Shown here piece after piece: positions 1-49,920 of a DNA stretch of 49,920 bases. The notes under the pieces were generated by a model. That model saw only the letters and a list, made by a program, of their open reading frames with translations. It was not told the DNA's origin and did not search any database. Source of the DNA: Patescibacteria group bacterium (lineage in GTDB: Bacteria; Patescibacteriota; Minisyncoccia; Phycocordibacterales; GWA1-40-21); the NCBI GenBank assembly GCA_018968925.1, contig JAGWZI010000001.1:1-49920 (forward strand), read 5' to 3'. Each line of letters opens with the position of its first letter. Positions within the stretch are counted from its first letter, which is position 1. The position numbers were made by a program, and so were the translations under genes.

Positions 1-400
1 GCCGGAACGGCAAGCGCATGAGACCGGAAATGAAATTGATGAGCGGGCGGAACGGGCCGACGATCGCGCCGAAATAGATCGTGCCGCTCGCGTAATTCTC
101 GAGATATTTCCGCACGCGGTAGAACGTGGCGTCCTTCCTGATGCGCAGGATGCGGAGGATGTCGTCGCCGAAACGGTACGTGAGCGAATATCCGAGGATG
201 TCGACGCCGATATTCGTAAAAAGGGCAATGGCCATGACGGCAAGCACGCTCATGTACCCTTGGCTTGCGAAGGCGCCGGCGACGAGGATGATCTCGTTCA
301 CCGGCACGGGCAGGATGAAGCCGGAGAGCACGATGAGAAAAAGCGCCGTGTATTTGTAGAGCACAAGGTAAGCCGTGAAGGTCGCAAAAAAGCTGATCAT
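1..400 (-). CDS. DedA/SNARE-associated family membrane protein (C-terminus runs off the window start)
   Basis: Hand translation of the minus strand from the ATG at 400..398 gives MISFFATFTAYLVLYKYTALFLIVLSGFILPVPVNEIILVAGAFASQGYMSVLAV... This is colinear with the adjacent DedA paralog. It is missing from the ORF track only because its stop lies outside the window. Confidence 0.7.
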   Translation of the reverse strand, partial: MISFFATFTAYLVLYKYTALFLIVLSGFILPVPVNEIILVAGAFASQGYMSVLAVMAIALFTNIGVDILGYSLTYRFGDDILRILRIRKDATFYRVRKYLENYASGTIYFGAIVGPFRPLINFISGLMRLPFR

Positions 401-431
401 GCGATTAAGTATATCAAAAAACCGCTCGCTC

Positions 432-1016
432 TCAATCTTTCCGCTTCCGGACAATCTTCCACGCGAGATATGCGATGAACGCCACCACGACGGCGGCGGT
501 AATGATCCAGATGTCGTTTGTGAAATCCTGCCAGTAATTGCCGAGGAAATATCCGGCAGAGGCGAAAAAGAGGAATGCGAGCGCATTGCCGAGAATATCG
601 GCAACAATGAATACTGCCGCCCGCACACCGATGATTCCCGCCACGAAATTCACGTACGGCGCGAACGGTCCGGCGATTCTCGTCAAAAATACCGTGCCGA
701 AGGCGTATGTGCGCAGACGCCGCTCGATCGCCATGAACTTGCCGTCCCACTTTTTTATCCATCGATCGAAAATGCGTTCCGCATAATGCCGGCAGAAATA
801 GAAGACGATGCAGTCGGTTGCGATATTCGCAATGATCGCATCGGCGATGACGCCCGTCAGGTTCAGGTATCCTTGGCTTGCGAAGGCGCCGGCCGCCACG
901 ATGACGATGTTCGTCGGGAGCGGCAGGATGAGCGCGGACGACGCAACGATGAGGGCGATCGCCCAATATTTGTAGAGAAGGACGAACGACAGAAATGTGG
1001 AAACAAAAGCAGTCAT
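432..1016 (-). CDS. DedA/SNARE-associated family membrane protein
   Basis: 194-aa ORF that is multi-TM and has DedA-like blocks (LPLPTNIVIVAAGAFASQGY, FLTRIAGPFAPYVNFVAGI). The antisense + strand ORFs here are Arg-rich junk. Confidence 0.8.
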   Translation of the reverse strand: MTAFVSTFLSFVLLYKYWAIALIVASSALILPLPTNIVIVAAGAFASQGYLNLTGVIADAIIANIATDCIVFYFCRHYAERIFDRWIKKWDGKFMAIERRLRTYAFGTVFLTRIAGPFAPYVNFVAGIIGVRAAVFIVADILGNALAFLFFASAGYFLGNYWQDFTNDIWIITAAVVVAFIAYLAWKIVRKRKD

Positions 1017-1420
1017 TGCGCGGTCGTGGTGGCAAAATACGCCGCGACGGCCTTCTGCGCCGCGACAACGAAGAGTTTCTGGTCAAGAGCGTGCGTTTTC
1101 GCGTAATGTCCGATCGACACGTTCGGATAGCCGCCGTCGGAAATCGCCAGATCGTTCTGCAGATATTCCGGCGGGAGCTTGAAGATCATGTTCACGTAGC
1201 CGAAGGTCATCCACGAGGCGACAAGGACGGCGTCTTTGGCGCCGAGCGGTCCGCGATGTTCGCCGACTTCCTGGGCAAACCGCTCTTTATAGGCATTGAT
1301 AAGATCGAGCCGCGAGATCCGCCGGTATTCCCGCACGCAAAAAACGGCAAGAAAGACGATCGTAATGAGCAAAACGATGACGAACGGCTTCGAGACCTCC
1401 TTTTTTTCTTTCATATGCAT
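1013..1420 (-). CDS. hypothetical protein with N-terminal membrane anchor
   Basis: 135-aa ORF with one N-terminal TM (PFVIVLLITIVFLAVFCV). Its stop overlaps the DedA start by 4 nt (1013..1016), which suggests translational coupling. I recognise no family. Confidence 0.5.
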   Translation of the reverse strand: MHMKEKKEVSKPFVIVLLITIVFLAVFCVREYRRISRLDLINAYKERFAQEVGEHRGPLGAKDAVLVASWMTFGYVNMIFKLPPEYLQNDLAISDGGYPNVSIGHYAKTHALDQKLFVVAAQKAVAAYFATTTAQ

Positions 1421-1559
1421 ATTCTACCACATTTTTTGCCTTGAAAAAAGAATGCATTCCCGATGAAAAAAACATATAATGGCGGGACAACCAGCGTGTT
1501 GCCAAAAATCCCGGAAGGGGTTTTTCATTGGTCTCATTTATCAGCATAATTTGGAAACA

Positions 1560-4226
<2,667 letters not shown>

Positions 4227-4233
4227 AATACAC

Positions 4234-4263
4234 AAAAAACGCCTTATTTTAAGGCGTTTTTTG
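4234..4263 (+). terminator. rho-independent terminator after ppdK
   Basis: aaaaaacgcctta-ttt-taaggcgtttttt: a perfect stem flanked by an A-run and a T-run, 8 nt after the ppdK stop. Confidence 0.8.
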
Positions 4264-4281
4264 TTATCCACAGTTTTACCT

Positions 4282-4311
4282 TTGACAGGTGAACTATCGT
4301 TCACCTATAAT
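4282..4311 (+). promoter_or_regulatory. sigma70-type promoter of the small-ORF/lexA operon
   Basis: TTGACA (4282..4287), an 18-nt spacer, then TATAAT (4306..4311), 28 nt upstream of the ATG at 4340. Confidence 0.65.
4288..4305. promoter_or_regulatory. LexA operator (Cheo-box type, GAAC-N4-GTTC)
   Basis: Perfect inverted repeat GGTGAAC-TATC-GTTCACC that fills the promoter spacer. It contains the Gram-positive-type SOS box core GAAC-N4-GTTC and sits directly upstream of a lexA operon. Confidence 0.65.
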
Positions 4312-4339
4312 ATAGGCATACAAAACTAATCAAAACATT

Positions 4340-4555
4340 ATGAGCAAACTGGCACTCGAAAAAACGATCCGCGACGAGCTGAAAAAGCTGAACGACGCGA
4401 TCGATGTGAAGGTCATTCGCGGCCTTTCCTACCGGCGGGAAGCCCTGCGGCACCGTTTCCTCCTTTCCCGCCTGTCCGACCTCCACCGCCCGGCAAAGTT
4501 CGCCGCCGGCTGGCTTGAACGCTCGCTTTCGAACATCGCGATGATGCTCCTCTGA
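4340..4555 (+). CDS. small hypothetical protein, first gene of the lexA operon
   Basis: 71-aa ORF with host-like GC. Its stop at 4555 is 1 nt before the lexA ATG at 4557. I recognise no family. Confidence 0.5.
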   Translation: MSKLALEKTIRDELKKLNDAIDVKVIRGLSYRREALRHRFLLSRLSDLHRPAKFAAGWLERSLSNIAMMLL

Positions 4556-4556
4556 T

Positions 4557-5114
4557 ATGGACTACAAGGAAAAAATCCTCGGTTTCTATGGCAAGAACGG
4601 CCGCATGCCGGTCTATACCGAGATGATGAAGCTTTTCGGTTTCAAGTCGAAAAATGCCGTCTTCAAGATCGTTCAAAAGCTCGTTGATGAAGGTATCATG
4701 ACAAAAGACGCGAAAGGTTTTCTTATCCCGGCAAAAACATTCGGCGATATTCCCTATCTCGGCCTTGTCGAAGCCGGCTTTCCCACCATGGTCGATGCTC
4801 TGACCGACCGCATGAATCTCGAGGAATACCTCGTGCCGGACAAATCATCGAGCTATATCCTCGAAGTCAAAGGCGATTCGATGATCGACGAAGGCATTCG
4901 CGAAGGCGATCTTGTCATTGCCGAACGCAAGAAAGAGCCGAAAGACGGCGATATCGTCATTGCCTATGTCGACGGCGGTTGGACGATGAAATTCCTGCGC
5001 AAGCAGGCCGGCAAGACCTGGCTCGAACCGGCAAACAAGAACTACAAGCCGATCTACCCGAAACACGACCTCCAGATCGCCGCGGTGGTGAAAAGCGTGA
5101 TCAGGAAGTATTAA
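4557..5114 (+). CDS. lexA: LexA repressor (S24 peptidase family)
   Basis: 185 aa with an N-terminal winged-HTH region and a cleavage-site-like VEAGFP. The S24 catalytic blocks are present: VKGDSM (Ser) and GWTMKFL (Lys). Confidence 0.9.
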   Translation: MDYKEKILGFYGKNGRMPVYTEMMKLFGFKSKNAVFKIVQKLVDEGIMTKDAKGFLIPAKTFGDIPYLGLVEAGFPTMVDALTDRMNLEEYLVPDKSSSYILEVKGDSMIDEGIREGDLVIAERKKEPKDGDIVIAYVDGGWTMKFLRKQAGKTWLEPANKNYKPIYPKHDLQIAAVVKSVIRKY

Positions 5115-5138
5115 AAATTATTAGATAATAAAAAAACT

Positions 5139-5669
5139 ATGTCAGAAGATTGGTATACAATAACAGGTGGAATTGATTCTAATGTTGCACAAAATTTAAT
5201 GACTTATGTTAATGGTCGAATTTATAATTCTGATATAAAAAAAATAAGAGTATTAATATCATCAACTGGTGGTGATGTGGATTCTGCAATTAGAATATAT
5301 TCGTATCTCAAAGCCTTACCCTTTGAAGTTGAAACTATTGCTTTAAGTCAAATCGATTCTGCTGCAAATATTATCTATGTTGCGGGGCAACAAAGAATAG
5401 CGATAAAAGGATGTCGTTTTTTCCTACATGAAGGAACATTTACAACTGGAGCACAAACAACAACATTACATAATCACGAGGAGGCATTGCTTATATTTAA
5501 AGAATTATTAAAAAAACATATAAATATTCTTGCGAAAGAAACTAGTAAAAAAGAAGAAGATATAAATAAATTATTACAAACAAGTACCATAATGGATGCG
5601 GAAAAAGCAAAAGAATTTGGTTTCGTTCATGAAATTTTAGAAAAACTTCCTTTTAAAAAACAAGTCTAG
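5139..5669 (+). CDS. ClpP/S14-fold serine protease-like protein (laterally acquired, AT-rich)
   Basis: 176 aa with by-eye ClpP alignment: ISSTGGDV (NSPGG loop), SQIDSAAN (GxAASMG, Ser kept), FFLHEG (IHQP, His kept), MDAEKAKEFGFVHEI (C-terminal ClpP block). G+C is about 30% against about 57% in the flanks. Confidence 0.75.
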   Translation: MSEDWYTITGGIDSNVAQNLMTYVNGRIYNSDIKKIRVLISSTGGDVDSAIRIYSYLKALPFEVETIALSQIDSAANIIYVAGQQRIAIKGCRFFLHEGTFTTGAQTTTLHNHEEALLIFKELLKKHINILAKETSKKEEDINKLLQTSTIMDAEKAKEFGFVHEILEKLPFKKQV

Positions 5670-7582
5670 AGTAATGAATCCAGCAACCGCTTGATCGGCA
5701 CGGTGGCGACGCCGACGACATCGTCAGCGCCGCCGTAGTAAACAAAGAGCGTCTCGTGACAGAGGACGGCGCCGCACGGAAAAACGACGTTCACGTGCTC
5801 GCCGGCCTTTTCATACGGCTCATCCGGTTCGAATATTGGTGCGTTCGCCCGGGCGACGATGCGCCGCGGGTCCTTCTTGTCGAGAAGCGCAATGCCGAGA
5901 CGATAGGTATGATGGTTCGACGAGACGCCGTGATAGAGCATGAGCCAGCCTTTCTCGGTCTTGATCGGCGGCGCGGTCAGACCGACCTTGTCCCCATCCC
6001 ATGCGCCCTGCCGCGGCATCATGATGGGCGTCGCGCGGGTCAGGAGAAGGTTGCGGAAATCAAGTTCATTGATGCCGTCGGCGCAGATATTCGAATTGAC
6101 GCGATGCAAAATGAGAAAATCCCTGCCGATCTTTTCCGGAAAGACGCAAGCATCCTTGTCATCGATGCCGGGCGGCGAGATCAGGAACGGTTTCGTCCAA
6201 TTCCACCGCTTCGCCAAAAAATCCTCGAGATAGATCGACGTGAGCGCCACGCGCGGCGGATTCGACCCGTCGTACGCCGTGTAGCACATGTAGATCACGT
6301 CGCCGATCCGGGTAAGACGGGGATCCTCGCAACCGGAATTGCCGGGATGCGTCTTCATCTCGAACGGCTCGCGCGGCAGGTATACGGGCGCATTGTCACG
6401 CTCAGCGATCGTGAAGCCGTCGTGCGTCGCCGCATAACCGAAGGTTGAGGTGAAATCATCCGACATCGCGCGATAGATGATGTGCGTCGTGCCGTCGATG
6501 CGGATAGCGGCGGGATTGAAGACGCCGTGCTTTTCCCACAGGACGCCCGGCCGCGGCCCGAGGATCGGATTGCCGAAGTAGCGCGGCATGTATGTCTTCA
6601 TTGCGTCCGGCCGCATGGCAAAGAGCAGGTTATCGAGCCTGACCGACGCCTTGCAGCAATACGTATCCGCGCCGCCGTAATAAATATCGAGCATATCGCC
6701 CGTGAGAAGCGCTCCGGACGGAAAAATGACGTCTTTGACCTGTCCCTCGCGCTCATAAACCTCTGTCGGCGAGAAGATCGGCCCGCGCGTTCTGCCGAGG
6801 ATCTTCATCGGATTCTCAAGATCGAGGAGAAGCGTCTCGGTGCCGAAGACGACCTGAAACGGATTGTTCTCTCGCCGATAGTTCTCGATATAGCTGTGCA
6901 CGAAAAGCCAGCCGTCTTTCGTTTTGAGCGGCGGAGCGCCGACCTCGATGTGGTCCGCCGGGAAACGGCGCGGATTGAAGACATGCGTGTCCACCTCGGC
7001 GTACCAGCGGCGCCAATACCCTTCATCCCAAATCTCCTCGATTCGGTCGAATTCGGCGAAGCAGATCTTCTCGTGCGGCGGCCGATCGGTATCGACGGAA
7101 AGGATCGCGACGATCTTGCCCTCGATCCGTTCGGGAAAAAGCACCATCGCTTTTGCGTTGAACGGCGTGACGATATGCTTCGCGGAAATATGGCGGAAAT
7201 CCTTCGTCACGGCGACGGCAACCTTGATACCGTCGGCATTGTACGGATAGTTTTCAAGCGCCGTGTAGAAAATGTAGTAATTTCCTTCGAAAAAACAAAC
7301 GCGCGGATCCTCGCAGCCGTAGCGTTCCCATGCGTATTCGGGAAAGACGAGTTGGCGCCGATCCTTGAAATCCGTGCCGGTCATGCTTTTCGCGTAGCCG
7401 ATGGACGAGATGCTCACGCTCGTGCCGAAATACGTTTCGGTCGCCGACATAGCGCGATAGACGGCATGGATCGTCCGCCCTGAACGGATCGGACACCAGT
7501 TGAACGTCGCTTTCCCTTCCCAGGGTTCTTCCGTGTTCGGCGAGATGATCGGATTGTGCGGAGAGCGTTTGACGGTAAACAT
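5666..7582 (-). CDS. two-module GH130-family glycoside phosphorylase/hydrolase-like protein
   Basis: 638 aa. The signature set occurs twice: HNPIISP...GCEDPRV...IYYGGADT in the N-half and GNPILGP...GCEDPRL...VYYGGADD in the C-half. This is typical of beta-mannoside phosphorylase-type 5-bladed propellers (DUF377/GH130). Confidence 0.85.
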   Translation of the reverse strand: MFTVKRSPHNPIISPNTEEPWEGKATFNWCPIRSGRTIHAVYRAMSATETYFGTSVSISSIGYAKSMTGTDFKDRRQLVFPEYAWERYGCEDPRVCFFEGNYYIFYTALENYPYNADGIKVAVAVTKDFRHISAKHIVTPFNAKAMVLFPERIEGKIVAILSVDTDRPPHEKICFAEFDRIEEIWDEGYWRRWYAEVDTHVFNPRRFPADHIEVGAPPLKTKDGWLFVHSYIENYRRENNPFQVVFGTETLLLDLENPMKILGRTRGPIFSPTEVYEREGQVKDVIFPSGALLTGDMLDIYYGGADTYCCKASVRLDNLLFAMRPDAMKTYMPRYFGNPILGPRPGVLWEKHGVFNPAAIRIDGTTHIIYRAMSDDFTSTFGYAATHDGFTIAERDNAPVYLPREPFEMKTHPGNSGCEDPRLTRIGDVIYMCYTAYDGSNPPRVALTSIYLEDFLAKRWNWTKPFLISPPGIDDKDACVFPEKIGRDFLILHRVNSNICADGINELDFRNLLLTRATPIMMPRQGAWDGDKVGLTAPPIKTEKGWLMLYHGVSSNHHTYRLGIALLDKKDPRRIVARANAPIFEPDEPYEKAGEHVNVVFPCGAVLCHETLFVYYGGADDVVGVATVPIKRLLDSLL

Positions 7583-9496
7583 TTAGGCGATGACGACTTT
7601 GCTGATAATGGGAACGATCGGCCGGTCGCGCTTGAGAGCGTCCAGAAATTCCTTCATCGGCGCGGTCGCCACGCAGACGTGCTTGTCTCCCCCGCCGTAA
7701 TAAATGAAGAGCGTGCCGTCCTTTTCGACCGCGCCGCAGGAATAGACGATGCCGGGCTTCCATTCGTTCTCGTACCATTCGGTCGGTTCGAGAATCGGCA
7801 CTGACGACCGCGCAATGACGCGCGTCGGATCGTCGAGATCGAGCAGGAGCGCGCCGACCTTGTATTTGCCCATCTCGGCGTCATGCGCCTGATACAGAAG
7901 CAGCCAGCCTTCGTCCGTTTTTACGGGCGACGGACCGGGCGCCTTCATGCGGATATGCCAGGCGATCGGCCGGTTGGGCATTTTCAGCGGATCGGGGCTG
8001 TGGAAGTTCGGATCGGTGATACCGGCAAGCTCCATGCTGTCGAAATATTCGACCATGACGCGGTCGGTCTCTTTGGAATGGAGGTTATGGAACATGGCAT
8101 ATCTGCCGTTTATTTTTTCCGGAAAGAGCACCCAGTTCTTGTGTCTGCCGACTGGCGACAGAAAACGCATTGGCGCCCAATTCCACCGCTTCGCCAGAAA
8201 ATCATCGACCGAGATCGACACCATCCCGATGCGGATATTGTCCCAGTTGTCGAACGCGTTGAACGTGAGATAGACACGGTCACCGATCTTCGTCACGCGC
8301 GGATCCTCGCAGCCGCCCCAGCTGCCGCCCGACGGATATCTGACCGGATCGAACTTTCGTTCCGTCACCGGCCGGAGGCCGTATGCCGAATATTCGAGCG
8401 CAAAGACCGGCTCGGGATGGATCTCGTCGATATGGATGCCGTCGGTCGTCCGCGCATAGCCGATCCGCGAAACGCCGTCCGGGCCCATGGCGCGGAAGAG
8501 GAGATGGATGACGCCGCCGATATTCACCGCGGCGGGATTGAGCGTCGCTTCCGATCCCCACCATCGGCCCTTTTGCGGCGCGATGATGGGATTTTTTGCG
8601 CTGCGTTTGACAAGACGAGACGCTTTTCGCACCGGCGATTTTGAAAACGGGGTAAAAAGCGAACACGACTGGATGCCGCCATGTTCCGAATACCAGTAAA
8701 TGAGCGCCGTATCATCGGCAAAAACGGCACCGACGGAGCGGAGGTCCGCATGATACGGCACCGTCTTTTCAAAAATCGGATGATCGGCCCGCCAGATGAC
8801 CTTTTGGGGATCGGACGGCGAAATGAGCGCCGCTCCGACCTGAAGCTTCACCTGATCGCCGTCTCGCACGGACGCATCGTAGAGAATGATTGTTCCCTTC
8901 TCGCAATGTTCCGCGCCAAGGAATTTCATATCACCATGATCAAAAAATCCCGGACGGGGTTTGAGCACGGGATCCTTTCTCTTCGTCCAATCAAGCGCGT
9001 TCTTTGCAGATGCCGTCCAGATCAACGACTCGCCAAAATACATAACCCGTTCGTTGCGGATCGAGCCGTCGGAAACGATACCGCCGCGTTCATGGATACC
9101 TGTCGCCGCACCGCGCACCCACCACTCGTGTCCCCGTTTATGTTCGGCGATCATAAGCTTGGCTGTCGGACCGGAACCGTATGTAAACACGATCACTTCC
9201 TTCGCGCCGACCCGAGCCGAGACAATATTATTGACATGGGCGAGCGAAAATTTCGGCGTCACCGCATGGGCGATGATCACGCGTTTCGCACTGTTCGCCG
9301 AAAAATGCACGAGGGATTGTTTTGCATTCGAGAGAAGGAAGATGGCGTGCGGATCGCTGCGCACACGGCAGAACATGGACAGTTTCTTTCCATCCTCCCA
9401 AAAACCGAGGGGTTCGAGACTATCAACGGTGTGTGTAACAGTTTTTTTCATGGGCATCGCAAAAAACAAAAAACAAGGTGCAAAGCGCCTTTTCAT
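7583..9496 (-). CDS. GH130-family protein, canonical C-terminal module plus divergent N-terminal module
   Basis: The C-half carries KNPIIAP...GCEDPRV...IYYGGGDK and is a paralog of the downstream gene. Its stop abuts the next gene's ATG (7583/7582). The start is uncertain: ATGs at 9496, 9457 or 9451. Confidence 0.8.
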   Translation of the reverse strand: MKRRFAPCFLFFAMPMKKTVTHTVDSLEPLGFWEDGKKLSMFCRVRSDPHAIFLLSNAKQSLVHFSANSAKRVIIAHAVTPKFSLAHVNNIVSARVGAKEVIVFTYGSGPTAKLMIAEHKRGHEWWVRGAATGIHERGGIVSDGSIRNERVMYFGESLIWTASAKNALDWTKRKDPVLKPRPGFFDHGDMKFLGAEHCEKGTIILYDASVRDGDQVKLQVGAALISPSDPQKVIWRADHPIFEKTVPYHADLRSVGAVFADDTALIYWYSEHGGIQSCSLFTPFSKSPVRKASRLVKRSAKNPIIAPQKGRWWGSEATLNPAAVNIGGVIHLLFRAMGPDGVSRIGYARTTDGIHIDEIHPEPVFALEYSAYGLRPVTERKFDPVRYPSGGSWGGCEDPRVTKIGDRVYLTFNAFDNWDNIRIGMVSISVDDFLAKRWNWAPMRFLSPVGRHKNWVLFPEKINGRYAMFHNLHSKETDRVMVEYFDSMELAGITDPNFHSPDPLKMPNRPIAWHIRMKAPGPSPVKTDEGWLLLYQAHDAEMGKYKVGALLLDLDDPTRVIARSSVPILEPTEWYENEWKPGIVYSCGAVEKDGTLFIYYGGGDKHVCVATAPMKEFLDALKRDRPIVPIISKVVIA

Positions 9497-9585
9497 TGCA
9501 ATTATACGATATTCTCTTTTCGGCGCAAATTATGGAAAGTGAACATTCGTCTTTATCACAAAAAACCGCTATAATCAGAAGCATT

Positions 9586-10347
9586 ATGAAAAAAGCGGTC
9601 GTATTCGATGTCGACGGAACCCTGTCGGAAAGCAAGGAACCGGTAGATCCTGTTACGGCAAACCTGCTATATCAGCTTCTCGCCAAGAAAAAGGTCGGCA
9701 TCATTTCCGGCGGCGGTCTTGCGCAGATGAAAAAACAAGTTCTCGACCATCTGCCTGCCGATGCCGACAGATTCGAAAATCTCTTTCTTTTTCCGGAAAA
9801 AGGCGGAGCGATGTATTGTTGGAACGGCGATGATTGGGCGCGAATCTACGAAAAACCGCTCGCTCCCGAAGACCGGAATGCGATTCGGACGGCGTTCAAA
9901 AAGGTCTCGACCGGGGTCGATTTTCTGCCGTCGGAACATTTCGGTCCCGTGTTCGAGGATCTCGGCGCGGAAGTCACCTTCTCTGCGCTCGGCCAGCACG
10001 CTCCGATCATGGAAAAAAAGCCCTGGGACCCGGATGCAAAAAAACGCGAACGCCTGAAAGCGCTTCTTGAACCGCTTCTGCCCGATTTTGAAATCGAGAT
10101 CGGCGGCACCACATCCATCAATATCACGAAGAAGGGCGTGGACAAGGCGTTCGCGCTCGAGGAATTCTGCCGACGCGAGCATCTTTCGATCGCGGATGTC
10201 CTCTATATTGGCGATGCCATTTATCCCGGCGGCAATGATTTTTCCGTCACCCGAACCGGCGTGGACACCGCAATCGTGAAAGATTATAATGAGACAAAAG
10301 CTATCATCCGGAAAATAATCGAAGGTGCATATGAAAATGAAATATGA
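9586..10347 (+). CDS. HAD-IIB phosphomannomutase-like protein (eukaryotic-type PMM family)
   Basis: From the ATG at 9586 it reads MKKAVVFDVDGTLSESKEPVDP (DxDGT nucleophile motif). It has a late GDAIYPGGNDFSV block like the PMM GDKTxxGGND. The upstream part of the 9478 ORF is AT-rich leader. Confidence 0.75.
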   Translation: MKKAVVFDVDGTLSESKEPVDPVTANLLYQLLAKKKVGIISGGGLAQMKKQVLDHLPADADRFENLFLFPEKGGAMYCWNGDDWARIYEKPLAPEDRNAIRTAFKKVSTGVDFLPSEHFGPVFEDLGAEVTFSALGQHAPIMEKKPWDPDAKKRERLKALLEPLLPDFEIEIGGTTSINITKKGVDKAFALEEFCRREHLSIADVLYIGDAIYPGGNDFSVTRTGVDTAIVKDYNETKAIIRKIIEGAYENEI

Positions 10348-10672
10348 CAAGCGCCCGTGGGGCGAGGAAGAAATCTTCACGATGAACGAGCGGACAACCG
10401 TGAAAATCCTGACCGTGAATCCAGGCGAGGCGTGTTCCTTGCAATATCACGAGCATCGGACGGAATTCTGGAAAATCATTGAAGGAAACCTGTCGGTCAT
10501 CATCGGCAAGGCAACGATAGCCGCAAAGCTTGGCGATGAATTTGAGGTTCAGCCGAAAACGAACCACCGTCTCATCGGCGGCACGAAACCTGCCAAAATT
10601 CTCGAGATTTCATTCGGCGATTTCGATGAGAGCGACATCGTCCGGCTCGAGGACAGGTACGGAAGGAAATGA
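10325..10672 (+). CDS. cupin-domain protein, type II mannose-6-phosphate isomerase-like
   Basis: 115 aa with RPWG, SLQYHEHRTEFWKII and NHRL, which match the cupin domain of PMI/ManC C-termini. It overlaps the PMM-like gene's end. The start could be 10325, 10331 or 10337. Confidence 0.7.
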   Translation: MHMKMKYDKRPWGEEEIFTMNERTTVKILTVNPGEACSLQYHEHRTEFWKIIEGNLSVIIGKATIAAKLGDEFEVQPKTNHRLIGGTKPAKILEISFGDFDESDIVRLEDRYGRK

Positions 10673-11893
10673 TCACTTCCCCGGCTTTTTCTTCTCCATC
10701 GGCACGTGCTTGAGAACGCGGAAAGCGCGCAGGCGCTCCGCCATCGATTCCATCTCATCGGTCGGAATGACGAGCACTTTCACCCGCGCATCCGCCGCGG
10801 CGATATCGGCCGCAACAGCGATCGCAGCGTCATTTGCCGGCCGATCAACGGTTACACCCATATATTTGAGTCCGTCGCAGATCTCGGCACGAACGGCCGC
10901 CGCCCGCTCGCCGATCGCGCCGGAGAAAACAAGTGCGTCAATGCCGCCCATTTCCGCCGCAAAGCCGCCGACGTATTTTTTCGCCGCCATGACAAATTTC
11001 TGGAACGCAAGCTTCGCCGCCGCATCGCCCGCCTTTGCCGCTTCGATGACATCGCGCATATCGCCGCTTTTCTTCGAAAGACCGAGCAAACCGCATTCGG
11101 TGTTCAGATACTCTTCCGTTTCCGCCGCATTCTTTTTCAATTTCCTGGCGAGATGGAACACCGCGACAGGATCGATGTTTCCAGCCCGCGTCGAGGTGAT
11201 GAGGCCTTCGAGCGGCGTATAGCCCATCGACGTATCGAAGCTTTTGCCGTTCTTGACCGCCGTAATGCTCGAGCCGCCGCCCAAATGACAGATGACGACA
11301 TTTGCGAAACGTGCGCCGCTTTTTGCAAGCTTCTCAACGATGGAACCGACGGAAATGCCGTGATAGCCGTAGTGATAGATCTCGAATTTGTCAGAAACGT
11401 CTTTCGGAATGGCGTAAAGCCGTGCAAAATCGGGCGCATTCTTATGGAACGCGCTGTCCGAGATGCCGACGATCGGCGTCTTCGGCAAAATGTTCCGCAG
11501 TTCGGCGATCTCGGCAAGGGTCCTCTTCACGTGGAGCGGCGCCTCGTCTTTCTCCTTCACGATGTGGTCCATGAAGAACGAGTCGATGATCCGGTCTTCC
11601 TGGAAGTACGTGCCGGGCGCCACGACGCGCACGCCGACTGACGATATCTCGTCGCGATTCGCGATGATCCCCTTCTTCTCGGCTTCGTCAAGAAAGCATT
11701 CGAGCGAATCATCAAAATCTTTCCCGGTGATTTTTTCCGTCCGCATATTCCCTTTCCGTCCAGAATCGTAGAAATCCACCGCCGGCTTGCCGCCATCGGT
11801 CTCGAAGTAGGCATAGAACAGCTCGGCAAGCTCCGAATAGATCGAATATTTCGCCGAAACCGAACCCGTATTGACGATGAGGTATTTTTTCAT
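10673..11893 (-). CDS. ackA: acetate kinase
   Basis: 406 aa with acetate/propionate kinase blocks: IVNTGSVSAKYS, ISDSAFH, YGYHGIS, CHLGGGSS, DTSMGYTPLEGLITSTRAGNIDP, FSGAIGE. Confidence 0.9.
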   Translation of the reverse strand: MKKYLIVNTGSVSAKYSIYSELAELFYAYFETDGGKPAVDFYDSGRKGNMRTEKITGKDFDDSLECFLDEAEKKGIIANRDEISSVGVRVVAPGTYFQEDRIIDSFFMDHIVKEKDEAPLHVKRTLAEIAELRNILPKTPIVGISDSAFHKNAPDFARLYAIPKDVSDKFEIYHYGYHGISVGSIVEKLAKSGARFANVVICHLGGGSSITAVKNGKSFDTSMGYTPLEGLITSTRAGNIDPVAVFHLARKLKKNAAETEEYLNTECGLLGLSKKSGDMRDVIEAAKAGDAAAKLAFQKFVMAAKKYVGGFAAEMGGIDALVFSGAIGERAAAVRAEICDGLKYMGVTVDRPANDAAIAVAADIAAADARVKVLVIPTDEMESMAERLRAFRVLKHVPMEKKKPGK

Positions 11894-11894
11894 G

Positions 11895-14321
11895 TTATTT
11901 TTTTCCTTTCCACTGCCATTTCAGGATTTCCTCCGGATCTTCGCCGTATTGCATGATGTAATCCTTGTGGTCGCGGATTTTCTGCTCGTACTTTTTCACG
12001 ATCGCATCCGCCTTGCCGCGCTCGATCACGCCGCGGTCGGCAAGCATCCGGACGGCTTCGGCGGCAAGATTCCACCGGTCGGTCTTGTTCCTGATATGGA
12101 GGTCGAGCGACGTCGTCGTCGAACCTGATTCAAGGTAGCCGTGCACGGAAAAGCGGTCGAGCGAATTGACGTAATAGAACAGGACCTGCTCCATGGTTTC
12201 CGGATAGCCGTGAAAATTGAAGATCGCCGGCTTGTCTTTTGTGAAATAATGCTCGAATTCCGCTTCGGTGATCTTGTTATGACCGTTTGCGGAATTCGGC
12301 GAGAGTTCGAGGATGTTCACGAACCTTACCTTCGCTTCCGGTGCCTCCTCTTTCAGGATCTCCACGGCGGCAAGCGCTTCCTTCACGAGATACTGCCCGC
12401 ATCCGGCAATAACAATGTCCGGGTTCTCATCGGAGGCGAAATCCCAGATCGACAGGCCTTTCGCGATCTCTTCCTTCGCCTCGCCGAACGTGCGCCAGAT
12501 CGGCTCGACGGTCTTCTCGGCAACGATAACATTCATCTCGTTCTTCGCCGAAAGGCATTTCTCCGCGACGAGCACCGCCTCGTGCATGTCCGCCGGGAAA
12601 TAGACGTTGATGAAATCATGCTTTTTCAAAAGAATGTCTGCGATGAAGCCGGGATTCTGATGCGAGAAGCCGTTGTGCTCCTGCCGCCAGCCGGACGAGG
12701 TGATGATGTACGTGAGGCCCGGAACATCGCCGCGCCAATCGGTCTTGCGCGCGATCTTCAAAAACTTGCTGTATTGCTCCGCCATGCTTGCCGCAACCAT
12801 GAGAAATGACTCATATGACGGAAAGACGGCAAAGCGGCCGGTCAGGGCGTAGCCTTGTGCCAAACCGTGCAGGGCGTTTTCGGACAGCATCTCGATGACG
12901 CGGCCGTCGCGGGCAAGATCGATGTCCCAATCCTGGATTTTCCCGGCGAATGCCCGCGGCGTCGCGGCAAAAATGTACTGCAAGCGGTTTGAATAGGTTT
13001 CGTCGGGCGAAAAGAGGCGGAAGTTGCGCCGATCATGGTTCGCATCGACGACCGCGCGGAAATATTGCCCCATCTGTATCATCGAGCTCGCCGTCGAGGC
13101 GCCGGCCGCTGAAATTTTCGCATCAAACGCCGAGATGTCCGGTAACAAGAGATCGCGCGACCGGTCGCCTTTCGGGATCCCGAATGCGGTCTTGTTTTCA
13201 CCCATGCGCAAACCCTCGCGCGGCACGTTCGCTTCGATATCTTTGATAAAACCCGTTTTTGCATTGAACAACTCCTCGAACTTGTACGACCGCATCCATG
13301 CGTCGAGCGCGGCAAGTTCCGCCGGATCGGTCTTCATTTCGCGGCCGACGACCTGGTGCGCAAAACAGTTGCCTTCGACCTTCGCGTCGAATTTTTTGCC
13401 GCGGCCTTCGATGTCCCAACTGTAAAGATGTTTGATACCGGTCCAGCCCTTCGGCGTCTTCAGAATGATCATGGGAAAACGGAAATAGTCCTCGAGCTTG
13501 CGGTTCGGATTCGCCCGCGCCTCTTTCTGGATCTTGCGGATGGACGCATAGGCCCGATCGAGCGCCTTGACCATGTCCGCGTAGACTTTGTCGTCGTATC
13601 CTTCGACGATCATCGGCTCGTAGCCGTAACCGCGGAAGAGCGAAAGCAAGTCTTCGTTCTTCATCCTGCCGAAAACGGTCGGTCCGGAGATTTTGTAGCC
13701 GTTCAAGTGAAGTATCGGCAAGACCGCGCCGTTTGTCGCCGGATCGATGAATTTTGACAGGTGCCACGCCGTGGCCGCGGTCGCCGTTTCCGCTTCGCCG
13801 TCGCCGACAAGGCATGTGACGATGAGGTCAGGATTGTCGAGTATCGCGCCATATGACGTGGCAAGCGAATAGCCGAGCTCGCCGCCTTCGAGGATCGCCC
13901 CCGGCGTCGCCGGCGAGACGTGGCTCGGGAACTGGTACGGCCAGGAGAAATTATGCATGATGTAGCCGATGCCTTTTTCGTCCTTCTTCGCCTCGGGATA
14001 ATATTTGGCGAGCGTTCCTTCGAGAAAGACGTTCGCCTGCACCGCCGGGAAACCGTGTCCCGGACCGAGGACAAAAAGCATGTTCGCGCCGGTCTTCACG
14101 ATGAGGTTATTCAAACAGGCATAGGTGAAGTTGATGCCCGGGCACGTGCCCCAGTGGCCGAGGAGTCGCGTTTTGATGTGGTCAAAAGTGAGCTTTTCCT
14201 TCAATAAAAAATTGCCTTCGAGATAGATCTGCCCCGCCGACAAATAATTCGCCGCGCGGACGTATTTCTTGATTCGCTCGATTTCAGCGTTCATATGGGA
14301 GAAGTATACCATCCGCTTCAT
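11895..14321 (-). CDS. xfp: xylulose-5-phosphate/fructose-6-phosphate phosphoketolase
   Basis: 808 aa with the classic N-terminus ANYLSAGQIYLEGNFLLKEKLTFDHIKTRLLGHWGTCPG and TPP-binding blocks (GDGEAETG-like LVGDGEAETA). Its stop is 1 nt upstream of the ackA ATG. The true start may be the ATG for M10. Confidence 0.95.
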   Translation of the reverse strand: MKRMVYFSHMNAEIERIKKYVRAANYLSAGQIYLEGNFLLKEKLTFDHIKTRLLGHWGTCPGINFTYACLNNLIVKTGANMLFVLGPGHGFPAVQANVFLEGTLAKYYPEAKKDEKGIGYIMHNFSWPYQFPSHVSPATPGAILEGGELGYSLATSYGAILDNPDLIVTCLVGDGEAETATAATAWHLSKFIDPATNGAVLPILHLNGYKISGPTVFGRMKNEDLLSLFRGYGYEPMIVEGYDDKVYADMVKALDRAYASIRKIQKEARANPNRKLEDYFRFPMIILKTPKGWTGIKHLYSWDIEGRGKKFDAKVEGNCFAHQVVGREMKTDPAELAALDAWMRSYKFEELFNAKTGFIKDIEANVPREGLRMGENKTAFGIPKGDRSRDLLLPDISAFDAKISAAGASTASSMIQMGQYFRAVVDANHDRRNFRLFSPDETYSNRLQYIFAATPRAFAGKIQDWDIDLARDGRVIEMLSENALHGLAQGYALTGRFAVFPSYESFLMVAASMAEQYSKFLKIARKTDWRGDVPGLTYIITSSGWRQEHNGFSHQNPGFIADILLKKHDFINVYFPADMHEAVLVAEKCLSAKNEMNVIVAEKTVEPIWRTFGEAKEEIAKGLSIWDFASDENPDIVIAGCGQYLVKEALAAVEILKEEAPEAKVRFVNILELSPNSANGHNKITEAEFEHYFTKDKPAIFNFHGYPETMEQVLFYYVNSLDRFSVHGYLESGSTTTSLDLHIRNKTDRWNLAAEAVRMLADRGVIERGKADAIVKKYEQKIRDHKDYIMQYGEDPEEILKWQWKGKK

Positions 14322-14409
14322 ACTTTTGTCATCGTGGAAAACTGATACTCCTTTCTTTTTTATTAAAAATATGTTTTAATGTCCGCCTTGCGCGCAAGCG
14401 CTTTTATTT

Positions 14410-16197
14410 ATGGAAATCCGCAACATCGCGATCATCGCCCACGTCGACCACGGCAAAACGACCCTCACGGACGCCATTTTGAAGCAGACCGGCATGGTCG
14501 CCGAGGGCGTGAGCATGGATTCGAACAAGCTCGAACAGGAGCGCGGCATTACCATTTACGCGAAAAACACCTCCATTTTCTACAAAGACACGAAGATCAA
14601 TATCGTGGACACGCCGGGTCACGCCGACTTCGGCTCCGAGGTTGAACGCGTGCTTCGCTCGATCGACACGGTCCTTCTCGTCGTCGACGCGCAGGAAGGC
14701 CCGATGCCGCAGACGCGCTTTGTCCTGAAGAAGTCGCTTGAACTGGGTCTCAAACCGATCGTCGTCATCAACAAGATCGACAAAGCCGCGGCGCGGCCGG
14801 CCGAGGTGCATGAAGAGGTGCTCGAGCTTTTCATGGAGCTCGGCGCGAACGACGCCCAGCTCGACTTCCCCGTCATCTATGCGATCGGCAGGAAAGGCGT
14901 GGCGATGAAGAATCTCTCCGACGAGCAGAAGGACCTCTCGCCGTTGCTCGACCTCATTCTCGAGAAAATCCCGTCCGCATCCACGGCGGAAAATCTGGCC
15001 ATGCCGTTCTCCGCACAGATCTTCAATCTCGCTTACGACAATTTCCTCGGCCGTATGGGCATCGCTCGCATCTACACCGGCACGGTCAAGGACGGCCAGA
15101 ACATTTTCGTGAAGAAATCGTCCGGCGAAACGAGAACCGCGCGCATCACCAAGCTCTATACCTTCAAAGGTTTGCAAAAGGAAGCGGTCGCCGAAGCGTC
15201 CGCGGGCGATATCGTCATGATCGCCGGCATCACGGACGCGTACATCGGCGAGACGATTTGCGCAACGGAAAACCAAACGCCGCTCCCGTCCATCAATATC
15301 GACGAGCCGACCATTTCCATGAACTTCCTCGTCAACGATTCGCCGTTTGCCGGGCGCGAAGGCAAATTCGTCACCGGACGGCAGATCCGCGAGCGGCTCG
15401 AGAAGGAACTCGAGGTGAACGTCGGCCTCAAGGTCGATTTCAACACCGAACCGATGACCGTTTACGGCCGCGGCGAGCTTCACATCGCAATCCTTGTCGA
15501 GAACATGCGCCGCGAAGGATTCGAGCTCCAGGTTTCCCAGCCGCAGGCCATCTTGAAAACTGTTGACGGCGTCGAGTCCGAACCGTTCGAGGAAGTGACG
15601 ATCGACGTGCCGGAAGAATTCCAAGGCACGGTCATCGAGAAGCTCGGCAAGCGCAAAGGCATCATGACCGACATGAAAGTGAAGGACAACCAGATCCGCA
15701 TGGTCTTTGACGTGCCGACGCGCGGTCTCTTGGGCTACCGCGGCGCGTTCATGGTGGATACGAAAGGTCTCGGCATCCTCGCGTCGCGCTTTGTCGGTTT
15801 CCGTCCGTACGCCGGCGAGATCCAGAAACAGGAATTCGGCTCGATGACGTCCATGATCACCGGCAAGGCGATGGCGTATTCGCTCTGGAATTTGCAGGAA
15901 CGCGGCGTCCTTTATATCGACGCGGCGACCGAAGTCTATGAGGGCATGGTCATCGGACATGTGCTGAACGGCGAAGACCTCGAAGTGAATCCGATCAAGA
16001 ACAAGAATCTCACGAACGTCCGCGCCTCTTCAAGCGACGAAGCCCTCTACCTTGTGCCGCCGTACAAGCTTGACATCGAGAAAGGTCTCGAGATCATGCG
16101 CGAGGACGAATACCTCGAGATCACGCCGAAATCCGTCCGTCTGCGCAAGAAATATTTGACGAAACAGGAACGCGACAAGAACGGGAGGAAGAAATAA
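14410..16197 (+). CDS. typA: translational GTPase TypA/BipA
   Basis: 595 aa with [42 protein letters not shown] and NKIDK, followed by EF-G-like domains. Confidence 0.95.
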
Positions 16198-16281
16198 CTG
16201 GAATTTGACAATATGAAATATTTCCACTACCTTAGTAGGTAGAATGTAACAGGAAATAATTCTGCATTTCAGGAGGATCCC

Positions 16282-16512
16282 GTGGGCACATTGACCTGTT
16301 TGGCTCTCATTGTCATTTTGCCGTTTGTATTTGCTATCTTCGGATTTGGTTTTCAGCTTCAGCTGATAGACGATCGAAATGGCTGGGTGAAAATGAGCGG
16401 GTTTCAAAAGATCGGTGGCATTTTGGTTGCATTGGCCATTATTATCTTTTGGCTCTTCCTTATCCTTAGAGTTTTCTATCTTGTGATACTGTTCCTCTAC
16501 AAAATAATTTGA
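16282..16512 (+). CDS. small two-TM membrane peptide (orphan, AT-rich)
   Basis: 76 aa with a GTG start preceded by GGAGG (16272..16276) at 5-nt spacing. It has two hydrophobic helices, is followed by a strong terminator, and its G+C is visibly lower than the neighbours. Confidence 0.55.
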   Translation: MGTLTCLALIVILPFVFAIFGFGFQLQLIDDRNGWVKMSGFQKIGGILVALAIIIFWLFLILRVFYLVILFLYKII

Positions 16513-16517
16513 AGGAC

Positions 16518-16557
16518 AAAAGCCGATTCCTTTTGAAAGGAAAATCGGCTTTTTTTT
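16518..16557 (+). terminator. rho-independent terminator
   Basis: aaagccgattcctttt-ga-aaggaaaatcggct followed by an 8-T run. Confidence 0.7.
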
Positions 16558-16584
16558 CAGGTACTTTTCTGCTACACTGTTTCC

Positions 16585-17682
16585 ATGTCAGACAAAGAAA
16601 GCAAGCAAAAACTCTCCACCGAACCGTACAAAGGCGTGCGGGATTTTTATCCTGACGACATGGCGGTCGAGAATTATATTTTTTCCGTCTGGCGGAAAAC
16701 CGCCGAAAGTTTCGGCTATCAGGAATACGGCGCATCCGTCCTCGAGCCGACCGAGCTCTACAAGGCGAAATCGGGCCAGGAGATCATCAACGAACAAACG
16801 TATTCCTTCACCGACCGCGGCGAGCGCGACGTGACGCTCCGCCCGGAAATGACGCCGACCGTGGCCCGCATGATCGCCGCGAAGCGCAAGGAGCTCCGTT
16901 TCCCGATCCGCTGGTACTCGATCCCGAACCTCTTCCGCTATGAGAAGCCCCAGCGTGGTAGATTGCGGGAATTCTACCAGTTCAACGCGGACATCTTCGG
17001 CCTCGACCGCATGCAAGCCGATATGGAAATGGTCATGCTCGCCTACCAGATCATGAAGAGTTTCGGTCTGAACGACAAGCAATTCGAGATCCGCATCAAC
17101 GTCGGCGTGAATGCGACGAAACAGGACGCGGAAACTTTGATGAAAAAGCTCGCGGCTGTCGGCATCAAGAACGCCCGTTTTGACGAGGAAATCGTCCGCG
17201 GCATGGAATATTACACTGGCATCACCTTTGAAATGTACGATACCGGAAAAGACAATCCCCGCGCCCTTTTCGGCGGCGGCAGATATGACAACCTGCTCGA
17301 TATCTTCGGCGAGGAAAAGGTTCCGGCGACCGGCTTCGGCATGGGCGATGTCGGCATCAAAAATGTGCTTGAAACTTACAATCTTCTACCGCAAATTCCC
17401 GCTCCGGCCGACCTATATCTGTGCCCCATGTCCGAAAAAGAAATTGAATATGCGGAAAAGCTTGCTCAAAACATCCGTGATGCGGGCGCACGGGTCATCG
17501 TCGACTATTCCGGCAAGAAAGTCGGCGAACAGATCAAATACGCCGACAAGAGCCGCATCCCGTTCGTGGCGGTCATCGGCGAGAATGAGACGAAGACCGG
17601 CACGTTCAAAATAAAAAACCTCTCAAGCGGCACTGAAACCGAAGCGACCGCGAAAACCGCGGCAAGCGTCATCCTGCAATGA
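16585..17682 (+). CDS. hisS: histidyl-tRNA synthetase (compact form)
   Basis: 365 aa with class II motifs LRPEMTP and RGRLREFYQFNADIFG, the His-specific blocks MEYYTG and GGGRYD, and motif 3 GFGMGD. A C-terminal anticodon-binding domain is present, and the insertion domain is shortened. Confidence 0.85.
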   Translation: MSDKESKQKLSTEPYKGVRDFYPDDMAVENYIFSVWRKTAESFGYQEYGASVLEPTELYKAKSGQEIINEQTYSFTDRGERDVTLRPEMTPTVARMIAAKRKELRFPIRWYSIPNLFRYEKPQRGRLREFYQFNADIFGLDRMQADMEMVMLAYQIMKSFGLNDKQFEIRINVGVNATKQDAETLMKKLAAVGIKNARFDEEIVRGMEYYTGITFEMYDTGKDNPRALFGGGRYDNLLDIFGEEKVPATGFGMGDVGIKNVLETYNLLPQIPAPADLYLCPMSEKEIEYAEKLAQNIRDAGARVIVDYSGKKVGEQIKYADKSRIPFVAVIGENETKTGTFKIKNLSSGTETEATAKTAASVILQ

Positions 17683-18254
17683 AGAAAATCGTCTTTGATA
17701 TCGAAACGTCGAACGACTTCATCACCGCCGGTTCGAGCGATCCGGCCGCGCTCGACATGTCCTGCGTCTGCATCTACGATTATGAGACCGATGCATATTC
17801 CTCGTTCACCCAGGAAAATTTGAAAGACCTCTGGCCGATCCTCGAGAAAGCGGATCTTTTGATCGGCTTCAACAGCGACCATTTCGATATTCCCGTCCTC
17901 AACAAATATTACGCCGGCGATCTGTCAAAAATAAAATCGCTCGATCTTTTGAAAGAAGTGAGGAATTCCCTCGGCCGGCGCATCAAGCTCGATACCATCG
18001 CCGAAGCGACGCTTGGCCGGAACAAGACCGGTCACGGCATGGACGCGATCATTTGGTGGAAAAACGGCGAGAAGCAGAAGGTCATCGACTACTGCATTGA
18101 GGACGTGCGGATCACCAAAGACGTCTATGAATACGCCTTGAAAAACAAGTCTCTGAAATATACGGACGGCAAGGACGTGAAGGAAATGAGGATCGATACG
18201 TCGAAATGGGATGAAAAGGAGGGATCGGCGATGACGTTCACCTTGCCCTTCTAG
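17679..18254 (+). CDS. DEDD-type 3'-5' exonuclease (RNase H-like fold, PolB-exo/YprB-like)
   Basis: 191 aa with FDIET (ExoI), GFNSDHFDIPVL (ExoII) and DYCIEDVRITKDVY (ExoIII). A 4-nt ATGA overlap with the hisS stop is present. Confidence 0.7.
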   Translation: MKKIVFDIETSNDFITAGSSDPAALDMSCVCIYDYETDAYSSFTQENLKDLWPILEKADLLIGFNSDHFDIPVLNKYYAGDLSKIKSLDLLKEVRNSLGRRIKLDTIAEATLGRNKTGHGMDAIIWWKNGEKQKVIDYCIEDVRITKDVYEYALKNKSLKYTDGKDVKEMRIDTSKWDEKEGSAMTFTLPF

Positions 18255-19172
18255 CTATTTCAAATATTTTGCCACGTTTGTATTCTGTTCGTTGAGCGTT
18301 TTCGCATAGTGGATATTCCCCTGTTTGTCACTGATGAAATAAAGGTATTTTGACGGTGTCGGGTACAGTGCGTCGGTGATGGCGGACAGGCCGGGATTGC
18401 CGATCGGTGCGGGCAGGCCGCGCTTTTGGTAGGTCTCGGGCGCAGAATCGACCTGGAGCGGCATGCCGATCGAGAGGCGCTTCCAGAGGATTCCGGCAAT
18501 GAGCTTCATGTCGGAATCGGTCCTCGCTTCGCCTTCGAGAACGGAGGCCATGGCGACGATATCGGCGAGCGGATGGCCGGATGTCGCGATCGCGCCCTCA
18601 AGCGGGGCGGTTTTCTCGTCGAAGGTCTGCCGCATCAGACCGATCGTATCGCTCGCGGTCGCGTTCGGCAGGAAAAGATACGTGTCGGGAAAAAGATACC
18701 CTTCGAGATTCCCGGATTTTATCCCGGCGAGAAAATCATCCGATTTGAAATCCTTCAGGGCTTTCGCAAGGATGGCGCTTTCCTCCGCGGCGGAAGAGCC
18801 TTCCGGAATCGTCACCCGTACCGGAGCGATATCGAAGTCGCCGTGCGAGAAGCGCCACGCGAGAACGAGGACATTCTCAGGCTTCGCGAGCGCGTAATCG
18901 CCTGCGAGCGTCTTCCGGTTAGCAAGTGAAAAAATATAGACGAACGTTTTGAACCAATACGGCGAGCGGATGGCTCCCATATCCGCAAGCCCGTGGGCGG
19001 TCTTGGTGTACGTCTCTCCCGGTTTTACCTCATACACAGAACCTGAGGGAAATCCCGCCGGAACTGACCAGAAAAACGCGTAAAAAAGGACAAAAACAAA
19101 AACGCAAAGAAAAGCGATGATTTCTTTTGCACACCATCGAGCGCAGCTTTTTTGTTCGGAGACGGGAGGCAT
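18255..19172 (-). CDS. mltG: endolytic murein transglycosylase MltG (YceG-like)
   Basis: From the ATG at 19172: an N-terminal TM, then LEGYLFPDTYLF, GMPLQVDS, LPAPIGNPG and YLYFISD. The upstream part of the track ORF (to 19277) overlaps the preceding gene and is rejected. Confidence 0.85.
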   Translation of the reverse strand: MPPVSEQKSCARWCAKEIIAFLCVFVFVLFYAFFWSVPAGFPSGSVYEVKPGETYTKTAHGLADMGAIRSPYWFKTFVYIFSLANRKTLAGDYALAKPENVLVLAWRFSHGDFDIAPVRVTIPEGSSAAEESAILAKALKDFKSDDFLAGIKSGNLEGYLFPDTYLFLPNATASDTIGLMRQTFDEKTAPLEGAIATSGHPLADIVAMASVLEGEARTDSDMKLIAGILWKRLSIGMPLQVDSAPETYQKRGLPAPIGNPGLSAITDALYPTPSKYLYFISDKQGNIHYAKTLNEQNTNVAKYLK

Positions 19173-19173
19173 G

Positions 19174-20514
19174 CTAGACCGGAAGATTGGCCGGCGCTTC
19201 GGACTTTTTTGACCCGACGCGCTTGAGGGTCGGTGTCTGCGACACGACATTCGACGGGAAGTGGAAGATCGTGGCAAGCTCCTCGGTCGTCATGATGAAC
19301 GGCTTCGATTTCCAATATTTGTACGGCCACTCGAAGAATGAGCGGAGCTTGTAGGCATGGAAGATGTTCTTCTTGAAATTGAAGATTCGCTTCTCGTTCT
19401 CTTTCTTGACGAACGGGAAAATGCGCGCCATGTCCTTGCGCGTATCGCTCACGTCGGTCGTGAAGCCGGGCTTGAAGCCGTTCAGGTAATTCGAACCGTA
19501 TTGCCGCATGGAGCCGATCATGCCGCCGATATTGACCGGCACCGATGCTGCTTTTTCTGCGACATAGACGCTCCGGATCATGCAGTCGAAGGCGGTCTTC
19601 GCGGCGTGACGCTCGAGCGCGGCGATGATCTCGTTCTGCCCTTTCGTCGGATTCGGGAATTTGAAGGTCTCCTTATCGTCCGATTTCGGAATCGCCTCCT
19701 GACGGACCTTCTCGATCTCTTCCTTTATCTCATCCTTATACTTGCGCGCCTTGCCGAAGAGATTGTGCCACTGTTTCTTGACGAAACCGTCCTTTTTTTC
19801 ATCGGCCTCGAGATGGATGACGCCGTGCTTCCAACTTTCCGAATCATGCCTGCGGATCATGATCTGGGTCCAGACGTTCTCGCCGGGCTTCAGCGATCCG
19901 AGAAATTCGAGCACGGACGAGAGCGGGTCGATCTTGTACTCCTCTTTTGAGTCTTCGTTGAGCTCATAATCGATATAGGACTTGATGGGATACGGGTCCT
20001 TTTTCGTGAAAGTGTATTGGACGCCGGAGAGCGCATATTTGTCCATGTCAAAATGGATTCCGTTCACGTAATCGTCTTTCGGTTCCACCTCATGGATCTC
20101 GATCGATGGGTATTGGGCGTAGAGCTGGGCCTCGATGATCGTCTTGAATTTCGCCTGGCTCATCCAGACATAGAAATGCACGGTGCCGCCCGTCGAGACG
20201 AGTTCGCACGAGAACCACGGACGCGTCTTGCCGTCGATGAATGCCTCGCCCCAATTCCCCGCCCCGCTCTGGGCAAGATACGAGAAGAAGATCTCCATGC
20301 CGGCCGGCGATTTGACGATTTCTTTGGGCAGTTTGATCTCGAGCAGGCACGGTTTCTGTTCGCTCACAAACCTGAGCGTCAGCCATCGGAAACGCAGGAT
20401 CCACCAGACAATGACAAGAATGACGGGTATGAAGATCGGCAATGCGACGACGAGCATGCGTCCGACGACCGGCAGGAGTCCCGTCGATACCGAATGAAAA
20501 AAAATGTTCTGCAT
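19174..20514 (-). CDS. hypothetical membrane-anchored protein (N-terminal TM hairpin, large soluble domain)
   Basis: 446 aa with TM segments in LLPVVGRMLVVALPIFIPVILVIVWWIL and a C-terminal motif TTEELATIFHFP. Its stop is 1 nt before the mltG ATG. Its codon and GC style match the host. Confidence 0.7.
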   Translation of the reverse strand: MQNIFFHSVSTGLLPVVGRMLVVALPIFIPVILVIVWWILRFRWLTLRFVSEQKPCLLEIKLPKEIVKSPAGMEIFFSYLAQSGAGNWGEAFIDGKTRPWFSCELVSTGGTVHFYVWMSQAKFKTIIEAQLYAQYPSIEIHEVEPKDDYVNGIHFDMDKYALSGVQYTFTKKDPYPIKSYIDYELNEDSKEEYKIDPLSSVLEFLGSLKPGENVWTQIMIRRHDSESWKHGVIHLEADEKKDGFVKKQWHNLFGKARKYKDEIKEEIEKVRQEAIPKSDDKETFKFPNPTKGQNEIIAALERHAAKTAFDCMIRSVYVAEKAASVPVNIGGMIGSMRQYGSNYLNGFKPGFTTDVSDTRKDMARIFPFVKKENEKRIFNFKKNIFHAYKLRSFFEWPYKYWKSKPFIMTTEELATIFHFPSNVVSQTPTLKRVGSKKSEAPANLPV

Positions 20515-20540
20515 CGTGGAAATTATATCAAAACCGGCCC

Positions 20541-20572
20541 ATAAAGAAAATGTCCGCCTCAGGCGGACATTC
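20541..20572 (-). terminator. rho-independent terminator after the sigma-like gene
   Basis: Minus strand: aatgtccgcc-tga-ggcggacatt (10-bp stem) followed by tttctttat, 5 nt after the stop at 20577. Confidence 0.7.
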
Positions 20573-20576
20573 TTCC

Positions 20577-21611
20577 CTACTTGACGATCTCGTACTTGCC
20601 GTCCTTGTTCTTTTTGAAATATTTCTTGTTCTGGAGGTTGATGACGATCGTGTTCTCCTTGACGTACCGCTCCTTCATCACGCGGTCGACGATCTCTTTC
20701 TTTGTCATCGGGCCGTGCTTGTCAAGAAGCTTCCTGATGACATCCTTGACCACGCCGGACATGTAGCCCCACTCGGAGAGCGCATAGAGACCGCGGCCGA
20801 CGAGGACGAAGCGCGGATCCTTGATGAGCTCGTTGTGCGTCGTCGCGACGTGCGCCTTTTTCTTGAAAACCGTCTCGATCGCATGCGCCACCTCGCGGAA
20901 ATGGATCGGCGAACCGTGCTTGCGGATGACGAGATACGCATAGTCGCGCATGCCTTTCGTCGAGATGTTCGGCGACTTCGTCTTGCCCCATTCGCCGAGC
21001 GGATTCTTGCCGACGTTCTTGGACAAACGCATCCAGCGGCGGGCGATCTCTTCGTTCTTATATTCCTCGGAAACGTTCTCGATATACGAAAGGAAACGCT
21101 TGATCATTTCCGGCTCGGCGACGAGCTCGTCGTCTTTGAGCGATTCATACAGCTTCTTGAGCGACCCTTCAATGCGCTCGCGGAGATCTTTGTCGATGAA
21201 CCAGCGGTGGCGGAAATCCTCGTCTTCCTTCATTTTGTTGAAAGGATGCCCGACGGTCAGGAGGAAGTTCAACTGATTTTGGACGCTCGTATCCTTCGAG
21301 ACGTGGTCGAGCAGGTCCTGTTCGACGACGATGCCACCGAGCTCGCGAATGAGCTTTTCAATGCCTTCGAACGCAGACTTTTCCTCGCCGTACTGCTTGG
21401 ACTTGCGGATGACGGCAATGGCGTGGTTCTCGATCTGGCGGACGCGTTCGCGGGTGATGCCGTAGGATTTGCCGATGGCATCGAGCGTCATCTGCTCGGA
21501 ACTCTTGCCGAGGCCGTAGCGCTTCGTGATGATGTCGCGGGAGCGGTCATGGAGAGCGGCCAGGAGACGCTTGACGGACTGTTTCGGCTTGAAGTTGAGT
21601 GACGTTTTCAT
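20577..21611 (-). CDS. sigma-70 region-4-like HTH protein fused to a HARE-HTH/winged-helix C-terminal region
   Basis: 344 aa. The N-terminus RSRDIITKRYGLGKSSEQMTLDAIGKSYGITRERVRQIENHAI is textbook sigma region 4.2. The C-terminal HFREVAHAI...THNELIKDPRFVLVGRGLYALSEWGY looks like HARE-HTH (RNAP delta N-domain-like). No region 2 is visible. Confidence 0.75.
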   Translation of the reverse strand: MKTSLNFKPKQSVKRLLAALHDRSRDIITKRYGLGKSSEQMTLDAIGKSYGITRERVRQIENHAIAVIRKSKQYGEEKSAFEGIEKLIRELGGIVVEQDLLDHVSKDTSVQNQLNFLLTVGHPFNKMKEDEDFRHRWFIDKDLRERIEGSLKKLYESLKDDELVAEPEMIKRFLSYIENVSEEYKNEEIARRWMRLSKNVGKNPLGEWGKTKSPNISTKGMRDYAYLVIRKHGSPIHFREVAHAIETVFKKKAHVATTHNELIKDPRFVLVGRGLYALSEWGYMSGVVKDVIRKLLDKHGPMTKKEIVDRVMKERYVKENTIVINLQNKKYFKKNKDGKYEIVK

Positions 21612-21671
21612 TCGTTCCCGCTAATCCTGATAAAGCGCCCCGCACTGATTGCACAACTCTTATGTCAAGGC

Positions 21672-21700
21672 ATACTATCACCTATCTCGAAATACGTCAA
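21672..21700 (-). promoter_or_regulatory. candidate promoter for the sigma-like gene
   Basis: Minus strand: TTGACG (21700..21695), a 17-nt spacer, then an extended -10 TGaTAGTAT (-10 at 21677..21672). The -35 overlaps the leuS stop codon. Confidence 0.4.
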
Positions 21701-24567
21701 GCACCTCTTGACTCAGGTGCGACAAAATTGAGGATTCGGTTTTTGACAAAGATTTTCTTGGCGATCGGCTTGCCGGCAAGCCACTTGACAACGTTCGCAT
21801 CCGCGAGCGCCGCCTTCTCCGTCTCCTCTTGCGATGCGTCGCTTTTCATTTCAACGCTGGCGCGGACTTTGCCGTTCACCTGGACGGCGATCGTCACCGT
21901 CGCGGACGCAAGCTTCGATTCGTCATATGCCGGCCAGGTTTCCGTCGCGAGCAAGGTTGTGTTCCCGAGATTCGCCCAAATCTCCTCGGTCGCGTGCGGC
22001 GCGAACGGCGAGAGGATCTTGATGAACGATTCATATCCGGCGCGTGAAAGCGCGTTGCCCTCATGGACGAATTTGACGAAGACCATCATCGCCGAAATGG
22101 CCGTGTTAAAAGCTGATTTTTCGATATCTTCCGAGACTTTTTTGATGGTCTTGTTCAGGAGCTGATCCGTTTCCGGGGACATTTTTTGAGCGATCATGTC
22201 TTTGGTGTTCCAGACGCGCTCGATGAAGCGGCGCGTGCCGACGATGCCCTGGTCGTTCCAGGCGACTTCGGCGCCGTGCGGGCCGAGGAATTGCATGTGG
22301 AGGCGCATCGTGTCGGCGCCGTACGATTTCACGATATCGTCCGGATTCACCACATTGCCCCGCGACTTCGACATCTTTTCGCCGTCCGGGCCGAGGACGA
22401 TGCCATGCGGCACGCGCTTCGCATACGGTTCTTTCGTTGCAACAAGCTTCCGATCGTAGAGGAATTGGTTCCAAAAGCGCGAATACAGGAGGTGCAAGGT
22501 CGTGTGTTCGAACCCGCCGAAATACAAGTCGACCGGCGTCCAGTACGCAAGCGGTTTCATGCCGGCGAATTCCTTTTCATTTTTCGGATCGGTGTACCGC
22601 AGCCAGTACCAGGAGCTTCCCGCCCACTGCGGCATGGTGTTCGTCTCGCGCTTACCCGCGCCGCCGCACTTCGGGCACGGTACATTGACCCACGACGCGA
22701 CATTCGCAAGCGGCGATTCGCCGGTGCCGGACGGTTCGTATTCCTTCACGTCCGGCAACATGACCGGCAAGTCCTTTTCGGGCACTGGCACGACGCCGCA
22801 TGTCGGACAATGGATGACCGGGATTGGCTCGCCCCAGTACCGCTGGCGCGAAAAAAGCCAGTCGCGGAGCTTGTATTTCGTCACCATTTTTCCGCCGACA
22901 AATTTGGTGATTTTTGAAACGGCATCGGTGCTTACCAGATTATTAAATTGACTTGAATTGATGAGAATACCTTCTCCAGTAAATGCCGTTTCAATGCCTT
23001 CAAGACCGCCGAGTAAAATCGGCATTTCCGAATGAGTCATTTTCGTCTTTTTGATCTCATCAAGCGTCATCCAGACAAGATCATGGATGGCCGATTCCTC
23101 GTCGCTCAAGGCTTCCCTGGTTTCATCGACAAGATCAAATATCATATTCCGCGTATGGGCGACCCGATTCACATTCTTGTGCGCGGCGAAAAATTCCGAC
23201 TGGGCGTCGCGCAGTTGTTTTGCGAGCTTCACATGCACATAACCGGTCTCTTCCCGGATCTCCCTGAGAGCCGCTTCAACCGGGTTTTCTCCGCTCTCGA
23301 TGCCGCCCATGACGAATGTCGTCCACGGCTGTTTCTTCCATTTGAGGCACAATATTTTGCCGTTCTTTGGATTCCTCAAGGCGACGATGACCGCGTCTCG
23401 AAATACCGTTTCCTTTCCTGGAACATGAGGGTTTCCCGCGTCCACCATCCGTTCAATAATCACTTCCTTGATCGGCAAGTTGTATTTTTTCGCAAACGCA
23501 AAATCGCGCTCATCATGCGCAGGCACTGCCATGACCATACCGGTGCCGTAGGTTGCAAGCACGTAGTCGGCGATGAACACCGGCACTTCCTCGTTATTCG
23601 CCGGATTCACGGCAAAGACGCCGTCGAGCTTTACGCCGGTCTTTTCCTTGTCTTCCGCGGTCCGCTCGATGTCCGTGCGCTTCTTCGCTTGTTCCCGATA
23701 TTTCTCGACGTCTTTCCAATTTTTAATTTTCGATTTCAATTCGTCGACGAGCGGACATTCCGGCGCAAGCACGACATACGTGACGCCGAAGAGCGTATCG
23801 GCGCGGGTCGTGAAGACGGCGATCTTCTTCTCGGAATCCTTTATTTTAAATTCGATTTCGCTTCCCTCACTCCGACCGATCCAATTTTCCTGCTGGAGCT
23901 TGATCGGTTCCGGCCATTCGGGCAAATCATGCAGGAGACCGTCGACAAGCTCGTCGGCATATGCCGTGATCTTTAGATACCACTGGCGAAGTTTCTTTTT
24001 CTCCACCGTTGCGCCGCACCGTTCGCACTTGCCGTTCACAACCTCTTCGTTCGCAAGACCGGTCTTGTCCTGCGGACACCAATTGATGATGCCTTCCGCT
24101 TCGTACGCGAGGCCGTGTTTCAAAAATTGCAGAAAGATCCACTGCGTCCATTTGTAATACGACGGATCGGTCGTATTCACCTCGCGCGACCAGTCGAAGC
24201 CGACGCCCCAAGAAAGAAGCTGACGTTTCGCGTTCGCGACATTTTCCGCCGTCGATATGCGCGGATGCACTTTGTGCTTGATGGCGTAGTTTTCCGCCGG
24301 CAAACCGAACGCGTCCCAGCCGATCGGATAGAGCACGTTGAAACCTTTCATGCGGAAATAGCGGGATACGACGTCGCCCGCCATGTACGGCCGCATGTGG
24401 CCCATGTGGAGGCCGGCGCCCGACGGATACGGAAATTCGATGAGAACGTACTTCTTCGGCTTTTTCGATCCGTTGTCGGCGGCAAAGACGCCTTTCTCCG
24501 CCCAGATTTTCTGCCATTTCCCTTCGATCGAGGAATGATCGTATGCGCCGTCCGGTGATGCTGTCAT
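21697..24567 (-). CDS. leuS: leucyl-tRNA synthetase with an internal Nudix domain insertion
   Basis: 956 aa with HMGH (aa 54-57), KMSKS, a CP1 editing domain (TTRADTLFGVTYVVLAPE, GTGMVMAVPAHDERDFAFA) and RDWLFSRQRYWGEPIP. About 155 extra residues carry a perfect Nudix box. Confidence 0.95.
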   Translation of the reverse strand: MTASPDGAYDHSSIEGKWQKIWAEKGVFAADNGSKKPKKYVLIEFPYPSGAGLHMGHMRPYMAGDVVSRYFRMKGFNVLYPIGWDAFGLPAENYAIKHKVHPRISTAENVANAKRQLLSWGVGFDWSREVNTTDPSYYKWTQWIFLQFLKHGLAYEAEGIINWCPQDKTGLANEEVVNGKCERCGATVEKKKLRQWYLKITAYADELVDGLLHDLPEWPEPIKLQQENWIGRSEGSEIEFKIKDSEKKIAVFTTRADTLFGVTYVVLAPECPLVDELKSKIKNWKDVEKYREQAKKRTDIERTAEDKEKTGVKLDGVFAVNPANNEEVPVFIADYVLATYGTGMVMAVPAHDERDFAFAKKYNLPIKEVIIERMVDAGNPHVPGKETVFRDAVIVALRNPKNGKILCLKWKKQPWTTFVMGGIESGENPVEAALREIREETGYVHVKLAKQLRDAQSEFFAAHKNVNRVAHTRNMIFDLVDETREALSDEESAIHDLVWMTLDEIKKTKMTHSEMPILLGGLEGIETAFTGEGILINSSQFNNLVSTDAVSKITKFVGGKMVTKYKLRDWLFSRQRYWGEPIPVIHCPTCGVVPVPEKDLPVMLPDVKEYEPSGTGESPLANVASWVNVPCPKCGGAGKRETNTMPQWAGSSWYWLRYTDPKNEKEFAGMKPLAYWTPVDLYFGGFEHTTLHLLYSRFWNQFLYDRKLVATKEPYAKRVPHGIVLGPDGEKMSKSRGNVVNPDDIVKSYGADTMRLHMQFLGPHGAEVAWNDQGIVGTRRFIERVWNTKDMIAQKMSPETDQLLNKTIKKVSEDIEKSAFNTAISAMMVFVKFVHEGNALSRAGYESFIKILSPFAPHATEEIWANLGNTTLLATETWPAYDESKLASATVTIAVQVNGKVRASVEMKSDASQEETEKAALADANVVKWLAGKPIAKKIFVKNRILNFVAPESRGA
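22984..23454 (-). other. Nudix hydrolase domain nested in leuS (aa ~372-528)
   Basis: GGIESGENPVEAALREIREETGY matches GX5EX7REUXEEXGU exactly (nt 23239..23307). The upstream strands AVIVALRNPKNGKILCLKWKK..WTTFVMGG are typical of the Nudix fold. It is in frame with LeuRS on both sides. Confidence 0.8.
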
Positions 24568-24691
24568 GCATGCATACTATAATAAAAAAAACCGGAAGAA
24601 AAGCGGCGTTTGACAATCGCGGCGCATGGGGATACCATTGGATAAATCAGTGAGCACTTTGCGATCCGGGATCGCGGGAAGGAGGTCCGGT

Positions 24692-24850
24692 ATGGTAACG
24701 CTTGTCTACATCATAAAAGACAAGGACGGTAAAAAGCATACGATTCGGAAAGATGTCGATACCGAAAAGGTGCAAGCATTCGTAGACGAACTCAAGCAAC
24801 AGGCGAAAGAAAACGGCGAAGAGCTCTTGAGCATAGTCAACCAGCCGTAA
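24692..24850 (+). CDS. small hypothetical protein (52 aa)
   Basis: The ATG at 24692 is preceded by GGAGG (24681..24685). The product is MVTLVYIIKDKDGKKHTIRKDVDTEKVQAFVDELKQQAKENGEELLSIVNQP. The longer 24626 start lacks an RBS. Confidence 0.5.
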   Translation: MVTLVYIIKDKDGKKHTIRKDVDTEKVQAFVDELKQQAKENGEELLSIVNQP

Positions 24851-24851
24851 G

Positions 24852-24889
24852 CTCCGTTCATTGCAAACGCAACTGGACGGAGTTTTTTT
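24852..24889 (+). terminator. possible terminator (imperfect hairpin plus T-run)
   Basis: ctccgt...acggag stem with inner ttgc/gcaa pairing, followed by a 7-T run. The T-run overlaps the stop of the convergent rmuC. Confidence 0.4.
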
Positions 24890-25922
24890 ATTCTCCGATC
24901 TCCGGCCGCGCGACATCGAGGAGCTCAACGTCCGATTCCCCGCCGGTGATCCGCACGACGTCCTTGTCTATTTTTTTGAATTCCCTGCTCGACGCGTTGA
25001 AATGATTGACGGTCGTTGAAAGCGCATTGCCAAGCTTGTTCTGGTATTCCTCGAAGCTCCGCAGATGCTTCTGGAGCGCTTCGACGTTTTTCTTGATGTC
25101 TTTCGCCGATTCCTCGATCTGCAAAGCTTTGAGTCCTTGCAAGACCGTCTGCAAATAGGCAAGGAACGACGTCGGCGAAACGATAATGACGTGCTTTTCC
25201 TTGAACGCGTATTCCACTAGGTCGCGCGTGTTCACTTTCACCGCGCCGACCTGCGAGATCAGGAGGTCGTAATAGATCGCCTCGTGCGGGATGAACATGA
25301 ACGCAAAGTCCATCGTCCCCTCTTCCGGCTTCACGTATTTGGCCGTCTCGTCGATACGCCGCTTCAAATCTTCCTTGAAGAGCTTTTCGAGCCGGGCTTT
25401 TTCAGCCGGATCCTTCTCGTCTACCAGACGATTGTAGTTTTCGAGTGAGAATTTCGAATCGATCGGAATGATCTTGCCCTTTACTTTCACCACTGCGTCA
25501 ACGATTGTGCCGTCCTTGAACGGATATTGCATCTCATAACTGCCCGCCGGCAGAACGTTCTTCAAAAGCGTTTCGAGATAATATTCGCCGAGGATTCCCC
25601 GCTGTTTCGGATTCTTCAGGATATCCTGGAGCGACTGGAGCTGATCGGCGAACGAGACGACCTGCTTGTTCGTCTCGTCGAGGCGCGTGAGCTTCTCCGT
25701 GATGTCGCGGATGATGTCGAAGGATTTTGTCGACTGGTATTTGAGCGATTCCTGCATATCCTTCGCGTTCGCGCTGATCTTTGCATCCACCGTGCGGGAA
25801 AGCTCATTGATCTGGTTGAGGATCAGGTTCAGGCCGCCGTCGGCTTTGGGTTCGTTCCTGCGGAAGAGGACAAACGCGAGCGCGAGAATGATGAGAAACA
25901 GAATGACGATGATTGCGGTCAT
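24888..25922 (-). CDS. rmuC: DNA recombination protein RmuC
   Basis: 344 aa with an N-terminal TM, a coiled coil and an RmuC nuclease-like C-terminal region (FAFMFIPHEAIYYDLL, VIIVSPTSFLAYLQTV). Confidence 0.85.
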   Translation of the reverse strand: MTAIIVILFLIILALAFVLFRRNEPKADGGLNLILNQINELSRTVDAKISANAKDMQESLKYQSTKSFDIIRDITEKLTRLDETNKQVVSFADQLQSLQDILKNPKQRGILGEYYLETLLKNVLPAGSYEMQYPFKDGTIVDAVVKVKGKIIPIDSKFSLENYNRLVDEKDPAEKARLEKLFKEDLKRRIDETAKYVKPEEGTMDFAFMFIPHEAIYYDLLISQVGAVKVNTRDLVEYAFKEKHVIIVSPTSFLAYLQTVLQGLKALQIEESAKDIKKNVEALQKHLRSFEEYQNKLGNALSTTVNHFNASSREFKKIDKDVVRITGGESDVELLDVARPEIGE

Positions 25923-25967
25923 CCCGCCATTGTATCAAAAACTGGCGTCATATGCTAAAATATTCTC

Positions 25968-26423
25968 ATGACTATCCACGCGCAAATCAAAGCCGGCATC
26001 AAGGAGTCGATGATCAAGAAAGACGAGGTTCGTCTGACGACGCTTCGCGGCGTTCAGGCCGCGTTCGTGAACGAGCTTATTGCCAAAAAGATCAATGGCG
26101 ACGAAATGCCGGACGAGGACGCGATCGCCGTCATTCGGCGCCTCGTGAAGCAGCGGAAAGACTCGATCGAACAGTTCGAAAAAGGCGGTCGTGCGGATCT
26201 CGCGAAAAGCGAGGAAGCGGAAATGAAGATCCTCGAGGCCTTCCTGCCGGCCCAAATGGGCAAAGAGGAGATCGTGAAGGTCGTTGAGGCCGCAAAAGCG
26301 AGAGCCGGTACGATCGACAAGGCGAAGATGGGGCAGTTCATGGGCGGCATCATGAAGGATCTGAAAGGCAAAGCGGACGGCGCCCTGGTCAAACAGGTGG
26401 TGGAGGAAATCGTCGGAAAATAA
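25968..26423 (+). CDS. yqeY: GatB/YqeY domain protein
   Basis: 151 aa: IKAGIKESMIKKDEVRLTTLRGVQAAF...RKDSIEQFEKGGRADLAKSEEAEMKILEAFLP, the typical YqeY pattern. Confidence 0.85.
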   Translation: MTIHAQIKAGIKESMIKKDEVRLTTLRGVQAAFVNELIAKKINGDEMPDEDAIAVIRRLVKQRKDSIEQFEKGGRADLAKSEEAEMKILEAFLPAQMGKEEIVKVVEAAKARAGTIDKAKMGQFMGGIMKDLKGKADGALVKQVVEEIVGK

Positions 26424-26435
26424 CATTCGCACGCA

Positions 26436-26464
26436 TTGACATCCCGGGCGTCTTGGTATTTAAT
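26436..26464 (+). promoter_or_regulatory. candidate sigma70 promoter
   Basis: TTGACA (26436..26441), a 17-nt spacer, then TTTAAT (26459..26464). A GAGGTG RBS-like element lies just before the ATG at 26509. Confidence 0.5.
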
Positions 26465-26508
26465 ACCGGACAGACTTGCGTACAAAATAAATTATTGCGA
26501 GGTGCCGT

Positions 26509-26847
26509 ATGAAGCCAAGAACCGGCTGTTCGATCGAAGGACTCTCGGAAGCTGATCAACACCTGCTTGGAGCCGCGCTTGATCAGTATTACCGGCTGAT
26601 GGAAAGCGGAGTAAAAGAAGAGCGGGCGTACCAGGAAGTCATCAAACCTCTCAAGCTCATTTCTCCGGAACTCGTCCGGAAATTTGACGAATACGGAGAT
26701 TACGTGGACTATCCGGCCGTACGAAGCAGAAGCGTGGCTGAAACGACCGAAATAGTCCGGGAACCGGAAAGCATCGCCGAGATCAAACGGCAGTTGCACA
26801 GTCCTGTTTCAAACGCCGAAATGCGTGAGATGCTTTCAGCCTCCTGA
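26509..26847 (+). CDS. small hypothetical protein (112 aa)
   Basis: It has its own promoter, an RBS-like element and a terminator. It is weakly paralogous to the next small ORF. Confidence 0.5.
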   Translation: MKPRTGCSIEGLSEADQHLLGAALDQYYRLMESGVKEERAYQEVIKPLKLISPELVRKFDEYGDYVDYPAVRSRSVAETTEIVREPESIAEIKRQLHSPVSNAEMREMLSAS

Positions 26848-26865
26848 CGGAAATAGTTTCGATTT

Positions 26866-26899
26866 TAAAAAAGAGGGATGCCATCCCTCTTTTTCTTTT
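26866..26899 (+). terminator. rho-independent terminator
   Basis: aagagggat-gcc-atccctctt followed by tttcttttc. Confidence 0.7.
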
Positions 26900-26923
26900 C
26901 TCCGGCCGTGATACAATGCGCGC

Positions 26924-27166
26924 ATGCGTTTCAAACCGGAACACGGCGAACAAAATCCCCTTCTTGCGGCGCTCGAGCGTTCGAGGAGCCTTATGGAGGA
27001 CGGCGACAAAACGAGCGATGAAGTGTTCGCCATGGTCGCCGAAGAATACAAAATCTCCGCGGAAAAATTGAAAGAGGCCTATGAAGCCGACGGTTCCGAA
27101 CCGAAAGAGCCGATCAAGCTCCGCTTCACCCCGCAAAAGAAAGAACGGAGGCGCTATATCGCATAA
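26924..27166 (+). CDS. small hypothetical protein (80 aa)
   Basis: An extended -10 (TGaTACAAT, 26909..26917) lies 6 nt before the ATG. The product shares an LLxAAL..(x)LMExGxK...ISxE block with the 26509 ORF. Confidence 0.45.
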   Translation: MRFKPEHGEQNPLLAALERSRSLMEDGDKTSDEVFAMVAEEYKISAEKLKEAYEADGSEPKEPIKLRFTPQKKERRRYIA

Positions 27167-27176
27167 ACCGCCTTAT

Positions 27177-27205
27177 TTGCTGAACGTGCAAAAAATTGTT
27201 ACAGT
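27177..27205 (+). promoter_or_regulatory. candidate promoter of tRNA-Glu
   Basis: TTGCTG (27177..27182), a 17-nt spacer, then TACAGT (27200..27205), 16 nt upstream of the tRNA 5' end. Confidence 0.35.
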
Positions 27206-27221
27206 ATGCCGGTTTCTTGCC

Positions 27222-27296
27222 GGCCCTATCGTCTAACGGCTAGGACACGGGCTTCTCAAGCCTGTAATCGGGGTTCGATTCCCCGTAGGGTCACCA
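27222..27296 (+). tRNA. tRNA-Glu (anticodon CUC), CCA encoded
   Basis: Hand-folded cloverleaf: acceptor GGCCCTA/TAGGGTC, D-stem GTCT/GGAC, anticodon stem CGGGC/GCCTG with loop TT-CTC-AA, 4-nt variable loop, T-arm CGGGG-TTCGATT-CCCCG, discriminator A, CCA. TCGTCTA..GG..AGGACAC is Glu-like. Confidence 0.9.
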
Positions 27297-27370
27297 CCGT
27301 TTAAATCTACGTATTCCAAAATCCCCCAGAAAATATTGGGTTATTTGTGAACGTGTCTCGATTTTATTGT

Positions 27371-27410
27371 TGGCACCCCTACGGGGAATCAAACCCCTTA
27401 CGGTGGTGCC
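27371..27410 (-). pseudogene. inverted tRNA 3'-half-like fragment (T-arm plus acceptor strand)
   Basis: The reverse complement of 27371..27398 is AGGGGTTTGATTCCCCGTAGGGGTGCCA. It matches the last 28 nt of the adjacent tRNA-Glu at 23/28 positions. No D-arm, anticodon arm or 5' acceptor strand is found, and GGCACC/GGTGCC closes an imperfect hairpin. Confidence 0.5.
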
Positions 27411-27512
27411 GGGTAGATTTCCGATCTCTTCTTTCGATATTTCCCCCATTCGATATGATTGATACTCATGGAGATGAGTATAGATAGTCCTTAGGAAAGC
27501 GTAAGACTCCCA

Positions 27513-27534
27513 AATGAGACCACTTGGTCTCCCT
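27513..27534. repeat. left copy of an imperfect direct repeat containing palindrome GAGACC-N4-GGTCTC
   Basis: AATGAGACCACTTGGTCTCCCT versus AATGCGACCATTTGGTCCCTT at 28282..28302, about 18/21 matches with one indel. Confidence 0.45.
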
Positions 27535-27574
27535 ATGATTACTAGCCCTTACCGGTCCAAACTGAATCATCAAC

Positions 27575-27610
27575 AACAAAAGAAAAAGACCTCGGAAAAA
27601 TCCGAGGTCT
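27575..27610 (-). terminator. rho-independent terminator of the island ORF
   Basis: Minus strand: agacctcgga-tttt-tccgaggtct (10-bp stem) followed by ttttcttttgttg, 15 nt after the stop at 27625. Confidence 0.7.
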
Positions 27611-27624
27611 CGAAAGCGAAAACG

Positions 27625-28167
27625 CTAATGCAAACCTGCAACGAAGTGCCGAATAACTGTTCCTTTAGGAACAAGAAACTTGTAATACACCTTTAATTTT
27701 GGGTCCAACAAAAAGTATGACCATTTTCCGGTGTAAATTATTTTCTCGTTCCATGTCTCAAGAACAGCATCCTTCCTTTCCTGCTCATAGATAGCTGAAG
27801 AATCTACCGATTTCTGTCCTTGAACAATTCCTCCATCCTTCTGTTCAGCGTAGTAAAGATAGGAACCCCCACGATCAACTGATCCAGTCCCCAGGATAAA
27901 GGAACCGTGGAACGATTGCCCATCATTGAAGGCAACCAGGGGTATCTCGCTAACTTTGAGATTCTCTTTCGGGAATATTCCTTGAAGAAACATAGTGGCA
28001 AGGCCCACAATAAAGAGTCCTCCAAGAACTCCGCAACCTCCGAAAAAAAACGGACCAATAATAAACATGGTCCAGTCATTCCGGAAAGAAAGTCCCTTTC
28101 TGCTAAGGATGATGAGGTTGATACACCACCCAACGCCAACGAGGAAGAAAATCAAAAGGCTAATCAT
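27625..28167 (-). CDS. orphan membrane protein (two N-terminal TM helices plus a ~110-aa soluble domain), AT-rich island
   Basis: 180 aa with a strong SD AGGAGG (28173..28178) 5 nt before the ATG, plus its own promoter and terminator. G+C is about 32% in 27661..27720 by hand count. I recognise no family. Confidence 0.7.
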   Translation of the reverse strand: MISLLIFFLVGVGWCINLIILSRKGLSFRNDWTMFIIGPFFFGGCGVLGGLFIVGLATMFLQGIFPKENLKVSEIPLVAFNDGQSFHGSFILGTGSVDRGGSYLYYAEQKDGGIVQGQKSVDSSAIYEQERKDAVLETWNEKIIYTGKWSYFLLDPKLKVYYKFLVPKGTVIRHFVAGLH

Positions 28168-28211
28168 TGAGCCCTCCTTCTATTTGAAGAACATATTTAA
28201 CTTCTAACAGG

Positions 28212-28240
28212 ACAGTAACATTTTGATACTATCTGTCAAA
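28212..28240 (-). promoter_or_regulatory. candidate promoter of the island ORF
   Basis: Minus strand: TTGACA (28240..28235), a 17-nt spacer, then TACTGT (28217..28212). Confidence 0.5.
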
Positions 28241-28281
28241 TATTGGGCTGTTAAGAGTGGTTATCTACAAAACCTATCGAG

Positions 28282-28302
28282 AATGCGACCATTTGGTCCC
28301 TT
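28282..28302. repeat. right copy of the imperfect direct repeat (GCGACC-N4-GGTCCC)
   Basis: See the left copy at 27513..27534. The two copies bracket the island ORF with its promoter and terminator. Confidence 0.45.
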
Positions 28303-28460
28303 GGCGGGATATTGTGGCGCGATACAATCAGATCCGAGGCAAAATTCAGGCGACTAATTCCCTATCAGCCTCGGTGTTCTCAAAATTTTTTCTGAAGTTT
28401 TTGACATACTCGAAAATCTGGTTTGAATTTTTCGAACAGAGGGTCACCAACTTATAAAAT

Positions 28461-28934
28461 TTAAACGGCCGGGCGATATTTCTCTGAAATCTTATGCCAG
28501 AAAGCGGTCACGGCAAGGGCGATGAGCATGCTTGCGACCACATCGATGGGATGATGGAGACCGACCGCGACACGGCTTGCCGCTATTGCAAGAGCAATCG
28601 CCCAGAGCGCAATCCCCAATTTTTTATTCCAGTACATGCCCACTGCGGCAAGCGAAGCGACCAGCAAGGTATGGTCGGAAGGAAATCCGTTGTCCGCGAC
28701 GTGCTGAATCAGCGGCGTAAAATGACCGACGACGAAAGGACGAGGATCGACATAGACGTGACTTGCCACAACGCCGACAGCATACGTCAGCAGTCCCGAT
28801 GGAACCGCAAAGAAGGCCATGCGTTTCATTTCGGCCCGGGAACGCTTGAAAAAATACACGCCGAGAATGACGGGCGGAAGGACAAAAAGATATTGCGCAG
28901 AAAAAATAAAAATGGCGTCCATAAGTGGTGTCAT
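28461..28934 (-). CDS. PAP2-family lipid phosphatase (undecaprenyl-diphosphatase/PgpB-like)
   Basis: From the ATG at 28934, 157 aa and multi-TM, with PAP2 motifs VDPRPF, FPSDHT and SRVAVGLHHPIDV. An ATGA overlap with the upstream ORF's stop is present. Confidence 0.85.
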   Translation of the reverse strand: MTPLMDAIFIFSAQYLFVLPPVILGVYFFKRSRAEMKRMAFFAVPSGLLTYAVGVVASHVYVDPRPFVVGHFTPLIQHVADNGFPSDHTLLVASLAAVGMYWNKKLGIALWAIALAIAASRVAVGLHHPIDVVASMLIALAVTAFWHKISEKYRPAV

Positions 28935-29239
28935 GCCGCCGCGGTTTCCTGATACCGTAGAGCGGTCAGAATCAGGCGGGAGGCTTCGGCATACTCCCCC
29001 GCATTGACGCAATTGCGCACATATTCGTTCTTTTTATTGTCGAGAATGGCGCTGAATCTTTTCCCGTACGCGTCAGACCAGGCGAGTTTTTCGGCGGATG
29101 TGGCGTCTTTCCCGATCATTTCGACCATGAGGCGCATCTGGAAATCGTTTCGTTTTGCCAAATCGAAATGCTCATAATCCGGATGATGTTCATCCACATT
29201 TTCATCGATAATGACCCGGTGCGGAGGCTGTTCGAACAT
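28931..29239 (-). CDS. small hypothetical protein (102 aa)
   Basis: Soluble acidic protein lying between murF and the PAP2 gene and translationally coupled to the PAP2 gene. I recognise no family. Confidence 0.5.
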   Translation of the reverse strand: MFEQPPHRVIIDENVDEHHPDYEHFDLAKRNDFQMRLMVEMIGKDATSAEKLAWSDAYGKRFSAILDNKKNEYVRNCVNAGEYAEASRLILTALRYQETAAA

Positions 29240-29251
29240 GCGAAAAGCGTA

Positions 29252-30502
29252 TCACGTTTCGTCGGCGGATTCCAGAGCGATTGTTTTCACAATCCGTTCC
29301 ATCCGCATGGCACGCGAGCCTTTGACAAGGATAATGTCATTGTTTTTCAGGATTTCTCCGATACGGTCCGCCGTTTCAAATGAATCATCGAACTCGAAGA
29401 TGCGGTCGTCAGCCATGCCGGCGTCGAGCGCGCCTTCGGCGATTTTCCGCGCGCGGATGCCGACCGTGACGAGAATGTCGGCCGATGCGGCGGCCTTCTT
29501 GCCTATTTCCGTATGTTCCTCCAAGGAATGGGCGCCGAGCTCGAGCATATCGCCGAGAATGGCGATCTTCCGGCCTTTCGTCTTCATATCAGAAAGCGTC
29601 GAAAGCGCGCTTGCCGCCGCGGCCGGCGATGAATTGTAGCTGTCATCGACAATGATCGCGCCGTTCTTGCCGGGCACAAGCTTCATGCGGCCCGGGGGCG
29701 TCTCATATTCCGCAAGCGCCTGGGCGGCATCGACGAGATTGACTTTCTCCGCGAGCGCAACGGCGAGCGCGGCAAGCGACGCGTAGACGGAATGGATGCC
29801 GACCGATCCGCGAATGAGGACCGGCACGACATTGTTGCCCTGGGATATCTTGAACGTCATTCCCGAAGGTTTTCCGTCTTCGGAAACGATCGACGCTTCC
29901 GAAGCGCGGATATCGGCGAGGTTCGTCGTGCCGTACACGACCGCCGCGTTCGGCGATGCGGCGCGGATCGCGAGGCAATCGTCGTCATCGGCGTTCACGA
30001 CGAGCGTGCCGTCATGCTTGAGCGCGTCAACCAGGTATTGCTTTTCGCGGACGATCGCGTCGCGGTTTGGAAAGAATTCGATGTGCACCGGCACCTTGGC
30101 AAATCCGGTCAGGACGACGACATCGGGCGAAAGCCATTTTGCGATCTTGGCGATCTCTCTCGGACGGTCAGCGCCGATCTCGAGGATGAGATAATCCGGA
30201 TAGTTCGTATGGAACAGGGCCACCGATAGGCCTCTCCAGAGCACCGAAAGCCAGAGGAAAATATCCCGGCCGGGATCTGCCGCGCCGATGATCGCAAGCG
30301 GGATGCCGATGCCGTTCGCGGTTATTGTCCCGCTTTTGCGGACATAAGAAAAACGGGAGAGAACGGTCACGATCGCGTCCTTCGCCGACGTCTTGCCGAT
30401 ATTGCCCGTGACCGCGACGATCTGCGGCGCATGCTTCCGGATAACGAGGCTGGCTTGCCAGGCGATGATGGATTCGACGATCTGTTTCAGAAAATTGTCC
30501 AT
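29252..30502 (-). CDS. murF: Mur ligase, MurF-type (UDP-MurNAc-tripeptide--D-Ala-D-Ala ligase-like), lacking the N-terminal domain
   Basis: 416 aa with a P-loop VTGNIGKTS already at aa 31-39, the MurF-like DDSYNSSP block, and a C-terminal ILGDMLELG. It sits in a dcw context after ftsI. Confidence 0.75.
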   Translation of the reverse strand: MDNFLKQIVESIIAWQASLVIRKHAPQIVAVTGNIGKTSAKDAIVTVLSRFSYVRKSGTITANGIGIPLAIIGAADPGRDIFLWLSVLWRGLSVALFHTNYPDYLILEIGADRPREIAKIAKWLSPDVVVLTGFAKVPVHIEFFPNRDAIVREKQYLVDALKHDGTLVVNADDDDCLAIRAASPNAAVVYGTTNLADIRASEASIVSEDGKPSGMTFKISQGNNVVPVLIRGSVGIHSVYASLAALAVALAEKVNLVDAAQALAEYETPPGRMKLVPGKNGAIIVDDSYNSSPAAAASALSTLSDMKTKGRKIAILGDMLELGAHSLEEHTEIGKKAAASADILVTVGIRARKIAEGALDAGMADDRIFEFDDSFETADRIGEILKNNDIILVKGSRAMRMERIVKTIALESADET

Positions 30503-30509
30503 ATTTTTA

Positions 30510-32258
30510 CTATCGATCCGGCGGAATCTCGTAATAATTGATGAGAAAGCGGGCGATGTCGAAGAACGGATCGGTCAGCGTCTGCGAAGCATAGTTCACA
30601 CCCTGCGGCTTGTAGGTATAGAGAAAGACAAGAAAACGCGGATGGTAAGCCGGGAAATAGCCGAAAAAGGAATGCAGGTACTGGTCCGGATAATATCCGC
30701 TTCCTTCGGCTGCCGGCCGCGCGATCTGCGCCGTGCCCGTTTTCGCGGCAACGCTGTAATGCGCTATCTTCGCGTTCGGATTGACCGCCGAGAGCGACGT
30801 GTCGACATAGGTGACGAGCATTTTCGTGACGGTCTCGACGGTCGAGGGTTTCAGCACTTCGACCGCATTATCGGAATCGTCGACTGTCTTCGACAGCCCG
30901 GTAAGATAGTCGATTTTGCTTGCCACATGCGGCGTGACGACCTTGCCGCCGTTCGCCAGAATGCACAGCGCTCGGACGGTGTCGATCGGCGTCATCGAAA
31001 TGCCCTGACCGAAGGATGCGGTGTCATATTCGACCTGCTTCTGGTTGTTCAGATTGTCAACGAGATTGGAAATGTCTCCCGCCGCCTCGTCCGGCAGATC
31101 GATGCCCGTCTCCTGTCCGAGGCCGAAGGCCTGGAAATAATCGAGCATGGTCGGCTTGCCCATCTTGGTCGCGATGAACGACGCCCCGACGTTGAGCGAT
31201 TCGTTGATGACGACCTGGAGCGGAATGATACCGCGTGCCTTGCCGTCAAAATTATGGATCGTCTTGCCGTCGACCGTGATCGAACCGGTATCGTCATAGG
31301 TCGTCGTCGCGGTCACCGCGCCCGAATCGATGCCGGCGGCAAGCGTCAAAGGCTTGACGATCGAGCCCATCTCGTATGCATTCGAGACGAGCGGATCGGC
31401 ATAGATGCTCACGTCCGTCTGATTGCGAAAATCGTTCAGGTTGAAATTCGGATACATGCCCATGGCGTCGATCTGCCCGCTTGCCGGATCGATGACGATC
31501 GCGCCGGTCTCCGCGGAATGCCATTTCGCGTTCGCCGCCGCGATCTCCTTCTCGACAAAACCCTGCACTTCGGGATCAATGCCGGTCACCACGTCTCCTT
31601 CACTCTCGTCGTGCCCGAGAAAATTATCCCTGATGTCGGAAAAAAGGCCGGCGAACGTATTCATCGTCACGTTCGAATCATTGCGCGAAAGCGTGCTGTC
31701 GTAATAATTCTCAAGACCGTACCGGCCGACCAGGTTCGTGCCCGTATCGTCATATGCCACGAAACCGATGACCCGCGAGGCCAAGTCGCTTCCGGGATAG
31801 TAGCGCCACTTTTCCTTCGCAATGACCACGCCGGGCAGATTCAAGGCGTCGATCTTTTGCACCTGGTCTTCCGGCACCTTGTCGGCAATGACGTTATAGA
31901 CCGCGCCGGTTTTCGCCGCTTTTGCATAAAAATCCGCCTTATCAAGCGGGAGGATGGCTGAGAGCTTGGCATAATATTCGTCCGTATCCGTCGCCATGAC
32001 CGTATTGTTGATCGCGACGGTGTAGCCTGACTGGAGCCCTGCGGCGGTGACCTCGGTGCCGTCTTTTGAAGTAAAGAAGATGCTGCCACGGTCGAACGTG
32101 TCATTCACGACGTTCACGTACTGGCTGTTCGCCTTATCGCTATAATATTCACCGTGCACGATCTGCAAGAAATACAGCCGTACCAGCATGACGAGCGCGA
32201 ACAGGACAAAAGCGCCGAAAATGAACCGGATACGATGCTGGAACGACTTAGTTTTCAT
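30510..32258 (-). CDS. ftsI: penicillin-binding protein, class B transpeptidase (FtsI-type)
   Basis: From the ATG at 32258: a TM (FIFGAFVLFALVMLV), a dimerisation domain, and transpeptidase motifs GSIVKP (SxxK), ESLN (SxN) and KTGTA. The Arg-rich N-terminal extension of the track ORF is rejected. Confidence 0.85.
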   Translation of the reverse strand: MKTKSFQHRIRFIFGAFVLFALVMLVRLYFLQIVHGEYYSDKANSQYVNVVNDTFDRGSIFFTSKDGTEVTAAGLQSGYTVAINNTVMATDTDEYYAKLSAILPLDKADFYAKAAKTGAVYNVIADKVPEDQVQKIDALNLPGVVIAKEKWRYYPGSDLASRVIGFVAYDDTGTNLVGRYGLENYYDSTLSRNDSNVTMNTFAGLFSDIRDNFLGHDESEGDVVTGIDPEVQGFVEKEIAAANAKWHSAETGAIVIDPASGQIDAMGMYPNFNLNDFRNQTDVSIYADPLVSNAYEMGSIVKPLTLAAGIDSGAVTATTTYDDTGSITVDGKTIHNFDGKARGIIPLQVVINESLNVGASFIATKMGKPTMLDYFQAFGLGQETGIDLPDEAAGDISNLVDNLNNQKQVEYDTASFGQGISMTPIDTVRALCILANGGKVVTPHVASKIDYLTGLSKTVDDSDNAVEVLKPSTVETVTKMLVTYVDTSLSAVNPNAKIAHYSVAAKTGTAQIARPAAEGSGYYPDQYLHSFFGYFPAYHPRFLVFLYTYKPQGVNYASQTLTDPFFDIARFLINYYEIPPDR

Positions 32259-32586
32259 TGACAGACAGGGCGGCGACCTTCTCCGCAGGCTCAGCGACGG
32301 CAAACACATTTTCCGGCACCGCCACGAACCCTTTCGTCTTGGCAAGATCCATCGTGATAGCGTCTTCGAGGGCGAGATATGAGGATTCGAGGGTGCCGAC
32401 CTGTTCATTGAGCGACGACATTTGCGATTCAAGACCCTGTTTCGCGACCGCGTTTTCGATCGACCTCTCGACCAGGAAACCGTACGAGAGACCGAGCATG
32501 ACGAGCAATCCGAAGAGCGTCCAGAAGATCATTTTCTCCCGATACTCGATCCGTTCTATTTGGCTTTTGATGATTTGGGCTACCAT
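32248..32586 (-). CDS. FtsL-like bitopic cell-division protein
   Basis: 112 aa with a single TM (IFWTLFGLLVMLGLSYGFLV) followed by a coiled-coil-like segment. It lies between rsmH and ftsI, as ftsL does. Confidence 0.55.
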   Translation of the reverse strand: MVAQIIKSQIERIEYREKMIFWTLFGLLVMLGLSYGFLVERSIENAVAKQGLESQMSSLNEQVGTLESSYLALEDAITMDLAKTKGFVAVPENVFAVAEPAEKVAALSVNEN

Positions 32587-32594
32587 ATGTTTTT

Positions 32595-33482
32595 TCAGAC
32601 CTTTTCGATGATTCGTAATTTTGCGCTTCTCGACCTCGGATTCTCCTTTTCTTCTTCCGCCGACGGCGCAATCGGTTTCTTATTGATACATTTTGCTTTC
32701 TTTCCTTTTGCCATATCCCTGAAAAAATTCTTCACTTCGCGGTCCTCGACGGAATGAAACGTGATGATCGCCATCCGCCCGCCGTTTGCAAGGAGATCGA
32801 GTCCTTTCGCCATCCCCTCTTGCAAGGCGCCGATCTCGTCGTTCACCGCGATCCGCAGAGCCTGGAACGTCTTTGTCGCGGGATTCACTTTTCCGCGCCG
32901 GTATGCCGCCGGCACCGCGCTGCGGACGATCTCGACAAGATCGAACGTCGTCTCGATCGGTCTTGCTCTCCTCGCACGGGCGATGGCTTTCGCGATCCGT
33001 CGGGCATACCGTTCGTCCGCATAGCCGTAGAGAATGTCCGCGATCGTCTCTTCCTTCCAAGTGTTCACGATCGTCCGTGCGGTGATCGTTTCCTTTCCTT
33101 CGCTCATCGTCATGAGAAGCGGTTCGTCCTTTTGAAAAGAAAATCCCCTGCCGGAATGCTCAAGCTCGTCGCTTGAAATGCCGAGGTCGAGGAGGATCGC
33201 GTCGACATTCCGTACGCCGAGTTTCGCGAGCACCGCATCCATGTCGCGATAATTGCCGACGACGAAACGGTGAACTCCCGGCAGATCTTTGAATTTCTCT
33301 TCTGCATGCCGGACGGCGCTTTCGCTCCGATCCGTGCCGATGATCGCCACGTCTTTGCCGAAACGGCGGTAGACTTCTGCCGCATGTCCCGCGGCGCCGA
33401 GCGTTCCGTCAAAATACGTCTTGCCGGAAGAAAGGTTCAATCCGTCTATCGATTCATGTAAAAGAACTGCGCGGTGGATCAT
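32595..33482 (-). CDS. rsmH: 16S rRNA (cytosine1402-N4)-methyltransferase RsmH/MraW
   Basis: From the ATG at 33482: MIHRAVLLHESIDGLNL..., DGTLGAAGHA, LLDLGISSDELE, ITFHSVEDREVK, SAKLR. Confidence 0.9.
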   Translation of the reverse strand: MIHRAVLLHESIDGLNLSSGKTYFDGTLGAAGHAAEVYRRFGKDVAIIGTDRSESAVRHAEEKFKDLPGVHRFVVGNYRDMDAVLAKLGVRNVDAILLDLGISSDELEHSGRGFSFQKDEPLLMTMSEGKETITARTIVNTWKEETIADILYGYADERYARRIAKAIARARRARPIETTFDLVEIVRSAVPAAYRRGKVNPATKTFQALRIAVNDEIGALQEGMAKGLDLLANGGRMAIITFHSVEDREVKNFFRDMAKGKKAKCINKKPIAPSAEEEKENPRSRSAKLRIIEKV

Positions 33483-33483
33483 G

Positions 33484-33918
33484 TTAGAGCGCGCCCGCCT
33501 GGCCCAGTTTCTCCGCGAGCTGGTCGGCGCGCTTTTCCACGACCGACTTGTGCTCGCTCCACGCTTCCTCGCTCCAGATCTCGACGCGGTTGCCCACGCC
33601 GACAACGGCGACTTTGGCCTTGAGGGCCGCGCGCCGCACGAGGAAGTCAGGGATGAGGATGCGGCCGATCGTGTCGACCGCCACTTCGGTCGCCGAGCCG
33701 AACATGTAGCGGTTGAAGCTCCGGTTGTCCGCGGCGAGCATCGAGAACTGCCCGAGCTTCGACGAAATATCCTTCCATTGCGCGAGCGTGAAGAGCCAGA
33801 GACAGCCGTCGAGGCCCGCCGTCACGACGATCGTCTTGCCGATCTCCTTGCGGAATTTCACCGGCAGCGAAACGCGCTTTTTCTCGTCGAGCGTGTGGAT
33901 GTATTCGCCGATAAGCAT
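33484..33918 (-). CDS. mraZ: transcriptional regulator MraZ
   Basis: From the ATG at 33918: MLIGEYIHTLDEKKRVSLPVKFRKEIG, with a second SpoVT/AbrB-like half DTIGRILIPDFL. Confidence 0.9.
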   Translation of the reverse strand: MLIGEYIHTLDEKKRVSLPVKFRKEIGKTIVVTAGLDGCLWLFTLAQWKDISSKLGQFSMLAADNRSFNRYMFGSATEVAVDTIGRILIPDFLVRRAALKAKVAVVGVGNRVEIWSEEAWSEHKSVVEKRADQLAEKLGQAGAL

Positions 33919-33962
33919 GACCTTTTGCGCGCGGGCGAAATTTTTTATGAAAATTCTTTTGT

Positions 33963-34008
33963 CCCACTTTCTCCCACGCACTTACTATTTTATAGCACTT
34001 TATCCCAC
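33963..34008 (-). promoter_or_regulatory. putative MraZ operator repeats (GTGGG x3) around the mraZ promoter
   Basis: On the coding strand GTGGG occurs at 34008..34004, 33977..33973 and 33967..33963. The last two are exactly 10 bp apart. A TATAAA -10 candidate lies at 33994..33989 between boxes 1 and 2. Confidence 0.5.
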
Positions 34009-34041
34009 ACTACAACATTTTCCTGTTGATAACTTTGCACG

Positions 34042-34080
34042 AAAAAACCCCGATTTTACCTTGTAAAATCAGGGTTTTTT
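34042..34080 (-). terminator. rho-independent terminator after lysS (structurally bidirectional)
   Basis: Minus strand: aaaaaaccctgatttta-caag-gtaaaatcggggtttttt, 20 nt after the lysS stop. Confidence 0.7.
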
Positions 34081-34099
34081 GAAATTTTGGTTCCGCGTT

Positions 34100-35557
34100 C
34101 TATTCCTTCGAGCGCATAAACGGAAAAATCTGCGATTCGCGGGCGGGCAGGTCGGCAAGGAACGAGAACAGTCGCTCGGAGAAACCGAAGCCGAAGGCCG
34201 GCGGCATGCCGTATTCCATGGCCTCGACGAATTCTTCATCCATCATCTGCGCCTCTTCGTCCCCCGCCGCGCGAAGTTTCGCCTGCTCTTCGAACCGCGC
34301 GCGCTGATCGAGCGGGTCGTTCAGTTCGCTGAAACCTTTGCCCATTTCGCTGCCAGCAAGAATGACTTGGAAGCGTTCGACGACGGCCGGATTCTTCTCG
34401 CTCTTTTTGGCAAGCGGCTCGAGCATAACCGGCACACCGACAAGAAACGCAGGTCCCCCAATCTGCCGGCGGCAATATTTCCACAAGGTGTCAATGCCGC
34501 GGTTTGTGTTGAAACCTTTCTTATCATATTCGACTTTGAGATCACGGAGTTTCTTCTCGATGTCTTTTTCGCTCGCCGACAGGATGTCGATGCCGGTCTT
34601 TTCCTTGATCAGTTTGACGAAATCGATCGTCTCCCATTTTTTGCCAAGGTCGATCTCGAAGCCGCGGATCTTGAATTGCAAAGTGCCGAACGTTTCCTTC
34701 GCGACATATTTGTACATGTCCTCGACGAACTTCATTCCATGTTCGTAATCGGAATACGCTTCATAGAATTCGACAAGCGTATAATCCTGCAAATGCTCGG
34801 CGTCGGCACCTTCGTTGCGAAAGACGCGGCCCATCTCGTAGATCTTCGGGAAGCCGGCGACAAGGAGACGTTTCAGCGCAAGTTCGAGCGAAATGCGCAG
34901 GTATACGTCCGTATCGTAGGCGTTGTAATGCGTGAGGAACGGCCGCGCCTCGGCGCCGCCTGCGGCGTTCTCGAGCACCGGCGTATCGACGGTCATGAAG
35001 CCGTTCTTTTCAAGATAGGTGCGGATCGCCGAAAAGAATTTCGCCCGCTTCTCGATCGTCGCTTTGATGTCCGGATTGAACAGGATGTCGAGATAGCGGC
35101 GACGAAACCGCTCTTCCTCATCTGTGAGACCGTGCCATTTCTCGGGCAATGGCCGGAGCGATTTCGCGAGCATCGTCCAAACGGAGACCGCAAGCGTTTT
35201 CTCGCCGCGCTTCGTGACAAAGAGCGTTCCCGCGACGCCGACGAAATCGCCGACATCGACGGTTTCCATGAAGTCATTGAAAATTTTCTCGTCGACATCG
35301 TCCTTCTTCAGGAGCGCCTGGAATGTCGCCGTGCCGTCCGTGATATTGAAAAAAACGAGGCCGCCCTGCGCGCGGATCGCCATGACGCGGCCGGCAAGAT
35401 GCAGGATTTTCTTCTTCGACAGTTTTTCGAAATCGACGACCGCATCGGCAAGCGAGACGTCACGTTTCGATTCGACCGGATACGGGTTCCTGCCGAGCTT
35501 CTCGAGCCGTTTCAGTTTGCCGATGCGCGTCTCGCGCAATTCATCGAGCGATGACAT
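34100..35557 (-). CDS. lysS: lysyl-tRNA synthetase, class II
   Basis: 485 aa with an N-terminal OB anticodon-binding domain and class II motifs (FRNEGADAEHLQDYTLVEFY, GFGFSERL). Confidence 0.95.
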   Translation of the reverse strand: MSSLDELRETRIGKLKRLEKLGRNPYPVESKRDVSLADAVVDFEKLSKKKILHLAGRVMAIRAQGGLVFFNITDGTATFQALLKKDDVDEKIFNDFMETVDVGDFVGVAGTLFVTKRGEKTLAVSVWTMLAKSLRPLPEKWHGLTDEEERFRRRYLDILFNPDIKATIEKRAKFFSAIRTYLEKNGFMTVDTPVLENAAGGAEARPFLTHYNAYDTDVYLRISLELALKRLLVAGFPKIYEMGRVFRNEGADAEHLQDYTLVEFYEAYSDYEHGMKFVEDMYKYVAKETFGTLQFKIRGFEIDLGKKWETIDFVKLIKEKTGIDILSASEKDIEKKLRDLKVEYDKKGFNTNRGIDTLWKYCRRQIGGPAFLVGVPVMLEPLAKKSEKNPAVVERFQVILAGSEMGKGFSELNDPLDQRARFEEQAKLRAAGDEEAQMMDEEFVEAMEYGMPPAFGFGFSERLFSFLADLPARESQIFPFMRSKE

Positions 35558-35563
35558 AAAAAT

Positions 35564-36034
35564 TTATTTGACCTCAACGACGGAATATTCCATCGGGCCG
35601 GACGGCGACGTGAACGAGAACACTTCGCCTTTCTTCTTGCCAAGGACCGCGGCACCCAAGGGCGAACGGTTCGAGATCTTGCCCGAGGCCATGTCGGATT
35701 CCGCCGAGCCGACGATCATGAATGTCCGGCGCGTGCCGTCTTTCTTCTTTTCTACCGTGACCGTCGAACCGATGATGGCATGGTCGCCGTGGCGATCTTC
35801 GACGATTGTCGCGTTCTTGAGGATCATTTCAAGTTTCGCAATGCGCTCCTCCACCTCGGCCTGCTCGGCGCGTGCTTCGTGATATTCGGCATTCTCGGAC
35901 AGATCGCCGAGGCTCCGCGCGTAATCGAGCGCTTCCGCCACTTCTTTGCGCTTCACATTCTTGAGCTCTTTCACCTCCTTCGTGAGCTCGTCATACTTCT
36001 GCTGGGTCAGATATTCCCGATGCGGTTCCGTCAT
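35564..36034 (-). CDS. greA: transcription elongation factor GreA
   Basis: 156 aa with the coiled-coil region containing SLGDLSENAEYHEARAEQ and a C-terminal FKBP-like domain. Confidence 0.9.
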   Translation of the reverse strand: MTEPHREYLTQQKYDELTKEVKELKNVKRKEVAEALDYARSLGDLSENAEYHEARAEQAEVEERIAKLEMILKNATIVEDRHGDHAIIGSTVTVEKKKDGTRRTFMIVGSAESDMASGKISNRSPLGAAVLGKKKGEVFSFTSPSGPMEYSVVEVK

Positions 36035-36110
36035 GGTATTTTTGTTGTGCCGCTAAAACGAAATGATTCTTGCCGGCGAGTATAGCAGAAAAGCCGACGG
36101 AAGTACATGC

Positions 36111-37817
36111 CTAGCCTTTCAAATATTCCGGTTTCGCCGTCGAAAGCCAATCGAGCACCTGCCGGATGGCCGCCACGCCGCCGACCGATGCCGTCGACGG
36201 CCCCTGCTCCATGACAAGCGCGAAAGCGTATTTCGGCTTGTCGTACGGGAAAAATCCGGTGACCCAGGAATTCAAATATTGATTCTCGGCGCCGATCTGC
36301 GCCGTGCCCGTTTTTGCCGCAATGGCCACATACGGCACGTTGAGCCCCGTCGCGACGCCGCCAAGAACGTCCATGCGCATGCCGGTCCGCACGATATCGT
36401 AATATGACCGATTCATGCCGGGAATCTCCGTGAGATCAGACGGATTGCCGCCGGCGAGAATCGACGGCGCAATGAGCTTGCCGCCGTTCGCCACGGCTGC
36501 GACCGCGCGCGCCATCTGGATCGGCGTTACTTGCCAGCCGTACTGCCCGATGGCCGTGTGATACGTGTCGCCGATGAGCCAGTCTTCATTGTCGAAATGT
36601 TCCGCCTTCCAGAGCGGGCTCGGCACCGTGCCGCCTGCGCCGGAAAAGAAGCCGTTCGGAATGTCCTCACCAAAACCAAACATGTTCATATATTTGTCGA
36701 TAAGCGATATGCCGAGACCTTTTTGATCCTCGAAGCCGCCGCCGACCTCATAGAAATAGACGTCGGACGAAACCGCGATGGCATGCTCCATATCCACCCA
36801 GCCTTGCGCGCGCCAGTCCTTGAAGACAGACGGATGCGACGGATCGTACGGATTCGGCACCGTGATCGATCCGGTCGAAAGGATCTTCGTCGCCGGATCG
36901 ATGATGTTTTCGGCCAGAGCCGCAAGGGCGACGAAGGGCTTTACCGTCGAACCGGGCGCATAGAGACCGTCCGTCACGCGGTCGAGAAACGGATTGTTCT
37001 TGTTCGAAAGCATCTGTTTGATCGCCGCCGCATCGGTGTGATCGGTCATCGTCTGCGAATCGTAACCGGGGAAACTCGTCATGGCGACGACTTCGCCCGT
37101 ATCGACGTCCATGATCACGCCGGCGCCTCCGGTAAATCCGGATTGTTTTGCGACGGATGCGATCGAACCGTACAGTTTTGACGTGATGTCCGCATCGATG
37201 GAAAGCGTGACATCCGATCCGTCTGATGGCGGACTGACAACGCTCGACGAGACGACCTTGCCGCTCACATCCGATTCGACGAGCTGTTTGCCATCCGTGC
37301 CGGCAAGCTCGCCGTTGAAGAATTTTTCCGCTCCGCCGATGCCGGTGAAATCGTCATTATAATAGAAACCCGAGCTGTCCTTCTGCGGATACGCGACATA
37401 GCCGAGAAGATTGCCGAGACCCGGAGCCGGATCGTATTTGCGCAAAGCGACGGGCGAACCGCTCGCGGCCGGAGCGTTCCAGGCGAGCTTCACGCCGTTC
37501 CGGTCGAAAATGACGCCGCGGTTCGCAAAAAGCACGGTAGCATGCAAAGCGTTCGCATCACTGCGCGCCGCATAATACTCTCCCCGGACGACTTCGAGCA
37601 CGAACGCGCGAGCGAAGAAACCGGCAAAAACAAGCGCGCAGACGATGCCGAGCGCGACGAAAGCTCGGCGCGAGATCGGTCTTTCAAGCCTGCCTTCGAA
37701 CTGGTTCGTGTCGAATTTCGGCAAATTCTTGGCATCGAGAAAAATCTCGTCCGGCTCGATGTCCCGGATGCCTTTCTGCCGCAAACTCATGCTTTTTTTT
37801 CTGAACGAAAGCGACAT
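36111..37817 (-). CDS. mrdA: penicillin-binding protein 2 (elongasome transpeptidase)
   Basis: 568 aa with a TM, PGSTVKPF (SxxK), SSDVYFY (SxD/N) and KTGTAQ. It lies immediately downstream of mreBCD. Confidence 0.85.
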   Translation of the reverse strand: MSLSFRKKSMSLRQKGIRDIEPDEIFLDAKNLPKFDTNQFEGRLERPISRRAFVALGIVCALVFAGFFARAFVLEVVRGEYYAARSDANALHATVLFANRGVIFDRNGVKLAWNAPAASGSPVALRKYDPAPGLGNLLGYVAYPQKDSSGFYYNDDFTGIGGAEKFFNGELAGTDGKQLVESDVSGKVVSSSVVSPPSDGSDVTLSIDADITSKLYGSIASVAKQSGFTGGAGVIMDVDTGEVVAMTSFPGYDSQTMTDHTDAAAIKQMLSNKNNPFLDRVTDGLYAPGSTVKPFVALAALAENIIDPATKILSTGSITVPNPYDPSHPSVFKDWRAQGWVDMEHAIAVSSDVYFYEVGGGFEDQKGLGISLIDKYMNMFGFGEDIPNGFFSGAGGTVPSPLWKAEHFDNEDWLIGDTYHTAIGQYGWQVTPIQMARAVAAVANGGKLIAPSILAGGNPSDLTEIPGMNRSYYDIVRTGMRMDVLGGVATGLNVPYVAIAAKTGTAQIGAENQYLNSWVTGFFPYDKPKYAFALVMEQGPSTASVGGVAAIRQVLDWLSTAKPEYLKG

Positions 37818-37822
37818 GCCGA

Positions 37823-38089
37823 TTACTGCCGATGATACCAGAGAACCGACGATTTGACCGGAAACGAGGCGAGGAAAATAACGATTGCCCCAAAAAGAAA
37901 CACGTGACCGGACCTAATACCGAGGAATCCGCCGCCGGAATACAAAATATCGAGGAGGGCGGCGAAGACGATCGCCTCAAAAAACAGATCGAAGAAAAAG
38001 ACGGCTGAAACAGCGAGGATGAATGCGGCGAGCGGCGGCAGAAAAAACAATGACAGGAAGAGAAGGCAGTCGGTAAGGAAGCGCTTCAT
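37823..38089 (-). CDS. small polytopic membrane protein in the MreD position
   Basis: From the ATG at 38089, 88 aa and very hydrophobic (LLFLSLFFLPPLAAFILAVSAVFFFDLFF...). It lies between mreC and mrdA and is much shorter than typical MreD. Confidence 0.4.
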   Translation of the reverse strand: MKRFLTDCLLFLSLFFLPPLAAFILAVSAVFFFDLFFEAIVFAALLDILYSGGGFLGIRSGHVFLFGAIVIFLASFPVKSSVLWYHRQ

Positions 38090-38090
38090 A

Positions 38091-38891
38091 TCAGTGGCGG
38101 CTTGGCGAGACAATTTCGACAAAGCGGATGTTCGCGATATTGACCGGCAAAGACACAAGGACGGTTTCAAGAGAATCGGACGGCTTTGACGCGACGCTTT
38201 CGACGGTGCCGACGATGTTCGTCGAAATCGACGGCGCACTCACGGCATCGCCGACGGCAACATCCGATCCCGACGGCAACCGTATCTCAAGCGCGCCGCC
38301 GCCCATGCCGGTCGCAAGCGTCTCGATCGAGCTTGACCCGACGAGCACGCGCGTTGAAACGCCCGAAGAGGAATAGAGGGTCGCTTTCGACTCGTGAGCG
38401 AACGTCTCGGAAACGAAACCGATCGGCACAAAACCATCCGCGACCACCTGGTCTCCCGCCGCGACGCCGTCGGCCGTCCCCGCATCGATGACGAGCGTAT
38501 CATACGGAGAGAACGGCGGCTTGGCGAGCACGGCCGCGAGAATCCCGTTCTTGCCCGCCGTCTTCCGGCCGAGTGCCGCCTTCAGACCCGCGTTCTCGTT
38601 CTGAAGCGTTTCGACGAGAGCCGCATCTGCCTTTTCGGCGGAAAGTTCTGCCGCGAGGCTTGCATTTTCGGCGGCAAGCGACTCTTTCGTCCGCGCGATC
38701 GCGCCCAAGTTCGAAAGCCATGATGCGACGAGATTCTTTCCTTCCCAGAACGGCCTGCTTACCGCGAAGAGAAAGCTTTTCGGTCCGGACAAAGACAAAA
38801 TGACGAGGATGACGAGCGTGATGCTCGCACCGGTGAGGAAGGCGCCGCGTCCTCCGGCCGCAAAATCGCTATTTCTTCGGCGGAAGTTCAT
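38091..38891 (-). CDS. mreC: rod shape-determining protein MreC
   Basis: From the ATG at 38891: a TM, a coiled coil (ENASLAAELSAEKADAALVETLQNENAGLKAAL), and beta-barrel domains with DTLVIDAGTADGV. It overlaps the mreB end by 23 nt. Confidence 0.8.
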   Translation of the reverse strand: MNFRRRNSDFAAGGRGAFLTGASITLVILVILSLSGPKSFLFAVSRPFWEGKNLVASWLSNLGAIARTKESLAAENASLAAELSAEKADAALVETLQNENAGLKAALGRKTAGKNGILAAVLAKPPFSPYDTLVIDAGTADGVAAGDQVVADGFVPIGFVSETFAHESKATLYSSSGVSTRVLVGSSSIETLATGMGGGALEIRLPSGSDVAVGDAVSAPSISTNIVGTVESVASKPSDSLETVLVSLPVNIANIRFVEIVSPSRH

Positions 38892-39930
38892 CTTCTTTCT
38901 GGATAAGCACTTCTTTGTACATGTCCATATTTTCGAGAATGACGCCCGCTCCGCGCGCCACGGCAGTGAGCGGGTCGTCCGCAATGCGCACGGGAATCTT
39001 CAGATATTCGCGGAGCAGTTCGTCAAGACCGATGATGAGCGCGCCGCCGCCGAAAAGATGGATGCCTTTCTGCATGACGTCGGCGAGGATCTCGGGCGGC
39101 GTCGTTTCGAGAACTTCCTTCGTCCCTTCGACGATCGCTTCGACCGACGATGACATCGCTTCGCGGATGTCGGCATCGGTGAGGATGACTTCGCGCGGCA
39201 GACCGGTGATGAGATCGCGCCCTTTGACCGGCGTCTCAAGGTGTTCGTTCGGCACGACGGCGCCGATCGCCATCTTCACCGCTTCGGCCGTTTTTTCGCC
39301 GATCAGGATCTTGAACTCGCCGCGGATGTAGCTCACGATGTCGGCGTTCAGCTTGTCGCCCGCGATGCGCAGATTTTTCGACCGCACGATGCCGCCGAGC
39401 GAGATGACCGCGATGTCCGTCGTGCCGCCGCCGATGTCGATGACCATGCTGCCGACCGGGTCGTTCACCGGCAATCGGATGCCGATCGCGCCGGCCATCG
39501 GTTCCTCGACGATGTGCACCTCGCGCGCGCCGGCGCTTTTCGCCGCGTCGCGCACGGCGCGAATCTCGACGTTCGTCACGCCGGACGGCACGCCGACAAC
39601 GACCCGAGGACCGAGCATTTTCGGAGAAAGTTCCTCCGCCCGTTTGATGAGATACGCGATCATCTCCTCGGTCACTTCGAAATCGGAAATGACGCCGTCG
39701 ACCAAAGGACGCACCGCGACAATGTGCGGCGGCGTCCGGCCGAGCATCTCGCGCGCCTGCGCGCCGACCGCGACCACACGGCCGGTCTTCTGGTTGAGCG
39801 CGACGACGGACGGTTCGTTCACGACGATCCCCTTGCCCGCAAGGTAGACCAACGTGTTCGCCGTGCCAAGATCGATGCCGATGTCGTTCGAGAACTGCTT
39901 GTATATTCTTTTCTTCAGGTTGTCGAGCAT
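38869..39930 (-). CDS. mreB: rod shape-determining actin homolog MreB
   Basis: 353 aa with IGIDLGTANTLVY, NEPSVVAL, VIDIGGGTTDIAV and GGGALIIGLDELL. Confidence 0.95.
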   Translation of the reverse strand: MLDNLKKRIYKQFSNDIGIDLGTANTLVYLAGKGIVVNEPSVVALNQKTGRVVAVGAQAREMLGRTPPHIVAVRPLVDGVISDFEVTEEMIAYLIKRAEELSPKMLGPRVVVGVPSGVTNVEIRAVRDAAKSAGAREVHIVEEPMAGAIGIRLPVNDPVGSMVIDIGGGTTDIAVISLGGIVRSKNLRIAGDKLNADIVSYIRGEFKILIGEKTAEAVKMAIGAVVPNEHLETPVKGRDLITGLPREVILTDADIREAMSSSVEAIVEGTKEVLETTPPEILADVMQKGIHLFGGGALIIGLDELLREYLKIPVRIADDPLTAVARGAGVILENMDMYKEVLIQKEDELPPKK

Positions 39931-39931
39931 G

Positions 39932-41191
39932 CTATTGATATTTGGCGACGAAATCGAGCAATTCTTTTTCTTTCAGCATTGAAATGTTTCCGCTCGCGCG
40001 TTCCTTCACTTCGAATTCTTTCTTCGCAAGACCTTTTTCCGACACGACGACGCGCAGCGGCACGCCGATCAAATCGGAATCGGCGAATTTCTCCCCGGCG
40101 CGCGCATCGCGATCGTCGTAGAGGACTTCGACGCGAGCAGCCTGCAATTTCTTGTAGATATCTTCCGCCGCCTTTTTGACCGCCGGATCATCGGAAGAAA
40201 GCTCGACGATGTGGACGGCGAACGGCGCGATGGACACGGGCCAGACGAGACCTTTGTCGTCGGCGAGAATTTCCACGATCGTGCCCATCAGGCGGCCAAG
40301 GCCGATCCCATACGAACCCATGACGACGAGCTTCTCTTCCCCTTTCTCATCCTTATATTTCAAGCCGAAGGGTTCCGAGAATTTCGTGCCAAGCGAGAAG
40401 ATGTTGCCGACTTCGATGGCCTTTTTCTCCTCAAGATCGGCTTTCTTGATGCCGAGATCCTTCAGAATTTCATCGGCGTAGACTTCCTTGTTCACGGCGA
40501 TTCCCTTCTTTGCGTCGAGATGGATCGTGTCCTCGCCGGCATCGGTCAAAGCCTGGAATTCATGGGAAAATTTGGAAAACGTGCCGCCTGAGGCGAACGT
40601 CTTATACGTCCGGTCGCCGATGCCGACGCGATCGAATATTTTCCGGTACGCCTCGGCCGCCTTTTCATAAAACGCTTCGTGTTCCTTCGCGTTTTTCGAG
40701 AACGAATAGAGCGCTTTCCAGGAGAATTCCCTGCCGCGCAAAATCCCCGACTTGCTCCGCGCTTCGTTGCGGAAGATTTCCTTGAAATCGTACGGATACG
40801 CGGGCAGGTCCTTGTAGGAACTGACGTACTGCTTCAAAATGTTCGCGTACGCCTCCTCGTTCGTGAACGACAGACCGACATCCGCGCCGCTTTTCAGTTT
40901 CGTCTTGAACCAGTTGTCGACGACCTCGTCCGACCAGCGGCCGGATTTTTCCCAAACTTCCTTCGTCTGGATGATCGACGTCTTCATCTCGAGTCCGCCG
41001 ATCGCGTTCATTTCCTCGCGGATGATATTTTCTATTTTTTTCATCACGCGCAGGCCGAGCGGCAGGTACGAATAGACGCCGGCCATTTCCTTGAAAATGA
41101 AACCGGCGCGCACCAAAAGGTTCGCATTCTTCGACACTTCGTCTTTCGGACCATCTTTCCTGGTCTTTGTGAGCAACATCGACTGCCTCAT
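39932..41191 (-). CDS. proS: prolyl-tRNA synthetase, bacterial-type core without the INS editing domain
   Basis: 419 aa with MRQSMLLTKTRKDGPKDEVSKNANLLVRAGFI (ProRS N-terminus), FRNEARSKSGILRGREF (motif 2), GSYGIGLGRL (motif 3) and a C-terminal anticodon-binding domain. No ~180-aa insertion is present. Confidence 0.9.
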   Translation of the reverse strand: MRQSMLLTKTRKDGPKDEVSKNANLLVRAGFIFKEMAGVYSYLPLGLRVMKKIENIIREEMNAIGGLEMKTSIIQTKEVWEKSGRWSDEVVDNWFKTKLKSGADVGLSFTNEEAYANILKQYVSSYKDLPAYPYDFKEIFRNEARSKSGILRGREFSWKALYSFSKNAKEHEAFYEKAAEAYRKIFDRVGIGDRTYKTFASGGTFSKFSHEFQALTDAGEDTIHLDAKKGIAVNKEVYADEILKDLGIKKADLEEKKAIEVGNIFSLGTKFSEPFGLKYKDEKGEEKLVVMGSYGIGLGRLMGTIVEILADDKGLVWPVSIAPFAVHIVELSSDDPAVKKAAEDIYKKLQAARVEVLYDDRDARAGEKFADSDLIGVPLRVVVSEKGLAKKEFEVKERASGNISMLKEKELLDFVAKYQ

Positions 41192-41254
41192 AGAGGCAAA
41201 TCATAGCGTATATACGGACAAAAACAAGGATTTGACAAACACCGGTTTTGTTTC

Positions 41255-42331
41255 TCAGTGCACGAACGCGGCGATATCATGATACGTGACGACAGCCATC
41301 AAAAGAATGATGAGCGCAAAGCCGGCAAAGTTGATCCAAACGACGAGACTCGGTTGTATTTTCCTGCGGACGACCGCTTCAATGGCGAGAATGAACACGC
41401 GTCCGCCGTCGAGCGCCGGCAGCGGCACGAGGTTGAGCACCGCGAGATTGATGGAAATGAGCGCGACGAAGCCGAGCAAATACGAAAGGCCGACCGATTC
41501 CGCCTGGCCGACCATGCTCGCAATGCCGACCGGTCCGGCAACACCGTCGAGCGCTCCTACTTTGAAAATGTTCGCGACAAGATGAACGAGGCTTCCGGCG
41601 ATGTTCCACGACTCGATCGCGACAAGCTTCCCTGCCTGCCACATCGATCCGAAAAATCCGAACTTCACCGTGCCGGCGAGCGCAAGCGCGACGCCGATCG
41701 CTTTCTTGCTTCCCGCCGTCGCGCCGGGCGTAACCGATACCGTGTCCGTTGTCCCGCCGCGGCGGTACGCGATCTCGACCGCACCGTTTGCGCCGGCGAT
41801 GATGTTCTGGATATCGGACGGTTCGGGGTGCGCCACGGTCGCCTTGCCGGAGGAAATGGAAAGGATCTCGTCGCCGCCTGCGATGCCTGCCCGCTCGGCA
41901 GGAGAATTCTGCTCGACCGAAAGGACGAGCGTGAAGGGATTTTGCGCCGCACCCGCATATTGCCCGTCGATCGAGGTGATGAGTCCGATATTGAAAGAGA
42001 CGGCGATCAAAATCCACGCGAAAAAGAAATTCATGGCGATGCCGGCGAGGAAAACGACCGCCTGCTTCCACTTTGCGGCATTGGCAAGCGAACGCGGCGA
42101 CGGATTCCCCGCATCGTCCGGATTTTCGCCGAAGATTTTCACGAAGCCCCCGAACGGTATCGCGCCGATCGCGTAGGTCGTCTCGCCGTATTGCCGCGAA
42201 AAGATGCGCGGCGGAAAGCCGATCGAGAATTCGTCGACCCGGATGCCGAACGCTTTCGCCGCCATAAAATGCCCCGCCTCGTGCACGAAGACGAGGACGG
42301 CAAGGATGACGATGAAAAGGATGACGGTCAT
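41255..42331 (-). CDS. rseP: site-2 protease RseP (M50 zinc metalloprotease)
   Basis: 358 aa with HEAGHFMAAK (HExxH) near the N-terminus, a PDZ-like middle region, and a C-terminal NLVPLPALDGG. Confidence 0.9.
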   Translation of the reverse strand: MTVILFIVILAVLVFVHEAGHFMAAKAFGIRVDEFSIGFPPRIFSRQYGETTYAIGAIPFGGFVKIFGENPDDAGNPSPRSLANAAKWKQAVVFLAGIAMNFFFAWILIAVSFNIGLITSIDGQYAGAAQNPFTLVLSVEQNSPAERAGIAGGDEILSISSGKATVAHPEPSDIQNIIAGANGAVEIAYRRGGTTDTVSVTPGATAGSKKAIGVALALAGTVKFGFFGSMWQAGKLVAIESWNIAGSLVHLVANIFKVGALDGVAGPVGIASMVGQAESVGLSYLLGFVALISINLAVLNLVPLPALDGGRVFILAIEAVVRRKIQPSLVVWINFAGFALIILLMAVVTYHDIAAFVH

Positions 42332-42883
42332 TTAGCTCGCGATTTCCTTTTCCTTCTTTTCAAAGAGGGTTTCGAGCGCTTTGTTGCCGTCATCGACGAT
42401 CTTCTGCATCTCGTTCTTGAAGCGGAACTTTTCGTCTTCGCTCATGCCGCCTTCCTTTTCCTTTGCGTCAATTTCTTTTACCGTCTCATCGCGGATCGAA
42501 CGAATATTCACCCGAGCATCCTCGAGCTTCGTCTTCGCCGCTTTCACGAGATTCGCGCGCGATTCGCCGGAAAGCTGGGGAAAGAATACGCGCACGCCTT
42601 TGTCGTCCACCGCGACCGATACGCCGAGGTTCGCCGCCGTGATCGCCTTCTCGATCTCTTTCGCCTGCGTCTTGTCATAGGGAGAAATGCGGATCGCCCG
42701 CGCGTCCTCGATGCCGATCGTCGCGACCTGATTGAGCTTCATCCGCGAACCGTACGCGTCAACCTCGACGCCGTCGAGCACCGCCGGAGACGCGATGCCG
42801 GTGCGCAAACCGGCATATTCCTTCTTCAGCCACTCTTCCGCGCCCTTCATCTTGTCCTTCAGTTTTTTGAAATCGTAGGTCAT
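42332..42883 (-). CDS. frr: ribosome recycling factor
   Basis: 183 aa with LRTGIASPAVLDGVEVDAYG and ISPYDKT...ANLG..., the typical RRF pattern. It abuts the rseP start. Confidence 0.95.
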   Translation of the reverse strand: MTYDFKKLKDKMKGAEEWLKKEYAGLRTGIASPAVLDGVEVDAYGSRMKLNQVATIGIEDARAIRISPYDKTQAKEIEKAITAANLGVSVAVDDKGVRVFFPQLSGESRANLVKAAKTKLEDARVNIRSIRDETVKEIDAKEKEGGMSEDEKFRFKNEMQKIVDDGNKALETLFEKKEKEIAS

Positions 42884-42884
42884 G

Positions 42885-43142
42885 TTAATTGTTTTCTTTG
42901 ATTTTTTTCAGAAGCTCTTCGGATTCGCCCGGCCCCGGCACGTTCGTCACGACGCGACGGAGCGCGGTGCGGAATGTTTCCGGACTGATGCCGCCGGCAC
43001 GGTGTTCTTCCTCCATTTTCTTGCCTTGCACCTGCATCACCAGATTCTTGTTCTCCTTGTAGAAAGCGATCAATTGCTCGGGATTCATCTCTCCAAACCG
43101 GACGAGAATCGGTCTTTTCTCTGCTGTCGGCATTTCTTCCAT
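42885..43142 (-). CDS. small hypothetical protein (85 aa)
   Basis: It is in an operon position between holB and frr (1-nt gap to frr). I recognise no family. Confidence 0.45.
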   Translation of the reverse strand: MEEMPTAEKRPILVRFGEMNPEQLIAFYKENKNLVMQVQGKKMEEEHRAGGISPETFRTALRRVVTNVPGPGESEELLKKIKENN

Positions 43143-43174
43143 ATGTTCCAGTATAGCAGAATATCGGCGAAAAA

Positions 43175-43852
43175 CTAGGCGATGATGGCGAGATACTCGA
43201 GGAGCATTTTCACGGACGCGGACGGATCCGACGCGTAACCGCGGGCTTTCTCAACGCGCTCGAGCAATTGCCGCTCCGCAGAAGAAAGTTTCTTGAAATC
43301 TTTTTTCGCAAGCTCCGCCTCAAGAGAATTGATGAATTTCACCGCATCGGCTTTCGCCGCTTTCTCGTCGGAAATGTTCTCGACAAGTTCCTTCACCGTG
43401 GCAAGCCGCTCGGCAAACGACGCGGCGAGGAATGTCTTCGCGTCGATCGGCGTTCCTGCCGCGCCGCCGTGCCGGACGATAAAAAGGCGCGAGCGGAGCG
43501 TCGGCAGAACGTTCGCATCAGACGGCATGATGATGAAGACATGCGTGCCGCCCTTCGGCTCTTCGAGCGATTTCAGGAGAGCGTTCTGCGCCTGCGGCGT
43601 CATGGCATCCGCGCCCACGATGAAAATTTTCCGCTCGCCCGCGACCGGAAGCCCAACGGAAAGCGCGGCAAGCGCGATCGCGTCGTCGACGCCGAACGTC
43701 GCATATTTTCCTCTCCAAAAATCCGGATTGCCTGCGATTGTAAAATCGAGCTCCTTCTCGAAAAATTTCGCGAGTTCCGCCGACACCGCATCAAACTCGC
43801 CGATGACGAGATACGCGTGGTGGAGAGTGCCGCTGTTTGAAAAGAAATCCAT
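43175..43852 (-). CDS. holB: DNA polymerase III delta-prime-like clamp-loader subunit (short)
   Basis: 225 aa with HHAYLVIGE, NALLKSLEEP and TLRSRLFIV. No Walker A GKT is present, as expected for delta-prime. Confidence 0.75.
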   Translation of the reverse strand: MDFFSNSGTLHHAYLVIGEFDAVSAELAKFFEKELDFTIAGNPDFWRGKYATFGVDDAIALAALSVGLPVAGERKIFIVGADAMTPQAQNALLKSLEEPKGGTHVFIIMPSDANVLPTLRSRLFIVRHGGAAGTPIDAKTFLAASFAERLATVKELVENISDEKAAKADAVKFINSLEAELAKKDFKKLSSAERQLLERVEKARGYASDPSASVKMLLEYLAIIA

Positions 43853-44865
43853 TATCGCTTCGCGATGATGCTCTTTTTGTAGGTATCGAGATGCTCGAGC
43901 GCAATGCCGGTGCCTTTTGCCACGCAGTAGAGCGGCTCGTCGGCGATGACCGCCTTTACGCCGGTGCGGCGGAAGACGAGCTCGGCGAGGTTGCGCAACT
44001 GTGAAGAGCCGCCGGTCATGATAATGCCGTTGTCGATGATGTCGGCGGCAAGCTCGGGCGGCGTGTCCTGCAGAACGTCCTTGATCGCCTTCACCATATC
44101 CTTCAGCTCCTTCGAGATCGCCTTGACGATCTCGTTCGTTTTGATCTCGGTCGAGCGCGGCAGGCCGGTGAGAAAATCGCGGCCTTTGATCGTCATGGAA
44201 AGCTCATCCTCCATCGGTACTGCGGAGCCGATCGTGATCTTTATTTCTTCCGCCGTCTTGTCGCCGATGGCGAGGTTGAAGGTTTTCTTGATATAGTCCG
44301 CGATCGCCGCGTCTATTTTATTGCCCGCGACCTTCACCGAATTCGACGCCACGATGCCGCCGAGCGAGATGACCGCGACGTCCGTCGTGCCGCCGCCGAT
44401 GTCGACGACCATGTGGCCTTTCGCCTCGTAAATGGGAATGCCCGCGCCGATCGCCGCGAGTATCGGCTCCTTGACCACGTACGCGTTCTTCGCGCCGGCG
44501 CGGATCGCGGCCTCGACCACCGCACGCCGTTCGGTCGAGGTGATGCCCGCGGGAACGGAGACCATGACTTCGGGCTTGAGAATATTCCAGCGTCCGAGCG
44601 CCTTGTCGATGAAATAGCGGAGCATCGCTTCGGTCACGCGGTAGTCCGCGATCACGCCGTCTTTCATCGGTCGGTACGCGATGATGGAGTCCGGCGTGCG
44701 GCCGATCATGTTCTTGGCCTCGATGCCGACGGCGAGGATCTTGTTGTCCTGCTCGGCGATGGCGACGACCGACGGTTCGAAGATCGTCACGCCCTTTTTC
44801 GGAATGAAAACGAGCGTGTTCGCCGTGCCGAGATCGATGCCGAGCTTGCTCGTAAGGAATGCCAT
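43852..44865 (-). CDS. mreB: second MreB-family actin homolog
   Basis: From the ATG at 44865: MAFLTSKLGIDLGTANTLVFIPKKG..., VVDIGGGTTDVAV and TGGSSQLRNLAEL. Its stop overlaps the holB ATG by 1 nt. Confidence 0.9.
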   Translation of the reverse strand: MAFLTSKLGIDLGTANTLVFIPKKGVTIFEPSVVAIAEQDNKILAVGIEAKNMIGRTPDSIIAYRPMKDGVIADYRVTEAMLRYFIDKALGRWNILKPEVMVSVPAGITSTERRAVVEAAIRAGAKNAYVVKEPILAAIGAGIPIYEAKGHMVVDIGGGTTDVAVISLGGIVASNSVKVAGNKIDAAIADYIKKTFNLAIGDKTAEEIKITIGSAVPMEDELSMTIKGRDFLTGLPRSTEIKTNEIVKAISKELKDMVKAIKDVLQDTPPELAADIIDNGIIMTGGSSQLRNLAELVFRRTGVKAVIADEPLYCVAKGTGIALEHLDTYKKSIIAKR

Positions 44866-44938
44866 ATGCGGACATACTACCCTTTTTCGCCCGATTTGCA
44901 AATTGAAAAACGCGGCCATTTCTGTCATCATAGCGAAT

Positions 44939-46831
44939 ATGCGAGTCCTCGAAGTCATCCCGATCGCGCGCGGCATCGGCACGGAAACCTTGTCCTATTT
45001 TTCGCTGAACGACGTCCCGGAAGGCGCGGTCGTCCGCGTGCCGCTGCGGAAAAAGATCGTTCCCGCGCTCGTCGTCGCAAGCTCTCCCGCCGCCGAAAAA
45101 AAATCCGAGCTGCGCCGTTCCGCGTTCGCACTGAAACGCGTCGAGCGGCTTCCCTTCTCGCCGTTTGTGCGCCCGGAATTCGTCGAGACGGCGCGCGTCG
45201 TTGCCGACCGATACGCAGGTTTCACTGGCGCGGTTCTCGGTTCGCTCGTGCCGGCAATATTTTTCGAAAAAGCTGACGGACTCGCGCCGAGCGCCCATGC
45301 GGAACACGCGGAGGCGGCGGAAAAATTCGCGGTCCAATCCGCGGACGAGGACCGCTTCGCCCGCTACCGGAGCATCATCCGCGAAGAATTCGCGAAGGGC
45401 CGATCGGTCTTCCTGCTCGCGCCGTCGGCCGAGCGCGCTGCGGTTTGCCATGAACTCTTGTCCAAAGGCATCGAGAAATATTCCTTTCTTTTGCACGGGA
45501 CGATTTCGAAAAAGAATCTCCTCGGATCGGCGAAAAGGATCCTTGCGGAGACGCATCCGCTCCTCCTCGTCGGCACGGGCGCATACCTTTCCCTGCCGCG
45601 CGGCGATATCGGTTGCATCATCGCCGAAAACGAATCCGCCCGCGGCTACAGGACGATGACGCGGCCATACGCCGACATCCGCCACTTTGCGGAAATTTTT
45701 GCGGAACGGATCGGCGCGAAAATGGTTTTCGGCGACAGTCTTTTGCGGATCGAGACCATCGAGCGCGTGCGGCGCGGCGAGATCGTCGAGGTCGCGCCCT
45801 TGCAATTCCGTCCGACGGCGGGAAAAGAGATCGAGATCGCGGATCTGCGCGAGAAACCCGATCCGGCAGGCGGCAAAAAAGCGCCCTTCCGCATTCTTTC
45901 GCCAAATGCCGAGAACATTATTGAAAAAAATATCAAAAATGGCGGCCACATCTTCCTGTTCGCGGCGCGGCGCGGCCTCGCACCCGTCACCGTTTGCGGC
46001 GACTGCGGCACGATCGTCGAATGCGCATCCTGCGGCGCGCACGTGGTGCTCCACGAATCCCGCGCCGGCAATTTCTTTCTCTGCCACCGTTGCGGCGCGC
46101 GGCGCGACGCCCGCGAGACGTGCAAGACCTGCGGCAGCTGGAAGCTCAACACGCTCGGCATCGGTACGGCCCTTGTCGAAAAAACGGTGAAAGAAAGATA
46201 TCCTGACGCGAATGTATTCCGTCTTGATGCCGACGCCGCCAAGACGTCTGCCCGCATCAAGGAAACCGTCGAAGCGTTCTCTGCCGCACCGTCCGCGATC
46301 CTCGTCGGCACCGAGATGGCGCTTCCGTATCTCGCCGCACGCGGCGTGGACGATACGATCGCGACGCTCGACGCCTATTTTGCCATTCCCGACTTCCGGA
46401 TCGACGAACGCGTCATGCATATCATGCTGTCGCTCCGCTCGATCTCCCGCGGCGTCTGTATCATCGAGACGCGCGACGCGGCGCGGGGCGTCTTCACCGC
46501 GGCGTGTTCGGGCAGTCTCGTCGATTTCGTCAAAGACGAGATCGCTGACCGGCAGGCGCTTTCCTATCCGCCGTTCTCGACGATCATAAAGATCTCGGCG
46601 AGCGGATCGAAAACCGCCGTTGCCCGCTCGGTCACGGAAATCGAAACGATGATCGCTCCGCATACCCTCGATATCTTTCCGGCGCTCCTGCCCCATGGCA
46701 AGGACGAGCACGCCGTCATCGGCATCATGAAGATTCCGCAGGAAAAATGGCCCGACGAACGTTTGCTTGCCGCGCTCCGCGCCCTGCCTTCGTCCATTTC
46801 GGTCACGGTCGACCCGGAAAGTCTTCTGTGA
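44939..46831 (+). CDS. priA: primosomal protein N' (PriA)-like, helicase motifs degenerate
   Basis: From the ATG at 44939, 630 aa. It has an N-terminal 3'-DNA-binding-like region (VVRVPLRKKIVPALVV) and the four CxxC pairs of the PriA zinc-binding region (CGDC, CASC, CHRC, CKTC). No GxGKT is present, and AENE replaces DEEH. Confidence 0.8.
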   Translation: MRVLEVIPIARGIGTETLSYFSLNDVPEGAVVRVPLRKKIVPALVVASSPAAEKKSELRRSAFALKRVERLPFSPFVRPEFVETARVVADRYAGFTGAVLGSLVPAIFFEKADGLAPSAHAEHAEAAEKFAVQSADEDRFARYRSIIREEFAKGRSVFLLAPSAERAAVCHELLSKGIEKYSFLLHGTISKKNLLGSAKRILAETHPLLLVGTGAYLSLPRGDIGCIIAENESARGYRTMTRPYADIRHFAEIFAERIGAKMVFGDSLLRIETIERVRRGEIVEVAPLQFRPTAGKEIEIADLREKPDPAGGKKAPFRILSPNAENIIEKNIKNGGHIFLFAARRGLAPVTVCGDCGTIVECASCGAHVVLHESRAGNFFLCHRCGARRDARETCKTCGSWKLNTLGIGTALVEKTVKERYPDANVFRLDADAAKTSARIKETVEAFSAAPSAILVGTEMALPYLAARGVDDTIATLDAYFAIPDFRIDERVMHIMLSLRSISRGVCIIETRDAARGVFTAACSGSLVDFVKDEIADRQALSYPPFSTIIKISASGSKTAVARSVTEIETMIAPHTLDIFPALLPHGKDEHAVIGIMKIPQEKWPDERLLAALRALPSSISVTVDPESLL

Positions 46832-46832
46832 T

Positions 46833-47660
46833 TCATTTTCCGCCGCACACCGCGGCCGGCGCGCAGTAGACCTTGTTGTCCGCTTCGAGATTTATATATT
46901 GGATCTTCCGTAGGGTCGCCACATCCGTCTTCAACAATTTGTTCGCAACGACCGCCGCGAGATTGGCAAGGGACTGTTCAAGCGGTTTCGAGTCGTTCAC
47001 GATGATCGTTCCGCCATTTTTCAAATACACGCTATATTCGTGCGCATCCGTAGCGACAAACGATACGGGCGCAAAACCAAGCGCCGCGATGCCCGCAACG
47101 AAGGCGCTTATCTCCCGGAATCGCACCGCATCGAAATATTGCCGTCCTACCGGATCGCTGGAAAGCAAACCGAAATAGGAAATCAGCGAGCTCGTCGCGG
47201 ACGAGCTCGCGAACACGAAACCGGCGTCGTCCATCGAAAAGCAATCGCCCATTTTCGCCGGATCGCCCCCACACCAGAGCGCGGCCGCCGCGCGTTCGGT
47301 CACGGAAATCGAAAGATCTTTGAAACTTGCAAAGGAAACCTTCGCGGTCGCGATCCGCGGCTCGGCGAGAATCGCGCGTTCGGCGCCGTCGCGGTCGAGC
47401 AGGAAAAAATTGTCCGTGCGGACGATGCCGATCACATGCCTGTCCAAAACCGGCGCGATCGCATTTCGAATATCCGCCGTCGATACGGCGCTGTTGCCGG
47501 AAACCGAGACATTGCCGATCCGCACCCATTTCGTCGAAAGCGCGACGGTGCAAAGAGCGAGAAAAAGGAAAACGAGGGCCGCCGTCCACGCGAACTTGCG
47601 CCTCGCGCCTGAGCGCTTCTTCCTTTTCAGGATCGCGTTGATATTCGACTGCTGCCGCAT
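46833..47660 (-). CDS. FtsQ/DivIB-like cell-division protein (TM plus POTRA-like domain)
   Basis: 275 aa with a basic N-terminus, one TM (AALVFLFLALCTVALS), and then VRIGNVSVSGNSAVSTADIRNAI, typical of the POTRA start. Confidence 0.55.
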   Translation of the reverse strand: MRQQSNINAILKRKKRSGARRKFAWTAALVFLFLALCTVALSTKWVRIGNVSVSGNSAVSTADIRNAIAPVLDRHVIGIVRTDNFFLLDRDGAERAILAEPRIATAKVSFASFKDLSISVTERAAAALWCGGDPAKMGDCFSMDDAGFVFASSSATSSLISYFGLLSSDPVGRQYFDAVRFREISAFVAGIAALGFAPVSFVATDAHEYSVYLKNGGTIIVNDSKPLEQSLANLAAVVANKLLKTDVATLRKIQYINLEADNKVYCAPAAVCGGK

Positions 47661-47663
47661 CGG

Positions 47664-48941
47664 TTATTTTTTCCCGATCACTTTCTTGCCGCCCATATAT
47701 TTCTGTAAAGCATCCGGCACGTTCACCGTTCCGTCTGCCTGCTGGTAGTTCTCGAGGATCTGGATGAGGATGCGCGGCGTGGCGATCGCCGTGTTGTTCA
47801 GGGAGTGCGCGAATTTCAGTTTACCGTCGGTGTCTTTGTATTTGATATTGAGGCGGCGCGTCTGGAAATCGTGAAAATACGAGCAGGAATGCGTCTCGCC
47901 GTATTTCCCCTTCGACGGCATCCACGCCTCGATGTCGTACTTTTTCACTTGTCCCAAACCGAGGTCGCCGCCGCACGAGACGACGACATGATACGGAATC
48001 TGCAAGGTCTGCAGAATGTTTTCCGCGTTCGCGAGCAGTTCCTCGTGGAATTTCACGCTCTCTTCGTGCGACGCTTCACAAAGAATGACCTGTTCGAATT
48101 TCATGAACTCGTGCACGCGATAGAGACCTTTTACGTCCTTCGAATAGCTCCCCGCTTCGCGGCGGAAGGCCGGCGAGAATGCGAGCACTTTTTTCGGCAG
48201 TTCGTCCTTTTTCAAAACCTTGTCGGCGAAATAGCTCATGGTCGCCACCTCGGCGGTGCCGGCAAGATAGTCGGCGTCTTGCGTCTTGTAGAGATCGTCC
48301 TCGCCTTGCGGCAAGTATCCCGTGCCAAGGAGCGTCTCGCGGCGGACGAGAGACGGCACGAGCATCATGTGGTATTCCGGATGCTTCTCGCGGAAGAGAT
48401 CGACGGCAAGCTGCCAGACGGCAAATTCGAGTTCGGCGCCTTCGTTCTTCAGAAAATAGCCGCGGAAACCGGCGACCTTCGCGCCTGTCTCGAAATCGGC
48501 GAGATCGAGCGATTCGGCAAGGTCGATGTGGCTTTTCGGCGCAAAATCGAATTTCGGTATCTCACCCCATTTCTTCACCTCTTTATTATTCGCATCGCTC
48601 TCGCCTTCCGGCACGGAAACGTCCGGGATGTTCGGCACGCGAAGCATCAGCTCCTGCCAATTCTTCATTACCTCTTTCAATTTTTCCTCCTCTTTCTGCA
48701 GGTCTTCCTTCAAGAGCTTCATTTGGCCGAGAAGCTCGCGTTTCGCCGCGTCGTCTTTGATCTGCGGCAGCCGCTGCGACGCTTCGTTCTGGCCGGCGCG
48801 TTTCGATTCGATCGAGACGAGCAGTTCGCGGCGCATGTCGTCCGCCTTGACCAGATCCTTCACGTCGAACTTCACATGCTTCTTGCGTGCCGCTTCCGAA
48901 ATGAGATCGGGATTTTCCCGGATGAATTTGATGTCGAGCAT
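47664..48941 (-). CDS. serS: seryl-tRNA synthetase
   Basis: 425 aa with MLDIKFIRENPDLI, an N-terminal coiled coil, and class II motifs (FRREAGS, GETHSCSYFHDFQTRRL, LNNTAIATPR). Confidence 0.95.
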   Translation of the reverse strand: MLDIKFIRENPDLISEAARKKHVKFDVKDLVKADDMRRELLVSIESKRAGQNEASQRLPQIKDDAAKRELLGQMKLLKEDLQKEEEKLKEVMKNWQELMLRVPNIPDVSVPEGESDANNKEVKKWGEIPKFDFAPKSHIDLAESLDLADFETGAKVAGFRGYFLKNEGAELEFAVWQLAVDLFREKHPEYHMMLVPSLVRRETLLGTGYLPQGEDDLYKTQDADYLAGTAEVATMSYFADKVLKKDELPKKVLAFSPAFRREAGSYSKDVKGLYRVHEFMKFEQVILCEASHEESVKFHEELLANAENILQTLQIPYHVVVSCGGDLGLGQVKKYDIEAWMPSKGKYGETHSCSYFHDFQTRRLNIKYKDTDGKLKFAHSLNNTAIATPRILIQILENYQQADGTVNVPDALQKYMGGKKVIGKK

Positions 48942-48987
48942 GATGTTTCCTTTCGTTCCATGATAGCAAATGGTAGAATAATTTCAA

Positions 48988-49860
48988 ATGTACCGCGACT
49001 TCGAAACGTTCGACCTTCGTCCGAACGAGTTTCCGGAAAAATTGCGCGAGATCAATGATCCGCCGAAAATCCTGCATGTGAAAGGCACGCTACCGCATCC
49101 CGATACGAAGATCCTCTGCGTCGTCGGCAGTCGCAAGCACACTGCCTACGGCAAAGAAGCGTGCGAGAAACTGATCGCTGGACTCGCCGGCTACGATATA
49201 TGCATTGTCTCCGGTCTCGCTCTCGGCATTGACGCAGTCGCCCACCGCGCGGCGCTTGCCGCAAATTTGAAAACGATCGCCGTGCCCGGTTCCGGTCTTG
49301 ATGAAAAAGTCCTCTACCCCGTGACGAACAAACGCCTCGCTGAGGAAATCTTGCTTGCCGGCGGCGCGATCATGTCTGAATTCGACGCAGACACCATCGC
49401 CGCGCCGTGGACATTCCCCCAGCGGAACCGCATCATGGCGGGACTTGCCGATGCGACGCTTGTCATTGAAGCGGAGCTCAAATCCGGCACTTTGATCACG
49501 TCAAAATTCGCGACCGAATACAATCGCGACGTATTGGCGGTGCCAGGCAGTATATTTTCAAAAAATTCTGACGGACCGCACATGCTAATCCGCCTCGGCG
49601 CCACTCCGGTGCGGACGAGCGAGGATATCCTCGAAGCGCTCGGTTTCAAAGTGGAGCAAAAGATAGAAAATTTGAAATTGAAATATGCTGACTGCTCGGA
49701 CGAAGAAATGCTTGTGGTAAAACTTCTCGCCGAGCCGCTTCAGAAAGACGAGCTTGTCCGCCAGATGAAAATGCCGATTTCAAAAGCGAGCGTCATCCTT
49801 TCGATGATGGAGCTGAAAGGGTTGGTGGAAGAAAGGATGGGAGAAATTTATTTGAGTTGA
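48988..49860 (+). CDS. dprA: DNA processing protein DprA (Smf)
   Basis: 290 aa with VVGSRKHTAYG, VSGLALGIDAVAHRAAL, FPQRNRIMAGL and SGTLITSKFATEYNRDVLAVPG, plus a C-terminal winged-helix (DML1-like) region. Confidence 0.9.
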   Translation: MYRDFETFDLRPNEFPEKLREINDPPKILHVKGTLPHPDTKILCVVGSRKHTAYGKEACEKLIAGLAGYDICIVSGLALGIDAVAHRAALAANLKTIAVPGSGLDEKVLYPVTNKRLAEEILLAGGAIMSEFDADTIAAPWTFPQRNRIMAGLADATLVIEAELKSGTLITSKFATEYNRDVLAVPGSIFSKNSDGPHMLIRLGATPVRTSEDILEALGFKVEQKIENLKLKYADCSDEEMLVVKLLAEPLQKDELVRQMKMPISKASVILSMMELKGLVEERMGEIYLS

Positions 49861-49920
49861 GTCTTCGAACCGAAAATAACGTAAGAAAAAACAGGGATAA
49901 TTACTTTGTAATATATAAAC

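Follow-up and report, generated by a model that had tools for sequence, protein, structure and literature searches.

Organization of the locus

The window, i.e., the whole stretch of DNA analyzed, comprises positions 1-49,920 of contig JAGWZI010000001.1 (assembly GCA_018968925.1) of a Patescibacteria group bacterium of GWA1-40-21, the very small genome of which is 93% complete. The original prediction had read six adjacent genes in it as one closed chain, in which two GH130 phosphorylases, a phosphomannomutase (PMM) and a phosphomannose isomerase (PMI) feed fructose-6-phosphate (Fru-6-P) to phosphoketolase (Xfp) and acetate kinase (AckA). The six open reading frames and their families were recovered with matches above curated cut-offs (Table 1), and the predicted geometry was found as well: the two GH130 genes and the PMM/PMI genes are divergently arranged, ackA and the PMI gene converge with abutting stop codons (10672/10673), and lexA and a ClpP-like gene occupy the 1.44 kb that separate the end of ppdK (4226) from GH130A.

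Table 1. Coordinates (window numbering) and domain matches of the genes, protein modules and spacer at the locus.
Feature	Position	Strand	Description
Module 1	5666-10672		GH130B-GH130A, HAD-type sugar-phosphate mutase, type-II PMI cupin
GH130A	5666-7582	-	638 aa; PF04041 281 bits, in two stretches
GH130A C-terminal module	5666..6607	-	residues 326-638 plus stop codon; predicted from its residues to be a canonical beta-1,2-mannoside phosphorylase
GH130A N-terminal module	6608..7582	-	residues 1-325; retains proton donor and sugar subsites, with a replaced phosphate site
GH130B	7583-9496	-	PF04041 150 bits; probable start M14 (9457)
GH130B C-terminal module	7583..8611	-	residues 296-637 plus stop codon; GH130 module with altered anion site
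GH130B N-terminal module	8612..9457	-	degenerate, probably non-catalytic propeller; start taken as M14
Divergent spacer	9458..9585	.	back-to-back TATAAT boxes, read directly from the sequence
HAD-IIB/PMM-like mutase	ORF 9478-10347, start ATG 9586	+	PF03332 28.4 bits (cut-off 22.4); TIGR01484 62.5 bits (cut-off 41.8)
PMI cupin, stand-alone type-II	10325-10672	+	PF01050 69.3 bits (cut-off 23.6)
Module 2	10673-14321		xfp-ackA
ackA, acetate kinase	10673-11893	-	PF00871 304 bits; TIGR00016 304 bits (cut-off 293)
xfp, phosphoketolase	11895-14321, probable start 14294	-	XFP_N 436, XFP 216 and XFP_C 195 bits; NF003616 838 bits (cut-off 777)

The divergent spacer had been put at 90 bp; the divergence stands, and the length becomes about 128 bp when GH130B is started at M14. 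This start is probably the genuine one, since most orthologous reading frames begin aligned at M14 and the minus-strand TATAAT box (9506-9501) lies only 4 nt from the ATG at 9496; the plus-strand box is at 9570-9575. A strict two-hexamer scan returned no promoter in the spacer, and the promoter and terminator site counts of the region were not above shuffled expectation. The xfp gene probably starts at M10; a promoter-like site (14332-14303), from the same scan with its chance-level count, overlaps the first xfp ATG.

The mutase carries the nucleophile motif DVDGT (in FDVDGTL), which fits the DxDGT pattern. Its best solved match is the alpha-phosphoglucomutase 4BND of L. lactis (E 5.8e-42), as compared with about 1e-12 for PMMs, and the proposed conversion of mannose-1-phosphate (Man-1-P) to Man-6-P is argued only by genomic linkage to GH130. 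The cupin aligns to positions 360-467 of the 467 positions of the GMP/PMI model TIGR01479, i.e., to its C-terminal 108 residues, and is a predicted Man-6-P to Fru-6-P isomerase. The small cupins closest to it in the PDB have a function by annotation only.

Residue signatures of the GH130 modules

The two GH130 genes each encode a pair of propeller modules, giving four in total, of which residue patterns were tallied over 77 GH130A and 68 GH130B orthologues using criteria from Li 2020 (PMC7660257) and Cuskin 2015 (PMC4599007). GH130 glycoside phosphorylases combine a proton donor (D104, Uhgb_MP numbering) with the phosphate-binding pair R168/H231 and have no catalytic base (Li 2020, PMC7660257), and the beta-1,2-mannoside-specific members are marked by E in place of Y103 and K in place of R150 (PMC7660257). 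The genome search returned PF04041 scores of 169.6, 114.8, and 131 bits for single modules; the N-terminal module of GH130B (GH130B-N), at 17.8 bits, fell short of the cut-off (26), which the same module exceeds in six congeners. The complete phosphorylase signature was found in the C-terminal module of GH130A (GH130A-C), and the canonical Arg/His phosphate pair is absent from the other three modules, so that the original count of two phosphorylases is wrong, one module of the four having the signature.

In GH130A-C, the residues D420, R494, and H551 are shared by 76-77 of the 77 orthologues, and R371, E419, K476, H493 next to R494, K/R532, Y550 next to H551, and D620 are likewise invariant or nearly so. 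Among solved sequences it is nearest to 9FJ8 (E 5.5e-51) and 7FIP, it superimposes on Teth514_1788 with a TM-score of 0.90 and an rmsd of 1.8-1.9 (Foldseek), and the full-length GH130A model was predicted with a pLDDT of 94 and a pTM of 0.89. The beta-1,2-specific E/K pair is invariant in all aligned orthologues of three modules (E91/K144, E419/K476, and E397/K453).

The N-terminal module of GH130A (GH130A-N; best solved match 9FJ8, E 2.2e-37) has R43, E91, D92, K144, and D306 invariant. The equivalent of R168 is an invariant D166 inside a T-D-x-P motif, the equivalent of H231 is S230 in 63 of the 77 orthologues, and position 212 is never basic among these 77. The exchange of the phosphate-binding Arg for Asp makes the module look hydrolase-like. 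The beta-1,2-mannosidases BT3780 and BACOVA_03624 similarly have a carboxylate in place of the basic phosphate ligands while keeping the E/K pair and the proton donor (PMC4599007). These enzymes are secreted, single-module proteins and use Glu, whereas GH130A shows no signal peptide on visual inspection and D166 is likened to them only by its alignment with the phosphate-binding Arg.

The C-terminal module of GH130B (GH130B-C) again matches 9FJ8 best (E 2.1e-40), aligns to 7FIP and 9GPH with a Z of 35 (VIA-align, all rows of which for GH130B cover the C-module, 277-610), and has R335, E397, D398, K453, H470, and D604 invariant. The R168-equivalent is N471 in the window copy and Ser (29), Arg (18), or Asn (16) across the orthologues, and the H231-equivalent is Q536 in the window copy and His in 53 of 68. 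An Arg occurs at 471 or at 518 and never at both (66 orthologues with a residue at 518), and every orthologue lacking R471 has a basic residue at 518 (K518 in the window copy), a pattern that appears to reflect relocation of a basic residue to compensate for the lost phosphate Arg. The window copy is the most deviant of the 68 and the sole one to combine the N471/Q536 pair with K at 518. For GH130B-N, neither an EDPR nor another catalytic motif was found, conservation is low, and the predicted model is confidently all-beta (pLDDT about 85-94), which together suggest a degenerate propeller that is probably non-catalytic.

In both sequence and fold, the modules are closest among characterized enzymes to beta-1,2-mannoside phosphorylases, with the Thermoanaerobacter sp. 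pair Teth514_1788/Teth514_1789 as best matches (about 34-36% identity, TM 0.88-0.90, Z 35). These are likewise encoded by adjacent genes for cytoplasmic GH130 proteins, carry the same E/K signature, and yield Man-1-P without ATP cost (PMC4264767), the product that is predicted here. Both Teth514 enzymes are single-module canonical phosphorylases, in contrast to the double modules with one canonical member found here, and their cluster includes an ABC importer, GH5, ManC, and GT4, with a proposed GDP-mannose feed, whereas the present cassette has no importer or ManC and is partnered by the HAD mutase and the PMI cupin. These matches also bear on the possibility that the Man-1-P to Fru-6-P chain is misassigned, the mutase being an alpha-phosphoglucomutase like L. 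lactis PgmH and the GH130 substrate something other than beta-1,2-mannosides. The 4BND match and the annotation-only function of the nearest cupins would fit such chemistry; we consider it highly improbable in view of the E/K pair in three modules, the nearest characterized enzymes, the specific match of the cupin to the PMI domain of GMP/PMI enzymes, and the lack of a PGI to use Glc-6-P.

Separate inheritance of the cassette and xfp-ackA

Gene content was compared in 41 genomes, including 15 GH130-positive genomes and 14 GH130-negative congeners. The mutase was found in 15/15 of the former and 0/14 of the latter, and strong PMI matches within the genus were confined to GH130-positive genomes. 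GH130A is adjoined by a GH130B-like gene at 68 of 80 loci, PMI genes were located no more than 10 kb from it at 28-31 and PMM genes at 22, and distant lineages have co-directional PMM-PMI-GH130B-GH130A operons; at least 160 stretches of the species-genome collection encode a double-module GH130 protein. This exact co-occurrence and adjacency confirm the functional linkage of GH130, mutase, and PMI. Congeners without the cassette keep the ppdK-lexA-ackA-xfp-typA synteny (empty site), and the cassette is thus an indel at a fixed site between lexA and ackA, gained or lost as a unit.

The linkage of this cassette to xfp-ackA was not conserved. Xfp and AckA were each found in 23 of 24 genus genomes, Xfp irrespective of the presence of the cassette, and none of the four cassette carriers outside the genus has either gene. 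Among the 16 non-genus genomes, AckA occurs only in three that have strong Xfp matches. The xfp-ackA pair is the core ATP-yielding pair of the genus. The block therefore consists of two adjacent, separately inherited modules rather than one. That these are a cytoplasmic beta-1,2-mannoside cassette and the core xfp-ackA pair, for which the cassette is an accessory feed, we consider somewhat more probable than not.

Metabolic context and alternative functions

The genome search detected GlmS, TPI, FBA, RpiB, and Rpe, and did not detect manC, PFK, ROK, glk, PGI, TAL, TKT, GAPDH, PGK, enolase, PK, or pta. The predicted context of kinase-free entry was thereby borne out, the search having returned no hexokinase-type kinase, PFK, or PGI. 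The same holds for the absence of a GDP-mannose context: PF00483 is absent from the genome and the E. coli CpsB query retrieved the cupin only. With neither search yielding a ManC-type gene, a role of the cassette in GDP-mannose biosynthesis was rejected. No carbohydrate importer was found in or near the cassette. Searching with E. coli GalP matched a single MFS protein (C18:6500-8074). Homologues 56-69% identical to it lie at a distance of 3-7 kb from GH130A at seven loci, and it is read as efflux-type rather than as a sugar importer because HlyD and MacB-type ABC genes lie alongside in other lineages.

The claim that the chain is closed did not hold, as erythrose-4-P (E4P) has no known outlet: PF00923 (transaldolase) and PF00456 (transketolase) are absent, the E. 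coli tktA query gave no match, and no FBPase of classes I, IV, and V (Pfam) or class II (phmmer with glpX and yggF) was found. The Bifidobacterium F6P phosphoketolase pathway likewise gains ATP from sugar phosphates via acetyl-P with Xfp and AckA, but recycles E4P by transaldolase and transketolase, and a bifid shunt was rejected here as both are absent. Transketolase was found in 1/24 congeners (missing from 23), as compared with 16/16 other families of the order. GAPDH is absent from 25/25 sampled genus genomes, while a CPR survey reported TIM and GAPDH to be near-universal in the radiation (PMC7304191). These absences raise the idea that the genus lives on phosphoketolase chemistry alone, having given up GAPDH glycolysis and the TKT/TAL pathway, with Xfp acting recursively on F6P, X5P, and sedoheptulose-7-P in genomes with RpiB, Rpe, TPI, and class-II FBA, the present one among them, where FBA would condense E4P with DHAP. 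Such transketolase-free non-oxidative glycolysis would yield up to 3 acetyl-P per hexose, with the cassette as an optional feed. We regard it as very unlikely. It remains speculative because no bisphosphatase was found to close an FBA-based E4P recycling loop, which led to rejection of that candidate step, and because FBA is missing from 9/24 congeners; it is also missing from 6 of the 11 cassette-bearing genus genomes (this genome included).

The only users of Fru-6-P found in the genome are Xfp and GlmS. The latter is full-length (777 bits, cut-off 418) and occurs within the genus in three genomes only, all cassette-positive, and outside it in two, one of which is cassette-positive. Fru-6-P from a catabolic cassette might thus go mainly to GlmS for amino sugars, the adjacency to xfp-ackA being that of a retained insertion site, a proposal that also accords with the single fixed indel site and with the lack of another Fru-6-P source in the genome. 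We give it little credence: GlmS is absent from 8 of the 11 cassette-bearing genus genomes, the three that have it are close kin, which weakens the association, and E. coli queries recovered no GlmU, MurA, or PHM-type mutase (the family including GlmM, via the cpsG query), so that the downstream amino-sugar route is not evident.

Alternatively, the cassette could build and degrade a mannogen-like intracellular beta-1,2-mannan reserve from Fru-6-P, the modules lacking the phosphate Arg synthesizing and GH130A-C mobilizing it. All modules are apparently cytoplasmic, the cassette has no importer, and three modules are argued to keep the catalytic acid and sugar subsites without the phosphate Arg (GH130B-N, counted among them, has no recognizable catalytic motif). 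In Leishmania mannogen MTPs (GT108), one fold likewise serves beta-1,2-mannan enzymes, of which the phosphorylases have and the transferases lack this Arg, which is described as the switch between the two activities (PMC12814180). MTP structures were recovered as fold relatives, although their identity to the GH130 modules is only 11-16%, and beta-1,2-acting GH130 enzymes have weak GDP-Man transferase activity. Moreover, a small cytidylyltransferase-like gene lies between PMI and PMM in one locus (L035), is same-strand and upstream in 8/8 loci, and has strong orthologues in GH130-positive genomes only. Against this, the Leishmania system depends on GDP-mannose, for which no synthesis route was found here, the present genome having no nucleotidyltransferase for NDP-mannose (neither PF00483 nor a homologue of the cytidylyltransferase-like gene). 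As suppliers of Fru-6-P, FBPase, PGI, TKT, and TAL were not found, leaving Xfp and the irreversible consumer GlmS. Cellular phosphate levels disfavor synthesis by reverse phosphorolysis alone. A reserve function of this kind is in our view unlikely.

From gene identities, residue patterns, co-occurrence, and gene-content context, we infer the substrates, the direction of flux, and the use of Fru-6-P by Xfp in the favored two-module reading as follows. GH130A-C would convert beta-1,2-mannosides and phosphate to alpha-Man-1-P, as its residue signature suggests, the mutase would form Man-6-P, and the cupin Fru-6-P; GH130B-C, with an anion site provided by the relocated basic residue, may handle another chain length, and GH130B-N may have a structural role. 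The xfp-ackA pair would act mainly on pentose phosphate, RpiB and Rpe being present. Cassette-derived Fru-6-P would leave only through Xfp or GlmS in this genome, and Xfp would split it into acetyl-P and E4P, after which AckA would yield one ATP. The kinase-free mannoside-to-ATP route is therefore plausible but only partly supported, by the GH130/mutase/PMI link and the absence of kinases, and may operate as an accessory feed to a pre-existing pathway and not as the dedicated closed pathway first envisaged. Counting against it are the lack of an importer and of an E4P outlet, the closeness of the mutase to a solved alpha-phosphoglucomutase, the deviant GH130B copy, and the rarity of beta-1,2-mannosides in nature. 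Gut anaerobes (Bacteroides, Ruminococcus) also proceed from phosphorolysis through mutase and isomerase to Fru-6-P without a kinase (PMC4264767), but on beta-1,4 linkages, with an alpha-D-phosphohexomutase-type PMM, a type-I PMI, and full glycolysis, whereas PFK, GAPDH, and the rest of glycolysis were not found here.

Kinase-free phosphorolytic sugar entry and phosphoketolase fermentation are both already known. The papers that could be searched do not describe a conserved Patescibacteria cassette whose four GH130 propellers include just one textbook phosphorylase, an Asp for the phosphate Arg in one module and an apparently moved basic residue in another, or a host genus without GAPDH that keeps Xfp and AckA. 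The cassette enzymes are candidates for oligomannoside synthesis. Finally, if the route works, it would provide minimal cells with one ATP per mannosyl unit without ATP investment, and beta-1,2-mannosides might then be a currency between episymbiont and host or a storage polymer.

Organization of the gene block

The window corresponds to contig C28 of a Patescibacteria genome of 579 kb (93% complete). All six predicted genes were recovered at their expected positions by ORF listing and profile scans (see table), and the ORF positions confirmed the predicted geometry, in which the GH130 pair diverges from the PMM-like and PMI genes and xfp-ackA converges on the latter. GH130B abuts GH130A, xfp abuts ackA, and the stop codons of the PMI gene and ackA abut; the end of ppdK lies 1.44 kb off, the interval being occupied by lexA and a ClpP-like gene. 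A promoter-like site overlaps the first ATG of xfp, and the second ATG (M10, position 14294) lies 8 nt past its -10 box, which fits a leaderless mRNA.

Positions of features, in the window unless another contig (C) of the same genome or a comparison locus (L) is named
Feature	Location	Strand	Remarks
PPDK	1479-4226
GH130A	5666-7582	-	ORF, profile above curated cut-off
GH130B	7583-9496	-	ORF, profile above curated cut-off
HAD-IIB PMM-like gene	9586 (ATG)-10347	+	ORF, profile above curated cut-off
PF01050 cupin (PMI)	10325-10672	+	ORF, profile above curated cut-off
ackA	10673-11893	-	ORF, profile above curated cut-off
xfp	11895-14321	-	ORF, profile above curated cut-off
xfp promoter-like site	14332-14303	-	ATGACA-18-TGnTATACT
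TPI	C3:32123-32881
MFS homologue	C18:6500-8074
RpiB-Rpe-class II FBA cluster	C24:2031-4610 (L105)		111-aa unknown ORF between Rpe and FBA
GlmS	C30:17505-19316		full-length, 777 bits
Cytidylyltransferase-like gene	L035:7516-8004		between PMI and PMM

Residues and relatives of the cassette proteins

Both GH130 proteins are tandems of two GH130 propellers, the four N- and C-terminal modules being of three kinds. Published criteria (PMC7660257, PMC4599007, PMC12814180), i.e., the proton donor D104, the phosphate-binding pair R168/H231 (Uhgb_MP numbering) and an E/K pair for the beta-1,2 linkage, were scored on 77 GH130A and 68 GH130B orthologues taken from 80 loci. The catalytic acid and the E/K pair are invariant in GH130A-C, GH130A-N (R43, E91, D92, K144, D306) and GH130B-C. 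GH130A-C also carries an invariant phosphate site (R494 and H551) and would be a canonical beta-1,2 phosphorylase. In GH130A-N the arginine is replaced by an invariant D166 and the histidine by S230, and position 212 holds no basic residue; this module appears to have lost the phosphate site and to be hydrolase-like. In 50 of 68 GH130B-C orthologues S, N, G or A takes the place of the arginine (N471 in the window copy), pointing to an altered anion site, and GH130B-N, which has none of these features, is degenerate and poorly conserved and exceeds the Pfam cut-off in congeners only. The prediction of two GH130 phosphorylases with intact phosphate-binding residues thus holds for GH130A-C, but not for the other three modules, where the canonical site is replaced or missing. 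Since R471 and R518 alternate across the GH130B orthologues, the anion-binding residue of GH130B-C is read as probably relocated and its site as not lost: position 518 is hydrophobic where R471 is present, and R518 occurs in every orthologue without R471 save the window copy, in which K518 is paired with Q536.

Both structures were predicted with confidence: that of GH130A (pLDDT 94, pTM 0.89) suggests that its two propellers are packed in a fixed arrangement; that of GH130B reached a pLDDT of 85, and the best fold matches of the models were Teth514_1788 and Teth514_1789 (TM 0.88-0.90, Z 35). GH130-GH130 fusions are mentioned in the literature searched solely as a CAZy count (PMC7660257), and two intracellular GH130 enzymes have been noted in one Microgenomates genome (PMC7143001).

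The mutase carries a DVDGT motif, and its best solved relative, the L. lactis alpha-phosphoglucomutase (4BND, E 5.8e-42), is far ahead of the eukaryotic PMMs (only ~1e-12), so that sequence alone leaves its specificity for mannose or glucose unsettled. Profile scans assign the cupin to the PMI domain of bifunctional GMP/PMI enzymes; among solved structures it comes closest to small archaeal cupins whose PMI function is an annotation only. A misassignment of the cassette's chemistry is judged quite improbable.

Distribution of the cassette and of xfp-ackA

In 68 of the 80 loci GH130A is immediately preceded by a GH130B-like gene of the same strand; PMI lies within 10 kb in 28-31 and the mutase in 22, and distant lineages have a co-directional PMM-PMI-GH130B-GH130A operon. 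Among 41 related genomes of the order (the window's own, 24 congeners and 16 from other families), 15 contain GH130. All 15 have the mutase, versus none of the 14 GH130-negative congeners, and it adjoins GH130 wherever positions were compared (four non-genus genomes and the genus loci compared); within the genus, strong PMI matches are confined to GH130-positive genomes (10/11). Because of this co-occurrence and adjacency, the GH130 genes, the mutase and PMI (the cassette) are a real functional unit, as had been proposed.

Other genes recur nearby. In 8/80 loci the GH130 genes are preceded, on their own strand, by a gene for a 162-aa cytidylyltransferase-like protein (PF01467); within the order sample only four genomes, all GH130-positive, have strong orthologues of it, and none was found in the window's genome. 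HlyD, a MacB-type permease, an ABC ATPase and a 500-aa MFS protein are repeatedly encoded close to GH130A, for the most part downstream of it, in as many as 22 loci (including L036, L053, L061, L065, L068, L071 and L085); the MFS homologue in the window's genome, 56-69% identical, is unlinked to the cassette.

The wider block had been put forward as one chain, but xfp-ackA is a unit of its own: the linkage within the cassette is kept, but xfp or ackA is nearby in just 8-9 of the 80 loci, all from close relatives. Xfp and AckA each occur in 23/24 congeners, Xfp irrespective of cassette status. Outside the genus, Xfp was detected in 4/16 genomes at E <= 0.001 (three above cut-off and one marginal match, G040), AckA solely in the three Xfp genomes, and the four non-genus cassette-bearing genomes yielded neither AckA nor an Xfp match above cut-off. 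Two cassette-free congeners retain ppdK-ackA-xfp-typA synteny, and in one of them (G016) lexA lies ~90 bp from ackA; given this preserved flanking synteny, the cassette is an indel at the window site, and only in this genus does it adjoin xfp-ackA.

AckA of the window is 42-44% identical to that of many congeners and 56-66% to that of a few (L006-L018, L086-L089), its neighbours being far less divergent (Xfp 63-81%, PPDK and TypA 82-90%); AckA may have two lineages here or be evolving fast.

Central metabolism and the possible fate of fructose-6-phosphate

Metabolic context was determined by Pfam searches of the genome and by comparing E. coli K-12 enzymes with its complete set of six-frame ORFs in phmmer. 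In this 93%-complete genome these searches did not find ManC, glucokinase, ROK, PFK or PGI; transaldolase, transketolase or RpiA; GAPDH, PGK, PGAM, enolase or pyruvate kinase; Pta; or FBPase of classes I, II, IV and V, and the E. coli queries did not detect PHM-type mutases, GlmU or MurA. TPI, the RpiB-Rpe-FBA cluster, AckA, Xfp, PPDK and full-length GlmS are present. The predicted kinase-free sugar entry and lack of a GDP-mannose route are supported by these results.

RpiB, Rpe, FBA, TPI, Xfp and AckA are the only central-carbon enzymes found, and no bisphosphatase linking the FBA products back to Xfp substrates was detected in the genome. PPDK is present despite the missing enolase, PGAM, pyruvate kinase and MurA, its PEP and pyruvate having no evident source or sink; enolase occurs in 6/24 congeners, all six without the cassette.

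GAPDH was found in 0/24 and transketolase in 1/24 congeners, each versus 16/16 in the other families of the order, and in this genus phosphoketolase chemistry appears to have taken the place of lower glycolysis and of the non-oxidative pentose pathway, although a metabolic survey describes GAPDH as near-universal in CPR (PMC7304191). Phosphoketolase is mentioned neither in that survey nor in any of the CPR papers that the search listed. In support of the proposed ATP-yielding route, Xfp-AckA would seem to be the principal source of ATP from sugar phosphates. The chain had been proposed as closed, but it is open-ended: no known erythrose-4-P consumer was identified, FBA, the sole candidate, is lacking in 6 of the genus's 11 cassette-bearing genomes (a total that counts the window's), and no carbohydrate importer was found in the cassette or near it. 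A mannogen-like storage cycle, in which the cassette would serve an internal mannoside, is rather unlikely.

Within the genus, GlmS occurs only in the window's genome, G014 and G020, all three cassette-bearing. That the cassette serves as precursor supply for GlmS is given little probability.

The new points are the co-occurrence and empty-site tests, the pattern read as arginine relocation, the loss of GAPDH and transketolase across the genus, GlmS as an alternative and the question of the fate of erythrose-4-P. The reading that we favour, with moderate confidence, is that the cassette would convert cytoplasmic beta-1,2-mannosides via Man-1-P and Man-6-P to Fru-6-P, which in the window's genome would enter either Xfp, with AckA then yielding one ATP, or GlmS, and that the cassette would be an accessory supply to a phosphoketolase pathway already in place.
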